Source of the DNA: Syntrophales bacterium
Lineage (GTDB): Bacteria; Desulfobacterota; Desulfobaccia; Desulfobaccales; 0-14-0-80-60-11
Length of the DNA: 39,127 nucleotides
NCBI GenBank assembly: GCA_028688935.1
Contig: JAQTXE010000003.1
Location: 1-39,127, forward strand
Reading direction: 5' to 3'
Part shown: piece by piece, positions 1 through 39,127 of the stretch
Layout: each line of letters begins with the position of its first letter
How positions within the stretch are numbered: the stretch's first letter is position 1
Translations under genes and position numbers: made by a program
The notes under the pieces: generated by a model
Told to the model about the DNA's origin: nothing
The model's input: the letters and a program-made list of their open reading frames with translations, nothing else
Databases searched by the model: none

Positions 1-139
1 CGAAACTAAAGCTTAGCTTCTCCAATCCCCGAAAATCCCGGAGGTCGGGGACCAGCAGGGCCAAAAAGGCGTAGCCCACCAGAAACAGCGCCCCCAGACC
101 CAGGAGGAAGCGGAGGAGGCTCGGGGCCGGCTCAATCAT
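1..139 (-). CDS. partial CDS (N-terminus only), hydrophobic membrane protein of unknown function
   Basis: The reverse strand reads ATG(139-137)ATTGAG... = MIEPAPSLLRFLLGLGALFLVGYAFLALLVPDLRDFRGLEKLSFSF and runs off the window. Its ATG overlaps the TGA of the upstream ORF (ATGA junction). It has one obvious TM helix. It is too short for the ORF track. Confidence 0.35.
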   Translation of the reverse strand, partial: MIEPAPSLLRFLLGLGALFLVGYAFLALLVPDLRDFRGLEKLSFSF

Positions 140-632
140 AGAATCTCCCCGAGAGCTTACGGTAGTCCACCCGGTAAACCAGACCCGGGCCGGGCACGGC
201 CAGCCGGTGAAAAGCCGGGGATTCCTGCACCGCCTTCCGGCTCACCCAGGGCTTGTCTCCCTCCCGGACGAGGAGAAAGGAAGCCTGGTCGTTGTGCAGA
301 GTATAGAAGAGAAAACTGGGGGGCGTACCCGGCGTGAGCAGAATATGGCGCCGGGGGGCGAGGTGGTAGCGGGCCTCGATCTCTTTCCCCGCCTCATAAT
401 TATCCACGAAGACGTAGGTGGATTGGGGCGGGATGATGGGGGCCACGGCCAGCAGCCAGTGGTAGAGCGGGTCTTCCTGACGCATCGCCGCGCCGGTGCG
501 TTGGTCCGCCACCCTCCAGGCCAGATCCCGGGCCTCGGGGGCGAAATACCAGGCCAGCCAGATGATTTGCAGCATCCAGAGGCCCAAGACTATCCGGAAG
601 AGCCAATGACGCCAGTTTGTTGAGATTTTCAT
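132..632 (-). CDS. hypothetical membrane-anchored protein (166 aa)
   Basis: Has an N-terminal TM helix (WLFRIVLGLWMLQIIWLAWYF). It lies in the same orientation as the upstream GT2 gene and is coupled to the downstream membrane ORF. I recognise no family motif. Confidence 0.6.
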   Translation of the reverse strand: MKISTNWRHWLFRIVLGLWMLQIIWLAWYFAPEARDLAWRVADQRTGAAMRQEDPLYHWLLAVAPIIPPQSTYVFVDNYEAGKEIEARYHLAPRRHILLTPGTPPSFLFYTLHNDQASFLLVREGDKPWVSRKAVQESPAFHRLAVPGPGLVYRVDYRKLSGRFYD

Positions 633-644
633 TGCAGCTGAGAG

Positions 645-753
645 GGCAAAAAGGGGAAAAGGGGAAGAGGGGAAAAGGGAAAAACAATTAGTACTGAAAA
701 TTGCCGGACTTTCATTTCCCCTTTTAACCTTTTAACCTTTTCCCCTTTTAACC
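645..753. repeat. inverted pair of short tandem arrays (GGGGAAAA-type at 645-685, CCTTTTAA/CCCCTTTT-type at 715-753)
   Basis: AAAAGGGGAAAAGG (649-662) is the exact reverse complement of CCTTTTCCCCTTTT (736-749). Both arms sit inside ~8-nt tandem arrays between the GT2 stop and the next gene start. Confidence 0.75.
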
Positions 754-764
754 TCTACTCTTGG

Positions 765-1454
765 TTAATCCCAGAAACGGAAGCGGATGATATGGAAGAC
801 CGCGGCGAGGCCGTCTCTCCAGGTGATTTTTTTACCGTGGGCATAATCCCGGCCATGGTACTGGATGGGCACTTCGTAGATGCGGCAGCGCTGTTTGGCG
901 ATCTTGGCGGTGAGTTCCGGCTCCACCCCGAAGCGGTTGCATTTGATGGTGATGCCTTTTAAGACTTCCGCCCTAAAAACCTTGTAGCCCACCTCCATAT
1001 CCGAGAGGTTGAGGTTGGTGAACATATTGGACAGGGTGGTAACCACCTTGTTGCCCATGTAATGCCAGAAGAATAAGACCCGGTGGGGCCTCCCGCCGAT
1101 GAGACGGCTGCCGTAGACCACGTCTGCCACGTCTTCTTCGATGGGGGCCAGCAAGGCCGGGTAATCAACCGGCCGGTATTCCAGGTCCGCGTCCTGGATA
1201 ATCACCACGTCGCCGGTCACCTGGGCGAAGCCGGTGCGTAGGGCCGCGCCTTTGCCCTGGTTGCAATCGTGGTAAAAGAGCCGGACATTATCATATCTTT
1301 CCGTCAGACGGGCCAAAATATCCCGGGAGCCGTCCGTGGAGGCGTCGTCCACGGCGATGATCTCTTTATCGTAAGGGGTCTCCTGGACCAGCCGGAAAAT
1401 TATCTCCAGGGTCTCTTGTTCGTTGTATACCGGAATGACAATGCTCAATTTCAT
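765..1454 (-). CDS. family 2 glycosyltransferase (polyprenol-phosphate sugar transferase type)
   Basis: Carries the GT-A motifs SIVIPVYNE, VDDASTDGS and IIQDADLEY (DxD). The 229-aa length is typical of DPM1/ArnC/GtrB-like enzymes. Confidence 0.85.
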   Translation of the reverse strand: MKLSIVIPVYNEQETLEIIFRLVQETPYDKEIIAVDDASTDGSRDILARLTERYDNVRLFYHDCNQGKGAALRTGFAQVTGDVVIIQDADLEYRPVDYPALLAPIEEDVADVVYGSRLIGGRPHRVLFFWHYMGNKVVTTLSNMFTNLNLSDMEVGYKVFRAEVLKGITIKCNRFGVEPELTAKIAKQRCRIYEVPIQYHGRDYAHGKKITWRDGLAAVFHIIRFRFWD

Positions 1455-1509
1455 CCGTTCTGCATCGCTCCTTGAGAAAAGCTTTGCGCCTTGGTATGAG
1501 AAAGATTCT

Positions 1510-1536
1510 CACGCAAAGACGCAAAGAACGCAAAGG
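1510..1536. repeat. tandem ACGCAAAG array (3 units of 8-9 nt)
   Basis: Reads cACGCAAAGACGCAAAGAACGCAAAGg. A near-identical array in the opposite orientation lies at 9141-9178. Confidence 0.8.
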
Positions 1537-1592
1537 ATAATTTTCTAATGGTATACTTTAATTAAGAAATTCAGTCAGGAAATATTTTTGAG

Positions 1593-2582
1593 TCAGCCGC
1601 CGATCCTCGCCATCTGCTGGCAGGCAAGGAGGGTTTCCGGATCGGTAAACTCCGGCTTCCAGGCCTTGAGTTCCACGGCTTCCCGGAAGAGCCGCCCCAA
1701 AGCGGCATCGTCCGCGCCCTGGCGGAGCGGTCCTTTCACGTCTATCTCGTACTTGCCGAACAGGCAAGGCCGCAGGCGCCCGGCCGCGGTCAGGCGGAGG
1801 CGGTTGCACCCCGGACACTGATGCTCACTGATGGGGGAGATGAAACCCAGTTCCCCCCGGAACCCGGGGAAACGGAAGATCCGGGCCGGCCCCGCCGCGG
1901 TCTGCCGGACTTGGGGTTCTCCCTCGCCCAGAAAGGCCAGCCGCCGGTGCACCTCCGCCATGGGAAGGAAATGGCGGCTCCATTTCCCTTTAGCCACGGT
2001 GGGCATGAATTCGATGAAGCGCACCTGGAAGGGGCGCTCCCGGACCAACTGGACGAAATCCGGCAATTCGCCGTCGTTTAAGTCTTTGAGCACCACACAA
2101 TTGATCTTAATGGGATGAAATCCCAGGGAGGCGGCCTTTTCCAGGCCGGCCTGCACCTCCAAAAGATTGTCACTGCCGGTGAGTTCCCGGTAACGCTCCC
2201 GTTTGAGGGTATCCAGGCTCAGGTTGAGGTGGCGCAAACCCGCGTCATATAGCTCGGAAGCCAGCTCCTGCAGGCGCACGCCGTTGGTGGTGAGGCAGAC
2301 TTCCTCCAGCCCCTGAACCTGGTGTAATTCGCGAATAAATTCCACCACCCCCCGGCGCACCAGGGGTTCGCCCCCGGTGACCCGGATTTTGCGGATGCCC
2401 TGGGCCACGGCCACCCGGGCCAGGTGTAACATCTCTTCGTACCGCAGGATCTCCGGAGCCGGCAGCTTCACCCATTCTTCCGCCGGGGTGCAATAAAAGC
2501 AGCGCAAGTTACAGCGGTCGGTAATGGACAGCCGCAAATAGGTGACATTACCTAAAGGTTTTTCGGCGTTTCCTTTTTCCAT
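1593..2582 (-). CDS. moaA: GTP 3',8-cyclase (molybdenum cofactor biosynthesis protein A)
   Basis: Has the radical-SAM cluster motif DRCNLRCFYC near the N-terminus and the C-terminal second-cluster region CPGCNRLRLTAAGRLRPCLF. Length is 329 aa. Confidence 0.9.
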   Translation of the reverse strand: MEKGNAEKPLGNVTYLRLSITDRCNLRCFYCTPAEEWVKLPAPEILRYEEMLHLARVAVAQGIRKIRVTGGEPLVRRGVVEFIRELHQVQGLEEVCLTTNGVRLQELASELYDAGLRHLNLSLDTLKRERYRELTGSDNLLEVQAGLEKAASLGFHPIKINCVVLKDLNDGELPDFVQLVRERPFQVRFIEFMPTVAKGKWSRHFLPMAEVHRRLAFLGEGEPQVRQTAAGPARIFRFPGFRGELGFISPISEHQCPGCNRLRLTAAGRLRPCLFGKYEIDVKGPLRQGADDAALGRLFREAVELKAWKPEFTDPETLLACQQMARIGG

Positions 2583-2645
2583 GGTCCCACTATCTTCTCT
2601 TTTTATTTTACCCTGATCCCGTGAAAATGGGAGGGGAATTTTGCC

Positions 2646-2674
2646 TTGACAGGAAGGGGGCTGCCCATTATCAT
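2646..2674 (+). promoter_or_regulatory. sigma70-type promoter driving the cobalamin riboswitch
   Basis: TTGACA (2646-2651), a 17-nt spacer, then TATCAT (2669-2674). This places a start site about 10 nt before the riboswitch P1 region. Confidence 0.5.
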
Positions 2675-2685
2675 AAAGGTATAGA

Positions 2686-2850
2686 GAAGATGGGTACCCC
2701 CCAAGGGGTTTAAGAGGGAAGCCGGTTTAAATCCGGCACGGTCCCGCCGCTGTAACCGGGGACGAAACCTGCGGCAAGCCACTGTTTCCTTAAGGAAATG
2801 GGAAGGCGCAGGAACTAGAACGATCCGGAAGTCAGAAGACCTGCCTATCT
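2686..2850 (+). promoter_or_regulatory. cobalamin (B12) riboswitch aptamer
   Basis: Contains the conserved core AGAGGGAAGCCGGTTTAAATCCGGCACGGTCCCGCCGCTGTAA, then GGGGACGAA, the B12-box-like AAGCCACTG, and the 3' element GGAAGTCAGAAGACCTGCC. Order and spacing match the Cobalamin family consensus as I know it. Confidence 0.85.
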
Positions 2851-2942
2851 GTCCAGGCTCATGTCCCCGAGGTAGGGACTTGCAAGCCGGTCCGGAGGTT
2901 TAAGCCCCGGACCCCCCTGGGATCAAGAAAGCTGGGTGCCAT

Positions 2943-2974
2943 CCCTGGGTCTTAAATGACCCGGGGTTTTTTTT
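2943..2974 (+). terminator. intrinsic terminator (riboswitch expression platform)
   Basis: Stem CCCTGGGTC (2943-2951), loop TTAAAT, stem GACCCGGGG (2958-2966), followed by T8 (2967-2974). Confidence 0.7.
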
Positions 2975-3002
2975 GCCCAGAACGCGGCGGGCGCCAGGGG
3001 AG

Positions 3003-3035
3003 GTTAGTAGCCAGTAGTCAGTGGCCAGTAGCCAG
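3003..3035. repeat. heptamer tandem array, GCCAGTA unit
   Basis: Parses as gttagta|gccagta|gtcagtg|gccagta|gccag. The same unit recurs at 17764-17800. Confidence 0.8.
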
Positions 3036-3137
3036 GAAAAGACTTGAAGAATTGGGTTGTCTGGCAACTGGCTACTAATACGCGGGGATCGGGAGCAAGA
3101 GTGGAAGAAGTTAAATCATTTAGCAAAAGGAGGCATC

Positions 3138-3398
3138 ATGAAAGACGGACTGATCGTTTATCTGGTGAGCACCGCCGGTGTGCCGGAGGAGTTCAACGCG
3201 CCTGCCGCCGCCCAAGACCTGGGTTATCACGCCGACCGGGTGGCGGTGGTGGCCCCGGACCAGGGCTTTTTTACCGTGGAGGACGCCTGGCATTTCCTCC
3301 TCACCCGGGGTTGCGGCCGCATCCGCCTGGTGGTAGGCCAGGCGGAGGGCCCGGACCACCTGCGCCCTCTGGGCCCCGCAGTGCGGCTCTACGGCTAA
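3138..3398 (+). CDS. small hypothetical protein (86 aa) downstream of the cobalamin riboswitch
   Basis: ATG at 3138 is preceded by AAAGGAGG (3126-3133). It is in frame with track ORF 3057..3398. I recognise no family. The upstream M (3057) lies in the repeat region with no SD. Confidence 0.5.
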   Translation: MKDGLIVYLVSTAGVPEEFNAPAAAQDLGYHADRVAVVAPDQGFFTVEDAWHFLLTRGCGRIRLVVGQAEGPDHLRPLGPAVRLYG

Positions 3399-3420
3399 TA
3401 CCAATTCGACCTCATACCAA

Positions 3421-3525
3421 GTCGCAATCAAACGACAATGTTTCCGTAGCGAATCTTGTATTCGCCCAGAATGGCGGGCGAACACAAGGTTCGCCCCTAC
3501 AGTTTGCTGCCTTTTGATTGCGGCT
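3421..3525. repeat. REPIN-like element: two inverted GTAG-headed palindromes nested in an outer inverted repeat
   Basis: Forward copy: GTAGCGAATCTTGTATTCGCCC (3447-3468). Inverted copy at 3476-3500 has reverse complement GTAGGGGCGAACCTTGTGTTCGCCC. Outer arms are GTCGCAATCAAA (3421-3432) and TTTGATTGCGGC (3514-3525). Confidence 0.65.
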
Positions 3526-3566
3526 TGCTATCAAACGGAGCCTTTTGACTGCAACTCGGTATAATT

Positions 3567-3586
3567 CACCACAGAGGCACAGAGGA
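3567..3586. repeat. tandem CACAGAGG array (left arm of an inverted pair)
   Basis: Reads cacCACAGAGGCACAGAGGa. Complementary arrays lie at 3749-3774, and there is a single unit at 3699-3706. Confidence 0.7.
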
Positions 3587-3621
3587 CATATAACATTTGC
3601 CAAAAGTTCTTTCCTCTTATT

Positions 3622-3648
3622 CCCTCTCCCCCCGGCGGGGGGAGAGGG
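3622..3648. repeat. G/C palindrome CCCTCTCCCCCC-GGC-GGGGGGAGAGGG
   Basis: A perfect 12-bp stem visible in the sequence. It is followed by TCAGGGTGAGGGG. It translates to the low-complexity 'SPRRGERE/PPAGGEGQGEG' strings seen in the spurious track ORFs. Confidence 0.6.
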
Positions 3649-3705
3649 TCAGGGTGAGGGGGGGGAGGAAAAATATTTTGGCAACGAGTATAGATTTACA
3701 CAGAG

Positions 3706-3741
3706 GAAAAAAATAGGCTGTGGCGCGACCGCGCCACAGCC
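3706..3741 (-). terminator. intrinsic terminator for the minus-strand nlpC-like/171-aa operon
   Basis: Perfect palindrome GGCTGTGGCGCG-AC-CGCGCCACAGCC (3716-3741). On the minus strand it is followed by TATTTTTTT (A-run 3707-3713 on the plus strand). Confidence 0.55.
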
Positions 3742-3748
3742 TAAAATA

Positions 3749-3774
3749 TTCTCTGTGCTCTCTGTTTCTCTGTC
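3749..3774. repeat. tandem CTCTGTG-type array (right arm, inverted relative to 3567-3586)
   Basis: Reads ttCTCTGTGCTCTCTGTTTCTCTGTc, the reverse complement of the CACAGAG unit. Confidence 0.7.
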
Positions 3775-3779
3775 GCCAA

Positions 3780-3802
3780 GGCGGGCGAGACGCCCGCCCT
3801 AC
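3780..3802. repeat. GTAG-headed REP-like palindrome (second family)
   Basis: Reverse complement is GTAGGGCGGGCGTCTCGCCCGCC. A sister copy at 38959-38982 has reverse complement GTAGGGTGGGCGTCCCCGCCCGCC. Confidence 0.6.
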
Positions 3803-3864
3803 CAAATTTTTATGCTTTTAAGGCGGGTCCCAACGGTCCATGAGAAACTGTGATGAAATCTTTC

Positions 3865-4380
3865 TCACTCCACCCGGAACTCGATGGTCCTCTGGTCCTG
3901 GCCGTAGGCGGTGCTGACGACGGTGACCAGGGTATAGACCCCCGGCTTGGCGTCGGCCGGGAGTTTAAAGTTGACCTCCTGGTCGTAGGCGCCGTTATGG
4001 ATGCTGCTGTCCATGGACTTGGTGGTGCCCAGGGGCCTGCCCTGGAAGAAGATTTGCCGGGTGACGGTCACCGGGATGCCCACCTTTTCCGGAGTGAGGA
4101 GGGTGTAAGAGGTTTGCAGCAGCAGGGTGTCCCCGGGCCGGGCCCGGAGCGGCTGAACGCTGACCTTATCCAGACGGATGACGCAGCCGCCGGTGGGGCA
4201 ATAGTTCTCCTTGGATATGGCTTCTTCCCGGTTGAGACGAAGGTTCTCCCGGGTGCTGCCCCAGAGAGCCCAGTTTTTTCCATTAAGGGGAAACTCCAGG
4301 GCCAGGCCGGGAACGCTCCAGACCGCCAGAATGATGAGCATCAGGCCGATGATCCAGCCGGTTTTATACTTTGTTAACAT
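3865..4380 (-). CDS. secreted/periplasmic hypothetical protein (171 aa)
   Basis: Has an N-terminal signal/anchor (WIIGLMLIILAVWSVPGLA). It lies 41 nt downstream of the NlpC/P60 gene on the same strand. No motif recognised. Confidence 0.7.
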   Translation of the reverse strand: MLTKYKTGWIIGLMLIILAVWSVPGLALEFPLNGKNWALWGSTRENLRLNREEAISKENYCPTGGCVIRLDKVSVQPLRARPGDTLLLQTSYTLLTPEKVGIPVTVTRQIFFQGRPLGTTKSMDSSIHNGAYDQEVNFKLPADAKPGVYTLVTVVSTAYGQDQRTIEFRVE

Positions 4381-4421
4381 GGTGCTCTCCTTGCTGAGAT
4401 GATTGCCTCAAAGTTTTGCGG

Positions 4422-5000
4422 TTACTTGCTGGTGGACCAGCCCGACAAAAAACGTCTGGCGCCCATGAAGGAGACGCGCCAGACCTCGGCGTCCAGACGG
4501 CCGATGTACACGCCCTTGGGGGAGGCGTGGATGAACCGGCCATTGCCCAGATAGATGCCATTGTGGCATGCGGTTTCGGCATAGGCCGGATGGAAAAAGC
4601 CGGCGGCGAAGTACTCGGGGTGCCGTTTCCCGGCCTGGCAATAACGGTTAAAGAAGACCACATCCCCGAAACGCAAATCATGCAACGCCACCGGCCGGCC
4701 CTGGGTAAACTGCTGGGCCACGGTCCGGGGCAGATTGACCCCGGCTTGATGAAATGAAGCCTGGACCAGGCCCGAACAATCCACTCCAGTCGGGGTGGTG
4801 CCGCCCCGGCGGTAAGGGGCGCCCTGAAACCCGAGGACGGCCTGCTCCAAAGCAGCCTGTTGGGGAGTCAGGGCCGGCGGCGGCGAGGGCGGCGGCACCG
4901 GCGCCATCTTGGTCCGCGGGGGCCGCGGCCCGCCGCAGCCGGACAGGAGCAAGGCCACCCCTAAAATAATAAATAAAAGCTTCAAAAAATAGCCATTCAT
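4422..5000 (-). CDS. NlpC/P60 (C40) family peptidoglycan endopeptidase lipoprotein
   Basis: Has the lipobox LLLSGCGG, the catalytic Cys context GVDCSGLVQASF, and the His context CHNGIYLGNGRFIHAS. Confidence 0.85.
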   Translation of the reverse strand: MNGYFLKLLFIILGVALLLSGCGGPRPPRTKMAPVPPPSPPPALTPQQAALEQAVLGFQGAPYRRGGTTPTGVDCSGLVQASFHQAGVNLPRTVAQQFTQGRPVALHDLRFGDVVFFNRYCQAGKRHPEYFAAGFFHPAYAETACHNGIYLGNGRFIHASPKGVYIGRLDAEVWRVSFMGARRFLSGWSTSK

Positions 5001-5054
5001 GGGCTTATCTTTTTAAAAGAAGCCTTAAATTTAAATATTTTTAATATCTACTTG

Positions 5055-5882
5055 TCACTCTTTTTTCTTAATTGTTTTAAAGAATTTTTCTTTATATTCT
5101 CCTTTAAGGTCTAAAATATATTTAAAGCCGCGATATTTTGGTCTGACGGATTCTGGTATCTGTACTATATGAGCTATTTCCGGGGCTTTTGTGTTTAGTA
5201 ATATAGCAATAACATCTTCACAAAAAGTATAACAATTCTCCATCGTTACAGTTAGATAACTTCTTAAAGGAACTTTTGTCTTCGCTATTGCAGGAATTAT
5301 AATTATCGGCTTACCGCTTGGAGATAATTCTATATCAAACCGTTCAATATTTAGTTCATCATGTTCTACTTTTCCTCTTAAATCATACAGTTCTTTTACC
5401 CAATTACTGTCATCCTCAATCATCTTCCATTCTATACTCTCATCGCCAAATATAGTCTTTAAATAATTTTTTACATCCTTTATTCCCTTGAATGATTTTG
5501 AAAAAATAATGATGGCAATTTTTACGATTTTTCTAATAGCAATTACACACCAAATTAAAAAATCCTCAAAATGTTTTGTTAATCTTTCAGTTGGATCATC
5601 AAAACTGATCGCATGAGTCTGATATTTTATTCCATCGCCTGAAATAATTTGTTTAATCACTTGATCTTCTAATAAGATATATGCCTTCTTGGAATCTTCC
5701 GCCTTTAAAATATCTTTCATGCAGTCAAATAAACATTCTTTTAATTTATCAACTTGCTCTTTCGGCAACTCAATAATATTTCTGTCTAAGATATCAGAAA
5801 ATTGTAGGAAAATACGATTAACTATTTCATTATTTGCTCCTTCATCTAATATTTTTACAAATTTAAATTGCGGTCTTTCCAT
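5055..5882 (-). CDS. A+T-rich orphan protein (275 aa from MERPQFKF), with an Rx4H motif suggestive of a HEPN/Abi-like fold
   Basis: A long ORF in a strongly A+T-rich block, with no competing frame. The track ORF extends to 5978, but those extra 32 codons cross into the G+C-rich metG flank. RGKVEH is encoded at 5361-5378. No SD seen. Confidence 0.6.
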   Translation of the reverse strand: MERPQFKFVKILDEGANNEIVNRIFLQFSDILDRNIIELPKEQVDKLKECLFDCMKDILKAEDSKKAYILLEDQVIKQIISGDGIKYQTHAISFDDPTERLTKHFEDFLIWCVIAIRKIVKIAIIIFSKSFKGIKDVKNYLKTIFGDESIEWKMIEDDSNWVKELYDLRGKVEHDELNIERFDIELSPSGKPIIIIPAIAKTKVPLRSYLTVTMENCYTFCEDVIAILLNTKAPEIAHIVQIPESVRPKYRGFKYILDLKGEYKEKFFKTIKKKE

Positions 5883-5982
5883 AAAATTGATGCTCTTATA
5901 CCAATTCCTAATGTACAAAAATCTATGGCATTTAGGGTGAGGGATGATAAAGGCCTTTGGTCCTTGGCTCCTTCCCACAATC

Positions 5983-7587
5983 TCATTTTTCTTCTGTTTC
6001 CAGCCGGGGAAACAGGGCTGCCCCTTTTTGCAGTTTACCGCCGGGCAACAGCCGGCCCCATTTCAAGACCTGGGGCAGGGGCAGGTCCCAGAGGCTTAGG
6101 CCCAACCCCAGTTGTTCGCTCATTTTCAGGGCGCTGCCGGGCACCACCGGCCTGAGCAGCGCCGCCAGCCAGCGCAGCCCTTCCAGGAGATGATAAAGGA
6201 CCGTGTCCAGACGCTGGGCTTTTTGGGGGTCCTTGGCCAGTTCCCAGGGCGCAGCGGCGACAATGTAACGATTGAGAAGATTGATGAATTCCCAGACCCG
6301 GGCCAGGGCCTTGGGAAACTCCAACTCCGGGAAGAGCCGGAGAAAATCCCGGGCCGTTTCCTGGGCCGTGGTCACTACTTCCTGGTCTCCGGCCTCCGGT
6401 GGGCCCGGGGCCGGCACCACGCCCTTCCGGTACTTGAAGGCCATGCCTAAGCTGCGGGCGAAGAGGTTGCCCAGGTCGTTGGCCAAGTCGGCGTTGATCC
6501 TGGTCTTTAAAGCCTCTTCGCTGAAATGGGCGTCCAGGCCGAAGACCATTTCCCGGAGAAAGAAATAACGCGTCTGGTCAATGCCGTAATTTTGCGCCAG
6601 ATAGCGGGGTTCCACCACGTTTCCCAGGCTCTTGGACATCTTGCCCTGGGTCATCTGCCAGTAGCCGTGGACGTTGAGATGCTGAAAGGGCTCCACCCCC
6701 GCGGCTTTGAGCATGGTGGGCCAATAGATGCCGTGGGGTTTGAGGATGTCCTTGGCGATGCAGTGCTCCGCGGCAGGCCAGAAACGGCGGTAAGCCTCGC
6801 CCGCGGGATAGTCCAGGCCGGTGAGATAATTGAGGAGCGCGTCAAACCAGACGTAAGTGACGTAGCGTTCATCAAAGGGCAAAGGGATGCCCCAATCCAG
6901 GCGGCTTGCCGGCCGGGAAATGCACAGGTCTTCCAAAGGCTCCCTGAGAAAGGCCAGGGCTTCGTTGCGGTAGCGCTCCGGCCGGATCCATTGGGGATGG
7001 GTCTCGATATAGCCGATCAGCCAATCCTGGTAGCGGCTCATGCGGAAGAAATAGTTTTCTTCCTTGATATAGGTGGGCTCCACCTGGTGATCCGGACATT
7101 TGCCGTCCACCAGGTCCCTCTCCAGGTAGAAGCATTCGCAGCCGTAACAATAGAGGCCGCCGTATTCCCCGAAGTAGATATCGCCGGCGTCGTGCACCTT
7201 TTGCAAGACTTCCTGGACCACCCGGATGTGCTCCGGGGAGGTGGTGCGCACATAGACGTCGTAGTCGATCCCCATCTCGTCCCAGGTCTGGCGGAACTGG
7301 GCGCTGATGCGGTCCACGAATTCCTTGACGGGAAGGCCCTGTTTGGCCGCGGCCTCCAGGACTTTTTCCCCGTGTTCGTCCGTGCCGGTCTGAAAACGGG
7401 TTTCATCTCCCAGGAGGCGGTGGAACCGGGCCAGGGCGTCCACCACCACCGTGGTGTAGGCGTGGCCCAGATGGGGCTCGGCGTTGACGTAGTAGATAGG
7501 CGTGGTGATGTAAAAGACAGAGTTTTCTGTTTTCTGGTTACTGTTTTCTGGTAAGGTCCGGTTCTTGTTATCCACAGTAGTGCTCAA
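5983..7587 (-). CDS. metG: methionine--tRNA ligase
   Basis: Has the HIGH motif (NAEPHLGHAYT) and KMSKS. The TTG start at 7587 is preceded by AGGTGA with a 5-nt spacer. Length is 534 aa. Confidence 0.95.
   Translation of the reverse strand: MSTTVDNKNRTLPENSNQKTENSVFYITTPIYYVNAEPHLGHAYTTVVVDALARFHRLLGDETRFQTGTDEHGEKVLEAAAKQGLPVKEFVDRISAQFRQTWDEMGIDYDVYVRTTSPEHIRVVQEVLQKVHDAGDIYFGEYGGLYCYGCECFYLERDLVDGKCPDHQVEPTYIKEENYFFRMSRYQDWLIGYIETHPQWIRPERYRNEALAFLREPLEDLCISRPASRLDWGIPLPFDERYVTYVWFDALLNYLTGLDYPAGEAYRRFWPAAEHCIAKDILKPHGIYWPTMLKAAGVEPFQHLNVHGYWQMTQGKMSKSLGNVVEPRYLAQNYGIDQTRYFFLREMVFGLDAHFSEEALKTRINADLANDLGNLFARSLGMAFKYRKGVVPAPGPPEAGDQEVVTTAQETARDFLRLFPELEFPKALARVWEFINLLNRYIVAAAPWELAKDPQKAQRLDTVLYHLLEGLRWLAALLRPVVPGSALKMSEQLGLGLSLWDLPLPQVLKWGRLLPGGKLQKGAALFPRLETEEK
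7522..7552. repeat. heptamer array GTTTTCT (inside metG codons ~12-23)
   Basis: Parses as gttttct|gttttct|ggttact|gttttct|gg. It is translated as PENSNQKTENS. Confidence 0.8.
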
Positions 7588-7659
7588 TTATTTCACCTGG
7601 TATTATTATTGATTAGACTTAAATTTAACAAATTTGAGGAATTTGGTTTAGCTTTTCCA

Positions 7660-7682
7660 CAGAAAACCGAAAACAGAAAACC
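7660..7682. repeat. heptamer array CAGAAAA/CCGAAAA, inverted relative to 7522-7552
   Basis: Parses as cagaaaa|ccgaaaa|cagaaaa|cc. It lies between the TPR gene stop (7685) and the metG start. Confidence 0.8.
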
Positions 7683-7684
7683 AT

Positions 7685-8458
7685 TCACTTTCCTTCCAAG
7701 ACCTTCAGCCGCTCTAAAGCCTGATGCACCAAGGTCGCGTCAGCCCCGGGGTTGGCGATTTTTAAAAAATAACGGTAGGCGGCGATGGCTTCCGGTTTTT
7801 TGCCCGATTGTTCCAGGGCCCGGGCTTTATTATAGACCGCCCGGGCAAAGTTGGGGTTGAGTTTCAGGACCTGGTCGAAGTCCGCCAGGGCCCGCTGGGG
7901 ATCTTTTAGGGCCAGGTAGGCCAAACCCCGGTTATGGTAGACCTCGGCGGCCTGGGGGTTGATGGTCAGGGCCTGATTGTAGTCTTTCAGGGCCTCCCCG
8001 GCATTGCCCTGGTCCAGATAGGCGTTCCCCCGGTTATAGTAAATCTGCCAATCCTTGGGCGCGTATTTCAGGGCCTGGGTGTAGTCTGCCACGGCTTTGT
8101 CATAAAGACCAGAGCGGCTGTAGGCCAGGGCCCGGTTATAGTAAGCCTCGGGGGCTTTGGGGGCCAGCTTCACGGCCTTATCGAAATTTTCCACCGCCTC
8201 CACGTACTGCTCCAGCCGCATCAAGGCGATGCCCCGGTTGATGTAGGCTTCCGGCAGGTTCGGGTCCAATTTCAAGGCGGCGTCGAACTTCTCCAAAGCC
8301 AAGGTGGGATTGCCCTGGTTGAGCGCCTCGGCGCCCTGGGAGAAGAGCTGCTTAATCTGGGAATCCTGGGACTTAGCCGCCAGGGCCGAAGAGCAGGGCA
8401 GTACCAGGAGGGCGGCAACCAGCAGAGAAAAAAGCAGGACTGAGGGTTTTAGGGACAT
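7685..8458 (-). CDS. secreted tetratricopeptide-repeat (TPR) protein
   Basis: Has a signal peptide (LLFSLLVAALLVLPCSSALA). It contains about six 34-residue repeats with the A..Y/F.....P....A.YN.G..Y pattern. Confidence 0.85.
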   Translation of the reverse strand: MSLKPSVLLFSLLVAALLVLPCSSALAAKSQDSQIKQLFSQGAEALNQGNPTLALEKFDAALKLDPNLPEAYINRGIALMRLEQYVEAVENFDKAVKLAPKAPEAYYNRALAYSRSGLYDKAVADYTQALKYAPKDWQIYYNRGNAYLDQGNAGEALKDYNQALTINPQAAEVYHNRGLAYLALKDPQRALADFDQVLKLNPNFARAVYNKARALEQSGKKPEAIAAYRYFLKIANPGADATLVHQALERLKVLEGK

Positions 8459-8495
8459 GGTTTTATTATTAATCCTTCATAAGATTATTTGTAAC

Positions 8496-9092
8496 TTAAG
8501 TCTTGGGAAAATATTGAGTTACTGTATCCCGGACTTCCTGAAGCCAGATTTTTCTTTCCTCCTGGGTGCTGGTTACCACTACGGCAAAATTCCGGCGGTG
8601 GAAGTTGGCCACCCCGCAGAGGCCGAAAATACAGTTTTTCCAAATAGTTTCCAGAGGATCGCCAAAAACCGCCGCTTCCCTGTCCGGCGGGGTGTTAGAG
8701 GTATTAAATACCAAGGCGGCTTTGGCTGTCAATAAGCCGAGGGGCACTCCTTCACCTTTATCGCCTTCCTGGAAGTTATAAGCCACCCCGGGCCGGAAAA
8801 CTCGATCGATCCAACCCTTGAGGACGGCCGGGGGCTGGCCCCACCAGTTGGGATGGATGATGACCAGGCCCTGGGCCCGGGAAACCTCCCGGCAGTGTTG
8901 GGCGATTAAAGGGGGCAGGGCCGCGGCGGCGGCAATCTCCTCGCCCGGCAGCAGGGGGGCAAATTTTTCTTGGTAGAGGTCATGGAAAATGACCTCATAG
9001 CCGTTATGGTCCAGGGTTTGGACCACCATCTTGGCGATGGCGTGATTGAAGCTGCCTTTTTGGGGATGGGCCAGGATTACGGAGATTGCCAA
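8496..9092 (-). CDS. NAD(P)H-dependent oxidoreductase, flavodoxin-like fold (NQO/MdaB-type)
   Basis: The N-terminus ISVILAHPQKGSFNHAIA and the motif IHPNWWGQPPAVLKGWIDRV are typical of the Flavodoxin_2 quinone reductase family. Confidence 0.8.
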   Translation of the reverse strand: MAISVILAHPQKGSFNHAIAKMVVQTLDHNGYEVIFHDLYQEKFAPLLPGEEIAAAAALPPLIAQHCREVSRAQGLVIIHPNWWGQPPAVLKGWIDRVFRPGVAYNFQEGDKGEGVPLGLLTAKAALVFNTSNTPPDREAAVFGDPLETIWKNCIFGLCGVANFHRRNFAVVVTSTQEERKIWLQEVRDTVTQYFPKT

Positions 9093-9140
9093 GAAATACT
9101 CCGACTTAGTGAGCTGAAGGGTAGGTGCGGGATAACATTG

Positions 9141-9178
9141 TTGCGTCTTACTTTGCGCCTTTGCGTCTTTGCGTGAGG
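9141..9178. repeat. tandem CTTTGCG array, inverse copy of 1510-1536
   Basis: Reads ttgcgtcttaCTTTGCGCCTTTGCGTCTTTGCGTGAGG. The reverse complement of its 3' end, CCTCACGCAAAGACGCAAA, matches 1508-1526 over about 17-18 nt. Confidence 0.8.
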
Positions 9179-9210
9179 CTCATCTTTCCGGAGCATTATC
9201 CCTAACTTCC

Positions 9211-9594
9211 CTAAGATTCGTTCAACTTCCGGGATTCCTCCACGAAATCTTTATGGCTCCCCTCAGGGTCGAGGCCCGGGCAGGCGCCTTTGGCGGCCTC
9301 GAACTCGTCTTCATCAGCCAGCAGGACGGGGAGATAAGGCCACTGGCGGCAGATGAAAGGCTTCACCGGATGGACCCGGCAGCGGTTGTCCTGGAGAAAG
9401 ACGCAGACGCCATCGGTGATGGCCAGACGGGTCCCCAGAGAGGAGGGTTCCAGGTAGCGGTCGCGGAATTCCTCTTCGCCCATCTCCAGTAAAGCGGCCA
9501 TGGCCGCCACTTCCTCGGGCCGGACGAAGATACCACCCCGGCCGGCACAGCAATCGCCGCATTGTTGGCATTGAAATACGGGGCGCTGACTCAT
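9211..9594 (-). CDS. YkgJ-family cysteine-cluster protein (putative Zn/Fe-binding)
   Basis: Has CQQCGDCC near the N-terminus and C-terminal CVFLQDNRCRVHPVKPFICRQWPY, the CxxCxxCC signature of UPF0153/YkgJ. Confidence 0.8.
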   Translation of the reverse strand: MSQRPVFQCQQCGDCCAGRGGIFVRPEEVAAMAALLEMGEEEFRDRYLEPSSLGTRLAITDGVCVFLQDNRCRVHPVKPFICRQWPYLPVLLADEDEFEAAKGACPGLDPEGSHKDFVEESRKLNES

Positions 9595-9667
9595 GGGTTT
9601 AAACCAACCTCGGTTTCTGCTGCCGTAGAGCTGATCAATAACCTATTGATAATTAGCAATCCTTTTA

Positions 9668-9698
9668 CCGAAAACCGAAAACCGAAAACTGAAAACGG
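9668..9698. repeat. heptamer array CCGAAAA (4 units)
   Basis: Parses as ccgaaaa|ccgaaaa|ccgaaaa|ctgaaaa|cgg. It lies between the pfk stop and the ykgJ-like start. Confidence 0.85.
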
Positions 9699-9700
9699 CA

Positions 9701-11071
9701 TTAGAGGTTCTTCAATGACGGTTGGCCGGTGGATTCCAGCACGCTGCGCCATAAAGGGGAATCCAACTCCAGTTCTTTATGCTTACCCACCGCCACTTTG
9801 ATGGGAATGTGCACGTAATGGCCATGCCAGCGGCTGACCAGCATGGCGGTTTTACCGGCCATACCCGCGTGCACCGCGTTTTGCCCCAGGAAGGCGCAGT
9901 AAATGCTGTCATTATAGTTGGCCGGGGTGCTGCGGATGAGGTAGCTGGGGTCAATGTACTTAAGGGTGACTTCCAGGTCCCGGCTCCGGAAATATTCCTG
10001 GATCTGGTAGCAGAGGAAGAGGCCGATATCCCCGGGTTTGACATTGCCCGAGGGGTCCCGGGGGAGGTGTTCGGCGTCGAAGTATTTCTGCCCCGCACCT
10101 TCCGCCACCACGATCACCGCGTGGCTCCGGTGACGGAGGCGGGACTCCAGGCAGGAGAACAGGCCGCATTCCCCTTCCAGATCAAAATCCGCTTCCGGGA
10201 TCAAGACGAAATTGACTTCTCGCAGAGCCAGACAGGCGTTGGCGGCGATGAACCCGGAATAGCGCCCCATGAGCTTCACCAGGCCGACGCCGTTGGGCGC
10301 GCCCAGGGCCTCGGTATGGGCGGCCCGGATGGCTTCGGTGGCCATCTGCACCGCGGTGTCGAAGCCAAAAGAGCGGGAGACGAAGGCGATATCGTTGTCA
10401 ATAGTCTTGGGGATGACAATCACCGAAATGCGCAGTTCCCGCTTTTTGATCTCCTGGCAGATTAAATCCGCGGCCCGGAGGGTACCGTCACCGCCGATGA
10501 GAAAGAGGATGCGGATGTTGATGCGGTCCAGGGCGTCGACGATCTCGCTGATGTCCTGGTGGCCCCGGGAGGAAGAGAGAATAGTCCCCCCAAAGGTATG
10601 AATATCGGCCACCACGTCCGGTTTCAATTCCATCAGATCATGGCCGTACTTGGGAATAAAGCCCTGAAAACCGTAGCGCACCCCGTAGATATGGCGGACA
10701 TTATAGAGATGGTGCAACTCCAGGACGATGGCCCGGATGACGTCATTGGTGCCGGGACATAAGCCGCCGCAGGTGGCGATGGCGCAATGCACCTTGTAAG
10801 GGTCGAAGTAGATTTTGGCCCGGGGGCCGGCCGTTTCAAAGAAGAGGGGCTCCTCCCCGGGTTTGAGCCGGTCTAAATATTCCCGGGTATCATCCACCAG
10901 CACCTGGTCCGCATCCTCAACAAAGGTCTTATCCAAGACCCGGCCGTCCCGGGTGACCATGGGGATGGTCTTCAGGGGAGAATCCACTTTGGCTTCCCCC
11001 AGGAAGGGGATGCGCGTGTCCAGCGTATCGGACTCTTTCAGAATGACGAGATCTTCTTTTTTCTTGGACAT
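9701..11071 (-). CDS. pfk: 6-phosphofructokinase, long (~450 aa) PfkA-family form; ATP versus PPi specificity not resolved
   Basis: Carries GGLCPGTNDVIR, IGGDGTLR, PKTIDNDI and MGRYSG motifs. Confidence 0.9.
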   Translation of the reverse strand: MSKKKEDLVILKESDTLDTRIPFLGEAKVDSPLKTIPMVTRDGRVLDKTFVEDADQVLVDDTREYLDRLKPGEEPLFFETAGPRAKIYFDPYKVHCAIATCGGLCPGTNDVIRAIVLELHHLYNVRHIYGVRYGFQGFIPKYGHDLMELKPDVVADIHTFGGTILSSSRGHQDISEIVDALDRINIRILFLIGGDGTLRAADLICQEIKKRELRISVIVIPKTIDNDIAFVSRSFGFDTAVQMATEAIRAAHTEALGAPNGVGLVKLMGRYSGFIAANACLALREVNFVLIPEADFDLEGECGLFSCLESRLRHRSHAVIVVAEGAGQKYFDAEHLPRDPSGNVKPGDIGLFLCYQIQEYFRSRDLEVTLKYIDPSYLIRSTPANYNDSIYCAFLGQNAVHAGMAGKTAMLVSRWHGHYVHIPIKVAVGKHKELELDSPLWRSVLESTGQPSLKNL

Positions 11072-11141
11072 TTTTTCCCTTCAGGCGGCAGTCGGGGGAA
11101 AAAGATGGCCCGGCGCCTGGTTACCGGTTTCCCATCCCACT

Positions 11142-12173
11142 TTACCAGGTTTCGGTCATGGCCTCCAGTTCATCTTTGAGTTCCCGGGCCATCAATTTCT
11201 TGATGGCCTCCCGGGGGGCCAGGTCCTCATAAAGAATACGGTAGACCGCGTCCACAATGGGCATCTCCACCCCCAGGCGCTGGGCCAGGAGATGTACGGC
11301 CCGGGTGGTCTTTACTCCTTCGGCCACTTCGCTCATGGACTCCAGGATTGCCGGCAGGGCCTGACCTTGACCCAGCTTCACTCCCACCTGGAAATTGCGG
11401 CTTTGGGAGCTGGTGCAGGTGAGGACCAGGTCCCCCAAACCCGCCAGGCCCATCAGGGTCATGGGATTGGCCCCTAATCTAGCCCCCAACCGGGTCATTT
11501 CCGCCAGACCCCGGGTGATCACCGCGGCCCGGGAGTTGGCTCCCAACGCCATGCCTTCCAGGATGCCGGTGCCGATGGCGAAGATGTTCTTCAGAGCCCC
11601 TCCCAATTCCACGCCGGTGACTTCGAGGGTGGTATATACCCGGAAATAGGGCGTAGAAAAAAGACGTTGCAGATTATGTGCCACTTCCCGGTGCCGGCTG
11701 GCGATGGTCACCGCGGTGGGAATCTTGTGGGCCACCTCCCGGGCAAAACTGGGACCGGAAAGGACCGCATAGGGAAAGGCCGCGCCCAACTCCTCCCGGA
11801 CTACTCCTTCCATGGTGAGCAGGGACTCGATTTCCATGCCCTTGGTGGCGCTCAGGAGCGCCGCCTCCGGCGGCAGATGGGGCCGCAGTTCCCGGAGCAT
11901 CTCCCGGAAGACGTGTGAGGGAACCGCCAGCAGGACCAGCCGCACCCCCTGCAGGGCCACGGCGAATTCCTGGGTGAAGATGATCCGGGAAGACAGTTTT
12001 ACTCCCGGCAAAAAGGTGTGATTGAGCCGCTCCCGGCTTAAAGCGGCGCACACTTCCGGCTCCCGGACCCAGAGGTGCACCGGCACTCCCTTATCCGCCA
12101 GGAGTTGGGCCAGGGCGGTACCCCAGGCGCCGGCCCCGATCACCGCTACGGCCTGGACGTTAGGAGATACCAA
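11142..12173 (-). CDS. gpsA: NAD(P)H-dependent glycerol-3-phosphate dehydrogenase
   Basis: Has the Rossmann motif [12 protein letters not shown] and the conserved GALKN and NFQVG regions. It overlaps the gyrA stop by 14 nt. Confidence 0.9.
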
Positions 12174-14640
12174 GGCCGGTCCCGCCGTTATCGTCGTTGT
12201 CTCCCTGTTCCGCCACTTTGGCCAGGCTCACCACCTGTTCCTCAGGATCTGCGTCCATCAACTTGACGCCTTGGGTCACCCGGCCGATCACCGAAATATC
12301 CTTGACCGCCAGGCGCAGAATCTTGCCGCCGTTGGTGACCAGCATGACTTCATCATCTTCCTGGACCTGGAGAATGCCCATCACCGGACCGTTCCGGGGC
12401 GTGATGCGGATGCCCAGTCGGCCCTGGCCGCCCCGGTTTTGGGCCGGGTATTTCTCCGGCCGGGTGCGTTTGCCAAAGCCCCGTTCGGTGACCGTCAGAA
12501 TACTGCCCCCGGGGTGCAGCACTTCCATGCCCACCACCTCGTCCTTGGGTGCTACGTCGATGCCCCGTACTCCCCGGGCGGCACGGCCCATATCCCGGAC
12601 TTGGCTCGAAGGAAAGCGAATGACTTTACCCAGCCGGGTCTCGATGAGGATCTCCTGGTCCGGTTCGGCCAACGCCACGCCCACCAGTTCATCCCCTTCA
12701 TTTAAGCCCAGGGCGATAATCCCGCCGCTCCGGGGCCGCTGGAAGTTCATCAGATCGGTCTTTTTCACCACCCCCCGGCGGGTGGCCATGACCAGTGAAA
12801 GCCCTTCCACAAACTCCCGGACGGGCAGCACGGTGGCCACTTTCTCGTCCAGGCCCAATTGCAGCAAGTTGACGATGGCCTTCCCCTGGGCCGAGGGCAT
12901 GCCCACGGGTATCTCATGGACCTTCAGCCAGAAAACCCGCCCCTTATTGGTGAAGAACAGGAAAGAGCTGTGGGTGGAGGCCACGTAGAGTTGGGAGACA
13001 AAGTCGTTCTCCCGGGTGCCCATACCGGTGCGGCCCTTGCCCCCCCGGCGCTGGCTGCGGTAAATAGTCAGGGGGGTGCGCTTGATATAGCCCCGGTGGC
13101 TGACGGTGACCACCATTTCCTCATCGGCGATGAGGTCTTCGGCGGTTAACTCCTGGGCCTGGGGGATGATTTCGGTGCGGCGGCCGTCTCCGTAACGCTC
13201 CTTTAATTCCTGCAACTCCTGGGCGATCAAGGCCTTGACCTGGGCCTCCTCCGCCAGAATCTGCCGGAAACGCCGGATGGCGGCCTCCACCTCCTCGGCT
13301 TCCTTGATGATCTTCTGACGCTCCAGGCCGGTGAGGCGCTGCAAGCGCATATTTAAAATTTCCTGGGCCTGGATCTCACTCAGGGCGAAGCGCTCCATCA
13401 ACTGCGCTTTGGCCACCGCCGGACTTTCCGCGGCCCGGATGAGGGCTATGACTTCGTCCAGGTGGTCCAGGGCGATGAGCAAGCCGGCCAGGATGTGGGC
13501 CCGGGCCTCGGCGTTTTTCAGTTCATAGCGGGTGCGCCTGATGATGTCTTCCCGGCGGTGCTCCAGGAAGTGGCGCAGCAGGTCCTTAAGGTTGAGAAGC
13601 TCCGGCCGGTTGTGGACGATGGCCACCAGGTTGATGCCGAAGGTGACCTGCATCTGGGTGTGCTGGTAGAGTTGGTTGAGGATGGTCTGGGAATATTCGT
13701 CCTTTTTCAGGAGGATCGCCACCCGCATACCTTCCCGGTCCGATTCGTCCCGGATGTCGGCGATGCCTTCAATCTTCTTTTCTTTCATCAGTTCGGCGAT
13801 GCGCTCAATAAGCCGGGCCTTGTTCACCTGGTAAGGCAGCTCCCGGATGACCAGGGTCTCCCGGCCTCCCTTTTTTTCCACGGCCACCTTGGCCCGGAGG
13901 CGGATCAGGCCCCGTCCCGTGCGGTAGGCCTCAGCGATGCCCTCGGCCCCATAGATGAACCCGCCAGTGGGGAAATCCGGCCCCGGGATAATGGGCAGCA
14001 GCTCCTCCACGGTGATCTCCGGGTTGGCCAGGACCGCCAGCAAGGCGTTGCACACCTCTTCCAGGCTGTGGGGGGGGATGTTGGTGGCCATGCCCACGGC
14101 TATCCCTGAGGCGCCGTTGACCAACAGATTGGGGAGGCGGGTGGGCAACACCAGGGGTTCCTGCAAGGAGCCGTCGTAGTTGCCCACGAAGTCCACGGTG
14201 TCCTTGTCCAGGTCCTGGAGGAGTTCATGGGCCAGCCGGGTTAAGCGCACTTCGGTGTAACGCATGGCCGCGGGCGCGTCTCCGTCCACCGAACCGAAGT
14301 TGCCCTGGCCGTCCACCAGGGGGTAGCGCAAAGAGAAGTCCTGGGCCATGCGCACGATGGCGTCATAGACCGCGGTGTCGCCGTGGGGATGGTACTTACC
14401 GATGACGTCCCCGACGATGCGGGCGCTCTTGCGGTAGGGCCGGTTCCAGTCGTTGCCGGTTTCGCTCATGGCGAAGAGGATGCGGCGGTGCACGGGTTTC
14501 AGCCCGTCCCGGGCATCCGGCAAGGCCCTGCCGATGATGACGCTCAGGGCGTATTCCAGGTAGGATTTACGTATTTCATCCTCGATGTTGATGTGTACGG
14601 CTCGTGTTTCCATAGTGAATAGGCTCGGTTGTTTAGTCAT
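12160..14640 (-). CDS. gyrA: DNA gyrase subunit A
   Basis: Has the [15 protein letters not shown], the active-site Tyr context [10 protein letters not shown], and a C-terminal beta-pinwheel repeat region. Length is 826 aa. The SD GGTGGA sits 5 nt before the ATG. Confidence 0.95.
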
Positions 14641-14642
14641 TT

Positions 14643-14678
14643 ATTTCCACCGCCGATGCACGCCGATGGACGCAGATT
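14643..14678. repeat. 36-nt direct repeat, copy 1 (ATTTCCACCGCCGATGCACGCCGATGGACGCAGATT)
   Basis: Identical to 15236-15271. It contains two CGCCGATG units. Its reverse complement supplies the gyrA SD (GGTGGAAAT). Confidence 0.9.
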
Positions 14679-14729
14679 GGTGCGCTTGCGCACCATAGAA
14701 TATTTTCCCAGTGTTCTGGATGTACTTTC

Positions 14730-15176
14730 TTATACTTCAGATCTTTCATCCTTGCGAAAATGTTCGGAATTTTCGGGTGCCAGGATAACACAACCAACCA
14801 TGTGGTTAAACCATCCATATCCAATCTTTAAGATGTACTCAGGAGCACCACCCGCCCTCACGGACATTGAATTTGGCTCATCTTCTCCAATAAATTGAAT
14901 ATCGAGTGGCAATCCACCCTCGTGGACTAATTGGCAGCGTAGCCATTTATAGAAGATATGCTCAAAAGGGTGACATTCGCCTCGATATTCGACACGCATT
15001 ACTGGTAAACGTGTGTCACGCAGGAACTGCTCAAAACACTCACGATCTTTCATTTTTGGATAGCGCAGACGTGCAGTGGCAGCCACTGCGATCAATACAG
15101 AAAGTAATGCTCCTTCTGCTCTACCATTTTTCCAAAGAAAAAGAGCACCATCAATACGTTCGCGAATACCTATCAT
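14730..15176 (-). CDS. hypothetical protein (148 aa) with an Rx4H motif, possibly HEPN-like
   Basis: The only long ORF in a lower-GC cassette flanked by the CATCGGCG-type repeats. WLRCQLVHEG is encoded at about 14922-14939. No SD is visible, so the start is uncertain. Confidence 0.5.
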   Translation of the reverse strand: MIGIRERIDGALFLWKNGRAEGALLSVLIAVAATARLRYPKMKDRECFEQFLRDTRLPVMRVEYRGECHPFEHIFYKWLRCQLVHEGGLPLDIQFIGEDEPNSMSVRAGGAPEYILKIGYGWFNHMVGCVILAPENSEHFRKDERSEV

Positions 15177-15206
15177 GACGCTATTGACTTTTTGGTTTTA
15201 CCATCT

Positions 15207-15271
15207 GTGTTCATCGGCGTTTATCGGCGGTTCATATTTCCACCGCCGATGCACGCCGATGGACGCAGATT
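15207..15271. repeat. imperfect 19-bp palindrome made of CATCGGCG units, including copy 2 of the 36-nt repeat
   Basis: CATCGGCGTTTATCGGCGG (15212-15230) pairs with CCGCCGATGCACGCCGATG (15243-15261). There are 2 central mismatches and a 12-nt loop. It lies between the two cassette genes. Confidence 0.85.
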
Positions 15272-15683
15272 AAAAGTTTTTTACTATGCGCCTAATTTCT
15301 ACTTTGGGTTTACCAAAATTAACCAAGAGACATACGGAAAGACCGGTAGCTTTCAAATAATTTAAACATTGGGCCATGTGCGCATCATCAAGAGCCTTGG
15401 CCGCTTTTAGTTCAATAATGACCTTTTCCTCAATTAACAAATCCGCAGCAAATTCGCCAACAATCGCACCATCGTATTTAACCTGGATGCCATGTTGTTG
15501 CCGTGTCTGCAAGCCGCATTTTCGAAGTTCATGGGCCAAAGCATTTTCATAAACTTTTTCCAAAAAACCGCTTCCCAAGGTATTACTAACTTTATAAATG
15601 CAACCGATTATTTTTTCCGTAATCCTGTCAAATTCCTTTCGGCGTTCATCGGCGTTCATCGGCGGTTCATTGGACGGCGGCAT
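15270..15683 (-). CDS. GxxExxY-family protein (PD-(D/E)xK nuclease-like fold)
   Basis: Has the GFLEKVY signature and D...ELK (FAADLLIEEKVIIELKA). The SD AAGAGG sits 6 nt before the ATG at 15683. An alternative start is M9 at 15659. Confidence 0.85.
   Translation of the reverse strand: MPPSNEPPMNADERRKEFDRITEKIIGCIYKVSNTLGSGFLEKVYENALAHELRKCGLQTRQQHGIQVKYDGAIVGEFAADLLIEEKVIIELKAAKALDDAHMAQCLNYLKATGLSVCLLVNFGKPKVEIRRIVKNF
15639..15673. repeat. 10-nt tandem array GGCGTTCATC (3 units) inside the GxxExxY N-terminal codons
   Basis: Reads tcGGCGTTCATCGGCGTTCATCGGCGGTTCATtgg. It is translated as NEPPMNADERR. Its orientation is opposite to the 36-nt repeat. Confidence 0.85.
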
Positions 15684-15996
15684 ACACGACCTCTTTGGTC
15701 GTCAAAATTTCATAACGCCTGAAAGGATTGCGGATTAGCCTCTTCTCCACCAGATCAACCTTCCGGTTAAATATCTTCTCAATCTCCTCCTGCATCTCTA
15801 GATGATCGTCTATAGTGAAGTCTTCATCCGGTTCGAAGGTCACCAGCACATCCACGTCACTGTCAGGACGAAAATCTTCTCTCAAAACTGACCCGAACAG
15901 GGCAAATTCCTTAATCTTCCACTTGCGGCAAAAGGCTTCTATCTTGTCCAAGGGAATTTCAAAGTTTGCTTTGGTTTTAATAACGGAGCGATCCAT
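15667..15996 (-). CDS. MNT-type nucleotidyltransferase (MntA-like antitoxin family)
   Basis: Has the FGSVLREDFRPDSDVDVLV motif (GS-x9-13-DxD). At 109 aa it is the typical size of the minimal nucleotidyltransferase of HEPN/MNT modules. Confidence 0.85.
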   Translation of the reverse strand: MDRSVIKTKANFEIPLDKIEAFCRKWKIKEFALFGSVLREDFRPDSDVDVLVTFEPDEDFTIDDHLEMQEEIEKIFNRKVDLVEKRLIRNPFRRYEILTTKEVVYAAVQ

Positions 15997-16011
15997 AGAA
16001 TTTTTAAAAGC

Positions 16012-17175
16012 TTAAGGATTGATCGTCGTCTGATACGCAAACTTCCCCTGATCCACCTTGATCACCACCACGCCCTTGAGGGGATTGTGGTCCGGGCCCA
16101 TGGTGATTTTGCCGGTGACCCCGGGAAAATCCTTGATCGCGGCCAGGGCGGCCGCGACTTCGGGTCCGTCTGTTGTTCCCGCTGTTTTCATGGCCTGGAG
16201 CAGCAGGAAATAGGCGTCCGCGGCCAGGGCCGAAAACGCGTCCAGGTCCTTGTGATACGCGGCCTCGAAGGCCTTCAAGTATTTCTTCCCCAGGGGTGTG
16301 ACCGCGCCCTGGCGGTGGAAGTGGGCGGTGAAATACATGCCCTCTACCGCCTTACCGCCGATGCTCAACAGTTCCGGCACCTGGGCCCCGTCCCCGGTGA
16401 GGATGGGGGCCTTCACCCCCAGGTCCTGGAGCTGCTTGGCCAATAGGGCGTTTTCGGCGTAATAATTGGGGGCATAGATCAGGTCCGGGTTTTTGGCCTT
16501 GAGTGCTGAAATCTGGGCGGAAAAATCCTGGTCCCCGGTCTGGATATAGCTCACCGCCACGATTTCACCCCCCCGGCGCTTAAACTCCTTTTGGAAGTAA
16601 TTGGCCAGGCCCACGCAGTAATCCTGGGCCTGGTCGATGAGAACCGCGGCCTTTTTGGCCTTCAGGTTCTCCCAGGCGAAGCGGGCGGCCACCCGGCCCT
16701 GGAGATCGTCCACAAAACAGGCCCGGAAGGCGTATTTACGGTTCTGGGTGACCAGGGGGTTGGTGGCCGTGGGCGCGATGTTGGGAACTTTGGCCCGCTC
16801 GGCGATGGGCACCCCGGCCAGGCTGTCGGAGCTGATGACCTCGCCGATGATGGCCGCCACCTGGTCCTTTTCGATGAGGCGGCTCACCGCGTTGGCGGCT
16901 TCGATCTTGTCGCTCTTGGTGTCCACCAGATACAGCTTTACCGGCTGCCCCAGGAACTTAGGCTGGAGCCGGTGGGCCACCTGCACCCCTTCCCAGACCA
17001 TCTGGCCCATGGCTGCGGCCGCGCCGGTCATGGGCAGGTAGAGGCCGATCTTGATCTCCCCGGCTGCCAGGGCCATGGAAGGACACACCCCCAAAAGCAG
17101 CCAGATGAAAATTAAGCCGATAAGTTTCCGCAAATGCTGACCCCAGCAGGGAATTAAGCGGGGTTTCTGGACCAA
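16012..17175 (-). CDS. ABC transporter substrate-binding protein, LivK/branched-chain amino acid type
   Basis: Has a signal peptide followed by IKIGLYLPMTGAAAAMG, and a type I periplasmic binding fold pattern. The true start may be the internal TTG near 17133 (MRKLIGLIF...). Confidence 0.85.
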   Translation of the reverse strand: MVQKPRLIPCWGQHLRKLIGLIFIWLLLGVCPSMALAAGEIKIGLYLPMTGAAAAMGQMVWEGVQVAHRLQPKFLGQPVKLYLVDTKSDKIEAANAVSRLIEKDQVAAIIGEVISSDSLAGVPIAERAKVPNIAPTATNPLVTQNRKYAFRACFVDDLQGRVAARFAWENLKAKKAAVLIDQAQDYCVGLANYFQKEFKRRGGEIVAVSYIQTGDQDFSAQISALKAKNPDLIYAPNYYAENALLAKQLQDLGVKAPILTGDGAQVPELLSIGGKAVEGMYFTAHFHRQGAVTPLGKKYLKAFEAAYHKDLDAFSALAADAYFLLLQAMKTAGTTDGPEVAAALAAIKDFPGVTGKITMGPDHNPLKGVVVIKVDQGKFAYQTTINP

Positions 17176-17187
17176 CCCGGAAAAGTC

Positions 17188-17217
17188 TTGTCACCTTCCC
17201 CCTAACACGCCTATAAT
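17188..17217 (+). promoter_or_regulatory. sigma70-type promoter for the 17275 gene
   Basis: TTGTCA (17188-17193), an 18-nt spacer, then TATAAT (17212-17217). Confidence 0.45.
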
Positions 17218-17274
17218 ACCACAAAAATCAGGGATCGGAAAGGTTTTCCGGTCAGGGATGCAAGGGAGAAAAAT

Positions 17275-17757
17275 ATGGAACTCCTGGTGGAAAAATTAGA
17301 GATTCCCGAGGGGGCCAACCTCATTCTGGGGCAGAGCCATTTTATCAAGACCGTGGAGGACCTCTATGAGATCATGGTGGCCTCGGTGCCGGGCATCAAG
17401 TTCGGCCTGGCCTTTTCGGAGTCCTCGGGAGATTGCCTCATCCGGGTGGAGGGCAACGACCCGGAACTGATGATCGCCGCGGCGGAAAACGCCCGCCGTC
17501 TGGCCGCGGGCCACACCTTCAACATCCTGCTCAAAGACGCCTTTCCCATCAATGTCTTGAACGCCATTAAACTTTGCCCGGAGGTCTGCCGCATCTTCTG
17601 CGCCACCGCCAACCCGGTGGAGGCGATCCTGGCCCAGACCGGCCAGGGCCGGGGTATCCTGGGGGTAGTGGACGGCCTCTCCCCCAAGGGCGTGGAAGAA
17701 GACCCGGGCCGCACCTGGCGCCGGGACATCCTGCGGCAGTTTGGGTATAAGAAGTGA
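17275..17757 (+). CDS. adenosine-specific kinase family protein (formerly DUF355)
   Basis: The ~160-aa size and the conserved strings GQSHFIKTVEDL, GIKFGLAF, PINVLNAIK and CATANPV match that family as I remember it. Confidence 0.7.
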   Translation: MELLVEKLEIPEGANLILGQSHFIKTVEDLYEIMVASVPGIKFGLAFSESSGDCLIRVEGNDPELMIAAAENARRLAAGHTFNILLKDAFPINVLNAIKLCPEVCRIFCATANPVEAILAQTGQGRGILGVVDGLSPKGVEEDPGRTWRRDILRQFGYKK

Positions 17758-17763
17758 GCGGTG

Positions 17764-17833
17764 GGCAGTAGCCAGTAGCCAGTAGCCAGTAGCCAGTGGT
17801 CAATAGCAGCTAGTCTGTAATCTGTAATCGCTG
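17764..17833. repeat. ~70-nt tract with 7-nt periodicity (GCCAGTA x4, then degenerate units, then TCTGTAA x2)
   Basis: Parses as gcagta|gccagta|gccagta|gccagta|gccagtg|gtcaata|gcagcta|gtctgta|atctgta|atcgctg. Confidence 0.85.
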
Positions 17834-17862
17834 AATGGAAAGAATTTTGGCAGAATTCGCTT

Positions 17863-17893
17863 TTACTGATCACTGATCACTGATCACTAATTA
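17863..17893. repeat. heptamer array CACTGAT (3-4 units) carrying three phased TGATCA/GATC sites
   Basis: Parses as tactgat|cactgat|cactgat|cactaat|tac. Confidence 0.85.
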
Positions 17894-17926
17894 CTTTAAG
17901 CTGCCCCTGCACAATACGGAGATAAA

Positions 17927-18871
17927 GTGAAAGTAGCCATCCTGGCGGCGGGCTTAGGCACCCGGCTCCGCCCCCTCACGGACCTGGTGCCCAAGACCCT
18001 GATGCCCGTCCTGAACCGGCCTTTGATAGGGGTGCTTTTAGCCCAGGTGGAGGAGGCCGGGTTTCTCCAGGTGGCGGTGAACACCCACCATCTGGCGGAG
18101 CAGGTGCAGCAGTTTTTGGTATCCAGACCCTGGAGCTTCAACCTGAGTATCAGCCCGGAGCCGGAGCTGCTGGGCACCGGCGGCGGCTTAAGGCAACTGG
18201 GGGAGATTCTTAGGGCCGAGGCTTTTTTGGCCATCAACGGCGACATCCTCACCGGCCTGGACCTGGGGGCCATCCGCCGCAGTCACCGGCAGGAGGCTGC
18301 CACCACCCTGGTGCTCCATGATTGTCCACCGTTTAATAACGTCTGGGTAGATGGAGCGGGGAAATTGGCGGGCGTCGGGGAGCGGCCGGCCGCGGCTCAG
18401 GGGCCGCCCCTGGCTTATACCGGGGTCCAGGTGGTGGGAAGAAAAATTTTAGAATATATCCCCCCCGGTGGTCCTTATGACCTGGTGGCCGCCTGGCGCC
18501 AGGCCCTGGAGGCAGGGGAGACCATCGACACCACGGTTATGGCCGGGCATTTCTGGCAAGACCTGGGCACCCCCGAGGCATATCTTACGGCCCACCAGCG
18601 GCTGCTCCAGGGGGAGGCCCCGGAATTGGCCCGCTATTTCGGGCCTCTGGCCGATCCTTTGATTGGCCCCGGCAGCTACATTGAACCGGGCGTAAAATTC
18701 GGCGGCGGCGTCTCTCTGGGGGCCATGGTCCGCATCGGCGCGGGGGCCTATTTACGACGCACGGTGGTTTGGGATGGGGCTGCCATCGACCCGGGGGTGG
18801 AGTTGCAAGATTGCATCGTTGCTTCCGGGGTAAGGGTAGGGGCCTCGGCCCGGGGCCAGGTGCTGGCGTGA
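17927..18871 (+). CDS. sugar-1-phosphate nucleotidyltransferase with C-terminal left-handed beta-helix (MurU/GlmU-like NTP transferase)
   Basis: Has the ILAAGLGTRLRPLT motif. The C-terminal hexapeptide-like repeats read IGPGSYIEPGVKFGGGVSLGAMVRIGAGAYL. The start is GTG after GGAG. Confidence 0.8.
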   Translation: MKVAILAAGLGTRLRPLTDLVPKTLMPVLNRPLIGVLLAQVEEAGFLQVAVNTHHLAEQVQQFLVSRPWSFNLSISPEPELLGTGGGLRQLGEILRAEAFLAINGDILTGLDLGAIRRSHRQEAATTLVLHDCPPFNNVWVDGAGKLAGVGERPAAAQGPPLAYTGVQVVGRKILEYIPPGGPYDLVAAWRQALEAGETIDTTVMAGHFWQDLGTPEAYLTAHQRLLQGEAPELARYFGPLADPLIGPGSYIEPGVKFGGGVSLGAMVRIGAGAYLRRTVVWDGAAIDPGVELQDCIVASGVRVGASARGQVLA

Positions 18872-18947
18872 AAGTGGGAAAATAGATATTGGCCAAGAAT
18901 CCTCACTTTGTTTAGAGCGACAAAAGATCCGCCGGAGGAGGAGTCAG

Positions 18948-19238
18948 ATGATCACCCACATCGTCTTGTTCAAGTTGAAGGACCGCAGTCCGGGAAACCT
19001 CGAGAAGACCAGGGAAGTGCTGGCTTCCATGTCCGGGAAGATTCCCCAGTTGCGCCATTTGGAAGTGGGAGTGGACCTCTTGCGCACCGACCGGTCCTTT
19101 GATCTGGCCCTGGTGGCTAAGTTTGACAGCCTGGAGGACTTGAACGCCTATCAGGTCCACCATGAGCATCAACAAGTGATCAAATATATGCTGACGGTCA
19201 GGGAGTCGGCGGTGGCCGTGGATTACGAGGGGAGCTAG
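18948..19238 (+). CDS. Dabb (stress-responsive alpha/beta-barrel) family protein
   Basis: The ITHIVLFKLK start, the ~96-aa size, and H..H in the C-terminal half fit the family. A strong SD GGAGGAGGAG precedes it. Confidence 0.85.
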   Translation: MITHIVLFKLKDRSPGNLEKTREVLASMSGKIPQLRHLEVGVDLLRTDRSFDLALVAKFDSLEDLNAYQVHHEHQQVIKYMLTVRESAVAVDYEGS

Positions 19239-19293
19239 AGTTAACTAGCCTGATTCCCCAGCTCCCTCTCTCAATCTATGAGGAGAAAACGCC

Positions 19294-20304
19294 ATGCCCG
19301 AGTTCATCATCACCAAGCGCCTGGAAGATGCGGCCGCGGCCCAGGGGGTGGCTCTGGCCGGGGCCCAGCCCCTGGCCGGGGACGGCTCGGACCGCCGCTT
19401 TTTCCGGCTGCCGGGTTCCCCCACCAAGTTTCTCCTCTGGTACCCTTATGCCCCCGGCGGCGAGGTCAATGAAAACGATTCCTATTACCGCATCGGCCGC
19501 CACTTGCGGGCTCAAGGCGCCCCGGTGCCGGAAATCTTCCATTACTGCCCGGAAGAGGGTTGGCTGTTGCTGGAGGACCTGGGTGATATCCACCTGGAGT
19601 CGGCCGTAAAAGGCCGGGCCGGAGAGGCGCAAATACCCTTCCGCTACCGGGAGGCCCTGGATCTCCTGGTTAAGATGCAGGTGGAGGGCGTTCAGGGTTT
19701 TGATACCTCCTGGTGCTTTGACACCCCGGTGGTGGACGGGCCGTTTTTGCGGGAGCGGGAGTGCCTCTACTTTGTCCTGGCTTTTCTCCAGGGCTACCAG
19801 GGTCTGCAGTTGGCGGCCGCGGATCTGTACGCGGATTTTGACCGTCTCACTAAGGCCGCGGTTGCCTTAGGGGAGCGTTATTTCTTGCATCGGGATTTCC
19901 AGTCCCGGAATCTGATGATCAAAGACGGGCGTTTGCGGGTCATCGATTTTCAGGGAGCCCGGCTGGGACCCTTGGGCTATGACGTGGCCGCCTTGCTCAT
20001 CGACCCTTACGTGTCCTTAAGCCCTGCGCGGCAGGAAGAATTTTTGGCCTATTATCTTCAGGAATTGAAAGAGCGGGTGGCGGTGGAAGAGGAAGCCTGG
20101 CGCCAACAGTACTCCTACCTGGCCCTCAGCCGCAACCTGCAAATTCTGGGGGCCTTCGGTTTTCTGACCCGGGCCAAGAAGAAAGCCCATTTTGCCCGGT
20201 ATATTCCTGCTGCGTTACGGGAACTAAAGCGGCGGTTGGCGGAAAAGGCGGGGGAATTTCCCCGGTTGGCAGAGGTGGTGCTGAGCTTACCTCCAGGCTC
20301 TTGA
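19294..20304 (+). CDS. aminoglycoside-phosphotransferase-fold kinase (AmgK-like anomeric sugar kinase candidate)
   Basis: Has the catalytic loop HRDFQSRNLM and VIDFQGA (DFG-like). Its linkage to an NTP-transferase matches the AmgK/MurU recycling pair. Confidence 0.75.
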   Translation: MPEFIITKRLEDAAAAQGVALAGAQPLAGDGSDRRFFRLPGSPTKFLLWYPYAPGGEVNENDSYYRIGRHLRAQGAPVPEIFHYCPEEGWLLLEDLGDIHLESAVKGRAGEAQIPFRYREALDLLVKMQVEGVQGFDTSWCFDTPVVDGPFLRERECLYFVLAFLQGYQGLQLAAADLYADFDRLTKAAVALGERYFLHRDFQSRNLMIKDGRLRVIDFQGARLGPLGYDVAALLIDPYVSLSPARQEEFLAYYLQELKERVAVEEEAWRQQYSYLALSRNLQILGAFGFLTRAKKKAHFARYIPAALRELKRRLAEKAGEFPRLAEVVLSLPPGS

Positions 20305-20309
20305 AGTAC

Positions 20310-20570
20310 TCAAGAATAAACCTCCTTCCGGTGGCCGACCTTCACCACACAAACGATCAAGTCCCGATCCCGGATGGCATAGAGGATGCGGTAACGTCCT
20401 TGTCTCAGCCGGTACTTGTCCTGTCCGGTAAGTTTTTCGCAGCCATGGGGACGAGGGTTCTGGGCCAGTTTGCTGATGCGCTCAATAATCTTTTGGCGGT
20501 CTTTTTTTAATGGAATAGCCTCGATTTCTTTGACCGCTGAGGGCTTGATCAGTATCCTATAATTTGCCAC
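20310..20570 (-). CDS. type II toxin, RelE/ParE family
   Basis: At 86 aa, it shows the pattern ...KL.G....YRLR.G.YRILY.I.D....V.VV.VGHRKEVY. Confidence 0.85.
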   Translation of the reverse strand: MANYRILIKPSAVKEIEAIPLKKDRQKIIERISKLAQNPRPHGCEKLTGQDKYRLRQGRYRILYAIRDRDLIVCVVKVGHRKEVYS

Positions 20571-20790
20571 GTTGCTTTAGATCTTTCAGCACTTCTGCAA
20601 AAGGCAGGGAAGGTTCGCTTTCCCGTTCGTCAAACGCGGCCAGATCCTCTGCATCTTCAGCCAGACTCAGCTTCACGGCCTCGTTCACCAGTGCGGAGAT
20701 GGACTGATCCGTTTCTGCGGCTTTGATCCGCAAGGCCCGGTGCAGGTCCTGATCCAAATAAATGGTGGCTCTTTTCTGGGAAGGATTCAT
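20557..20790 (-). CDS. ribbon-helix-helix antitoxin
   Basis: Has an RHH N-terminus (ATIYLDQDLHRALRIKAAETDQSISALVNEAV) and an acidic C-terminal tail. It overlaps the toxin gene by 14 nt. Confidence 0.75.
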   Translation of the reverse strand: MNPSQKRATIYLDQDLHRALRIKAAETDQSISALVNEAVKLSLAEDAEDLAAFDERESEPSLPFAEVLKDLKQRGKL

Positions 20791-20847
20791 ATCGGTAGTT
20801 TAACGTCGTAACGTTAAGACGTCAAGACTGTCTGTGGGTGGGAAAAA

Positions 20848-23800
20848 TCAAAAATCCAGATTAAAGAGCACATCCCCCCCGGAATTGCGCTCGCCCATCT
20901 GGGATTCCAAGCTGAGGTATTTATTCACCTTGTACTCCAGGCGCACCTGGTTGGAGTCGTCCCGGTACAGGGGGCTGGTCTTGCGTTCGAAGGTCACCGT
21001 GATGTCCTTGGTCAGGGGTTTGGCAATGCCCACGGTCTGCCGGCCTTCGGATTGGCCGCCTTTCATCCGGACGTTACCCACCAGGGGAAAATCCTTGCCC
21101 AAAAATTCCTGGATTTTCTGGGCGGAGATGCCCCCCAAAATACCTAGGGCCTGTTGGCCCACGGTTTGATATTCTTCCCGGGTCAGAGATTGGGCCGGGC
21201 GGCCGAAGACCAGGTAAGCCAGCAGATCGGAGGGCGGCAGAGGCGGGATGCTCTCCATCCGCACCTGGGGCTTGCCGGCGGGGCCGGAAGCATTCAGGAT
21301 TAAGGTGAGTCCGGAGATCTCGTGGATCGCCCGGCCTTCCAGGGTTACCTCGGCATGGGGCTTGCCCGGGAAGCGAATTTCACCCCGTTCGATCTTAAAG
21401 GGACGTCCGTGGAGTTCGTAGGTCCCCCCCCGGGACCGGAGCACTCCGGAGACGTAACAGGGTTCCCCCGGTTTTTTCCGGGCCTTGAGGGTCCCGGCCA
21501 AGATCATATTCAGGCGTTTGTCTCTGATCCGGGCGCCTTCGGGTGACTCCAGGGTGATGTCCATCTCCAGGTTTTGCCACACAGCCATCTCCCCGTTGGT
21601 CTCAGTCTTGGCTAAGGGCGGCGGCGCCTTCTTCAGAACAATGTCCTCATGAATCCCGGTCTGGAAAAAGCTGGGGCGGAAAAAGGCCTTGGAGACCAGC
21701 AGCCGTCCTTTGAGGAGGGGGGCGGACCAAAGACCGCGCAGAGAGACATTGCCGCTGGCGCTGGCCTCGGCGCCGCCCCGGTCCAGGGCTTGAAAATCCT
21801 GGAGATTAGCCCGGATATCCAGATGGTGGGGCCGGAAGCCGGCCAGGGTGACGGCGCCGCGGAGGTGGGCCATACCCCCGCTTTCCAGGGCGAGATCCGG
21901 AATAACTATCTTTTCTCCCAGTAAAGTGGCCTCACCCGGTAGGAGGTGAAAAGCCTTGCCGGCCGTGCGGAACTGCAACTTGCCCTCGCCCCAGCGAACC
22001 TTGCCGGAGACCCGGGGATGACGCGGGTTCCCTTGCCATTGGGCCATAATGGACAAAGAACCTTCAGCTCCATGCACCTCCGGAGATAAGGCGGTGAGCA
22101 GGGCCAGACTGGCGTTTTCGCCCTGGACCCTTAAGTTTAAATCCCGCTCCCCCCAATCCCATTTCAGGGGGCTGAAGGAGAGCTTTAAGGGGATCTGGCC
22201 GTCCCACACGAGGCGGGGACCTTTGGCTTTTTCTTCCACGCTGCCCTTGAGGAGCAGGTTGTCTTCCCGGTAATTTACAGAGGTCTCCAAGGCGCGGAAG
22301 GAAAAGTCCCCCCATTTTCCCGGCCCCCAGGTGAGCTGGCCGTGCATGGCGGGATGTTCCAGACTGCCGCTGAGGTCGAGGTGGCCTTGGACCTTTCCTG
22401 CCAGCGAGGCCCCTTTCAGGTGAATTAGGCTTGCGGGCAGGTCCACGGCCTCCAACCGGGCGGTCAGCTCCCGGCCCCGGGTTTGGGCCTTAAGGGTCAG
22501 GCGGCCGTCGTTGACGCGCCAGGCGGCCGGGGGTATTTCCAAACCCGGCTGGAAACGGACCTGGATGGGGCCGGTGTTATCCGCAGTAACCTTGGGTGAG
22601 GTGAAGCGGCAGCGCGACAGATTCAGCACCCGGGGCCGGGCTTGCAGATCGGTAGTGCCCCGGACTTCGGCCTTGAGGCCCTTGGCTGAGGAGGAGTCGA
22701 AGCTAAGCTGCCATCTGCCCCCTTCTCCCTGGCCGAGGAACGCGGCCTGGGAAAAGACCCCGGCGGGGGTCTTAAGGCCCGTACCCTTGATTTCCACCCG
22801 TCCTCCGGGCGGGGGCCAGCCGGTGCCGGAGGCCTGGAGGCTAACCTTGGCCAGGGCGAAATCCCGCCAGGAAAGCCCCTGCCCCTGGGCCTTGAGGGTG
22901 AAGCGGGGGGAGGCAATGGGGCCTTTGACCGTGCCTTCGCCAATCAGCCGTCCCCGGAGATTAGCAGGGACTAGAGGCCAGGTGCCGTCCAGGGTCAGCT
23001 TGACCCGGCCTTGCAGGTCCACCTCCCGGGGGGCCAGCGCGCCTTTGAGGTCGGCGTTAAGCGACCCCAACTGCCCCTGGGCCCGGGCAATCTCCACTTT
23101 CGGGCCGTTTAAGGTGAGGCGGACCTTGAGGTCCTTCAGGGGTTGATCCCCCCAATTCCCCCGGGCTTCCAGGTCGCCGGACAAGTGGGACGGCAGGCGG
23201 AAATTCCCGGTGAATTTGCCGCTAAGCCGGGTGCCGCCAGCCACCGGTAAGTCACAAATACCGGGTTGGCAGCCTTCGGCCTGGATTTTCACCTGCCCTG
23301 AAAGTGAGGTTAGCAGAGGGCCGGTGGCGTCAGCCTTGAGTTCTCCGAAGTTTCCCTTAAGAAGGCCTTGGAGATGTTGTCCCCGGCCGTTGGCGGTCAG
23401 ATTGAGGCGCAACTGCTCCACTTTGGCCCGCCGGTAGCTGAAAGGCCGGCTTTGCAAGGTGCACTCCAGGTTTTTAGGGGGCCAGGAGAGTCCGCCACCC
23501 TTAAATTTCAGTTGCACCGTCAGGGGAGGCAGGTCGTTCAGGCGGCGAGCCCAAGGTTCATCGCCCCTGGCCCAGGACCAGGGCTTAAAGCCGCTTAGTT
23601 CCAGCCCCAGGTCATAGCCCCATTCTCCGGCCTGGCGCCCCACCTGCCCTTGCAAGGAATACTTTCCCTGGGGGAGGGGACCTTCCCCGCTGATTTGCAT
23701 CCGGGAGGGCGTACCGGTGAGTTGAAATTTGCCCCCCAGGTCCCAGGCCCCGGGCCAGGGCTGACAGAGCCGCTGCATCTCTTTACCGGGAAGGGGCCCC

Positions 23801-24579
23801 ACTTCCCCCAGCAGCTTGCAAAGGGGCTCAGCTTCATGGAAGCGCACTTCCCCCCCCAGGGAGACCAGAGGCCGGTCCGCCTTCTTTACTACCAGGGACA
23901 ACAGATTAAGGAGATTGGAGCCGTAGGTGAAGCGGGTCTGCAAGCCCAGGCGGCCCCAGGGGGTGGCCCCGTCCAGTGAAGCCTGGCGCACCAGGATGGA
24001 CTGATCCGGCTGTTTGGGGCGCAATACCGTGAGGATGAGACGTAGGTTCAGATCCCGGCAGACTTGGGTGGTGCCGTTCCGGGTCAGGGTTATTTCCCCG
24101 CGCTCGATGATCACCTTAGGAAAATCAATGACGGTAAAAGGCGGCGGCGGCTTGGGGCGGAAGAGGTTGGTGACGTTCCATTGGCCGTCCGGATACTCGG
24201 TGAGGGTGAGATGGGGGTCGTAAATGGCCAGCTTGGCAATCACCGGCTGCAATTTCACAAAAGACCAGAGGGAAAAGCGCAAATCCAGCCCGGCAGCCCG
24301 GATCACCTCGCCGTGGTGGCCCCGGATGGTAATATCCCGGAAATGCAGACCGGTGAGGTAGTTACCCTTAACCTCCCGCACCTCGATCTCGCCGTAGATG
24401 CGGGTCCGGGCAAAATCCACCAGGCGTTGGCCGCCCCAGGTCCAGGCCATGTCGGTTTGGGACAGGGGCCAGAGCGCCAGGGCCGCCAAAAGCAGGACGG
24501 CCGACAGCGCCAGGACCGAATAACCGAACCACCGCATAGATGATTTTAACATATTAAAAAAGATTGGGGGAGAGGCCAT
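20848..24579 (-). CDS. tamB: translocation and assembly module protein TamB (AsmA-like, DUF490 C-terminus)
   Basis: At 1243 aa, it has an N-terminal anchor helix, a long beta-rich body, and a C-terminus of the form ...VRLEYKVNKYLSLESQMG...FNLDF. It lies directly downstream of an Omp85 gene. Confidence 0.8.
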   Translation of the reverse strand: MASPPIFFNMLKSSMRWFGYSVLALSAVLLLAALALWPLSQTDMAWTWGGQRLVDFARTRIYGEIEVREVKGNYLTGLHFRDITIRGHHGEVIRAAGLDLRFSLWSFVKLQPVIAKLAIYDPHLTLTEYPDGQWNVTNLFRPKPPPPFTVIDFPKVIIERGEITLTRNGTTQVCRDLNLRLILTVLRPKQPDQSILVRQASLDGATPWGRLGLQTRFTYGSNLLNLLSLVVKKADRPLVSLGGEVRFHEAEPLCKLLGEVGPLPGKEMQRLCQPWPGAWDLGGKFQLTGTPSRMQISGEGPLPQGKYSLQGQVGRQAGEWGYDLGLELSGFKPWSWARGDEPWARRLNDLPPLTVQLKFKGGGLSWPPKNLECTLQSRPFSYRRAKVEQLRLNLTANGRGQHLQGLLKGNFGELKADATGPLLTSLSGQVKIQAEGCQPGICDLPVAGGTRLSGKFTGNFRLPSHLSGDLEARGNWGDQPLKDLKVRLTLNGPKVEIARAQGQLGSLNADLKGALAPREVDLQGRVKLTLDGTWPLVPANLRGRLIGEGTVKGPIASPRFTLKAQGQGLSWRDFALAKVSLQASGTGWPPPGGRVEIKGTGLKTPAGVFSQAAFLGQGEGGRWQLSFDSSSAKGLKAEVRGTTDLQARPRVLNLSRCRFTSPKVTADNTGPIQVRFQPGLEIPPAAWRVNDGRLTLKAQTRGRELTARLEAVDLPASLIHLKGASLAGKVQGHLDLSGSLEHPAMHGQLTWGPGKWGDFSFRALETSVNYREDNLLLKGSVEEKAKGPRLVWDGQIPLKLSFSPLKWDWGERDLNLRVQGENASLALLTALSPEVHGAEGSLSIMAQWQGNPRHPRVSGKVRWGEGKLQFRTAGKAFHLLPGEATLLGEKIVIPDLALESGGMAHLRGAVTLAGFRPHHLDIRANLQDFQALDRGGAEASASGNVSLRGLWSAPLLKGRLLVSKAFFRPSFFQTGIHEDIVLKKAPPPLAKTETNGEMAVWQNLEMDITLESPEGARIRDKRLNMILAGTLKARKKPGEPCYVSGVLRSRGGTYELHGRPFKIERGEIRFPGKPHAEVTLEGRAIHEISGLTLILNASGPAGKPQVRMESIPPLPPSDLLAYLVFGRPAQSLTREEYQTVGQQALGILGGISAQKIQEFLGKDFPLVGNVRMKGGQSEGRQTVGIAKPLTKDITVTFERKTSPLYRDDSNQVRLEYKVNKYLSLESQMGERNSGGDVLFNLDF

Positions 24580-24586
24580 TTAACTA

Positions 24587-24682
24587 GCGGTCAGCTATCA
24601 GCTTTCAGCTTTCAGCAAAAGACAGAAAAGGCCCCCGCTATTTTTAAAGCTGATCGCTGCAAGCTGACCGCTGACAGCTTTC
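24587..24682. repeat. inverted pair of CAGCT-type heptamer arrays in the tamA-tamB intergenic region
   Basis: 24587-24616 parses as gcg|gtcagct|atcagct|ttcagct|ttcagc. 24647-24682 reads aagctgatcgctgcaagctgaccgctgacagctttc. AGCGGTCAGCT (24586-24596) is complementary to AGCTGACCGCT (24662-24672). Confidence 0.8.
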
Positions 24683-24683
24683 T

Positions 24684-26666
24684 TCAAAACGCCTGGCCGA
24701 TGGTGAAATGGAAACGGTATTTGTCCTGGCTGGGATTGATGGGATTGAGGGGAAAGCCCAGGTCCAGGCCGATGGGGCCGATGAAGGTATGGTAACGTAG
24801 GCCGAAACCGGAAGAATACTTCAGTTGGCCCACGTCCAGATCCCTGACGTGGAGATAGACGTTGCCGAAATCCAGGAAGGCCACGGCCCGGAGTTCTTTG
24901 TAGATGGGGATGCGGGCCTCGATGCTGCCCTCCAACAGGGCGTCCCCCCCCAGGGGCGAGCCCGCGGGGTTGCGGGGCCCCAGGTAGTCCAGGCGGTAAC
25001 CCCGCACGCTGTTATAGCCCCCCGCGAAAAAGCGCCGGAAAATGGGAATATCGGTGGTGGACTGCATGGGTTCGATGACCCCGAATTTCAGGCGGCCCGC
25101 CAGGATAAAGTCCGTGTCCCTAAGGGCCTGGTAACGCCGGAACTCGGCAATGGTGCGCACGAACTGAATCTGGGAGCCCAGGAAAGTAGGGGCCACCTCC
25201 TGGGTCAGGGAAAGTAACCCTCCCCGGTGGGGGTCGATGGCGTTGTCCATGGTTTCCTGGCGCAGACCGAAAAGCATCATGGAGGCGCGGTAGAGTTTGC
25301 CGGTCTGGGTTTCGCTCAAGAGAGCCAGGGTCTCCTCCGAGATGTTGAAGGGGCGGGTGAATTCCAGGCCGTAGCCCACGTAACCCCGGAAGCGCCAGGG
25401 CAGGTCCCGCTCCAGGCGGGCCTGGGAAAAATAGGCCTTGTCGGTGAAACCCGGCAAGTAGCGGCGGATCCAGCCGGTCTGGTAAACAAAGTCGAAATTG
25501 CTGCCCCACAGCAGGGGGTTGAAAAAGGAGCCCTCCACCCGGTATTCCAGGCGGGAAAACTTGGTGTCCACGTCCAGGACGCGGCCGCCGCCCAGGAGGT
25601 TGCGGAAGCGCAAGCCCATACGGGCCCGGAATTGATCTTCCGACCCATACCCCAACCCCAACTTCAGAGACCGTTTTTTCTTTTCCTGAACTTCCACGGT
25701 GACGGGAATCTGGCGATTTTTTCCGGGCACTTTGGCCGGCAACAGGGCCACGCTGGAGAACAGGTCCAGGCTATAAAGGCGCTGCTGGCTGTTATAAATT
25801 TCTTTAAAGGAAAAGAGTTGGCCCTTTTTGAAGGTGATTTTGCGCAGGATCACTCTTTTCGGGGTCTCGGGGGTCCCCTTGACCGTGACCTCCCCGAAAT
25901 AACACAAGGAGCCGGGCTTGACCGTCACCTCCACCTGGGCCGTATTTTTAGCTTCGTCCAGCAAAACCCGCCCCTCGGCTTGGGCCCGGGGATAACCGTG
26001 ATCCAGCAAATAGTTCAAGTACTGCTGTTTCAGGGCATCATAGTTTTCCTCGGTGAAGCGCTCCCCCTTTTTAAGGGGGTTTTTGGCCGCCAAATCGGCC
26101 AGGACCTCGGGGGTGAAACCCGCGGCCGCATTGACCTGCACCCGGGTCACCTTTACTTCCGGCCCTTCGTCGATCTCAATGCGCAGGGTCACTTGATGGT
26201 CCTTGATGTCCGCGTGGGAAGTGATGCGGGTATGATAGAAGCCATTGCGGCGGTAAAAGCCTCTGAGGCGCTCCAGATCATCCTCGATTTCGGCAGGGTG
26301 GTATACCGGTGGCTTTTTCCAGGACCAATTGCGGGGGAGGAGGGCTGACAACCCTCCTTTTTCCGCTTCAGGGCGCAATACCGGGAGGTTGTTCCAGGGC
26401 CAGCGGGAGGGCAGGGGGGTAATCATCTCCTCCTTGAGTTGATTCACCTTGATGGCCTTGGCCCCGGTAATTTTTACGGACTTAAGTATTAGAGGTTCCG
26501 GAGAAGCAGCCGTGGTGCTGGCCGGCAGGCTCCGGGCGGCGGCCAGGGCCAAGGCCAGACAGAGGATCAAGGGGAGAACCGCCCTTAGAAGGCGGCTACC
26601 AGGAAGGTAAGGGGGCTCAGCTTGCGGCCTCCTCCCTTTTTTCCTCCAGAACCTCAGGCGCGACAT
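24684..26666 (-). CDS. tamA: Omp85-family outer-membrane protein (TamA/BamA-like) with POTRA domains
   Basis: Has a signal sequence, a POTRA-like N-terminal half, and a beta-barrel C-terminal half ending in ...FHFTIGQAF (terminal aromatic residue). It is paired with tamB. Confidence 0.8.
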   Translation of the reverse strand: MSRLRFWRKKGRRPQAEPPYLPGSRLLRAVLPLILCLALALAAARSLPASTTAASPEPLILKSVKITGAKAIKVNQLKEEMITPLPSRWPWNNLPVLRPEAEKGGLSALLPRNWSWKKPPVYHPAEIEDDLERLRGFYRRNGFYHTRITSHADIKDHQVTLRIEIDEGPEVKVTRVQVNAAAGFTPEVLADLAAKNPLKKGERFTEENYDALKQQYLNYLLDHGYPRAQAEGRVLLDEAKNTAQVEVTVKPGSLCYFGEVTVKGTPETPKRVILRKITFKKGQLFSFKEIYNSQQRLYSLDLFSSVALLPAKVPGKNRQIPVTVEVQEKKKRSLKLGLGYGSEDQFRARMGLRFRNLLGGGRVLDVDTKFSRLEYRVEGSFFNPLLWGSNFDFVYQTGWIRRYLPGFTDKAYFSQARLERDLPWRFRGYVGYGLEFTRPFNISEETLALLSETQTGKLYRASMMLFGLRQETMDNAIDPHRGGLLSLTQEVAPTFLGSQIQFVRTIAEFRRYQALRDTDFILAGRLKFGVIEPMQSTTDIPIFRRFFAGGYNSVRGYRLDYLGPRNPAGSPLGGDALLEGSIEARIPIYKELRAVAFLDFGNVYLHVRDLDVGQLKYSSGFGLRYHTFIGPIGLDLGFPLNPINPSQDKYRFHFTIGQAF

Positions 26667-26686
26667 CTGGCTCAGGCTCCATTTAA

Positions 26687-29626
26687 CTAACGTGCCTTTT
26701 TGCGGCGGGGTGCGGTCTCGGGAAATAATTGGGGCTGCCGGGTCTGCCGCTTGGCGGCAGCCGGAGATTCATCCTGCCTTTGCAGTATATCCGGATTGAG
26801 GGCCTGAACCAAGGGGGAAAGCAGGGGGCGGCGCTTCTTGCCCCAGAGGGTGCGGGTCCGGGCCCGGGTCAAAAAAACCTGCCGGGAGGCCCGGGTGAGC
26901 CCCACGTAAAAGAGGCGATTTTCTTCTTCCGGGTCCCCATGCTCTTCCCCTTGAGGTTCCCAAGGCAGGAGGCCGGCTTCGCAACCGACGATGAAAATAT
27001 AAGGAAATTCCAAGCCCTTGGCCGCATGCAGGCTGAGGAGCTTCACTTTTTCCGCGGCCAGGTCCAGGCCGTCCAATTCCGGGCCCACGCTTTCTTTGGG
27101 GAGCAGGCAGGGGATGCCTGCGGCCGTGAGGTGGCGCTCCAGTTCCGGACCCAAGGCATGGAGGCGGTAGAGCACGGCCACGTCCCGGAAACCGGCTTTT
27201 TCTTCCGTGTGGTGCCGGACTTTTTCGTCCTCCAGGGCCAGGTGGCTAAAGCCCCCCACCAGCTTTTCGATTTCTTTGGCCACGGCCCGGGCCTCCCCGG
27301 CTTCGGTAGCCCGTTCCAGCAGCATCAGGGGCTGCTCTCCGGGCTGGTGGGTCGTCATGGCCGGAAGGGGCACCCCGGCCGCGGCCCGGACCTGGCGGGC
27401 CGCCTCCAGGATGGGCGGGGGCAGGCGATAAGTTTCGGTAAAATTGAGGGTCTCTGCATTAGGCCAGTCCTGGCGAAAATGGGTGAAATATTGGGGCGAA
27501 GCTCCCCGGAAGCCGTAAATGGCCTGGTCCGGGTCGCCGATGACCATAATCTCGGCGTCCGGGCCGGCCAGGGCCATAAAGAGCCGGTATTGGGCGGCGT
27601 TCAGGTCCTGGTATTCATCCACCAGCAGGTGCCGAAAGCGCCGCCGCTGGGCCTTCTGCAAACCGGGATGCCGGGTGAGCAGCAAAGTAGGCCGGGCGAT
27701 CAGGTCCTCATAATCCCACAGCCCTTCTCGCCTAAGCGCGGCTTCATAATCTTGGAAGGCCGCCACCTCCGGTTCGTTAACTTCTTCCAGGTCTTCCGGA
27801 TATTTCAGGTCCTGCTTCCAATGAATGATGCGGTTTTCCAGGGCGGAGAAAGGGACCTTACGGGCCTTGGCCGCCCGGCGGAGTAACTGGCGCCTGGTTT
27901 CTTCCGGGGCAACCTCCCGGGGGTTTTCCTCCCGGGCTTGGAGTAGCTGGTGGCCCAGAGCATGAAAAGTCTTGATGGTCAAACGCTCCAGACCCGGAAA
28001 ATCCGGGAGTAGACCCCGGATGCGGGCTTCCATCTCCCCCGCGGCCTGGCGGGTGAAGGTGAGGGCCAGGATACTCTCCGGCTCCACCCGGCGCCGGGCC
28101 AACAGATAGGCCAGGCGGTGAGTCAGGGCCCGGGTCTTGCCGGTGCCCGGCCCGGCCTGGACGATCAGGGGCGGCCCTTCATGGAGAACGGCTTGCCGTT
28201 GGGCGGGGTTTAAACCGGCGAGCAAGGGATCGTCGGGGATTGCCGGGGCTGGTCCGGCAACTTTGAAAAGGGGGGTGTCCGCCGCGGGTACGGAAGCAGG
28301 TGCCGCAGGATTCCGGCTTTCCGGGGCCGCCGGGGCCGGCGTGTTCCAGAAAGCCACCTGCCCCTGGATTTGGCGGCGTTCCTCCGGGGTGAAGAGGCGA
28401 ATCTCCCCATAGACCCCGTCATAGCCCGGGGCGATGTGCGCCTGGCCCCGGCGCATTTTGTCCATGCCGTAGGCCAGGAGGCTGCCGCCCTCCCGGGCCA
28501 GGTCCGCCAGGGGAGCCCGGCGCAGGATGGCCAACTCCGGCCCCAAATTCTCCAGCAGGCGGAAATAGAGGCGCTGCACTTTTTTGCTGTTGGGATTGAC
28601 CTCCAGCACCTGGCCCAGCACTTCCGGCAGGGGGATCAGGGATTCGAAAGGCCGGGCCTGGGGCGAGGGTTGGCCGGGTTGCCGGTCCGCCAGGTCCAGG
28701 ACCCGGTGCATCACGCCATAAGTCAAAGGTTTGTGGCAATGGGGGCATTTGCCCCCCCAGGCCGCGGTTTCCTCGGGGGTGGCCCGCAGGTCGCAGGCCC
28801 GGTGGCCGTCCAGATGGTATTTGCCTTCTTCGGGAAAAAATTCGATGGTGCCCCCACACCCTTCCTGGGTGCGGATGGCCCGGGCCAGGTCCGGGTAGGT
28901 GGGAGGGACGTGGAAGATATTGGCCTCCCGGGCCAGTTTCGGAGGGGAGTGGGCGTCGGAGTTGGAAACTAGCAGGTACCGGTCCAGGCCGCTTACCCGC
29001 CAGTTCATGGCCGGGTCGGAAGAAAGTCCGGTCTCCAGGGCGAATATATGTTCGGTATGCTCTTCAAAACATTCTTCCAGGGAATCGAAACCGCTTTTGG
29101 CCCCTAACACGGAAAACCAGGGGGTCCAGATGTGCGCCGGGATGACCAGGGAGGCGGGGTCGATCTCCAGGGCCAGTTCCAGGACGAGCTTGGCGTCCAA
29201 CCCCAAAATGGGGCGGCCGTCGGAGGTGACGTTTCCCAGGCGGCCCAGGCGCTCCGAGAACTTTTGGGCCGCCTCCAGGCTGGGAAGCAGCAGCAGCAGA
29301 TGGACCTTGCGGACCCTTCCGGCTTTTTTATAAATGGAGCTCACCTCCCCGGTGATGACGAAACGCACCGGGGGGACTTTTTCCCAATGGGGGCCGCGCA
29401 GCTTGAGAGGCAGGGCCAGCCCGGGTTTCAGCTCATATATTCCGGGGCCTGCGGGCTCCAACCCTGCGGCCAGTTCCTTGAGCCACTCCGGATGGGTGCA
29501 ATCGCCGGTGCCCACCACCTGCACCCCTTTATAACGGCCCCAAAGATCCAGGTGTGGTAGATCGGCGGCTTTTCCGGTGGCCATGGAGAAACGGGAGTGA
29601 ATGTGCAGGTCGGCGATCACTTCCAT
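26687..29626 (-). CDS. fusion protein: N-terminal EndoQ-like PHP-fold nuclease plus C-terminal UvrD/PcrA-type SF1 helicase
   Basis: The N-terminus reads IADLHIHSRFSMA...GVQVVGTGDCTHPEWLKEL, with Zn-knuckle CPHCHKPLTYGVMHRV. A Pro/Ala linker follows. The helicase half carries LNPAQRQAV, Walker A AGPGTGKT, LLVDEYQD and downstream helicase motifs. Confidence 0.8.
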   Translation of the reverse strand: MEVIADLHIHSRFSMATGKAADLPHLDLWGRYKGVQVVGTGDCTHPEWLKELAAGLEPAGPGIYELKPGLALPLKLRGPHWEKVPPVRFVITGEVSSIYKKAGRVRKVHLLLLLPSLEAAQKFSERLGRLGNVTSDGRPILGLDAKLVLELALEIDPASLVIPAHIWTPWFSVLGAKSGFDSLEECFEEHTEHIFALETGLSSDPAMNWRVSGLDRYLLVSNSDAHSPPKLAREANIFHVPPTYPDLARAIRTQEGCGGTIEFFPEEGKYHLDGHRACDLRATPEETAAWGGKCPHCHKPLTYGVMHRVLDLADRQPGQPSPQARPFESLIPLPEVLGQVLEVNPNSKKVQRLYFRLLENLGPELAILRRAPLADLAREGGSLLAYGMDKMRRGQAHIAPGYDGVYGEIRLFTPEERRQIQGQVAFWNTPAPAAPESRNPAAPASVPAADTPLFKVAGPAPAIPDDPLLAGLNPAQRQAVLHEGPPLIVQAGPGTGKTRALTHRLAYLLARRRVEPESILALTFTRQAAGEMEARIRGLLPDFPGLERLTIKTFHALGHQLLQAREENPREVAPEETRRQLLRRAAKARKVPFSALENRIIHWKQDLKYPEDLEEVNEPEVAAFQDYEAALRREGLWDYEDLIARPTLLLTRHPGLQKAQRRRFRHLLVDEYQDLNAAQYRLFMALAGPDAEIMVIGDPDQAIYGFRGASPQYFTHFRQDWPNAETLNFTETYRLPPPILEAARQVRAAAGVPLPAMTTHQPGEQPLMLLERATEAGEARAVAKEIEKLVGGFSHLALEDEKVRHHTEEKAGFRDVAVLYRLHALGPELERHLTAAGIPCLLPKESVGPELDGLDLAAEKVKLLSLHAAKGLEFPYIFIVGCEAGLLPWEPQGEEHGDPEEENRLFYVGLTRASRQVFLTRARTRTLWGKKRRPLLSPLVQALNPDILQRQDESPAAAKRQTRQPQLFPETAPRRKKAR

Positions 29627-29761
29627 GGTTTGTCAACTTATCACAAAACCAGTAGTGAAGCCAGAATCCGCCTTCCCGAAAAAGACGCTATCTACTCCTC
29701 TGGACGCGGGCGAAATGGTGATTATATAAATGTTATCAAAAACCATCTGGAGAAAAGGAGG

Positions 29762-30040
29762 ATGAAAACAATGATTAAGGCAATTAACAGGATTTTGCTG
29801 GCAGGGGCGCTTCTCGCATTTATGTCTGGTGCGGTCATGTCCCAGACAAGCAAGCCGGAAAAGCCCTCAAAACCGGAGCATCCCAAGGCGGAGCAGATGA
29901 AACCGGGCAAAATGAAACCGGGGGAAATGAAACCGGGTGAAATGAAGCCTGAGAAAATGATGCCGGGTCAGATGAAACAGGAGCACCAGCAGCCAGGGCA
30001 ACAGAAACCTGACCATCCGACGTCGGAGCACCCGAAGTAA
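29762..30040 (+). CDS. small secreted Met/Lys/Pro/Gln/His-rich repeat protein (92 aa)
   Basis: The ATG at 29762 is preceded by AAAGGAGG. It has a signal peptide (INRILLAGALLAFMSGAVMS), then (MKPGE)-like pentapeptide repeats. The track ORF's upstream 55 codons lack an SD. Confidence 0.6.
   Translation: MKTMIKAINRILLAGALLAFMSGAVMSQTSKPEKPSKPEHPKAEQMKPGKMKPGEMKPGEMKPEKMMPGQMKQEHQQPGQQKPDHPTSEHPK
29897..29980 (+). repeat. in-frame 15-nt tandem repeat (ATGAAACCGGGNGAA, ~5.5 copies)
   Basis: Encodes MKPGK MKPGE MKPGE MKPEK MMPGQ MKQ. Confidence 0.85.
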
Positions 30041-30086
30041 TGTCGCTCTCCTGAATGCGGCCTAATGGCGTAAGGAAGGAATTACC

Positions 30087-31442
30087 ATGAACAGGCGAGC
30101 AATAGTAATTGCGATGGCGGTAGTATGCCTTGTCGTTACAGGAGTTGGGGGGAAACAGAGGCAAGGCGCGCAAGCCGTGCCCATTCTGCCTAAGCCCGAT
30201 AGGGTGACCGCGGACATCCAGAAAGGCATCGAGAGGCATATCGAGGGGCAGACCCGCCTGGGTGGAGGATATTTCAATCTGCCCTTCAAAGATAAGGAAC
30301 TCCGTCTCAAACTGGTCCGGGTCCACACCGAATACCTGTCAAAACTCGGTCCCCGGCGCTATTTCGCCTGTGTAGATCTGGTGGACGTCAGCGGTGACGT
30401 CTATGATGTTGACTTTTTTCTGGCCGGTGATCCGGCGGCGATGAAGGTCACCGAAACCACCGTTCATAAGATAAACGGTCAACCTTTCTATGCGTGGGAG
30501 CAGAAAAGCGACGGCACCTGGCGCCGCATCCCCATGAAAAAAGCTGCCATAGGCCATCTGGGGGTCATCAAAGATCGGGACGAGTTCGAGTTTTTCTACC
30601 GGGCCAAGCTGCCCCGGATAACCGGGACCGCGCGCATGTGGCTGCCGCTGGCGGCCACGGACTCCTTCCAGACGGTGGAGATAAAATCCATCACCGCTCC
30701 GGGAAAGCAAAGAATATTGCAAGAGCGTGAACATGCCAACAAAGTCCTGTTTCTCGAGCTTGGTGCGGCAGACAGCGGCAAAACCGTGGAAATCCGCTAT
30801 CAGGTAAAGCGCCTGGAAAAGGCAGCCTATGCCGCGCCGACGCCAGATCAGGGAAAATACCTGAAACCGGAGAGTTTGGTACCGGCTGATGAGAATATCC
30901 GCCGGATCGCCGCCGAAGTTGTCAAAGGCAAGAAGGGGGATCTGGTGCGGGCCCGGGCGCTCTATGACCATATCATCGACCGTATGCGCTATGCCAAGGC
31001 CGGTCAAGGCTGGGGCAAGGGTGACGCAGTCTACGCTTGCAACGCCCGCACCGGCAACTGCACGGATTTTCACTCTTACTTCGTGGCTCTGGCCAGAGCG
31101 GTGGGCATCCCGGCCCGCTTCGCCATCGGCGCGGCCATCCCCTCGGAACGGAACAACGGCGGGGTGGACGGCTATCACTGCTGGGCGGAGTTCTATGCCG
31201 AAGGCAAGTGGTGGCCTGTGGATATCAGCGAGGGCGACAAGTATACGAGCCTGGCCACTTACTACTTCGGCCACCACCCGGCCAACCGCCTGGAGTTCAG
31301 CCGCGGCCGCGATCTGATGGTGGAACCGGGACCAGCTTCCGGCCCCATCAATTTTCTGGCCTATCCTGTCCTGGAAGTAGGCGGCAAGCCGGTAAAGGCC
31401 GCAGTGGAGTTCTCCTTCAGCAGAAGGGGGCGCTGGGGCTAG
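30087..31442 (+). CDS. transglutaminase-like cysteine-protease-fold protein with N-terminal anchor
   Basis: The Cys-His-Asp core is visible: NCTDFHSYFVALARAVGIPAR, DGYHCWAEFY and WWPVDIS. An N-terminal TM/signal helix is present. Confidence 0.85.
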   Translation: MNRRAIVIAMAVVCLVVTGVGGKQRQGAQAVPILPKPDRVTADIQKGIERHIEGQTRLGGGYFNLPFKDKELRLKLVRVHTEYLSKLGPRRYFACVDLVDVSGDVYDVDFFLAGDPAAMKVTETTVHKINGQPFYAWEQKSDGTWRRIPMKKAAIGHLGVIKDRDEFEFFYRAKLPRITGTARMWLPLAATDSFQTVEIKSITAPGKQRILQEREHANKVLFLELGAADSGKTVEIRYQVKRLEKAAYAAPTPDQGKYLKPESLVPADENIRRIAAEVVKGKKGDLVRARALYDHIIDRMRYAKAGQGWGKGDAVYACNARTGNCTDFHSYFVALARAVGIPARFAIGAAIPSERNNGGVDGYHCWAEFYAEGKWWPVDISEGDKYTSLATYYFGHHPANRLEFSRGRDLMVEPGPASGPINFLAYPVLEVGGKPVKAAVEFSFSRRGRWG

Positions 31443-31717
31443 TCTGCACCATATACCGGGTTGCCTGTCCATTAGTGCGAAATAGAGGCGCCTGCGGCCG
31501 CGCTCCGGCGGATCCAGGCGCAGGCGGCTTTAAAAACCCGCATTTATGCCACTCCCGCCCCAACGCGGTCATAGGCATCCGCCTGCCAGAAAAATCCCCC
31601 ACTCCCTCTGGACGCCGGAGATTTGATGATTACCTGTATAGCAAATGTGACCCTACCCAGGGTGAAAGACACTCTCGGCCTCTGGCCTGGGGGACTGAAA
31701 GGGAAGGAGGAGGGCCA

Positions 31718-32053
31718 GTGGAACGCATCAAACCGGAGACGTTGCGCAGTTGGTTGGAGGACCCGGAAGTCTTTATCCTGGATGTGCGCACCCCCCCGGC
31801 CTGGGAGTCCAGCCAGGTCATGATCCCCGGGGCCCACCGCTTTAATCCCCGGCAGCCGTTGGAGACCCGGGTCAAGAATATACCTCAGGACAAGAAAATA
31901 GTGGCTTACTGAGCCTGACACGCCGAAGGCACCAGCGCCCGGGTGGCGCAGGAACTGGAGCAGTCGGGGTTCCCCCCGGTTTACATCCTGGAAGGCGGCT
32001 GGCGGGCCTGGGAAAAAGAAAATTTTCCCACGGTTCCTAAGGAAGAAGCTTAG
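31718..32053 (+). CDS. single-domain rhodanese with two in-frame TGA codons at the catalytic loop (candidate selenoprotein, U-A-U)
   Basis: GTG at 31718 follows AAGGAGGA (31704-31711). After ...KKIVAY come TGA(31910) GCC TGA(31916), then 44 in-frame sense codons HAEGTSARVAQELEQSGFPPVYILEGGWRAW..., the canonical rhodanese C-terminus, ending at TAG 32051. The alternative reading is a pseudogene. Confidence 0.55.
31932..31952 (+). promoter_or_regulatory. candidate bacterial SECIS hairpin
   Basis: CC-A-GCGCC, loop CGGGT, GGCGC-A-GG. That is 7 bp with one A/A mismatch and a G-containing apical loop. The loop lies about 28 and about 22 nt after the two TGAs. Confidence 0.35.
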
Positions 32054-32073
32054 GGGCGGTTTACTTTTTTGTA

Positions 32074-32166
32074 ATGATGCAGATGAAATTTTCCCGGGTG
32101 GAGGTTCTCAAAGGTGGATGGAGCGGCTGGGTCAAGGCAGGATATCCCACCGAACCCCTGAAATAA
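32074..32166 (+). pseudogene. remnant of a second rhodanese C-terminus
   Basis: A 30-codon ORF MMQMKFSRVEVLKGGWSGWVKAGYPTEPLK reproduces the GF..V..L.GGW..W..AG.P.E end of a rhodanese domain. It lacks the N-terminal two-thirds and the active-site loop. Confidence 0.4.
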
Positions 32167-32217
32167 GGAGGACTTCGGGAAATCCCCAGATAAGTGGACG
32201 GTTTCAGGAGTCGGCCG

Positions 32218-32260
32218 AAAAAAAAGGGCTGCAGAAGGCGGTAAGCTTCTCCTGCAGCCC
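32218..32260 (-). terminator. intrinsic terminator for the minus-strand FmdB-like gene
   Basis: GGGCTGCAG (32226-32234) pairs with CTGCAGCCC (32252-32260). On the minus strand the hairpin is followed by T8 (A-run 32218-32225 on the plus strand). Confidence 0.75.
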
Positions 32261-32334
32261 CTAAGCGTCAATTTGGAGGCGCCGAAAATTTTACAAATTA
32301 TATTTAGCCAAAAGCCTCCGGGCTCCGGAAGCTT

Positions 32335-32532
32335 TTAATTACCTGTTTGCGAGGAAGCCTTGGCAGGCCAGACGGGTCGGGACTCCTTTTCAAAATACGG
32401 CTGAAAGACGTCCTCATCTAGGCGCAGCATCAAACTGCCGCACTGGGTACAGAAAGCCGTGTGGTCATCCAGTCCGGCCACCCTTTGATCCCGACTTTTA
32501 CAGTCGACGCATTGATATTCGTAAATCGGCAT
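32335..32532 (-). CDS. FmdB-family zinc-ribbon protein (65 aa)
   Basis: The MPIYEYQCVDC start plus a second CxxC (CTQCGS) fit the family. The SD GGGGGAG precedes the ATG at 32532. The track's 12 extra N-terminal codons are unlikely. Confidence 0.8.
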   Translation of the reverse strand: MPIYEYQCVDCKSRDQRVAGLDDHTAFCTQCGSLMLRLDEDVFQPYFEKESRPVWPAKASSQTGN

Positions 32533-32721
32533 AAGATCTCCCCCTTTGCTATGCCTTTTAGAAAGCAATAATCATGCCCAATATTAGAATCAAGGGGGGC
32601 AATTAATTTTTTAATAGAAATTTGAACTAAATAGCTTCAAAATGAGGCAAAATTTATTTGTCCATATTTCCGGGAGGGCTATGGGGGAATTGACATATGT
32701 TACTTTTTGCATCATCGGCAA

Positions 32722-32730
32722 TGGTATAAT
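32722..32730 (+). promoter_or_regulatory. extended -10 promoter element upstream of pyk
   Basis: TGGTATAAT (the TGnTATAAT pattern) lies about 45 nt before the pyk GTG. No good -35 sits at 17 nt, which is consistent with the extended -10 class. Confidence 0.4.
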
Positions 32731-32775
32731 TGCCCCATGACCACAAAGGTCCGTCAGGTCTAAAAGGGAGAGTAA

Positions 32776-34206
32776 GTGTCTGTTTTAAAACAAAAAAGAC
32801 GCACAAAAATTGTGTGTACCCTCGGCCCCGCGTGCGCCGGTGAGATATTAGGCCACTTGGTTAAAGCCGGGATGAATGTGGCCCGCCTCAATTTCTCCCA
32901 TGGCACCCTGGAAGAACACGCGGATTGGGTCCGCCGGGTGCGGGAGATTTCCCGGGCTAAAGGGAAGCCGGTGGCCATCCTCCTGGATCTGGCCGGCCCC
33001 AAACTACGCGTCGGTGAAGTCCCGGCAGGACACATGCCCTTGAAAGCGGGGCAGGCCATTACTCTGAGCCTGACGCCCCTTTCTCCGGAGGAGGCGGGGG
33101 TACAAGTGGATTTCCCGGAGATCATTGCCGAAACTCCCCCGGGGGCCCGGATTCTCCTGGCCGATGGCCAGATCGAGCTGCGGGTGGAAAGCAAGACTGG
33201 AGAGGCCCTCCATTGCCGGGTTTTAGTGGGTGGGGTATTACGCTCCCGGGTAGGGATCAATTTTCCCTCCCACTCCCTGTCGGTCCCGGCCCTTACTCCC
33301 AAGGACCGGGAGGATATCCGCTTTGCTGTAAATCAGGGAGTGGATTACCTCGGCCTCTCTTTTGTGCGTTCCCCCGAGGACGTCTTGGAGGCCCGGGAGT
33401 TGATCCGTTCCTTAGGGGGCGACCTCCCTATCATCGCCAAAATTGAAAAGCATGAGGCCCTGGAGCACCTGGATGCCATCCTGAAAGAGGCCGATGGTCT
33501 GATGGTAGCCCGGGGGGACCTGGGGGTGGAGGTGGCCCTGGAACGGGTGCCCGTCATGCAAAAGCAGATCATCGCCGCGGCTAACCGTGCGGGCAAACCG
33601 GTGATCACCGCCACCCAGATGTTGCTCTCCATGGTGAACCATTCCCATCCCAGCCGGGCGGAGGCCTCGGATGTGGCCAACGCCATCCTGGACGGCACCG
33701 ACGCGGTGATGCTCTCGGAGGAGACCGCCATGGGCCGGTATCCGGTGGAGGCGGTTAAATTCCTGGATGAGGTAAGCCGGGTGACGGAGAGTCATTTCCC
33801 GTATTTGCAGTGGCTCCGGGACCGGATGCCCCGGGGCCGCCAGGATATCTCCGAGGCCATCAGTCACGCGGCCTGCGAAATGGCCCTGGACCTGGAAGCC
33901 GGGGCCATTCTCACCAGCACGGATAGTGGGGCAACCGCCCGTCTCATCAGCCGCTTTCGGCCCCGCACCCCCATCATCGCGGTCACCTACCGGCGGGAGA
34001 CCTGGCGCCGCCTCAGTTTAGTGTGGGGGGTTTTTCCCCTCCTGGCCCCCTTGATCGAAAACACCGACCACATGCTGCAGATGGTGGAGCAGGAGGCCAT
34101 CAAGGCCGGCTGGCTCAAATCCGGGGAGCGGGTGGTGATCACCGCCGGCACCCCCATCGGCGCCCGGGGCACCACCAATCTTATTAAGGCGGATATTATC
34201 AAGTAG
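32776..34206 (+). CDS. pyk: pyruvate kinase
   Basis: Carries TKIVCTLGPA, ARLNFSHG, MVARGDLGVE and MLSEETA motifs. Length is 476 aa. The start is GTG after GGGAG. Confidence 0.95.
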   Translation: MSVLKQKRRTKIVCTLGPACAGEILGHLVKAGMNVARLNFSHGTLEEHADWVRRVREISRAKGKPVAILLDLAGPKLRVGEVPAGHMPLKAGQAITLSLTPLSPEEAGVQVDFPEIIAETPPGARILLADGQIELRVESKTGEALHCRVLVGGVLRSRVGINFPSHSLSVPALTPKDREDIRFAVNQGVDYLGLSFVRSPEDVLEARELIRSLGGDLPIIAKIEKHEALEHLDAILKEADGLMVARGDLGVEVALERVPVMQKQIIAAANRAGKPVITATQMLLSMVNHSHPSRAEASDVANAILDGTDAVMLSEETAMGRYPVEAVKFLDEVSRVTESHFPYLQWLRDRMPRGRQDISEAISHAACEMALDLEAGAILTSTDSGATARLISRFRPRTPIIAVTYRRETWRRLSLVWGVFPLLAPLIENTDHMLQMVEQEAIKAGWLKSGERVVITAGTPIGARGTTNLIKADIIK

Positions 34207-34267
34207 AGAAATGCTGGGATTTTATCGACGTGAACTTTCTCAATTGGAGAAAAGGATAGTTTTTATA

Positions 34268-34291
34268 ATAAAAACTAAAAACTAAAAAACC
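34268..34291. repeat. heptamer array AAAAACT (3 units)
   Basis: Parses as at|aaaaact|aaaaact|aaaaaac|c, just upstream of the GH57 gene's SD. Confidence 0.75.
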
Positions 34292-34310
34292 ATCCTCACC
34301 GGAGGACCAA

Positions 34311-36056
34311 ATGCCTGAACACCTGGGAAGCTTTACTTTCGTGCTCCACTCCCACCTGCCCTACGTCATCGGCCACGGCCGCTGGCCCCACGGCATGGAC
34401 TGGCTCAACGAAGCCGCGGCGGAATCTTATATCCCCTTGCTTAACGCCTTTAACCGTCTGGCTGCAGAAGGCGGCCCCACCGGGGTAACCCTGGGCATTA
34501 CCCCCATCCTGGCGGAGATGCTGGCGGCGGACGTCTTCCGCCGGGAGTTCAAGGACTATCTGGATAACAAAATCCAGGCGGCCGGGGAGGACCTGGATAC
34601 CTTTCAGCGCCTGGGAGATAAGCATTTCGCCTCCGTAGCCCGGATGTGGGAAGACCACTACCGGGAATTGAAAAGGGTGTTTTGCGAGGACTTCGGGGAA
34701 GACCTCCTGGGGGTCTGCCGGCGGCTGATGGACAGCGGCGCCTTGGAAGTGATCACTTCCGCGGCCACCCACGGTTATCTGCCCCTGTTGGGGCGGGACA
34801 CCGCGGTCCAGGCCCAGGTGAAGCAGGGCGCGGCCGCGTACCGGCGTCATTTCGGCCGGGACCCCAGGGGGTTCTGGCTGCCGGAGTGCGCCTACCGGCC
34901 CCGCTACCCCTGGGTGCCGCCCCTGAAGGATTTGGCCACCGAACCGGTGCTGCGCAAGGGGGTGGAAGAATTCTTATCCGAAAACGGCCTCCGCTATTTC
35001 ATCATTGATTCCCACCTCCTGAAGGGGGGGAAGGCCATCGGCGTCTACAAGGATCGCTTCGAGGCCCTGGAGCGCCTCTGGGAGCGCTTCGCGGCCCAAT
35101 ACCAGGAGAGGCCCGAAGATGAGGAGAAATCCCCCTATCTTCCCTACCTGGTAACCTCCGCGCCGGAGACCAAGCGGCCGGAAGCCATCTTTACCCGGGA
35201 CCCTAAGACCGGGCTCCAGGTTTGGAGCGGCGAGTGGGGGTATCCCGGCGACGGCAATTACCTGGATTTCCATAAGAAGCGCTTCCCCGGAGGGCTGCGC
35301 TACTGGCGGGTGACCAGCGCCAAGGCCGATTTGGCGGACAAGGGCCCCTATCATCCGGACTGGGTTACGTCCCGGATCAATGAGCAGGCGGACCATTTCG
35401 TCTCTCTGATTCACGACATCCTGGCCGAATTCCAGGCCGCCAACAAACAACCGGGGATCATCACCGCGCCGTATGACACCGAGCTTTTCGGGCACTGGTG
35501 GTTCGAGGGTCCGGAATGGCTCTACCAGGTGCTGCGCCGCCTGCAACAGAGCCCCCAGGTGAGCCTCAAGTCCGCGGGCGCCTTCCTGGAAGAGGCCGCG
35601 CCCCTGTCGGTCATCTCCCTGCCGGAAGGCTCCTGGGGGGAGGGGGGCTACCACTGGATCTGGCTTAACGAGATGAACGACTGGACCTGGCGCCATATCT
35701 ACCCCGCGGAACAGGAGATGGAAGAACTGGCCCAGCAGTGGGGGGATGACCCGGACACCCGTCTCCAGGACCTCCTGAAGCAATGCGGCCGCAGCCTCTT
35801 TCTCCTGGAGGCCTCGGACTGGCAGTTCCTCATCAGCACTTTTTCCGCCCGGGATTATGCGGAACTGCGGCTGGTGATGCACCACGAGGATTTTCAGCGG
35901 CTGGCGGGTATGGCCCGGCAGTACGCGGCGGACCGCGATCTGCCCCCCGAGGACTGGAATTTTCTGGAATTATGCCGGGAGCGGGACGATGTCTTCCCGG
36001 ATATCGAGCCTAAGTGGTGGTCCCGCCTGGAATTTCCGCCGGAGGAGAGGGAGTGA
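34311..36056 (+). CDS. GH57-family 1,4-alpha-glucan branching enzyme
   Basis: The N-terminus reads FTFVLHSHLPYV...GRWPHG..WL.EAAAESYIPLL, and catalytic-region strings WLPECAY and TPYDTELFGHWWFEG are present. Both are typical of GH57 branching enzymes. Confidence 0.85.
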   Translation: MPEHLGSFTFVLHSHLPYVIGHGRWPHGMDWLNEAAAESYIPLLNAFNRLAAEGGPTGVTLGITPILAEMLAADVFRREFKDYLDNKIQAAGEDLDTFQRLGDKHFASVARMWEDHYRELKRVFCEDFGEDLLGVCRRLMDSGALEVITSAATHGYLPLLGRDTAVQAQVKQGAAAYRRHFGRDPRGFWLPECAYRPRYPWVPPLKDLATEPVLRKGVEEFLSENGLRYFIIDSHLLKGGKAIGVYKDRFEALERLWERFAAQYQERPEDEEKSPYLPYLVTSAPETKRPEAIFTRDPKTGLQVWSGEWGYPGDGNYLDFHKKRFPGGLRYWRVTSAKADLADKGPYHPDWVTSRINEQADHFVSLIHDILAEFQAANKQPGIITAPYDTELFGHWWFEGPEWLYQVLRRLQQSPQVSLKSAGAFLEEAAPLSVISLPEGSWGEGGYHWIWLNEMNDWTWRHIYPAEQEMEELAQQWGDDPDTRLQDLLKQCGRSLFLLEASDWQFLISTFSARDYAELRLVMHHEDFQRLAGMARQYAADRDLPPEDWNFLELCRERDDVFPDIEPKWWSRLEFPPEERE

Positions 36057-36068
36057 AAGATAATCCCA

Positions 36069-36217
36069 TTTTTGGCTTTTCGTTTTCCCTCAAAAGAAAT
36101 TTCTATTTATGTAACTTACGCAAATAATTAAATATATTTCTGTAAGGGCGAACCTTGTATTCGCCCTTACGTTTAAATCTTTTTCACGAAAAACGAAAAA
36201 CGAAAAACGAAAAACGG
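36069..36217. repeat. composite: inverted heptamer arrays (TTTTCG-type at 36069-36089, ACGAAAA x4 at 36185-36217) bracketing a GTAA/GTAG-headed palindrome (36142-36170)
   Basis: The left array reads tttttggcttttcgttttccc. The central palindrome is GTAAGGGCGAA-CCTTGT-ATTCGCCCTTAC. The right array parses as c|acgaaaa|acgaaaa|acgaaaa|acgaaaa|acgg. Confidence 0.8.
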
Positions 36218-36416
36218 TCATTCTAGGCCGTGGGTTTTTCGCCACTGGTTGAGGCGATCTGTGGTTTTTTTACCACAAATTCCAGGGGACGACGGTTTTG
36301 GGGAGGAAGGAACTCTTCTTGATATTATGTCGATTTATCAGGCCATTAACCTCCAAGAGCGCTACCGCGCAAAATAACCGGAGCCCTGGTATAGGGATTG
36401 CACCTTCCCAGGCAAT

Positions 36417-37334
36417 ATGTTTTGGCAAAAGACTCTGGCACATCCCTTAAGTTTTTCCGGCATCGGCCTCCATGGAGGCCAGGCAGTGGCCGTGGCCATT
36501 TACCCGGCCCAGGCCAATCAGGGCCTGCGGTTCGTCCGGGCCGACCTGCCGGGCCGCCCCCAGATTCGGGCCCATTACTCCCGGGTGACGGATTGCACCC
36601 GGGCCACCACCCTGGGGGAGAACGGCTGCACCCTGTCCACCGTGGAACACCTCCTGGCGGCCCTGTGGGGGCTGGGGGTGGACAATGCCCTCATCCAGGT
36701 GCAAGGACCCGAACTGCCTATCATGGACGGCAGCGCCGCTCCTTTTACCCGGCTCTTGATGGAGACGGGCCTGCGTTCCCTGCCCTGGCCCCGGGCCCAC
36801 GTCCTGGTCAAGCGGCCCGTGGAATTGCGGGAAGGGGACCAATGGATGCGGGTCTTCCCCGGCGATCCCCGGATCAGCTACACCATCGATTTTCCCCATC
36901 CTCTGATCCGCCGCCAGCGTTACTCCATGGCGGTGAAACCGGGGGGGTTCCGCCGGGAGATTGCCCCGGCCCGGACCTTCGGCTTCTTGAAAGAGGTGGA
37001 GTATCTGAAGGCCAACGGCCTGGCCTTGGGGGGCTCCCTGGACAACGCCGTGGTCCTGGACGACACTGACGTGTTGAATCCCGGGGGCCTACGGTTTCCC
37101 GAAGAATGCGTGCGCCACAAGATCCTGGACGCGGTGGGCGACCTGGCCCTGCTGGGCATGCCCCTGGTAGGCCGCCTGGAAGTGGGCCGGGGGAGCCACG
37201 CCCTGCACCTGAAATTCATGGAGCACCTGATGACCCAGGACGACGCCTGGCGCATCTGGATACCCTCCGCCCGGGAACGGCGCAACCGGCCCCGCTGGGC
37301 CCCCGCACCCCTGTGGGAAGGGCTGCCGGCGTAG
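36417..37334 (+). CDS. lpxC: UDP-3-O-acyl-N-acetylglucosamine deacetylase
   Basis: The N-terminus QKTLAHPLSFSGIGLHGG, TVEHLLAALWGLGVDN and HKILDAVGDLALLG are all present. Length is 305 aa. Confidence 0.95.
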   Translation: MFWQKTLAHPLSFSGIGLHGGQAVAVAIYPAQANQGLRFVRADLPGRPQIRAHYSRVTDCTRATTLGENGCTLSTVEHLLAALWGLGVDNALIQVQGPELPIMDGSAAPFTRLLMETGLRSLPWPRAHVLVKRPVELREGDQWMRVFPGDPRISYTIDFPHPLIRRQRYSMAVKPGGFRREIAPARTFGFLKEVEYLKANGLALGGSLDNAVVLDDTDVLNPGGLRFPEECVRHKILDAVGDLALLGMPLVGRLEVGRGSHALHLKFMEHLMTQDDAWRIWIPSARERRNRPRWAPAPLWEGLPA

Positions 37335-37335
37335 G

Positions 37336-37369
37336 AAGCTGTCAGCTATTAGCTATCAGCTTTCAGCTT
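37336..37369. repeat. heptamer array of the CAGCT family
   Basis: Parses as aagct|gtcagct|attagct|atcagct|ttcagct|t. It shows the same unit progression as 24590-24616. Confidence 0.8.
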
Positions 37370-37384
37370 AAAAAGAAAAATATC

Positions 37385-37414
37385 GGGCGGCCGGGAGCCG
37401 CCCTTTTAATTTTA
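37385..37414 (+). terminator. intrinsic terminator after lpxC
   Basis: GGGCGGC (37385-37391), loop CGGGA, GCCGCCC (37397-37403), followed by TTTTAATTTTA. Confidence 0.7.
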
Positions 37415-37540
37415 GGGTGCAGTTGGTCTTACACCAAGTTGCCATCAAACAAGTAACATAGGCATCCAGCCTATGGGAAGCGCAGGCTAAAGCCGGCGGC
37501 TACCAAATTACCTGTTTGAACGGGTTTTGATATTAAACCT

Positions 37541-37596
37541 CGTTCCCAAGCTCCTGCTTGGGAACGCACTTGCTGCCGCAGCTCCGGCAGCGGCAA
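37541..37596. repeat. two adjacent palindromes downstream of the mtaB-like gene
   Basis: CGTTCCCAAGC-TCCT-GCTTGGGAACG (37541-37566) and TTGCTGCCG-CAGCTC-CGGCAGCGGCAA (37570-37596, bulged). Neither has a clear U-tract. They may help terminate the convergent genes. Confidence 0.5.
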
Positions 37597-37616
37597 CTTA
37601 GATTGCGCGCCCCTCA

Positions 37617-38945
37617 TTACTGGACCTCCCCCACCAAGGCCTCGCCCTGGATTTCCCGGAATCGTACCTTTATTATGCGGTTTTGCCAATCTAAAGGGCC
37701 GGGAAGCAGCACCCGCAGGTAGTTGGCGCTCAGGCCCTTGAGCATCCCGGCCCGGGCAGCCGGGCCTTCCACCAGGACCTCCCCGGTTTTGCCCAGTTGG
37801 GCCTCCAGGAATTGCCTTTTTTTCCTCTGTCCCAGTTCTCGCATGTTTTTCGCCCGGGTCTGCACTTCCTGGTGCGGTACCCGGCGCATCTCCGCCGCGG
37901 GGGTGCCGGGCCGGGGAGAGAAGGGAAAGACGTGGAGATAGGTCACCGGCAGGGAGGCCACCAGGGAGCGGGTGGCTTCAAAGTCGGCTTCGGTCTCCCC
38001 TGGGAAACCCACCAGGACGTCCATTCCTAAGCCCGCGTCCGGGAAGAGCCGCTTGATCTCCTGGATTATATCCCGGAATGCCTCCGGGGTATAATCCCGG
38101 CCCATGGCTTTGAGCACCGGGGCTGCGCCGCTCTGGAGGGGGAGATGGAAATGGGGGCAGAAACCGGGAAATCCGGCCAACTCCTGAAGCAGAGCCGGGG
38201 TGACCTCCTGGGGCTCCAAAGAACTGAGGCGGAGCCGGGGAGGGCGAGGCCGGGAGCTGAGGAACCGCAACAACGCGGCAAGGTCTGTAGAAGGGTTCAA
38301 GTCTCCGCCGTATTGCCCCAGGTTGACCCCGGTGAGCACCACTTCCTGGTAGCTTGCAGCCGCCAGTTTTTCCAGGGCCCCGGCCACTTCCTCAAGGGGC
38401 AGGCTGCGCCGGGGGCCCCGTACCTGGGGGACGATGCAATAGGTGCAATGATGCTCGCAGCCGTCCTGGATTTTCAGGCGGGGCCGGGTGTGGCCGGGGA
38501 GCAGGGGCGCGGGCAGGGCCTGGAAGTTTTCTGTAAGGGCAAAAGGACCCACCTCTATCCGGGGAGCCTTTTGGGGAAATGCCGCCAGCCAAACCGCCAG
38601 CCGGGCCTTCTCCCGGTTTCCCAGGACCGCCTGTACTCCGGGGAGCGCGGCCAGTTCCTCCGGGTCCCGCTGGGCATAGCAACCGGTTATCCAAAGGGGG
38701 GTCCCAGGATACTCCCGGGCCAGGCGGCGGATGGCCTGGCGGGCCTGCTGGTCGGCCCGGGCGGTGACGGTGCAGGTATTAACCAGGATCAGGTCCGGCG
38801 AGGTTCCCTCGGGAGCCGCCTGCCACCCCTGGGCGATGAGTTCCTGGCTCAGACCCACGGTGTCACACTGGTTCACCTTGCAGCCGAAGGTCAGGATGCA
38901 GAAGAGATGGTTTTCGGTTTTCGGTTTTCGGTTTTCCGTTGCCAT
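37617..38945 (-). CDS. mtaB: radical-SAM methylthiotransferase, MiaB/RimO/MtaB family (MtaB-like)
   Basis: Has the N-terminal UPF0004 cluster FGCKVNQCD...NTCTVT...GCYAQ and the radical-SAM CEHHCTYCIVP. The start is taken at ATG 38945 (MATENRK...), because the track start at 38978 would run across the mnmA stop. Confidence 0.85.
   Translation of the reverse strand: MATENRKPKTENHLFCILTFGCKVNQCDTVGLSQELIAQGWQAAPEGTSPDLILVNTCTVTARADQQARQAIRRLAREYPGTPLWITGCYAQRDPEELAALPGVQAVLGNREKARLAVWLAAFPQKAPRIEVGPFALTENFQALPAPLLPGHTRPRLKIQDGCEHHCTYCIVPQVRGPRRSLPLEEVAGALEKLAAASYQEVVLTGVNLGQYGGDLNPSTDLAALLRFLSSRPRPPRLRLSSLEPQEVTPALLQELAGFPGFCPHFHLPLQSGAAPVLKAMGRDYTPEAFRDIIQEIKRLFPDAGLGMDVLVGFPGETEADFEATRSLVASLPVTYLHVFPFSPRPGTPAAEMRRVPHQEVQTRAKNMRELGQRKKRQFLEAQLGKTGEVLVEGPAARAGMLKGLSANYLRVLLPGPLDWQNRIIKVRFREIQGEALVGEVQ
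38909..38940. repeat. heptamer array GGTTTTC (4 units) inside the first codons of the mtaB-like gene
   Basis: Parses as ggttttc|ggttttc|ggttttc|ggttttc|cgtt. It is translated as TENRKPKTEN. Confidence 0.85.
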
Positions 38946-38958
38946 CTTAGATATAATT

Positions 38959-38982
38959 TGGCGGGCGGGGACGCCCACCCTA
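38959..38982. repeat. GTAG-headed REP-like palindrome (same family as 3780-3802)
   Basis: Reverse complement is GTAGGGTGGGCGTCCCCGCCCGCC. It lies between the mnmA stop and the mtaB-like start, and its GTAG-end overlaps the mnmA TAG. Confidence 0.6.
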
Positions 38983-39127
38983 CGACAATCTATCCTCGAT
39001 CCAGCCGCCGCCCAGGAGGCGGTCTTCCTGGTAGAAGGCCACGGCCTGGCCCGGGGCTACCGCGGCTTGGGCATCTCGAAGATAACCCGCACCTCTTCTG
39101 AATTTTCCGGAAAAATGCGGGCCATCA
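38980..39127 (-). CDS. mnmA: partial CDS (C-terminus): tRNA 2-thiouridine(34) synthase
   Basis: The reverse-strand frame gives ...RDAQAAVAPGQAVAFYQEDRLLGGGWIEDRLS* (stop at 38980-38982). The ..PGQ.AVFY....LGGG.I ending is characteristic of MnmA. The call rests on 48 residues only. Confidence 0.55.
   Translation of the reverse strand, partial: DGPHFSGKFRRGAGYLRDAQAAVAPGQAVAFYQEDRLLGGGWIEDRLS

Follow-up and report, generated by a model that had tools for sequence, protein, structure and literature searches.

Inverted arrays of 10-nt units enclose two small genes upstream of gyrA and commonly flank genes of the GxxExxY family

Introduction

Intervening sequences (IVS) of rRNA are excised from a stem by RNase III. 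In 23S rRNA, IVS with a PF05635 (S23p) gene contain an accessory ORF of ~120-130 aa within a long stem of inverted flanks; they are inserted in helix 9, 25, or 45 of the rRNA, where the continuity of the host RNA matters, they have a sporadic distribution, and they have been described as selfish elements (PMC4990558).

Comparable arrangements are found in other systems. In the REP/REPIN-RAYT system, a single gene is located between inverted short repeats, which also form many gene-less intergenic doublets. Each REP is a hairpin with a GTAG head, repeat types are lineage-specific, target-site duplications are absent, and the single-copy RAYT gene encodes a Y1 HUH (IS200/IS605-like) transposase. 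The foldback (FB) transposons of eukaryotes have inverted arms made of short tandem subrepeats in variable copy number, and in both FB transposons and MITEs the central region is optional: it can be coding, deleted, or absent. MITEs are small and have terminal inverted repeats. Integron cassettes, for their part, are small, promoterless, co-oriented genes separated by imperfect palindromes, in variable arrays that include toxin-antitoxin genes. At the RNA level, the intergenic RNase III sites of phage T7 are stems of ~30 bp between co-transcribed genes, and in fold-back inhibition of the hok type, the start codon of a gene that could do harm is concealed by 5'-3' pairing.

The GxxExxY family (PF13366) comprises 16,998 clusters at 50% identity (E<=1e-3), and no known function or mode of spread for it was found in the searchable literature. 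The present study concerns a 39,127-nt stretch of DNA from a Syntrophales bacterium (contig JAQTXE010000003.1), referred to below, at its full length, as the window. A preliminary description of it had reported, in a lower-GC block next to gyrA, two gene cassettes bracketed by inverted arrays, and had likened them to MITEs and to the ORF-bearing IVS of 23S rRNA. We compare this locus with the systems above and with its counterparts in other genomes.

Results

The locus upstream of gyrA

All of the genes of the locus are on the minus strand. The host genes are gyrA (12160-14640), located downstream, and the gene of a periplasmic solute-binding protein of the Peripla_BP_6 type (16012-17175), located upstream; the island between them lies immediately 5' of the gyrA start codon. 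It contains two genes and, bracketing them, four arrays whose 10-nt units are of the CGCCGATG type. Each cassette consists of an upstream arm with two to four units (CGCCGATGAA in the window), a small gene, and the units in inverted orientation.

The U arm of the first cassette (15639-15673; gene strand CAATGAACCGCCGATGAACGCCGATGAACGCCGAA) holds the ATG (15659-15657) that is the likely start codon of a GxxExxY/PDDEXK_3 gene (15270-15659), which encodes 129 aa from this conserved ATG. The ORF extends to a second in-frame ATG further upstream, at 15683; the start at 15659 is the likely one, since homologues begin with MNADERR. The D arm (15235-15271; gene strand AATCTGCGTCCATCGGCGTGCATCGGCGGTGGAAATA) starts at the stop codon. 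In the second cassette, the U' arm (15204-15235; gene strand ATGAACCGCCGATAAACGCCGATGAACACAGA) is followed by a 148-aa gene of the Rv1289 family (PF27329; 14730-15176), by a small GC hairpin, GGTGCGC-AA-GCGCACC (14679-14694), in the 3' untranslated part, and by the D' arm (14642-14678), just inside which this hairpin lies; the hairpin is kept in three relatives (L127, L128, and L222). The outer end of the D' arm, GGTGGAAATAA-ATG, provides gyrA with a Shine-Dalgarno-like sequence, at 5 nt from its start. At the other end of the island, an orphan gene for an MNT/MntA-like nucleotidyltransferase (15667-15996) is located outside the cassettes, and its TGA stop codon falls inside the U arm. No promoter or terminator was predicted between the binding-protein gene and gyrA.

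The coordinates given in the preliminary description all hold, and GC and GC3 confirm the lower-GC block, whose GC is 43-45%, compared with 62% in gyrA. GC is 0.40-0.48 across 14600-16000, compared with ~0.62 on either side; GC3 is 0.34-0.37 in the two cassette genes, compared with 0.81 in gyrA and the binding-protein gene. The GC of the cassettes (0.39-0.44 vs. 0.62 in the host) counts as a sign of foreignness, and their dS is 1.5-3x that of the adjacent gyrA.

The arms and their 10-nt unit

The two downstream arms (14642-14678 and 15235-15271) are identical at 37 of 37 positions; their identity had been noted before, over a length of 36. The upstream arms (15204-15235 and 15639-15670) are 91% identical. 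Upstream and downstream arms are 86-89% complementary over 28-29 nt in every combination, and in each cassette the arm-arm stem is part of the minimum-energy RNA structure, which bears out the earlier proposal that each gene is enclosed by arms able to pair. The central junction, however, is not the 19-bp palindrome that had been proposed: the D arm and the adjacent U' arm form a local palindrome with 29-nt arms and a 10-nt spacer. In the predicted fold of a two-cassette transcript the outermost arms pair, which brings the stop codon of MNT next to the ribosome-binding site of gyrA. The arrays stand out from the rest of the window. CATCGGCG occurs 17 times, compared with 1.5 expected, a count reached in 0 of 100 shuffles; seven of these 17 matches fall in the four arrays, and a search of the 39 kb with a degenerate unit-array pattern returned the four arrays and no others.

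Within the unit, the core AC(G/A)C-n-GAT is fixed and three positions are free. The rate of mismatch between arms is 1-7% at seven positions and 19-26% at the other three. In orthologous arms, differences are almost confined to the free positions at a neighboring dS of 0.1-1.2; the arms are far better conserved than synonymous sites. They also covary: both sides had changed in 18 of 30 pairs, 92.5% of cells were paired, and neither value was reached in any of 500 shuffles. The arms are tandem arrays without self-complementarity. The type of unit is lineage-specific and tracks protein identity weakly (0.617 vs. 0.599), and outlier arm types (L207, L181) accompany ordinary proteins. The flanks of 157 arm pairs contain no target-site duplication; instead, the outer arm ends grade into a symmetric (inverted), AT-rich consensus, ATTTAAC...GTTAAAT. 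No description of the unit sequences was found in the searchable literature, and an Rfam scan of 14000-16600 (E<=1) returned chance matches only and no rRNA. As a separate observation, the arms in Pyrinomonadaceae contain a sequence, TTATCCACA, that resembles a DnaA box; this resemblance and the nearness of the window arrays to gyrA were set aside as probably coincidental.

The closing stems seen in the minimum-energy folds invite an explanation at the RNA level, in which the arms would matter only in the transcript. There they would occlude the start codon of a nuclease that may be toxic, or form an RNase III site at which the cassette mRNA is cut out of the host polycistron with host expression left intact, or both, while the cassettes would spread by generic island recombination. 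We consider this explanation, the main rival of an action on DNA, unlikely, but not to the point of dismissal, and the arms themselves provide part of the case against it. On the sense strand, arm mismatches do not show the excess of G.U over A.C that such a stem predicts (43 vs. 47 overall, and 12 vs. 13 at the constrained positions only), so this spectrum lends no support to the RNase III-type processing put forward in the preliminary description, or to a parallel with the excision of 23S rRNA IVS. In addition, pairing alone requires neither the three free and seven fixed positions nor the resemblance between units inside one arm, and the core motif is kept across phyla, where an element conserved for structure only should drift. 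The stems are like the T7 sites in their length of ~30 bp and their position between co-transcribed genes and like hok in that the predicted pairing would hide a start codon. Unlike either system, the arms have a conserved, iterated core and no wobble-pair signature, and the 129-aa cargo has a soluble nuclease fold, whereas hok is a small membrane toxin with an antisense RNA, a partner not known for the cassettes.

The GxxExxY nuclease

The 129-aa protein matches PF13366 with 145.7 bits (Pfam cut-off 22) and TIGR04256 with 147.9 bits (NCBIfam cut-off 35). Across 19 sequences, eight residues do not vary (G31, E34, Y37, D73, E83, K85, Q97, and Y101), and the catalytic set is composed of E34, D73, E83-x-K85, and Q97xxxY101. 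The protein models as an intact, minimal RecB/Cas4-like nuclease (AF2, pLDDT 91.5), closest in fold to Cas4 SSO0001, lambda exonuclease, and the AddAB nuclease. A dN/dS of 0.03-0.08 indicates strong purifying selection. Sequence searches of the PDB, PADLOC, and PHROGs returned no match for this protein or for the Rv1289-type protein, and profile searches of the cassette proteins detected no transposase domain. GxxExxY genes were found on 8 of 72,556 plasmids and in no phage records.

Occurrence in relatives

Alignment of the site in relatives revealed every stage of occupancy from empty to double. In six Desulfobaccales (L231, L261, L262, L270, L263, and L258), the binding-protein gene and gyrA are adjacent without arrays, and the binding-protein stop codon is 11-52 nt from gyrA. 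Six relatives (L114, L074, L228, L239, L243, and L294) have one cassette at the site, and two cassettes are present in L128, L127, L220, and L222, as in the window. In L237, L253, and L230, solo D arms or truncated genes are left. At gyrA, the GxxExxY gene never occurs without the repeats. The same MAGs hold further copies elsewhere, including internally deleted cassettes (L320, L316), and L042 is another internally deleted derivative. Together with the gene-less hairpins described below, these empty, single, double, and remnant sites uphold the earlier view of a cassette-like unit. Whole-unit presence and absence and the solo arms are left unexplained by an RNA-level stem. One of the deleted copies, L316, brought along flanking host sequence, which is a poor fit to a precise, end-defined excision; this copy also preserves, in fossil form, a D-to-U junction of the circle type.

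In the optional nature of their central region and in their deleted derivatives, the cassettes resemble FB transposons and MITEs, and they share with FB transposons the tandem subrepeats of the arms. Unlike these elements, they have no target-site duplications, and no known transposase was found for them; moreover, the host of the GxxExxY cassette is prokaryotic, unlike that of FB transposons. The gene-less forms are small and have terminal inverted repeats, as in MITEs. Nevertheless, the MITE-like vehicle suggested previously fails on target-site duplications, which are absent from the 157 arm pairs, and probably on shared internal sequence: with few loci sampled per genome, one similar pair was found among the loops of 63 gene-less hairpins.

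Inverted arrays across phyla

With a flank inverted-repeat score of at least 17 as the threshold, 55 of 72 GxxExxY genes from many phyla were positive, compared with 2 of 400 control ORFs. The gene begins within the upstream arm, which contains its start codon, and its stop codon is succeeded by the downstream arm; both codons are built into the arms in 76% of GxxExxY genes. Conversely, 54 of 60 gene-sized arm pairs carry a GxxExxY gene. The arrays are thus not a general vehicle, but rather the normal flanks of this family. The tendency to form inverted pairs around ORFs is marked: 126 neighboring arrays are in the enclosing orientation vs. 23 in the reverse. Among 162 unique arm pairs, the loop measures 360-450 nt in 52, which are of the GxxExxY type, and 15-199 nt in 97. 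The latter are gene-less forms with arms of 28-35 nt. Since their loops are unrelated to one another and GxxExxY remnants were detected in only 3 of 62, these hairpins are probably not a classical MITE burst. We conclude that a hairpin of 10-base units is the usual packaging of the GxxExxY family, and one that is apparently undescribed.

The gene-less forms could also be viewed as host-domesticated, REP-like hairpins that serve in mRNA stabilization, protein binding, or nucleoid organization, with the GxxExxY genes as passengers that landed or survived in the loops. In accordance with this, pattern-based samples contain more gene-less than gene-bearing hairpins, the loops of the former are unique, unit types are lineage-specific, and several of the hairpins adjoin terminators or occupy operon spacers. 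Against this view, the start and stop codons of GxxExxY genes are part of the arms across phyla, and almost no other cargo is found in the loops. Empty orthologous sites lack the hairpins altogether, and gene-less orthologous copies gather uncompensated changes (L309/L338, L314/L325). Overall, a domesticated hairpin is improbable. The similarity to REP/REPIN-RAYT, which extends to a single gene between inverted repeats, gene-less doublets, lineage-specific types, and the lack of target-site duplication, has further limits: an arm pairs only with the opposite arm, the GxxExxY protein has a PD-(D/E)XK fold and not that of a RAYT, and GxxExxY genes are multi-copy.

Several features of the arrays and their setting speak for an RNA-level stem. 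In virtually every member of the family the start codon is within the U arm, and a Shine-Dalgarno sequence is absent; the D arm begins 0-20 nt past the stop codon. Cassettes occupy tight operon spacers (fabD|fabG, radA|next gene, and Dabb|APH), and the host genes of the window have, as noted above, neither a promoter nor a terminator predicted between them. An upstream co-directional ORF is present in 24 of 33 elements and ends at the arm in about half of them. On viral contigs, gene-less hairpins are found directly before an SD-ATG. Set against these observations, the arrays in L379 have no partner arm at all.

The comparison with 23S rRNA IVS proved apt in one respect that also speaks for an RNA-level role. 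In L193, a PF05635 gene located outside rRNA is built like the GxxExxY cassettes, with units that differ from those of the GxxExxY cassette at the same locus. Since this unrelated family of four-helix bundles shares the architecture, the cargo protein need not be the mobilizing enzyme. Like these IVS, the window cassettes place a small accessory ORF inside a long stem at a point where host RNA continuity matters, and their distribution is sporadic. They differ from the IVS in their location, an mRNA spacer between protein genes and not an rRNA helix, in their cargo, a PD-(D/E)XK nuclease or an Rv1289-type protein and not a four-helix bundle, and in arms made of a specific 10-nt unit.

The second cassette and the toxin-antitoxin island

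Whereas the first cassette of the window is a standard GxxExxY copy, the second has the same arms with another gene in between. Its Rv1289-type gene is the sole non-GxxExxY cargo found in these cassettes. According to precomputed Pfam assignments, the window protein and all 120 homologues among the matches listed belong to PF27329. An AF2 model of the 148-aa protein, although confident, matches no PDB fold; a HEPN identity, considered on the basis of its RCQLVH (Rx4H) motif, was rejected. In L235, the gene is present in this island without arrays, and no arrays surround its homologues elsewhere (Verrucomicrobia, Tepidisphaeraceae, and others).

The MNT gene has an NTP_transf_2 match (2.3e-18), and its score for the MntA equivalog is 53.3 bits, under the cut-off of 60. 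A hepT partner is absent from the window, where MNT runs into the U arm, and is present in five relatives (L127, L221, L223, L227, and L246). In many relatives, MNT occurs without any array. It is thus outside the cassettes and belongs to a toxin-antitoxin layer, distinct from them, of a hypervariable island, whose HicAB and MNT-HepT modules have no array-type sites.

The same setting recalls a sedentary integron array without an integrase, in which the arm junctions would be attC-type sites and the genes cassettes. The genes are indeed small, co-oriented, and promoterless, toxin-antitoxin genes are present, and the D and U' arms meet in an imperfect palindrome of ~68 nt that separates two ORFs. 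In addition, the outer end consensus, ATTTAAC...GTTAAAT, resembles RYYYAAC/GTTRRRY, and identical D arms would be expected had a circle integrated at D. The polarity is wrong, however: the arms enclose the gene (126 vs. 23) where an integron cassette would have a compact 3' site following it. Many elements end in AGC or GGC instead of AAC, the ends in the window match the consensus at 5 of 7 positions, and no integrase domain was detected in the 18 neighboring window ORFs scanned. The lack of such sites in the HicAB and MNT-HepT modules, and the otherwise scattered occurrence of copies, singly, around genomes, also disagree with an array. An attC or integron identity was therefore rejected on polarity, end consensus, and the absence of an integrase among these 18 ORFs, and we give an integron-like origin next to no credence.

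Discussion

The cassettes very probably form a selfish family tied to GxxExxY genes. For the block upstream of gyrA, the best explanation, which we put at close to but below an even chance, is that a widespread selfish cassette of the foldback type is present there in two adjacent copies, and that its arms are iterated sites at the DNA level. That the arms act on DNA through the nuclease itself is a tentative proposal, somewhat short of an even chance.

Under the foldback-type explanation, the arms would be iterated DNA-level recognition sites, and their inverted orientation would define the ends of the element. The cassette would be copied, exchanged, or kept through these ends, most likely by its own RecB/Cas4-like nuclease, and the Rv1289 cassette would be a non-autonomous derivative served in trans. 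Other effects would be secondary. Pairing of the arms may loop the ~1-kb insert out of the transcript that runs from the binding-protein gene to gyrA, in each of the three frames the units may place ATGA, in which a stop and a start overlap, and the outer end of the last arm may act as the ribosome-binding site of gyrA. In combination, these effects would allow the insert to be tolerated in the operon and the cargo to be translated by coupling.

Several points count against the foldback-type explanation. Besides the lack of target-site duplications, the unrelated loops of the gene-less hairpins, the host sequence in L316, the weak link between arm type and protein identity, and the PF05635 cassette, no mobility step was observed or reconstructed, and the start codon inside the arm and the viral arrays before ribosome-binding sites are equally compatible with a role in RNA or translation.

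More generally, it may be speculated that GxxExxY cassettes and gene-less hairpins form a new class of prokaryotic mobile element, a bacterial "foldback" with inverted 10-bp iteron ends recognized and cut by its own nuclease. The ORF-bearing IVS of 23S rRNA would then be the rRNA-resident branch of the same lifestyle, in which a small gene inside a self-closing hairpin can settle within essential transcription units, and further small genes, of which the Rv1289 type is an example, could be captured and carried. This broader view is doubtful at present. The result nonetheless touches the long-standing question of these ORF-bearing IVS. In practical terms, the arrays break assemblies, with spurious N-termini and small ORFs as a result (MNADERR..., ...SAFIGG), and they mark a hypervariable toxin-antitoxin island before gyrA in Desulfobaccales. 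The packaging also suggests how a selfish gene could live between essential genes, as at binding-protein|gyrA, fabD|fabG, and radA|next gene. For the GxxExxY family, pre-packaging in inverted iteron arrays provides the first testable cis-acting partner.

Arrays and Genes Upstream of gyrA

On the minus strand, the genes follow one another in the order of transcription: the gene of a Peripla_BP_6 solute-binding protein (SBP; 17175-16012), an MNT nucleotidyltransferase gene (15996-15667), a gene for a GxxExxY/PDDEXK_3 protein (15683/15659-15270), the gene of a 148-aa protein of the Rv1289 type (15176-14730), and gyrA (14640-12160). Neither a sigma-70-like promoter nor an intrinsic terminator was predicted on this strand from the SBP gene to gyrA, so the block probably shares a transcript with its neighbours.

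The four arrays lie where the preliminary description had placed them. Those at 14642-14678 and 15235-15271 are identical at 37/37 positions, those at 15204-15235 and 15639-15670 share 91% identity, and the two kinds are complementary at 86-89% over 28-29 nt in all combinations. With 17 occurrences in the window, the motif CATCGGCG exceeds its expected number of 1.5, and 0/100 shuffles reach this count; a degenerate unit-array pattern run over the whole 39 kb matches these four arrays only. On the gene strand, a U arm of CGCCGATGAA-type units precedes each bracketed gene and a D arm of TTCATCGGCG-type units follows it; the arms and their gene are together referred to here as a cassette. The lower G+C content noticed earlier was confirmed by composition: GC falls across the block from about 0.62 to 0.40-0.48, and both bracketed genes have a GC3 of 0.34-0.37, versus 0.81 in gyrA and the SBP gene. 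The MNT gene, listed last in the earlier layout, is a bystander. It is an orphan, without the hepT partner present in relatives (loci L127, L221, L223, L227, and L246), and its frame now stops at a TGA within the U arm of the next cassette.

The RNA of the Rv1289 cassette (14620-15240, minus strand) is predicted to fold far better than shuffled controls (z = -8), with a stability beyond what the closing stem accounts for; a conserved GGTGCGC/GCGCACC hairpin at 14679-14694 is part of this fold.

Elsewhere in the window, a 307-aa ORF without Pfam match (5055-5978, minus strand) is hemmed in by metG (5983-7587) on one side and an NlpC/P60 gene (4422-5000) on the other. Its GC drops to 0.28, versus 0.58 for the whole window, and it looks like a second foreign insert.

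The SBP-gyrA Spacer in Relatives

With the C-terminal part of the SBP, 79 loci of relatives were fetched, 45 of which have gyrA downstream. Empty sites, for which the preliminary description had proposed to look, exist in six of them as array-free spacers of 11-52 nt (L231, L261, L262, L270, L263, and L258). In other relatives, a hypervariable island reaching 2.8 kb takes up this spacer; its genes are all co-oriented with gyrA and comprise HicBA, MNT-HepT, MNT alone, both cassettes (GxxExxY and Rv1289), and several larger unrelated genes. Over the window and L220-L294, in Desulfobaccales and Syntrophobacterales, spacer length varies from 11 nt to 2.8 kb. L220, whose GyrA N-terminus is 99% identical, has a window-like island with an extra hicB fragment. 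The Rv1289 cassette is additional to the GxxExxY cassette in L128, and likewise in L127, which also has HicBA and MNT-HepT and in which the GxxExxY gene is frameshifted. A single cassette makes up the whole spacer in L114, L074, L228, L239, L243, and L294; there, the U arm begins a few bases past the SBP stop codon and the D arm ends as GGTGGAAAATA-ATG(gyrA). Remnants were also found: L237 retains a solo D arm only, L253 a D arm together with the 3' part of a gene, and L230 a gene truncated at its 5' end, after which come three D ends.

Relatives with toxin-antitoxin modules only (L221, L240, L246, L247, and others) lack arrays, which indicates that the arrays travel with the GxxExxY cassette and not with the island. 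It is secure that arms and gene are gained and lost as one block and that the empty site is armless. The cassette interpretation proposed earlier largely stands, with a change of focus.

Arrays Are Standard Flanks of GxxExxY Genes

Close homologues of the window GxxExxY protein are nearly all 129 aa long and begin with MNADERR, MDADKRR, or MNGDEHR, which are translations of the unit and thus place the start codon within the U arm. Owing to the 10-nt period, an ATG with an overlapping TGA (ATGA) appears in all three frames over three units. The 80 loci fetched, encoding GxxExxY relatives of 55-84% identity, came from Cyanobacteria, Planctomycetota, Acidobacteriota, Chloroflexota, Verrucomicrobiota, NC10, several proteobacterial classes, and one Methanosarcinales MAG. 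Of 72 evaluable GxxExxY genes, 55 have inverted-repeat flanks with a score of 17 or more, versus 2/400 similar-sized control ORFs of the same loci. The D arm begins 0-20 nt past the stop codon in most elements. Unit type depends on lineage: CGCCGATGAA in the window, CGCAGATGAA most commonly, also CACAGATGAA, CACCGATGAA, and CGCAAATGAA, with the outliers CGCAAAACA (L207) and GGGGATAAAG (L181). Within any one element, both arms always match in unit type.

The family comprises 16,998 clusters (50% identity, E<=1e-3), and distant members (31-48% identity) keep the architecture with different units: Bacteroides finegoldii has a 9-nt one, CAGAGGACN, and Sphingomonas has CGCGAAGG; on one Fusobacteria plasmid, the flanks are direct, not inverted. 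In a Sphingomonas chromid (L369) and a Bacteroides plasmid (L367), distant GxxExxY genes lie co-oriented within core operons, between fabD and fabG-acpP-fabF and between radA and a gene for an FAD-dependent protein, respectively.

Several relatives among the matches are 250-270 aa long with two matched stretches, and could represent either tandem fusions or read-through from one cassette into its neighbour. At L174 (2312-3053), a complete hairpin (U arm, 98-nt loop, D arm) stands on either side of the GxxExxY gene and the two loops are similar, which recalls REP-RAYT more than the single stem that usually encloses the gene.

Polarity and Cargo

Among neighbouring arrays in 210 loci, 126 cases of the enclosing arrangement (U before D) stand against 23 of its reverse, in agreement with the inverted pairing around ORFs described for the window. 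Over 365 loci there are 162 unique U-D pairs, with loop clusters at <60 nt (46), 60-199 nt (51), and 360-450 nt (52). The GxxExxY gene is carried by 54 of the 60 gene-sized pairs. The sole other intact cargo, at this gyrA site only, is the 148-aa gene (Pfam PF27329, "Rv1289"), carried by the window, L127, L128, and L220 in a regex scan and by L222 on inspection. Rv1289 homologues in Verrucomicrobiota, Tepidisphaeraceae, and elsewhere have no flanking arrays, nor does the copy in the same gyrA island of L235. The arrays, which belong with the GxxExxY family, are therefore not a general vehicle, and the Rv1289 cassette is a local derivative.

In L215-L219, Rv1289-family genes lie directly 3' of a small DUF2283 gene, which suggests a two-gene toxin-antitoxin-like module.

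At L193 (60-640), a gene of PF05635, the 23S rRNA intervening-sequence protein family, lies outside rRNA between inverted ATTCAAGA-type arrays, and the GxxExxY gene of that locus has CACAGATGAA arms. The architecture is alike and the units are cargo-specific.

Nature of the Arms

When the units of 57 elements were aligned on GAT, arm-to-arm mismatch was 1-7% at seven positions (G0, A1, T2, A5, C6, G/A7, and C8) and 19-26% at three (the two nucleotides that follow GAT and the n that precedes it). Position 7 is G or A according to lineage, yet mismatched in just 4% of cells, which shows that it co-varies between arms. In a 36-element alignment, 92.5% of cells are paired and 18/30 pairs have a two-sided change; 0/500 shuffles match either value. 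Orthologous arms (window, L220, L222, L128, and L127) differ almost only at the free positions while the genes beside them have dS values of 0.1-1.2, indicating that the unit core is under selection. It is secure that the arms are functional, being conserved, co-varying, and consistent in polarity.

We tentatively prefer a model in which the arms act at the DNA level, as sequence-specific recognition sites arranged as inverted ends; their candidate partner would be the cassette's own intact RecB/Cas4-like nuclease. This is supported by a fixed seven-position core iterated per helical turn with three positions unconstrained, by the resemblance among the units of an arm, a feature not needed for pairing, and by conservation of the core across phyla. 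In addition, sense-strand mismatches carry no RNA signature: G.U and A.C number 43 and 47 overall, and 12 and 13 at constrained positions. These same features speak against the idea that the arms are only a structural stem in the transcript. This RNA-only reading is less probable, yet remains a serious rival: the start codon always lies inside the arm without a Shine-Dalgarno sequence, and predicted folding closes each cassette. In the folded two-cassette transcript, the outermost arms pair and bring the MNT stop codon beside the gyrA ribosome-binding site. Cassettes also occupy tight operon spacers (fabD/fabG, radA/next gene, and Dabb/APH), and phage contigs have hairpins just 5' of genes. 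The DNA-level and RNA-level readings are compatible. Against action as DNA sites, no mobility step can be reconstructed, target-site duplications are lacking, host flanks are carried along in L316, the protein follows arm type only weakly, and the unrelated four-helix-bundle gene of L193 shares the architecture while using a unit of its own.

Gene-less Hairpins, Element Ends, and Viral Contigs

Elsewhere in these Desulfobaccales MAGs, on other contigs, a lineage-tuned pattern revealed more copies. Most are gene-less hairpins, located in short spacers of co-directional genes (L309/L338) or beside terminators (L314/L325, L321); a host REP-like role of such hairpins is improbable. Among 63 of them, a search for shared loop sequence gave one similar pair, and GxxExxY remnants occur in only 3/62 mid-sized loops. 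Internally deleted GxxExxY cassettes are found in L320 and L316, with further examples in L042 and L176. In the two related MAGs (L316, 1890-2200; L320, 1-190), they lie in the spacer between a Dabb-like and an APH-family gene, whose window counterpart (19239-19293; Dabb 18949-19238, APH from 19294) is empty. L316 has two deleted cassettes in tandem, each followed by GGTGGAAAAGACNACGATTAATCC, in which the gyrA-leader flank runs directly into the SBP gene's 3' end; such a junction is of the circle or tandem-duplication type. At their ends, the elements merge gradually into an AT-rich, symmetric consensus, (A/T)TT(T/G)A(A/G)C, and no target-site duplication was found. An integron-like system is highly improbable.

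Viral contigs contain arrays, and no GxxExxY gene in the stretches examined. Three IMG/VR contigs (L383, L385, and L387) have three or four gene-less hairpins each; those inspected lie directly ahead of an SD-ATG in L383 and in intergenic spacers in L387. The phage-like IMG/VR contig L379 (2100-8400) has twelve CGC(A/G)GATGAA arrays between consecutive genes, in a single orientation and without partner arms. Most are followed on the gene strand by a TCGGAAGGAT-type motif, which, in the one array checked in detail, reads as a ribosome-binding site overlapping the start of the next gene. In L406, an array is 105 nt long.

The Encoded Proteins

The predicted structure of the GxxExxY protein (pLDDT 91.5) has its best PDB matches in Cas4 SSO0001, LHK-Exo, lambda exonuclease, MGME1, and the AddAB nuclease; E34, D73, E83-x-K85, and Q97xxxY101 are invariant. 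Relative to orthologues, dN/dS is 0.03-0.08, and dS is 1.5-3x that of the adjacent gyrA. Across hosts, GC of the gene is on average 11 points below that of its flanks, yet tracks it (r = 0.77). The family is rare on plasmids and was absent from the phage collection searched. The Rv1289-type protein is under purifying selection as well (dN/dS 0.11-0.27); its predicted structure (pLDDT 85) had no match in a PDB fold search. Neither protein is matched by PADLOC models.

Relation to Known Elements

Closest in architecture are ORF-bearing 23S rRNA intervening sequences, REP/REPIN-RAYT systems, and foldback elements, the arms of which are built of tandem subrepeats. ORF-bearing intervening sequences are described as selfish elements with an S23p ORF (PMC4990558). 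Membership fails for each of these groups on at least one defining feature, and no Rfam family matches. The resemblance to 23S rRNA intervening sequences pointed out in the preliminary description is nevertheless apt, given the PF05635 gene flanked alike. "GxxExxY", PF13366, and TIGR04256 appear in a handful of papers only, none of which mentions repeats, and no paper in the searchable literature contains the unit sequences. Within the literature searchable here, the association between arrays and GxxExxY genes thus appears undescribed, and these elements add a variant to the palindromic selfish elements already known. The arrays give rise to a hypothesis that is testable biochemically, and may connect the GxxExxY family with the intervening sequences of rRNA.

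What the first reader, a model, noticed from the sequence alone, without database searches (positions are those of the whole stretch)
31718..32053. Rhodanese with TGA-GCC-TGA at the catalytic loop: candidate double-selenocysteine (U-A-U) protein
The ORF track ends this frame at 31912. The biologically sensible gene starts at GTG 31718 (SD AAGGAGGA) and encodes a single-domain rhodanese. After the beta-strand ...DKKIVAY, where rhodaneses carry their catalytic Cys loop, come TGA (31910-12), GCC, TGA (31916-18). Then 44 sense codons follow in the same frame (HAEGTSARVAQELEQSGFPPVYILEGGWRAWEKENFPTVPKEEA, TAG at 32051). These reproduce the conserved rhodanese C-terminal half (GF..V..L.GGW..W), and the read-through product is 111 aa, a normal rhodanese size. 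Both stops are TGA, one substitution from Cys codons, and neither is TAA or TAG. They sit at C-x-C spacing; from memory I believe some rhodanese subfamilies have a YCxCP.E..SA loop, but this is unverified. A 7-bp hairpin with a G-containing loop (31932-31952) lies about 20-30 nt downstream, which is the geometry of bacterial SECIS elements. Rhodanese-related sulfurtransferases are an established bacterial selenoprotein family. Two Sec residues one position apart served by one SECIS would be unusual.
Basis: partly seen in the sequence, partly recalled or inferred. Interest (0 to 1): 0.75.

Follow-up and report, generated by a model that had tools for sequence, protein, structure and literature searches.

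The report
Double-selenocysteine rhodanese, known U-x-U form
This is a real small sulfur-transfer-type enzyme gene in which two adjacent "stop" codons almost certainly encode the rare amino acid selenocysteine, but this double form of the family was already noted in 2007, so it is a good new example rather than a discovery.

Summary
Window 31718-32053 (+) encodes a 111-codon single-domain rhodanese with TGA-GCC-TGA at 31910-31918, followed by an intact C-terminal half.

With U→C it passes NCBIfam NF041203 "rhodanese_LYCAU, rhodanese-related (seleno)protein" (121.8 bits, cut-off 115). The second TGA is the family's known Sec and sits at the canonical catalytic-Cys position. The first TGA replaces the motif's Cys.

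Evidence that both are read through:
- Relatives at 77-94% identity keep the frame, and one has Cys-Ala-TGA.
- All-Cys homologues read Y-C-x-C-P-x-E.
- 25 other U-x-U loci, from at least 8 independent Cys→TGA switches, all keep an intact downstream half.
- A second U-x-U clade shows ω = 0.05-0.09 beyond the SECIS zone.
- A 5-bp hairpin (31935-31949, loop CGGGU) pairs in 99-100% of 122 sequences. It covaries between two synonymous sites and meets all bSECIS criteria for both UGAs.

The organism is a Thermodesulfobacteriota bacterium. Its Sec machinery could not be checked.

A U-x-U rhodanese-related sulfurtransferase was reported by Zhang & Gladyshev (2007), so this is a new member of a known kind.

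Side finding in related loci: U-x-U rhodanese fused to an octahaem HAO-like cytochrome.

The parts
31704..31711 (+). Shine-Dalgarno AAGGAGGA, 6 nt upstream of the start codon
   Evidence: Read directly. Conserved (GGAGG core) in relatives L001-L006.
31718..32053 (+). Coding sequence of a 111-residue single-domain rhodanese selenoprotein of the NF041203 rhodanese_LYCAU family, U-x-U form. GTG start, TAG stop.
   Evidence: 121.8 bits vs cut-off 115 with U->C. Frame and stop conserved in L001-L006.
31910..31912 (+). First in-frame TGA (U1, residue 65). It replaces the Cys of the L-Y-C-A-U motif, two residues before the catalytic position, at the end of the central beta-strand.
   Evidence: Cys (TGC) in L006 and in 109 of 120 family loci. 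TGA in L001-L005 and in 25 other U-x-U loci. Position in the fold from the model of the CxC homologue P0192.
31916..31918 (+). Second in-frame TGA (U2, residue 67). This is the family's known Sec position. It aligns with the canonical rhodanese catalytic Cys and heads the six-residue loop U-H-A-E-G-T.
   Evidence: NF041203 profile register. Ungapped alignment to 6mxv YFYCGGGFRSA. Conserved TGA in all relatives. Cys in Y-C-x-C homologues.
31932..31952 (+). SECIS element inside the coding sequence. Core 5-bp stem 31935-39/31945-49 and apical loop CGGGU 31940-44 with an invariant G at 31941. Lower A.A mismatch plus two pairs (31932/33 with 31951/52). The spacer to the stem is 16 nt from UGA2 and 22 nt from UGA1.
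   Evidence: Core pairs are 99-100% paired in 122 distinct sequences. Pair 33:45 is CG 72 / UA 45 at two synonymous third positions. 0 of 500 shuffles reach the observed values and slid controls give 23-63%. RNAalifold predicts only this hairpin. dS is 0-0.08 in codons 68-85 against 0.35-0.85 elsewhere. All bSECIS criteria are met.
32080..32166 (+). Relic (last 28 codons plus TAA) of a tandem paralogue. In relatives L004/L005 and L132 this paralogue is an intact signal-peptide-bearing C-S-TGA member of the same family.

Best explanation
The gene encodes a cytoplasmic, stand-alone rhodanese-domain selenoprotein of the NF041203 'LYCAU' family in which both residues of the C-x-U active-site motif are selenocysteine (A-Y-U-A-U-H-A-E-G-T-S).

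Shown here: the two TGAs are translated through; the second lies at the canonical catalytic-Cys position at the N-terminus of the active-site helix; the first lies two residues upstream at the end of the beta-strand; and a single conserved 5-bp hairpin with an N-G-N-N-Y loop lies 16 nt after the second UGA and 22 nt after the first.

Inferred: SelB carrying Sec-tRNA(Sec) binds this one SECIS and delivers Sec at the first UGA. After two translocations, a second SelB complex on the same hairpin delivers Sec at the second UGA. The two selenols form a redox-active pair (selenol/diselenide, the analogue of the Cys-x-Sec selenenylsulfide). The catalytic Sec would carry a persulfide/perselenide-type adduct and the upstream Sec would resolve it. 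This makes the protein more likely a sulfur/selenium-species oxidoreductase or relay than a plain thiosulfate sulfurtransferase.

The U-x-U state arose from C-x-U by a single TGY->TGA substitution. This switch has happened repeatedly in the family.
For: Family membership: NF041203 121.8 bits vs cut-off 115. The family is listed as a CxU selenoprotein in the 2026 review.

Cys/Sec pairs: L006 has Cys-Ala-TGA at 77% identity. 109 of 120 metagenomic loci are CxU and 11 are UxU. 292 all-Cys homologues at E<=1e-10 mostly read YCxCPxE.

Read-through: window vs L004 shows 5 differences in the 132 nt after the TGAs against about 48 expected at the upstream synonymous rate (P = 2e-19). An independent UxU clade (L050/L082/L126) has dS 0.38-0.77 and dN about 0.035 (omega 0.05-0.09) beyond the SECIS zone. 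All 8 unbiased '...Y'-ending relatives checked are TGA-xxx-TGA with an intact C-terminal half.

SECIS: (covariation at synonymous sites, invariant loop G). The published bSECIS criteria (loop 3-9, stem 4-16 bp, G in the first two loop positions, 16-37 nt from UGA to loop, MFE <= -7.5) are all met, with 21 nt (UGA2) and 27 nt (UGA1) to the loop.

No UGA reassignment: TGA ends 12 of 25 genes in the window.

Host: nearest genomes are Thermodesulfobacteriota MAGs at 91% and 89% pyruvate kinase identity. The review names this phylum among the organisms most enriched in selenoprotein genes.

Recurrence: at least 8 independent C->U switches on a tree of 113 sequences.

Precedent: a UxU form of rhodanese-related sulfurtransferase was reported in 2007.

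Geometry: in the pLDDT-94 model of CxC homologue P0192, both Cys lie in the 3-residue strand-to-helix link.

Redox wiring: in related loci the UxU domain is fused in frame to an octahaem HAO-like cytochrome c.
Against: No selA, selB, selC or selD could be examined for this genome. The window has no tRNA and no selenium genes.

No protein-level evidence exists, and nothing shows directly that the residue inserted at the first UGA is Sec.

In E. coli the minimal SECIS lies 11 nt from the UGA. From memory, and not verified here, altered spacing sharply reduces insertion. One hairpin serving spacers of both 16 and 22 nt is therefore an inference.

The hairpin is short and its folding energy is unremarkable for this GC-rich sequence. 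Rfam has no matching model.

The gene is dispensable in close relatives: it is deleted in L131 and truncated in L132.

The diselenide/resolving-residue chemistry is inferred by analogy only.
Confidence: 0.82

Rival explanations
1. Only the second UGA is decoded as selenocysteine. The first UGA mostly terminates, acting as a selenium-dependent or leaky expression gate, or is read through by a near-cognate tRNA (Cys or Trp). The mature full-length protein would then be rare, or would carry a standard residue at position 65.
For: The family's SECIS is positioned for the second UGA. The first is 6 nt further away (22-nt spacer), outside the E. coli optimum of 11 nt. The first UGA is followed by G/A/U rather than the C that always follows the second. 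There are no protein data.
Against: The first-position TGA has been fixed independently at least 8 times and persists in diverged clades under omega 0.05-0.2. That is hard to reconcile with a mostly terminating codon. It always replaces a Cys, which is the classic Cys/Sec pair signature. Both spacings fall within the published 16-37 nt range. The column-1 TGA was seen only together with the column-2 TGA and the SECIS, in 8 of 8 unbiased cases. Trp or Ser variants are seen only at column 2.
Confidence: 0.12
2. The gene is a recent pseudogene. A C-x-U selenoprotein gene suffered a TGC->TGA nonsense mutation at the first position and is decaying, consistent with loss of the gene in close relatives.
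For: The locus is unstable. The gene is deleted in the 91% relative L131 and truncated in the 89% relative L132, and the tandem paralogue is a relic in the window. The change is one substitution from Cys.
Against: Window and L004 have diverged to dS = 0.50 upstream, yet keep TGA-GCC-TGA, the frame, the stop and the SECIS. There are 5 changes in 132 nt downstream (P = 2e-19 under neutrality) and no indels. The same U-x-U state with intact downstream sequence occurs in 25 other loci from many lineages.
Confidence: 0.03
3. Sequencing or assembly artefact creating spurious stop codons.
For: None specific.
Against: The identical TGA-GCC-TGA is found in five independent assemblies from JGI and Logan samples. 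The same architecture is found in dozens of unrelated metagenome contigs.
Confidence: 0.005

Closest known systems
NCBIfam NF041203 'rhodanese_LYCAU', rhodanese-related (seleno)protein. [quoted passage not shown]
   Same: Same domain and same register. The score is above the equivalog cut-off (121.8 vs 115). The Sec sits at the 'U' column, and the same in-ORF SECIS hairpin sits at the same distance.
   Different: The conserved Cys of L-Y-C-A-U is also TGA, giving two Sec instead of one. This copy has no signal peptide, unlike many family members of about 93-98 truncated residues.
U-x-U form of 'rhodanese-related sulfurtransferase' reported by Zhang & Gladyshev 2007 (NAR 35:4952, PMC1976440, their Fig. 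3A) in the Olavius algarvensis delta-proteobacterial symbiont metagenome.
   Same: A second Sec evolved next to the known one in a rhodanese-related sulfurtransferase, giving UxU, in Deltaproteobacteria/Thermodesulfobacteriota. Only the CxU form can become UxU by gaining one Sec, so it is almost certainly the same family (inference).
   Different: Different organism and habitat. The 2007 paper gives one sentence and one alignment figure, which is not held in the library, so sequence-level identity could not be checked. Recurrence, selection, SECIS covariation and spacing were worked out here, not there.
Other closely spaced double-Sec bacterial selenoproteins listed in the 2026 review: TsoB rhodanese/DsbD fusion (UxxxxU, NF045694), FmdB-family regulator (UxxU), MbdU and selenobacteriocin.
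   Same: Two UGA codons a few codons apart within one bacterial ORF. TsoB also has a rhodanese-type domain (weak hit, 18.4 bits).
   Different: Different families and motifs. The window protein is far below the TsoB cut-off (18 vs 805 bits).
E. coli fdhF SECIS / bSECIS consensus model (Zhang & Gladyshev 2005, as summarised in PMC13188914 and PMC8659212).
   Same: A stem-loop inside the ORF just downstream of the UGA, with a small apical loop carrying G at position 2 followed by G/U, and a UGA-to-loop distance within 16-37 nt.
   Different: It is much shorter (5-bp core) and has no conserved bulged U. The spacer is 16 nt rather than 11 nt. It is apparently shared by two UGA codons. No Rfam model matches.
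Single-domain rhodaneses GlpE (1gmx), PspE-type proteins and the rhodanese domains of persulfide dioxygenase and CoA-persulfide reductase (5ve3, 3ict, 8a56).
   Same: Same fold (TM 0.7-0.8 for the CxC homologue model). The six-residue active-site loop is followed by S/T-A at the helix N-terminus.
   Different: Those use a single catalytic Cys. Here that residue is Sec, with a second Sec/Cys two residues upstream. No solved structure of the CxC/CxU subfamily with known function was found.

Membership tests
NCBIfam NF041203 rhodanese_LYCAU (seleno)protein | Whole-protein HMM score at or above the curated equivalog cut-off (115 bits) | tested here: met
   121.8 bits with U->C, profile 21-126 of 126. 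The relative L006 scores 115.0.
NCBIfam NF041203 rhodanese_LYCAU (seleno)protein | TGA (Sec) at the 'U' column of the L-Y-C-A-U motif | tested here: met
   The N-terminal 64 aa end at profile position 82 and the piece after the second TGA resumes at 86-87. So Y82, U1 83, A84, U2 85. TGA at 31916-18.
NCBIfam NF041203 rhodanese_LYCAU (seleno)protein | Cys at the 'C' column of L-Y-C-A-U | tested here: not met
   TGA at 31910-12 instead of TGY. It is Cys in L006 and in 109 of 120 loci. This is the one point of variation. It defines the U-x-U sub-form rather than excluding homology.
NCBIfam NF041203 rhodanese_LYCAU (seleno)protein | Family-specific in-ORF SECIS hairpin downstream of the Sec codon | tested here: met
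   Same columns as in 121 other family sequences, 99-100% paired.
Bacterial SECIS consensus model (bSECISearch criteria as quoted in PMC13188914 Fig. 2A) | Apical loop of 3-9 nt and upper stem of 4-16 bp | tested here: met
   Loop of 5 nt (CGGGU) and stem of 5 bp, plus 2 more pairs after an A.A mismatch.
Bacterial SECIS consensus model (bSECISearch criteria as quoted in PMC13188914 Fig. 2A) | At least one G in the first two loop positions, usually followed by G or U | tested here: met
   The loop is C-G-G-G-U. The G at alignment column 38 is invariant in 122 sequences.
Bacterial SECIS consensus model (bSECISearch criteria as quoted in PMC13188914 Fig. 2A) | [quoted passage not shown] | tested here: met
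   21 nt for the second UGA (31919-31939) and 27 nt for the first (31913-31939), read.
Bacterial SECIS consensus model (bSECISearch criteria as quoted in PMC13188914 Fig. 2A) | Minimum free energy <= -7.5 kcal/mol | tested here: met
   -7.6 kcal/mol for the 15-nt core and -10.0 for 31932-31952.
Genuine bacterial selenoprotein (general criteria) | Cys-containing homologues aligned at the TGA column(s) | tested here: met
   Column 1. Both columns: Y-C-x-C-P-x-E homologues.
Genuine bacterial selenoprotein (general criteria) | Purifying selection and an intact frame downstream of the TGA | tested here: met
   (omega 0.05-0.26 beyond the SECIS zone; no indels).
Genuine bacterial selenoprotein (general criteria) | Sec machinery (selA, selB, selC/tRNA-Sec, selD) in the same genome | not testable with these tools
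   None in the 39-kb window. Indirect support only: the host phylum is Thermodesulfobacteriota, a Sec-rich group.
Genuine bacterial selenoprotein (general criteria) | Selenium physically present in the protein (75Se labelling or mass spectrometry) | not testable with these tools
   Requires an experiment.
Rhodanese homology domain (Pfam PF00581) | Full-length domain match with a nucleophile at the head of a six-residue active-site loop after the central beta-strand | tested here: met
   PF00581 2-101 of 102, E = 2.6e-17. U2-H-A-E-G-T then S-A aligns gap-free with C-G-G-G-F-R then S-A of 6mxv. Strand-to-helix position from the model.
U-x-U form of rhodanese-related sulfurtransferase (Zhang & Gladyshev 2007) | Two Sec separated by one residue in a rhodanese-related sulfurtransferase | tested here: met
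   TGA-GCC-TGA. Text of PMC1976440.
U-x-U form of rhodanese-related sulfurtransferase (Zhang & Gladyshev 2007) | Orthology to the specific Olavius symbiont sequences of their Fig. 3A | not testable with these tools
   Figures are not held and no sequences are given in the text. It is inferred to be the same family, because only the CxU form can yield UxU by gaining one Sec.

The most novel reading that the evidence does not exclude
One minimal 15-nt SECIS hairpin programmes SelB-dependent selenocysteine insertion at two UGA codons 6 nt apart (spacers of 16 and 22 nt). This creates a diselenide-forming U-x-U redox centre at a rhodanese active site. The state has been selected independently at least 8 times from C-x-U. 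In my sample it is the only state found in an apparently undescribed class of periplasmic proteins, in which this domain is fused to an octahaem HAO-type cytochrome c. That would point to a dedicated selenium-based electron-transfer chemistry on sulfur, selenium or nitrogen species.
Probability: 0.5. Interest if true: 0.55.

Novelty: new member of a known kind. Interest (0 to 1): 0.35.

Why it matters
For annotation: this gene and hundreds of relatives are currently called as 64-98-residue fragments in public gene sets. In the fusion subfamily one roughly 540-residue protein is split into two or three ORFs.

For mechanism: the family offers a natural, very compact test bed for how far a bacterial SECIS can lie from its UGA, and for whether one element can reload SelB for a second insertion two codons later.

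For biochemistry: a Sec-x-Sec pair at a rhodanese active site would have a much lower redox potential and higher nucleophilicity than Cys-x-Cys. No member of this CxC/CxU/UxU subfamily has a known substrate.

None of this is conceptually new. The U-x-U form was recorded in 2007, and closely spaced double-Sec bacterial proteins are catalogued.

Tried and rejected
The exact N-terminal 64 aa were used instead.
- The genome-contig scan with the three-sequence read-through alignment found no relatives.
- The 49-sequence alignment was too diverse for the search for related loci.
- Exact look-up of the window's pyruvate kinase found nothing.
- Rfam at gathering and at E<=10 gave no SECIS or other meaningful hit on 31850-32060.
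- Single-sequence folding energies are not significant against shuffles, so thermodynamics alone cannot support the SECIS.
- The small GCC-GAA-GGC hairpin at 31922-31930, considered as a possible separate element for the first UGA, is broken in L006 and not conserved elsewhere.
- No tRNA was found in the window, and no tRNA-Sec in 1.83 Mb of fetched loci.
- A search for other in-frame-TGA genes in the window gave only junk. The 3044-3517 (+111 codons) and 17927-18871 (+76 codons) extensions translate to low-complexity sequence.
- Pfam annotation of 26 window ORFs found no selenium-metabolism genes.
- The promoter/terminator scan was uninformative. A terminator-like hairpin at 32033-32057 overlaps the stop codon, but the count is within shuffle expectation.
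- The structure search found only generic rhodaneses and no functionally characterised CxC member.
- Literature searches for a rhodanese/octahaem-HAO fusion found only papers that mention the two separately.
- Genome-wide UGA reassignment was considered and rejected, because TGA terminates 12 of 25 genes.

Full report
OBSERVATION. A GTG at 31718 is preceded by AAGGAGGA (31704-31711) and opens a frame that reads 64 codons ending ...DKKIVAY. Then come TGA (31910-12), GCC and TGA (31916-18), followed by 44 more sense codons and TAG at 32051-53. With the two stops replaced by Cys, the product is a complete Pfam Rhodanese domain (positions 2-101 of 102, E = 2.6e-17). The N-terminal 64 residues and the C-terminal 44 residues each pass the Pfam cut-off alone. 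The hairpin exists, but it is a 5-bp GC stem (31935-39/31945-49) with loop CGGGU, extended by an A.A mismatch and two more pairs.

IS IT TRANSLATED THROUGH BOTH STOPS? A word-indexed search of 5.8 billion proteins returned only three relatives. All were called as 64-66-residue fragments ending at the same place. Their contigs show that the 94% and 88% relatives (L001-L005, five independent assemblies) keep TGA-GCC-TGA, the frame and the same stop. The 77% relative (L006) reads Cys-Ala-TGA. Between the window and L004 the N-terminal half has dS = 0.50 and dN = 0.07. The 18 codons after the TGAs have no change at all, and the whole 132 nt downstream has 5 differences where about 48 would be expected at the upstream synonymous rate (P = 2e-19). 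A second, unrelated U-x-U clade (L050/L082/L126) gives the cleanest signal. Beyond the first 17 codons after the TGAs, dS = 0.38-0.77 with dN about 0.035, so omega = 0.05-0.09. TGA is the ordinary stop of 12 of 25 genes in the window, so there is no genome-wide reassignment. The pseudogene and artefact explanations are therefore untenable.

WHICH FAMILY. With U->C the protein scores 121.8 bits on NCBIfam NF041203, 'rhodanese_LYCAU, rhodanese-related (seleno)protein' (equivalog cut-off 115). [quoted passage not shown] The profile register puts the second TGA on the family's Sec column and the first TGA on the motif's Cys column. A full HMMER scan of 1.84 billion representatives with the N-terminal 64 residues found 63 relatives. 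Most end '...YC[A/S/T/D]', the CxU form truncated at the Sec. About 14 end exactly at '...Y'. A profile of those Y-enders retrieved 1400 proteins. DNA was fetched for eight Y-enders chosen without any sequence pattern (L007-L010, L211-L214; 31-49% identity to one another and 38-48% to the window's N-terminal half). All eight read Y-TGA-xxx-TGA followed by an intact ...GGW..W... half and a normal stop. None is U-x-C.

The metagenome collection was scanned with a pattern anchored on the loop codons that allowed Cys or TGA at the first column. Every one is a genuine family member: 109 are CxU and 11 are UxU. On a neighbour-joining tree of 113 read-through proteins, parsimony gives Cys as the ancestral state and at least 8 independent Cys->TGA switches.

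THE SECIS. In 122 distinct 72-nt segments aligned without gaps (alignment A6), the five core pairs (window 31935-39 with 31945-49) are paired in 99-100% of sequences. Pair 33:45 is C-G in 72, U-A in 45, U-G in 4 and unpaired in 1. Both columns are synonymous third positions (Ser AGY and Ala GCN), so protein constraints cannot explain the coupling. The formal count gives 94.5% of cells paired and 46 double-sided changes. None of 500 shuffles reaches these values, and every slid control falls to 23-63%. RNAalifold predicts this hairpin and nothing else. The second loop base is an invariant G. Against the published bSECIS criteria the window's element has a 5-nt loop, a 5-bp stem, G-G at loop positions 2-3, and 21 nt (second UGA) or 27 nt (first UGA) between UGA and loop. 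Its energy is -7.6 to -10.0 kcal/mol. All criteria are met for both codons. No separate conserved structure serves the first UGA. U-x-U and C-x-U genes use the same hairpin at the same place. One weak difference is that the extra C30-G48 pair is present in 15 of 16 U-x-U but 69 of 106 C-x-U sequences (Fisher P = 0.02, not corrected for phylogeny).

HOW IT PROBABLY WORKS. Shown: gap-free alignment to solved rhodaneses (6mxv, YFY-C-GGGFR-SA) and the conserved S-A..A-Q-x-L helix put the second Sec at the canonical catalytic-Cys position, heading a six-residue loop U-H-A-E-G-T. In a confident model (pLDDT 94) of the all-Cys homologue P0192, the central strand ends at the Tyr, the C-x-C triplet is the entire strand-to-helix link, and the helix starts at the following Pro. 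Structural neighbours are ordinary persulfide-carrying rhodaneses.

Inferred: SelB carrying Sec-tRNA(Sec) bound to the single hairpin decodes the first UGA with a 22-nt spacer. After two translocations, a second complex decodes the second UGA with a 16-nt spacer. The catalytic Sec takes up a sulfur or selenium adduct, and the Sec two residues upstream resolves it as a diselenide. This makes the site a low-potential redox pair. Indirect support for a redox role comes from related loci, where the U-x-U domain is fused to an octahaem cytochrome (see below). The main uncertainty is the identity and efficiency of decoding at the first UGA. In E. coli the minimal SECIS sits 11 nt from the UGA. From memory, and not verified here, altering that spacing reduces insertion sharply.

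CONTEXT. The window is a housekeeping chromosomal stretch: GyrA, MetRS, PFK, GpsA, MoaA, TamA/TamB, a UvrD-type helicase, transglutaminase-like protein, pyruvate kinase, GH57 branching enzyme, LpxC and a MiaB-like protein. Its GC content is 58.4%. The nearest genomes are a Thermodesulfobacteriota MAG (91% pyruvate-kinase identity) and a 'Deltaproteobacteria' groundwater MAG (89%), followed by Desulfobacca-like genomes at 67-71%. The review names this phylum among the organisms most enriched in selenoprotein genes. The locus itself is dynamic. In L004/L005 a second, signal-peptide-bearing C-S-TGA paralogue follows the U-x-U gene. In the window only its last 28 codons survive (32080-32166). In L131 the U-x-U gene is deleted. 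In L132 only its C-terminus remains, fused to the transglutaminase ORF, while the paralogue is intact.

NOVELTY. [quoted passage not shown] The 2026 review's table records only the CxU form and does not contain the string UxU, but it lists several other two- and three-Sec bacterial families. The window's gene is therefore a new member of a known kind. This analysis adds incremental points: the U-x-U state is common (9% of pattern hits; about a fifth of the nearest 50%-identity clusters) and polyphyletic; it is under strong selection; it always co-occurs with the second Sec in the cases checked; and it shares one minimal, covarying SECIS.

SIDE FINDING. In L212 and L213 (and L043, L054, L109) the U-x-U rhodanese has a signal peptide and scores 157.9 bits on NF041203. 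It continues in frame into a roughly 400-residue domain with eight CxxCH motifs. That domain's best solved relatives are hydroxylamine-oxidoreductase-like and hydrazine-dehydrogenase octahaem cytochromes (6h5l, E = 5e-31). Gene callers split the protein at the TGAs. The fusion is present in 5 of 17 U-x-U loci and 0 of 106 C-x-U loci. I found no description of it in the searchable literature.

Noticed in passing
L212:1501-3111, L213:787-2412; also L043, L054, L109: A signal peptide plus U-x-U rhodanese (NF041203, 157.9 bits) is fused in frame to an octahaem (8 CxxCH) HAO/hydrazine-dehydrogenase-family cytochrome c, giving read-through proteins of about 536-541 residues. Gene callers split them at the TGAs. 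The fusion is seen in 5 of 17 U-x-U loci and 0 of 106 C-x-U loci. No description was found in the searchable literature.
   Followed up: partly
window 32080-32166 (+): The last 28 codons plus TAA of a deleted tandem paralogue (QMKFSRVEVLKGGWSGWVKAGYPTEPLK*). In L004/L005 and L132 this paralogue is an intact periplasmic C-S-TGA member of the same selenoprotein family.
   Followed up: yes
L131:6250-6519 and L132:8480-9400: The closest genomes (91% and 89% pyruvate kinase identity) have lost the U-x-U gene. It is cleanly deleted in L131. In L132 only its C-terminal ~20 codons remain, fused in frame to the end of the transglutaminase-like ORF. The rhodanese pair is a gain/loss hotspot.
   Followed up: partly
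window 2675-2862 (+) and 2863-3860: A strong cobalamin riboswitch (RF00174, 122 bits) has no convincing gene downstream on its strand. The long ORF 3044-3517 is low-complexity junk. A 113-aa ORF at 3057-3398 looks protein-like but has no Pfam hit. The following genes are on the minus strand.
   Followed up: partly
window 32335-32568 (-): An FmdB-type zinc-ribbon gene (PF09723) is a conserved neighbour of the rhodanese (also in L001 and L003). The 2026 review lists an FmdB-family UxxU double selenoprotein. Here it is the all-Cys form (CxxC...CxxC).
   Followed up: no
L007:3735-4544: 465 nt downstream of a U-x-U rhodanese lies a GrdB-like gene (PF07355, 31 bits) with an in-frame TGA in ...LTPA-U-GVCNQ... 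and about 95 further sense codons. It is probably another selenoprotein in a genome that carries a U-x-U gene.
   Followed up: partly
proteins P0184, P0199, P0266, P0274: A few full-length homologues have Trp (Y-C-T-W-P/H-N-E) or Ser (Y-C-A-S-P-N-E) at the catalytic/Sec column. TGG is one step from TGA. These may be inactivated or functionally shifted members.
   Followed up: no
alignment A6, columns 30 and 48 (window 31933 and 31951): The extra lower-stem pair C30-G48 is present in 15 of 16 U-x-U sequences but only 69 of 106 C-x-U sequences (Fisher P = 0.02, not corrected for phylogeny). This may reflect a longer stem where two UGAs must be served.
   Followed up: partly
window 29597-30040 (+): A 147-aa ORF with an apparent signal peptide and a lysine/proline-rich KPGEMKPGEM-type repeat tail, with no Pfam match. 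It lies between the UvrD-like helicase and the transglutaminase-like gene.
   Followed up: no
L055 and L118: Two C-x-U members carry short C-terminal extensions with a CPDC(H/G) motif, distinct from the octahaem fusion.
   Followed up: no
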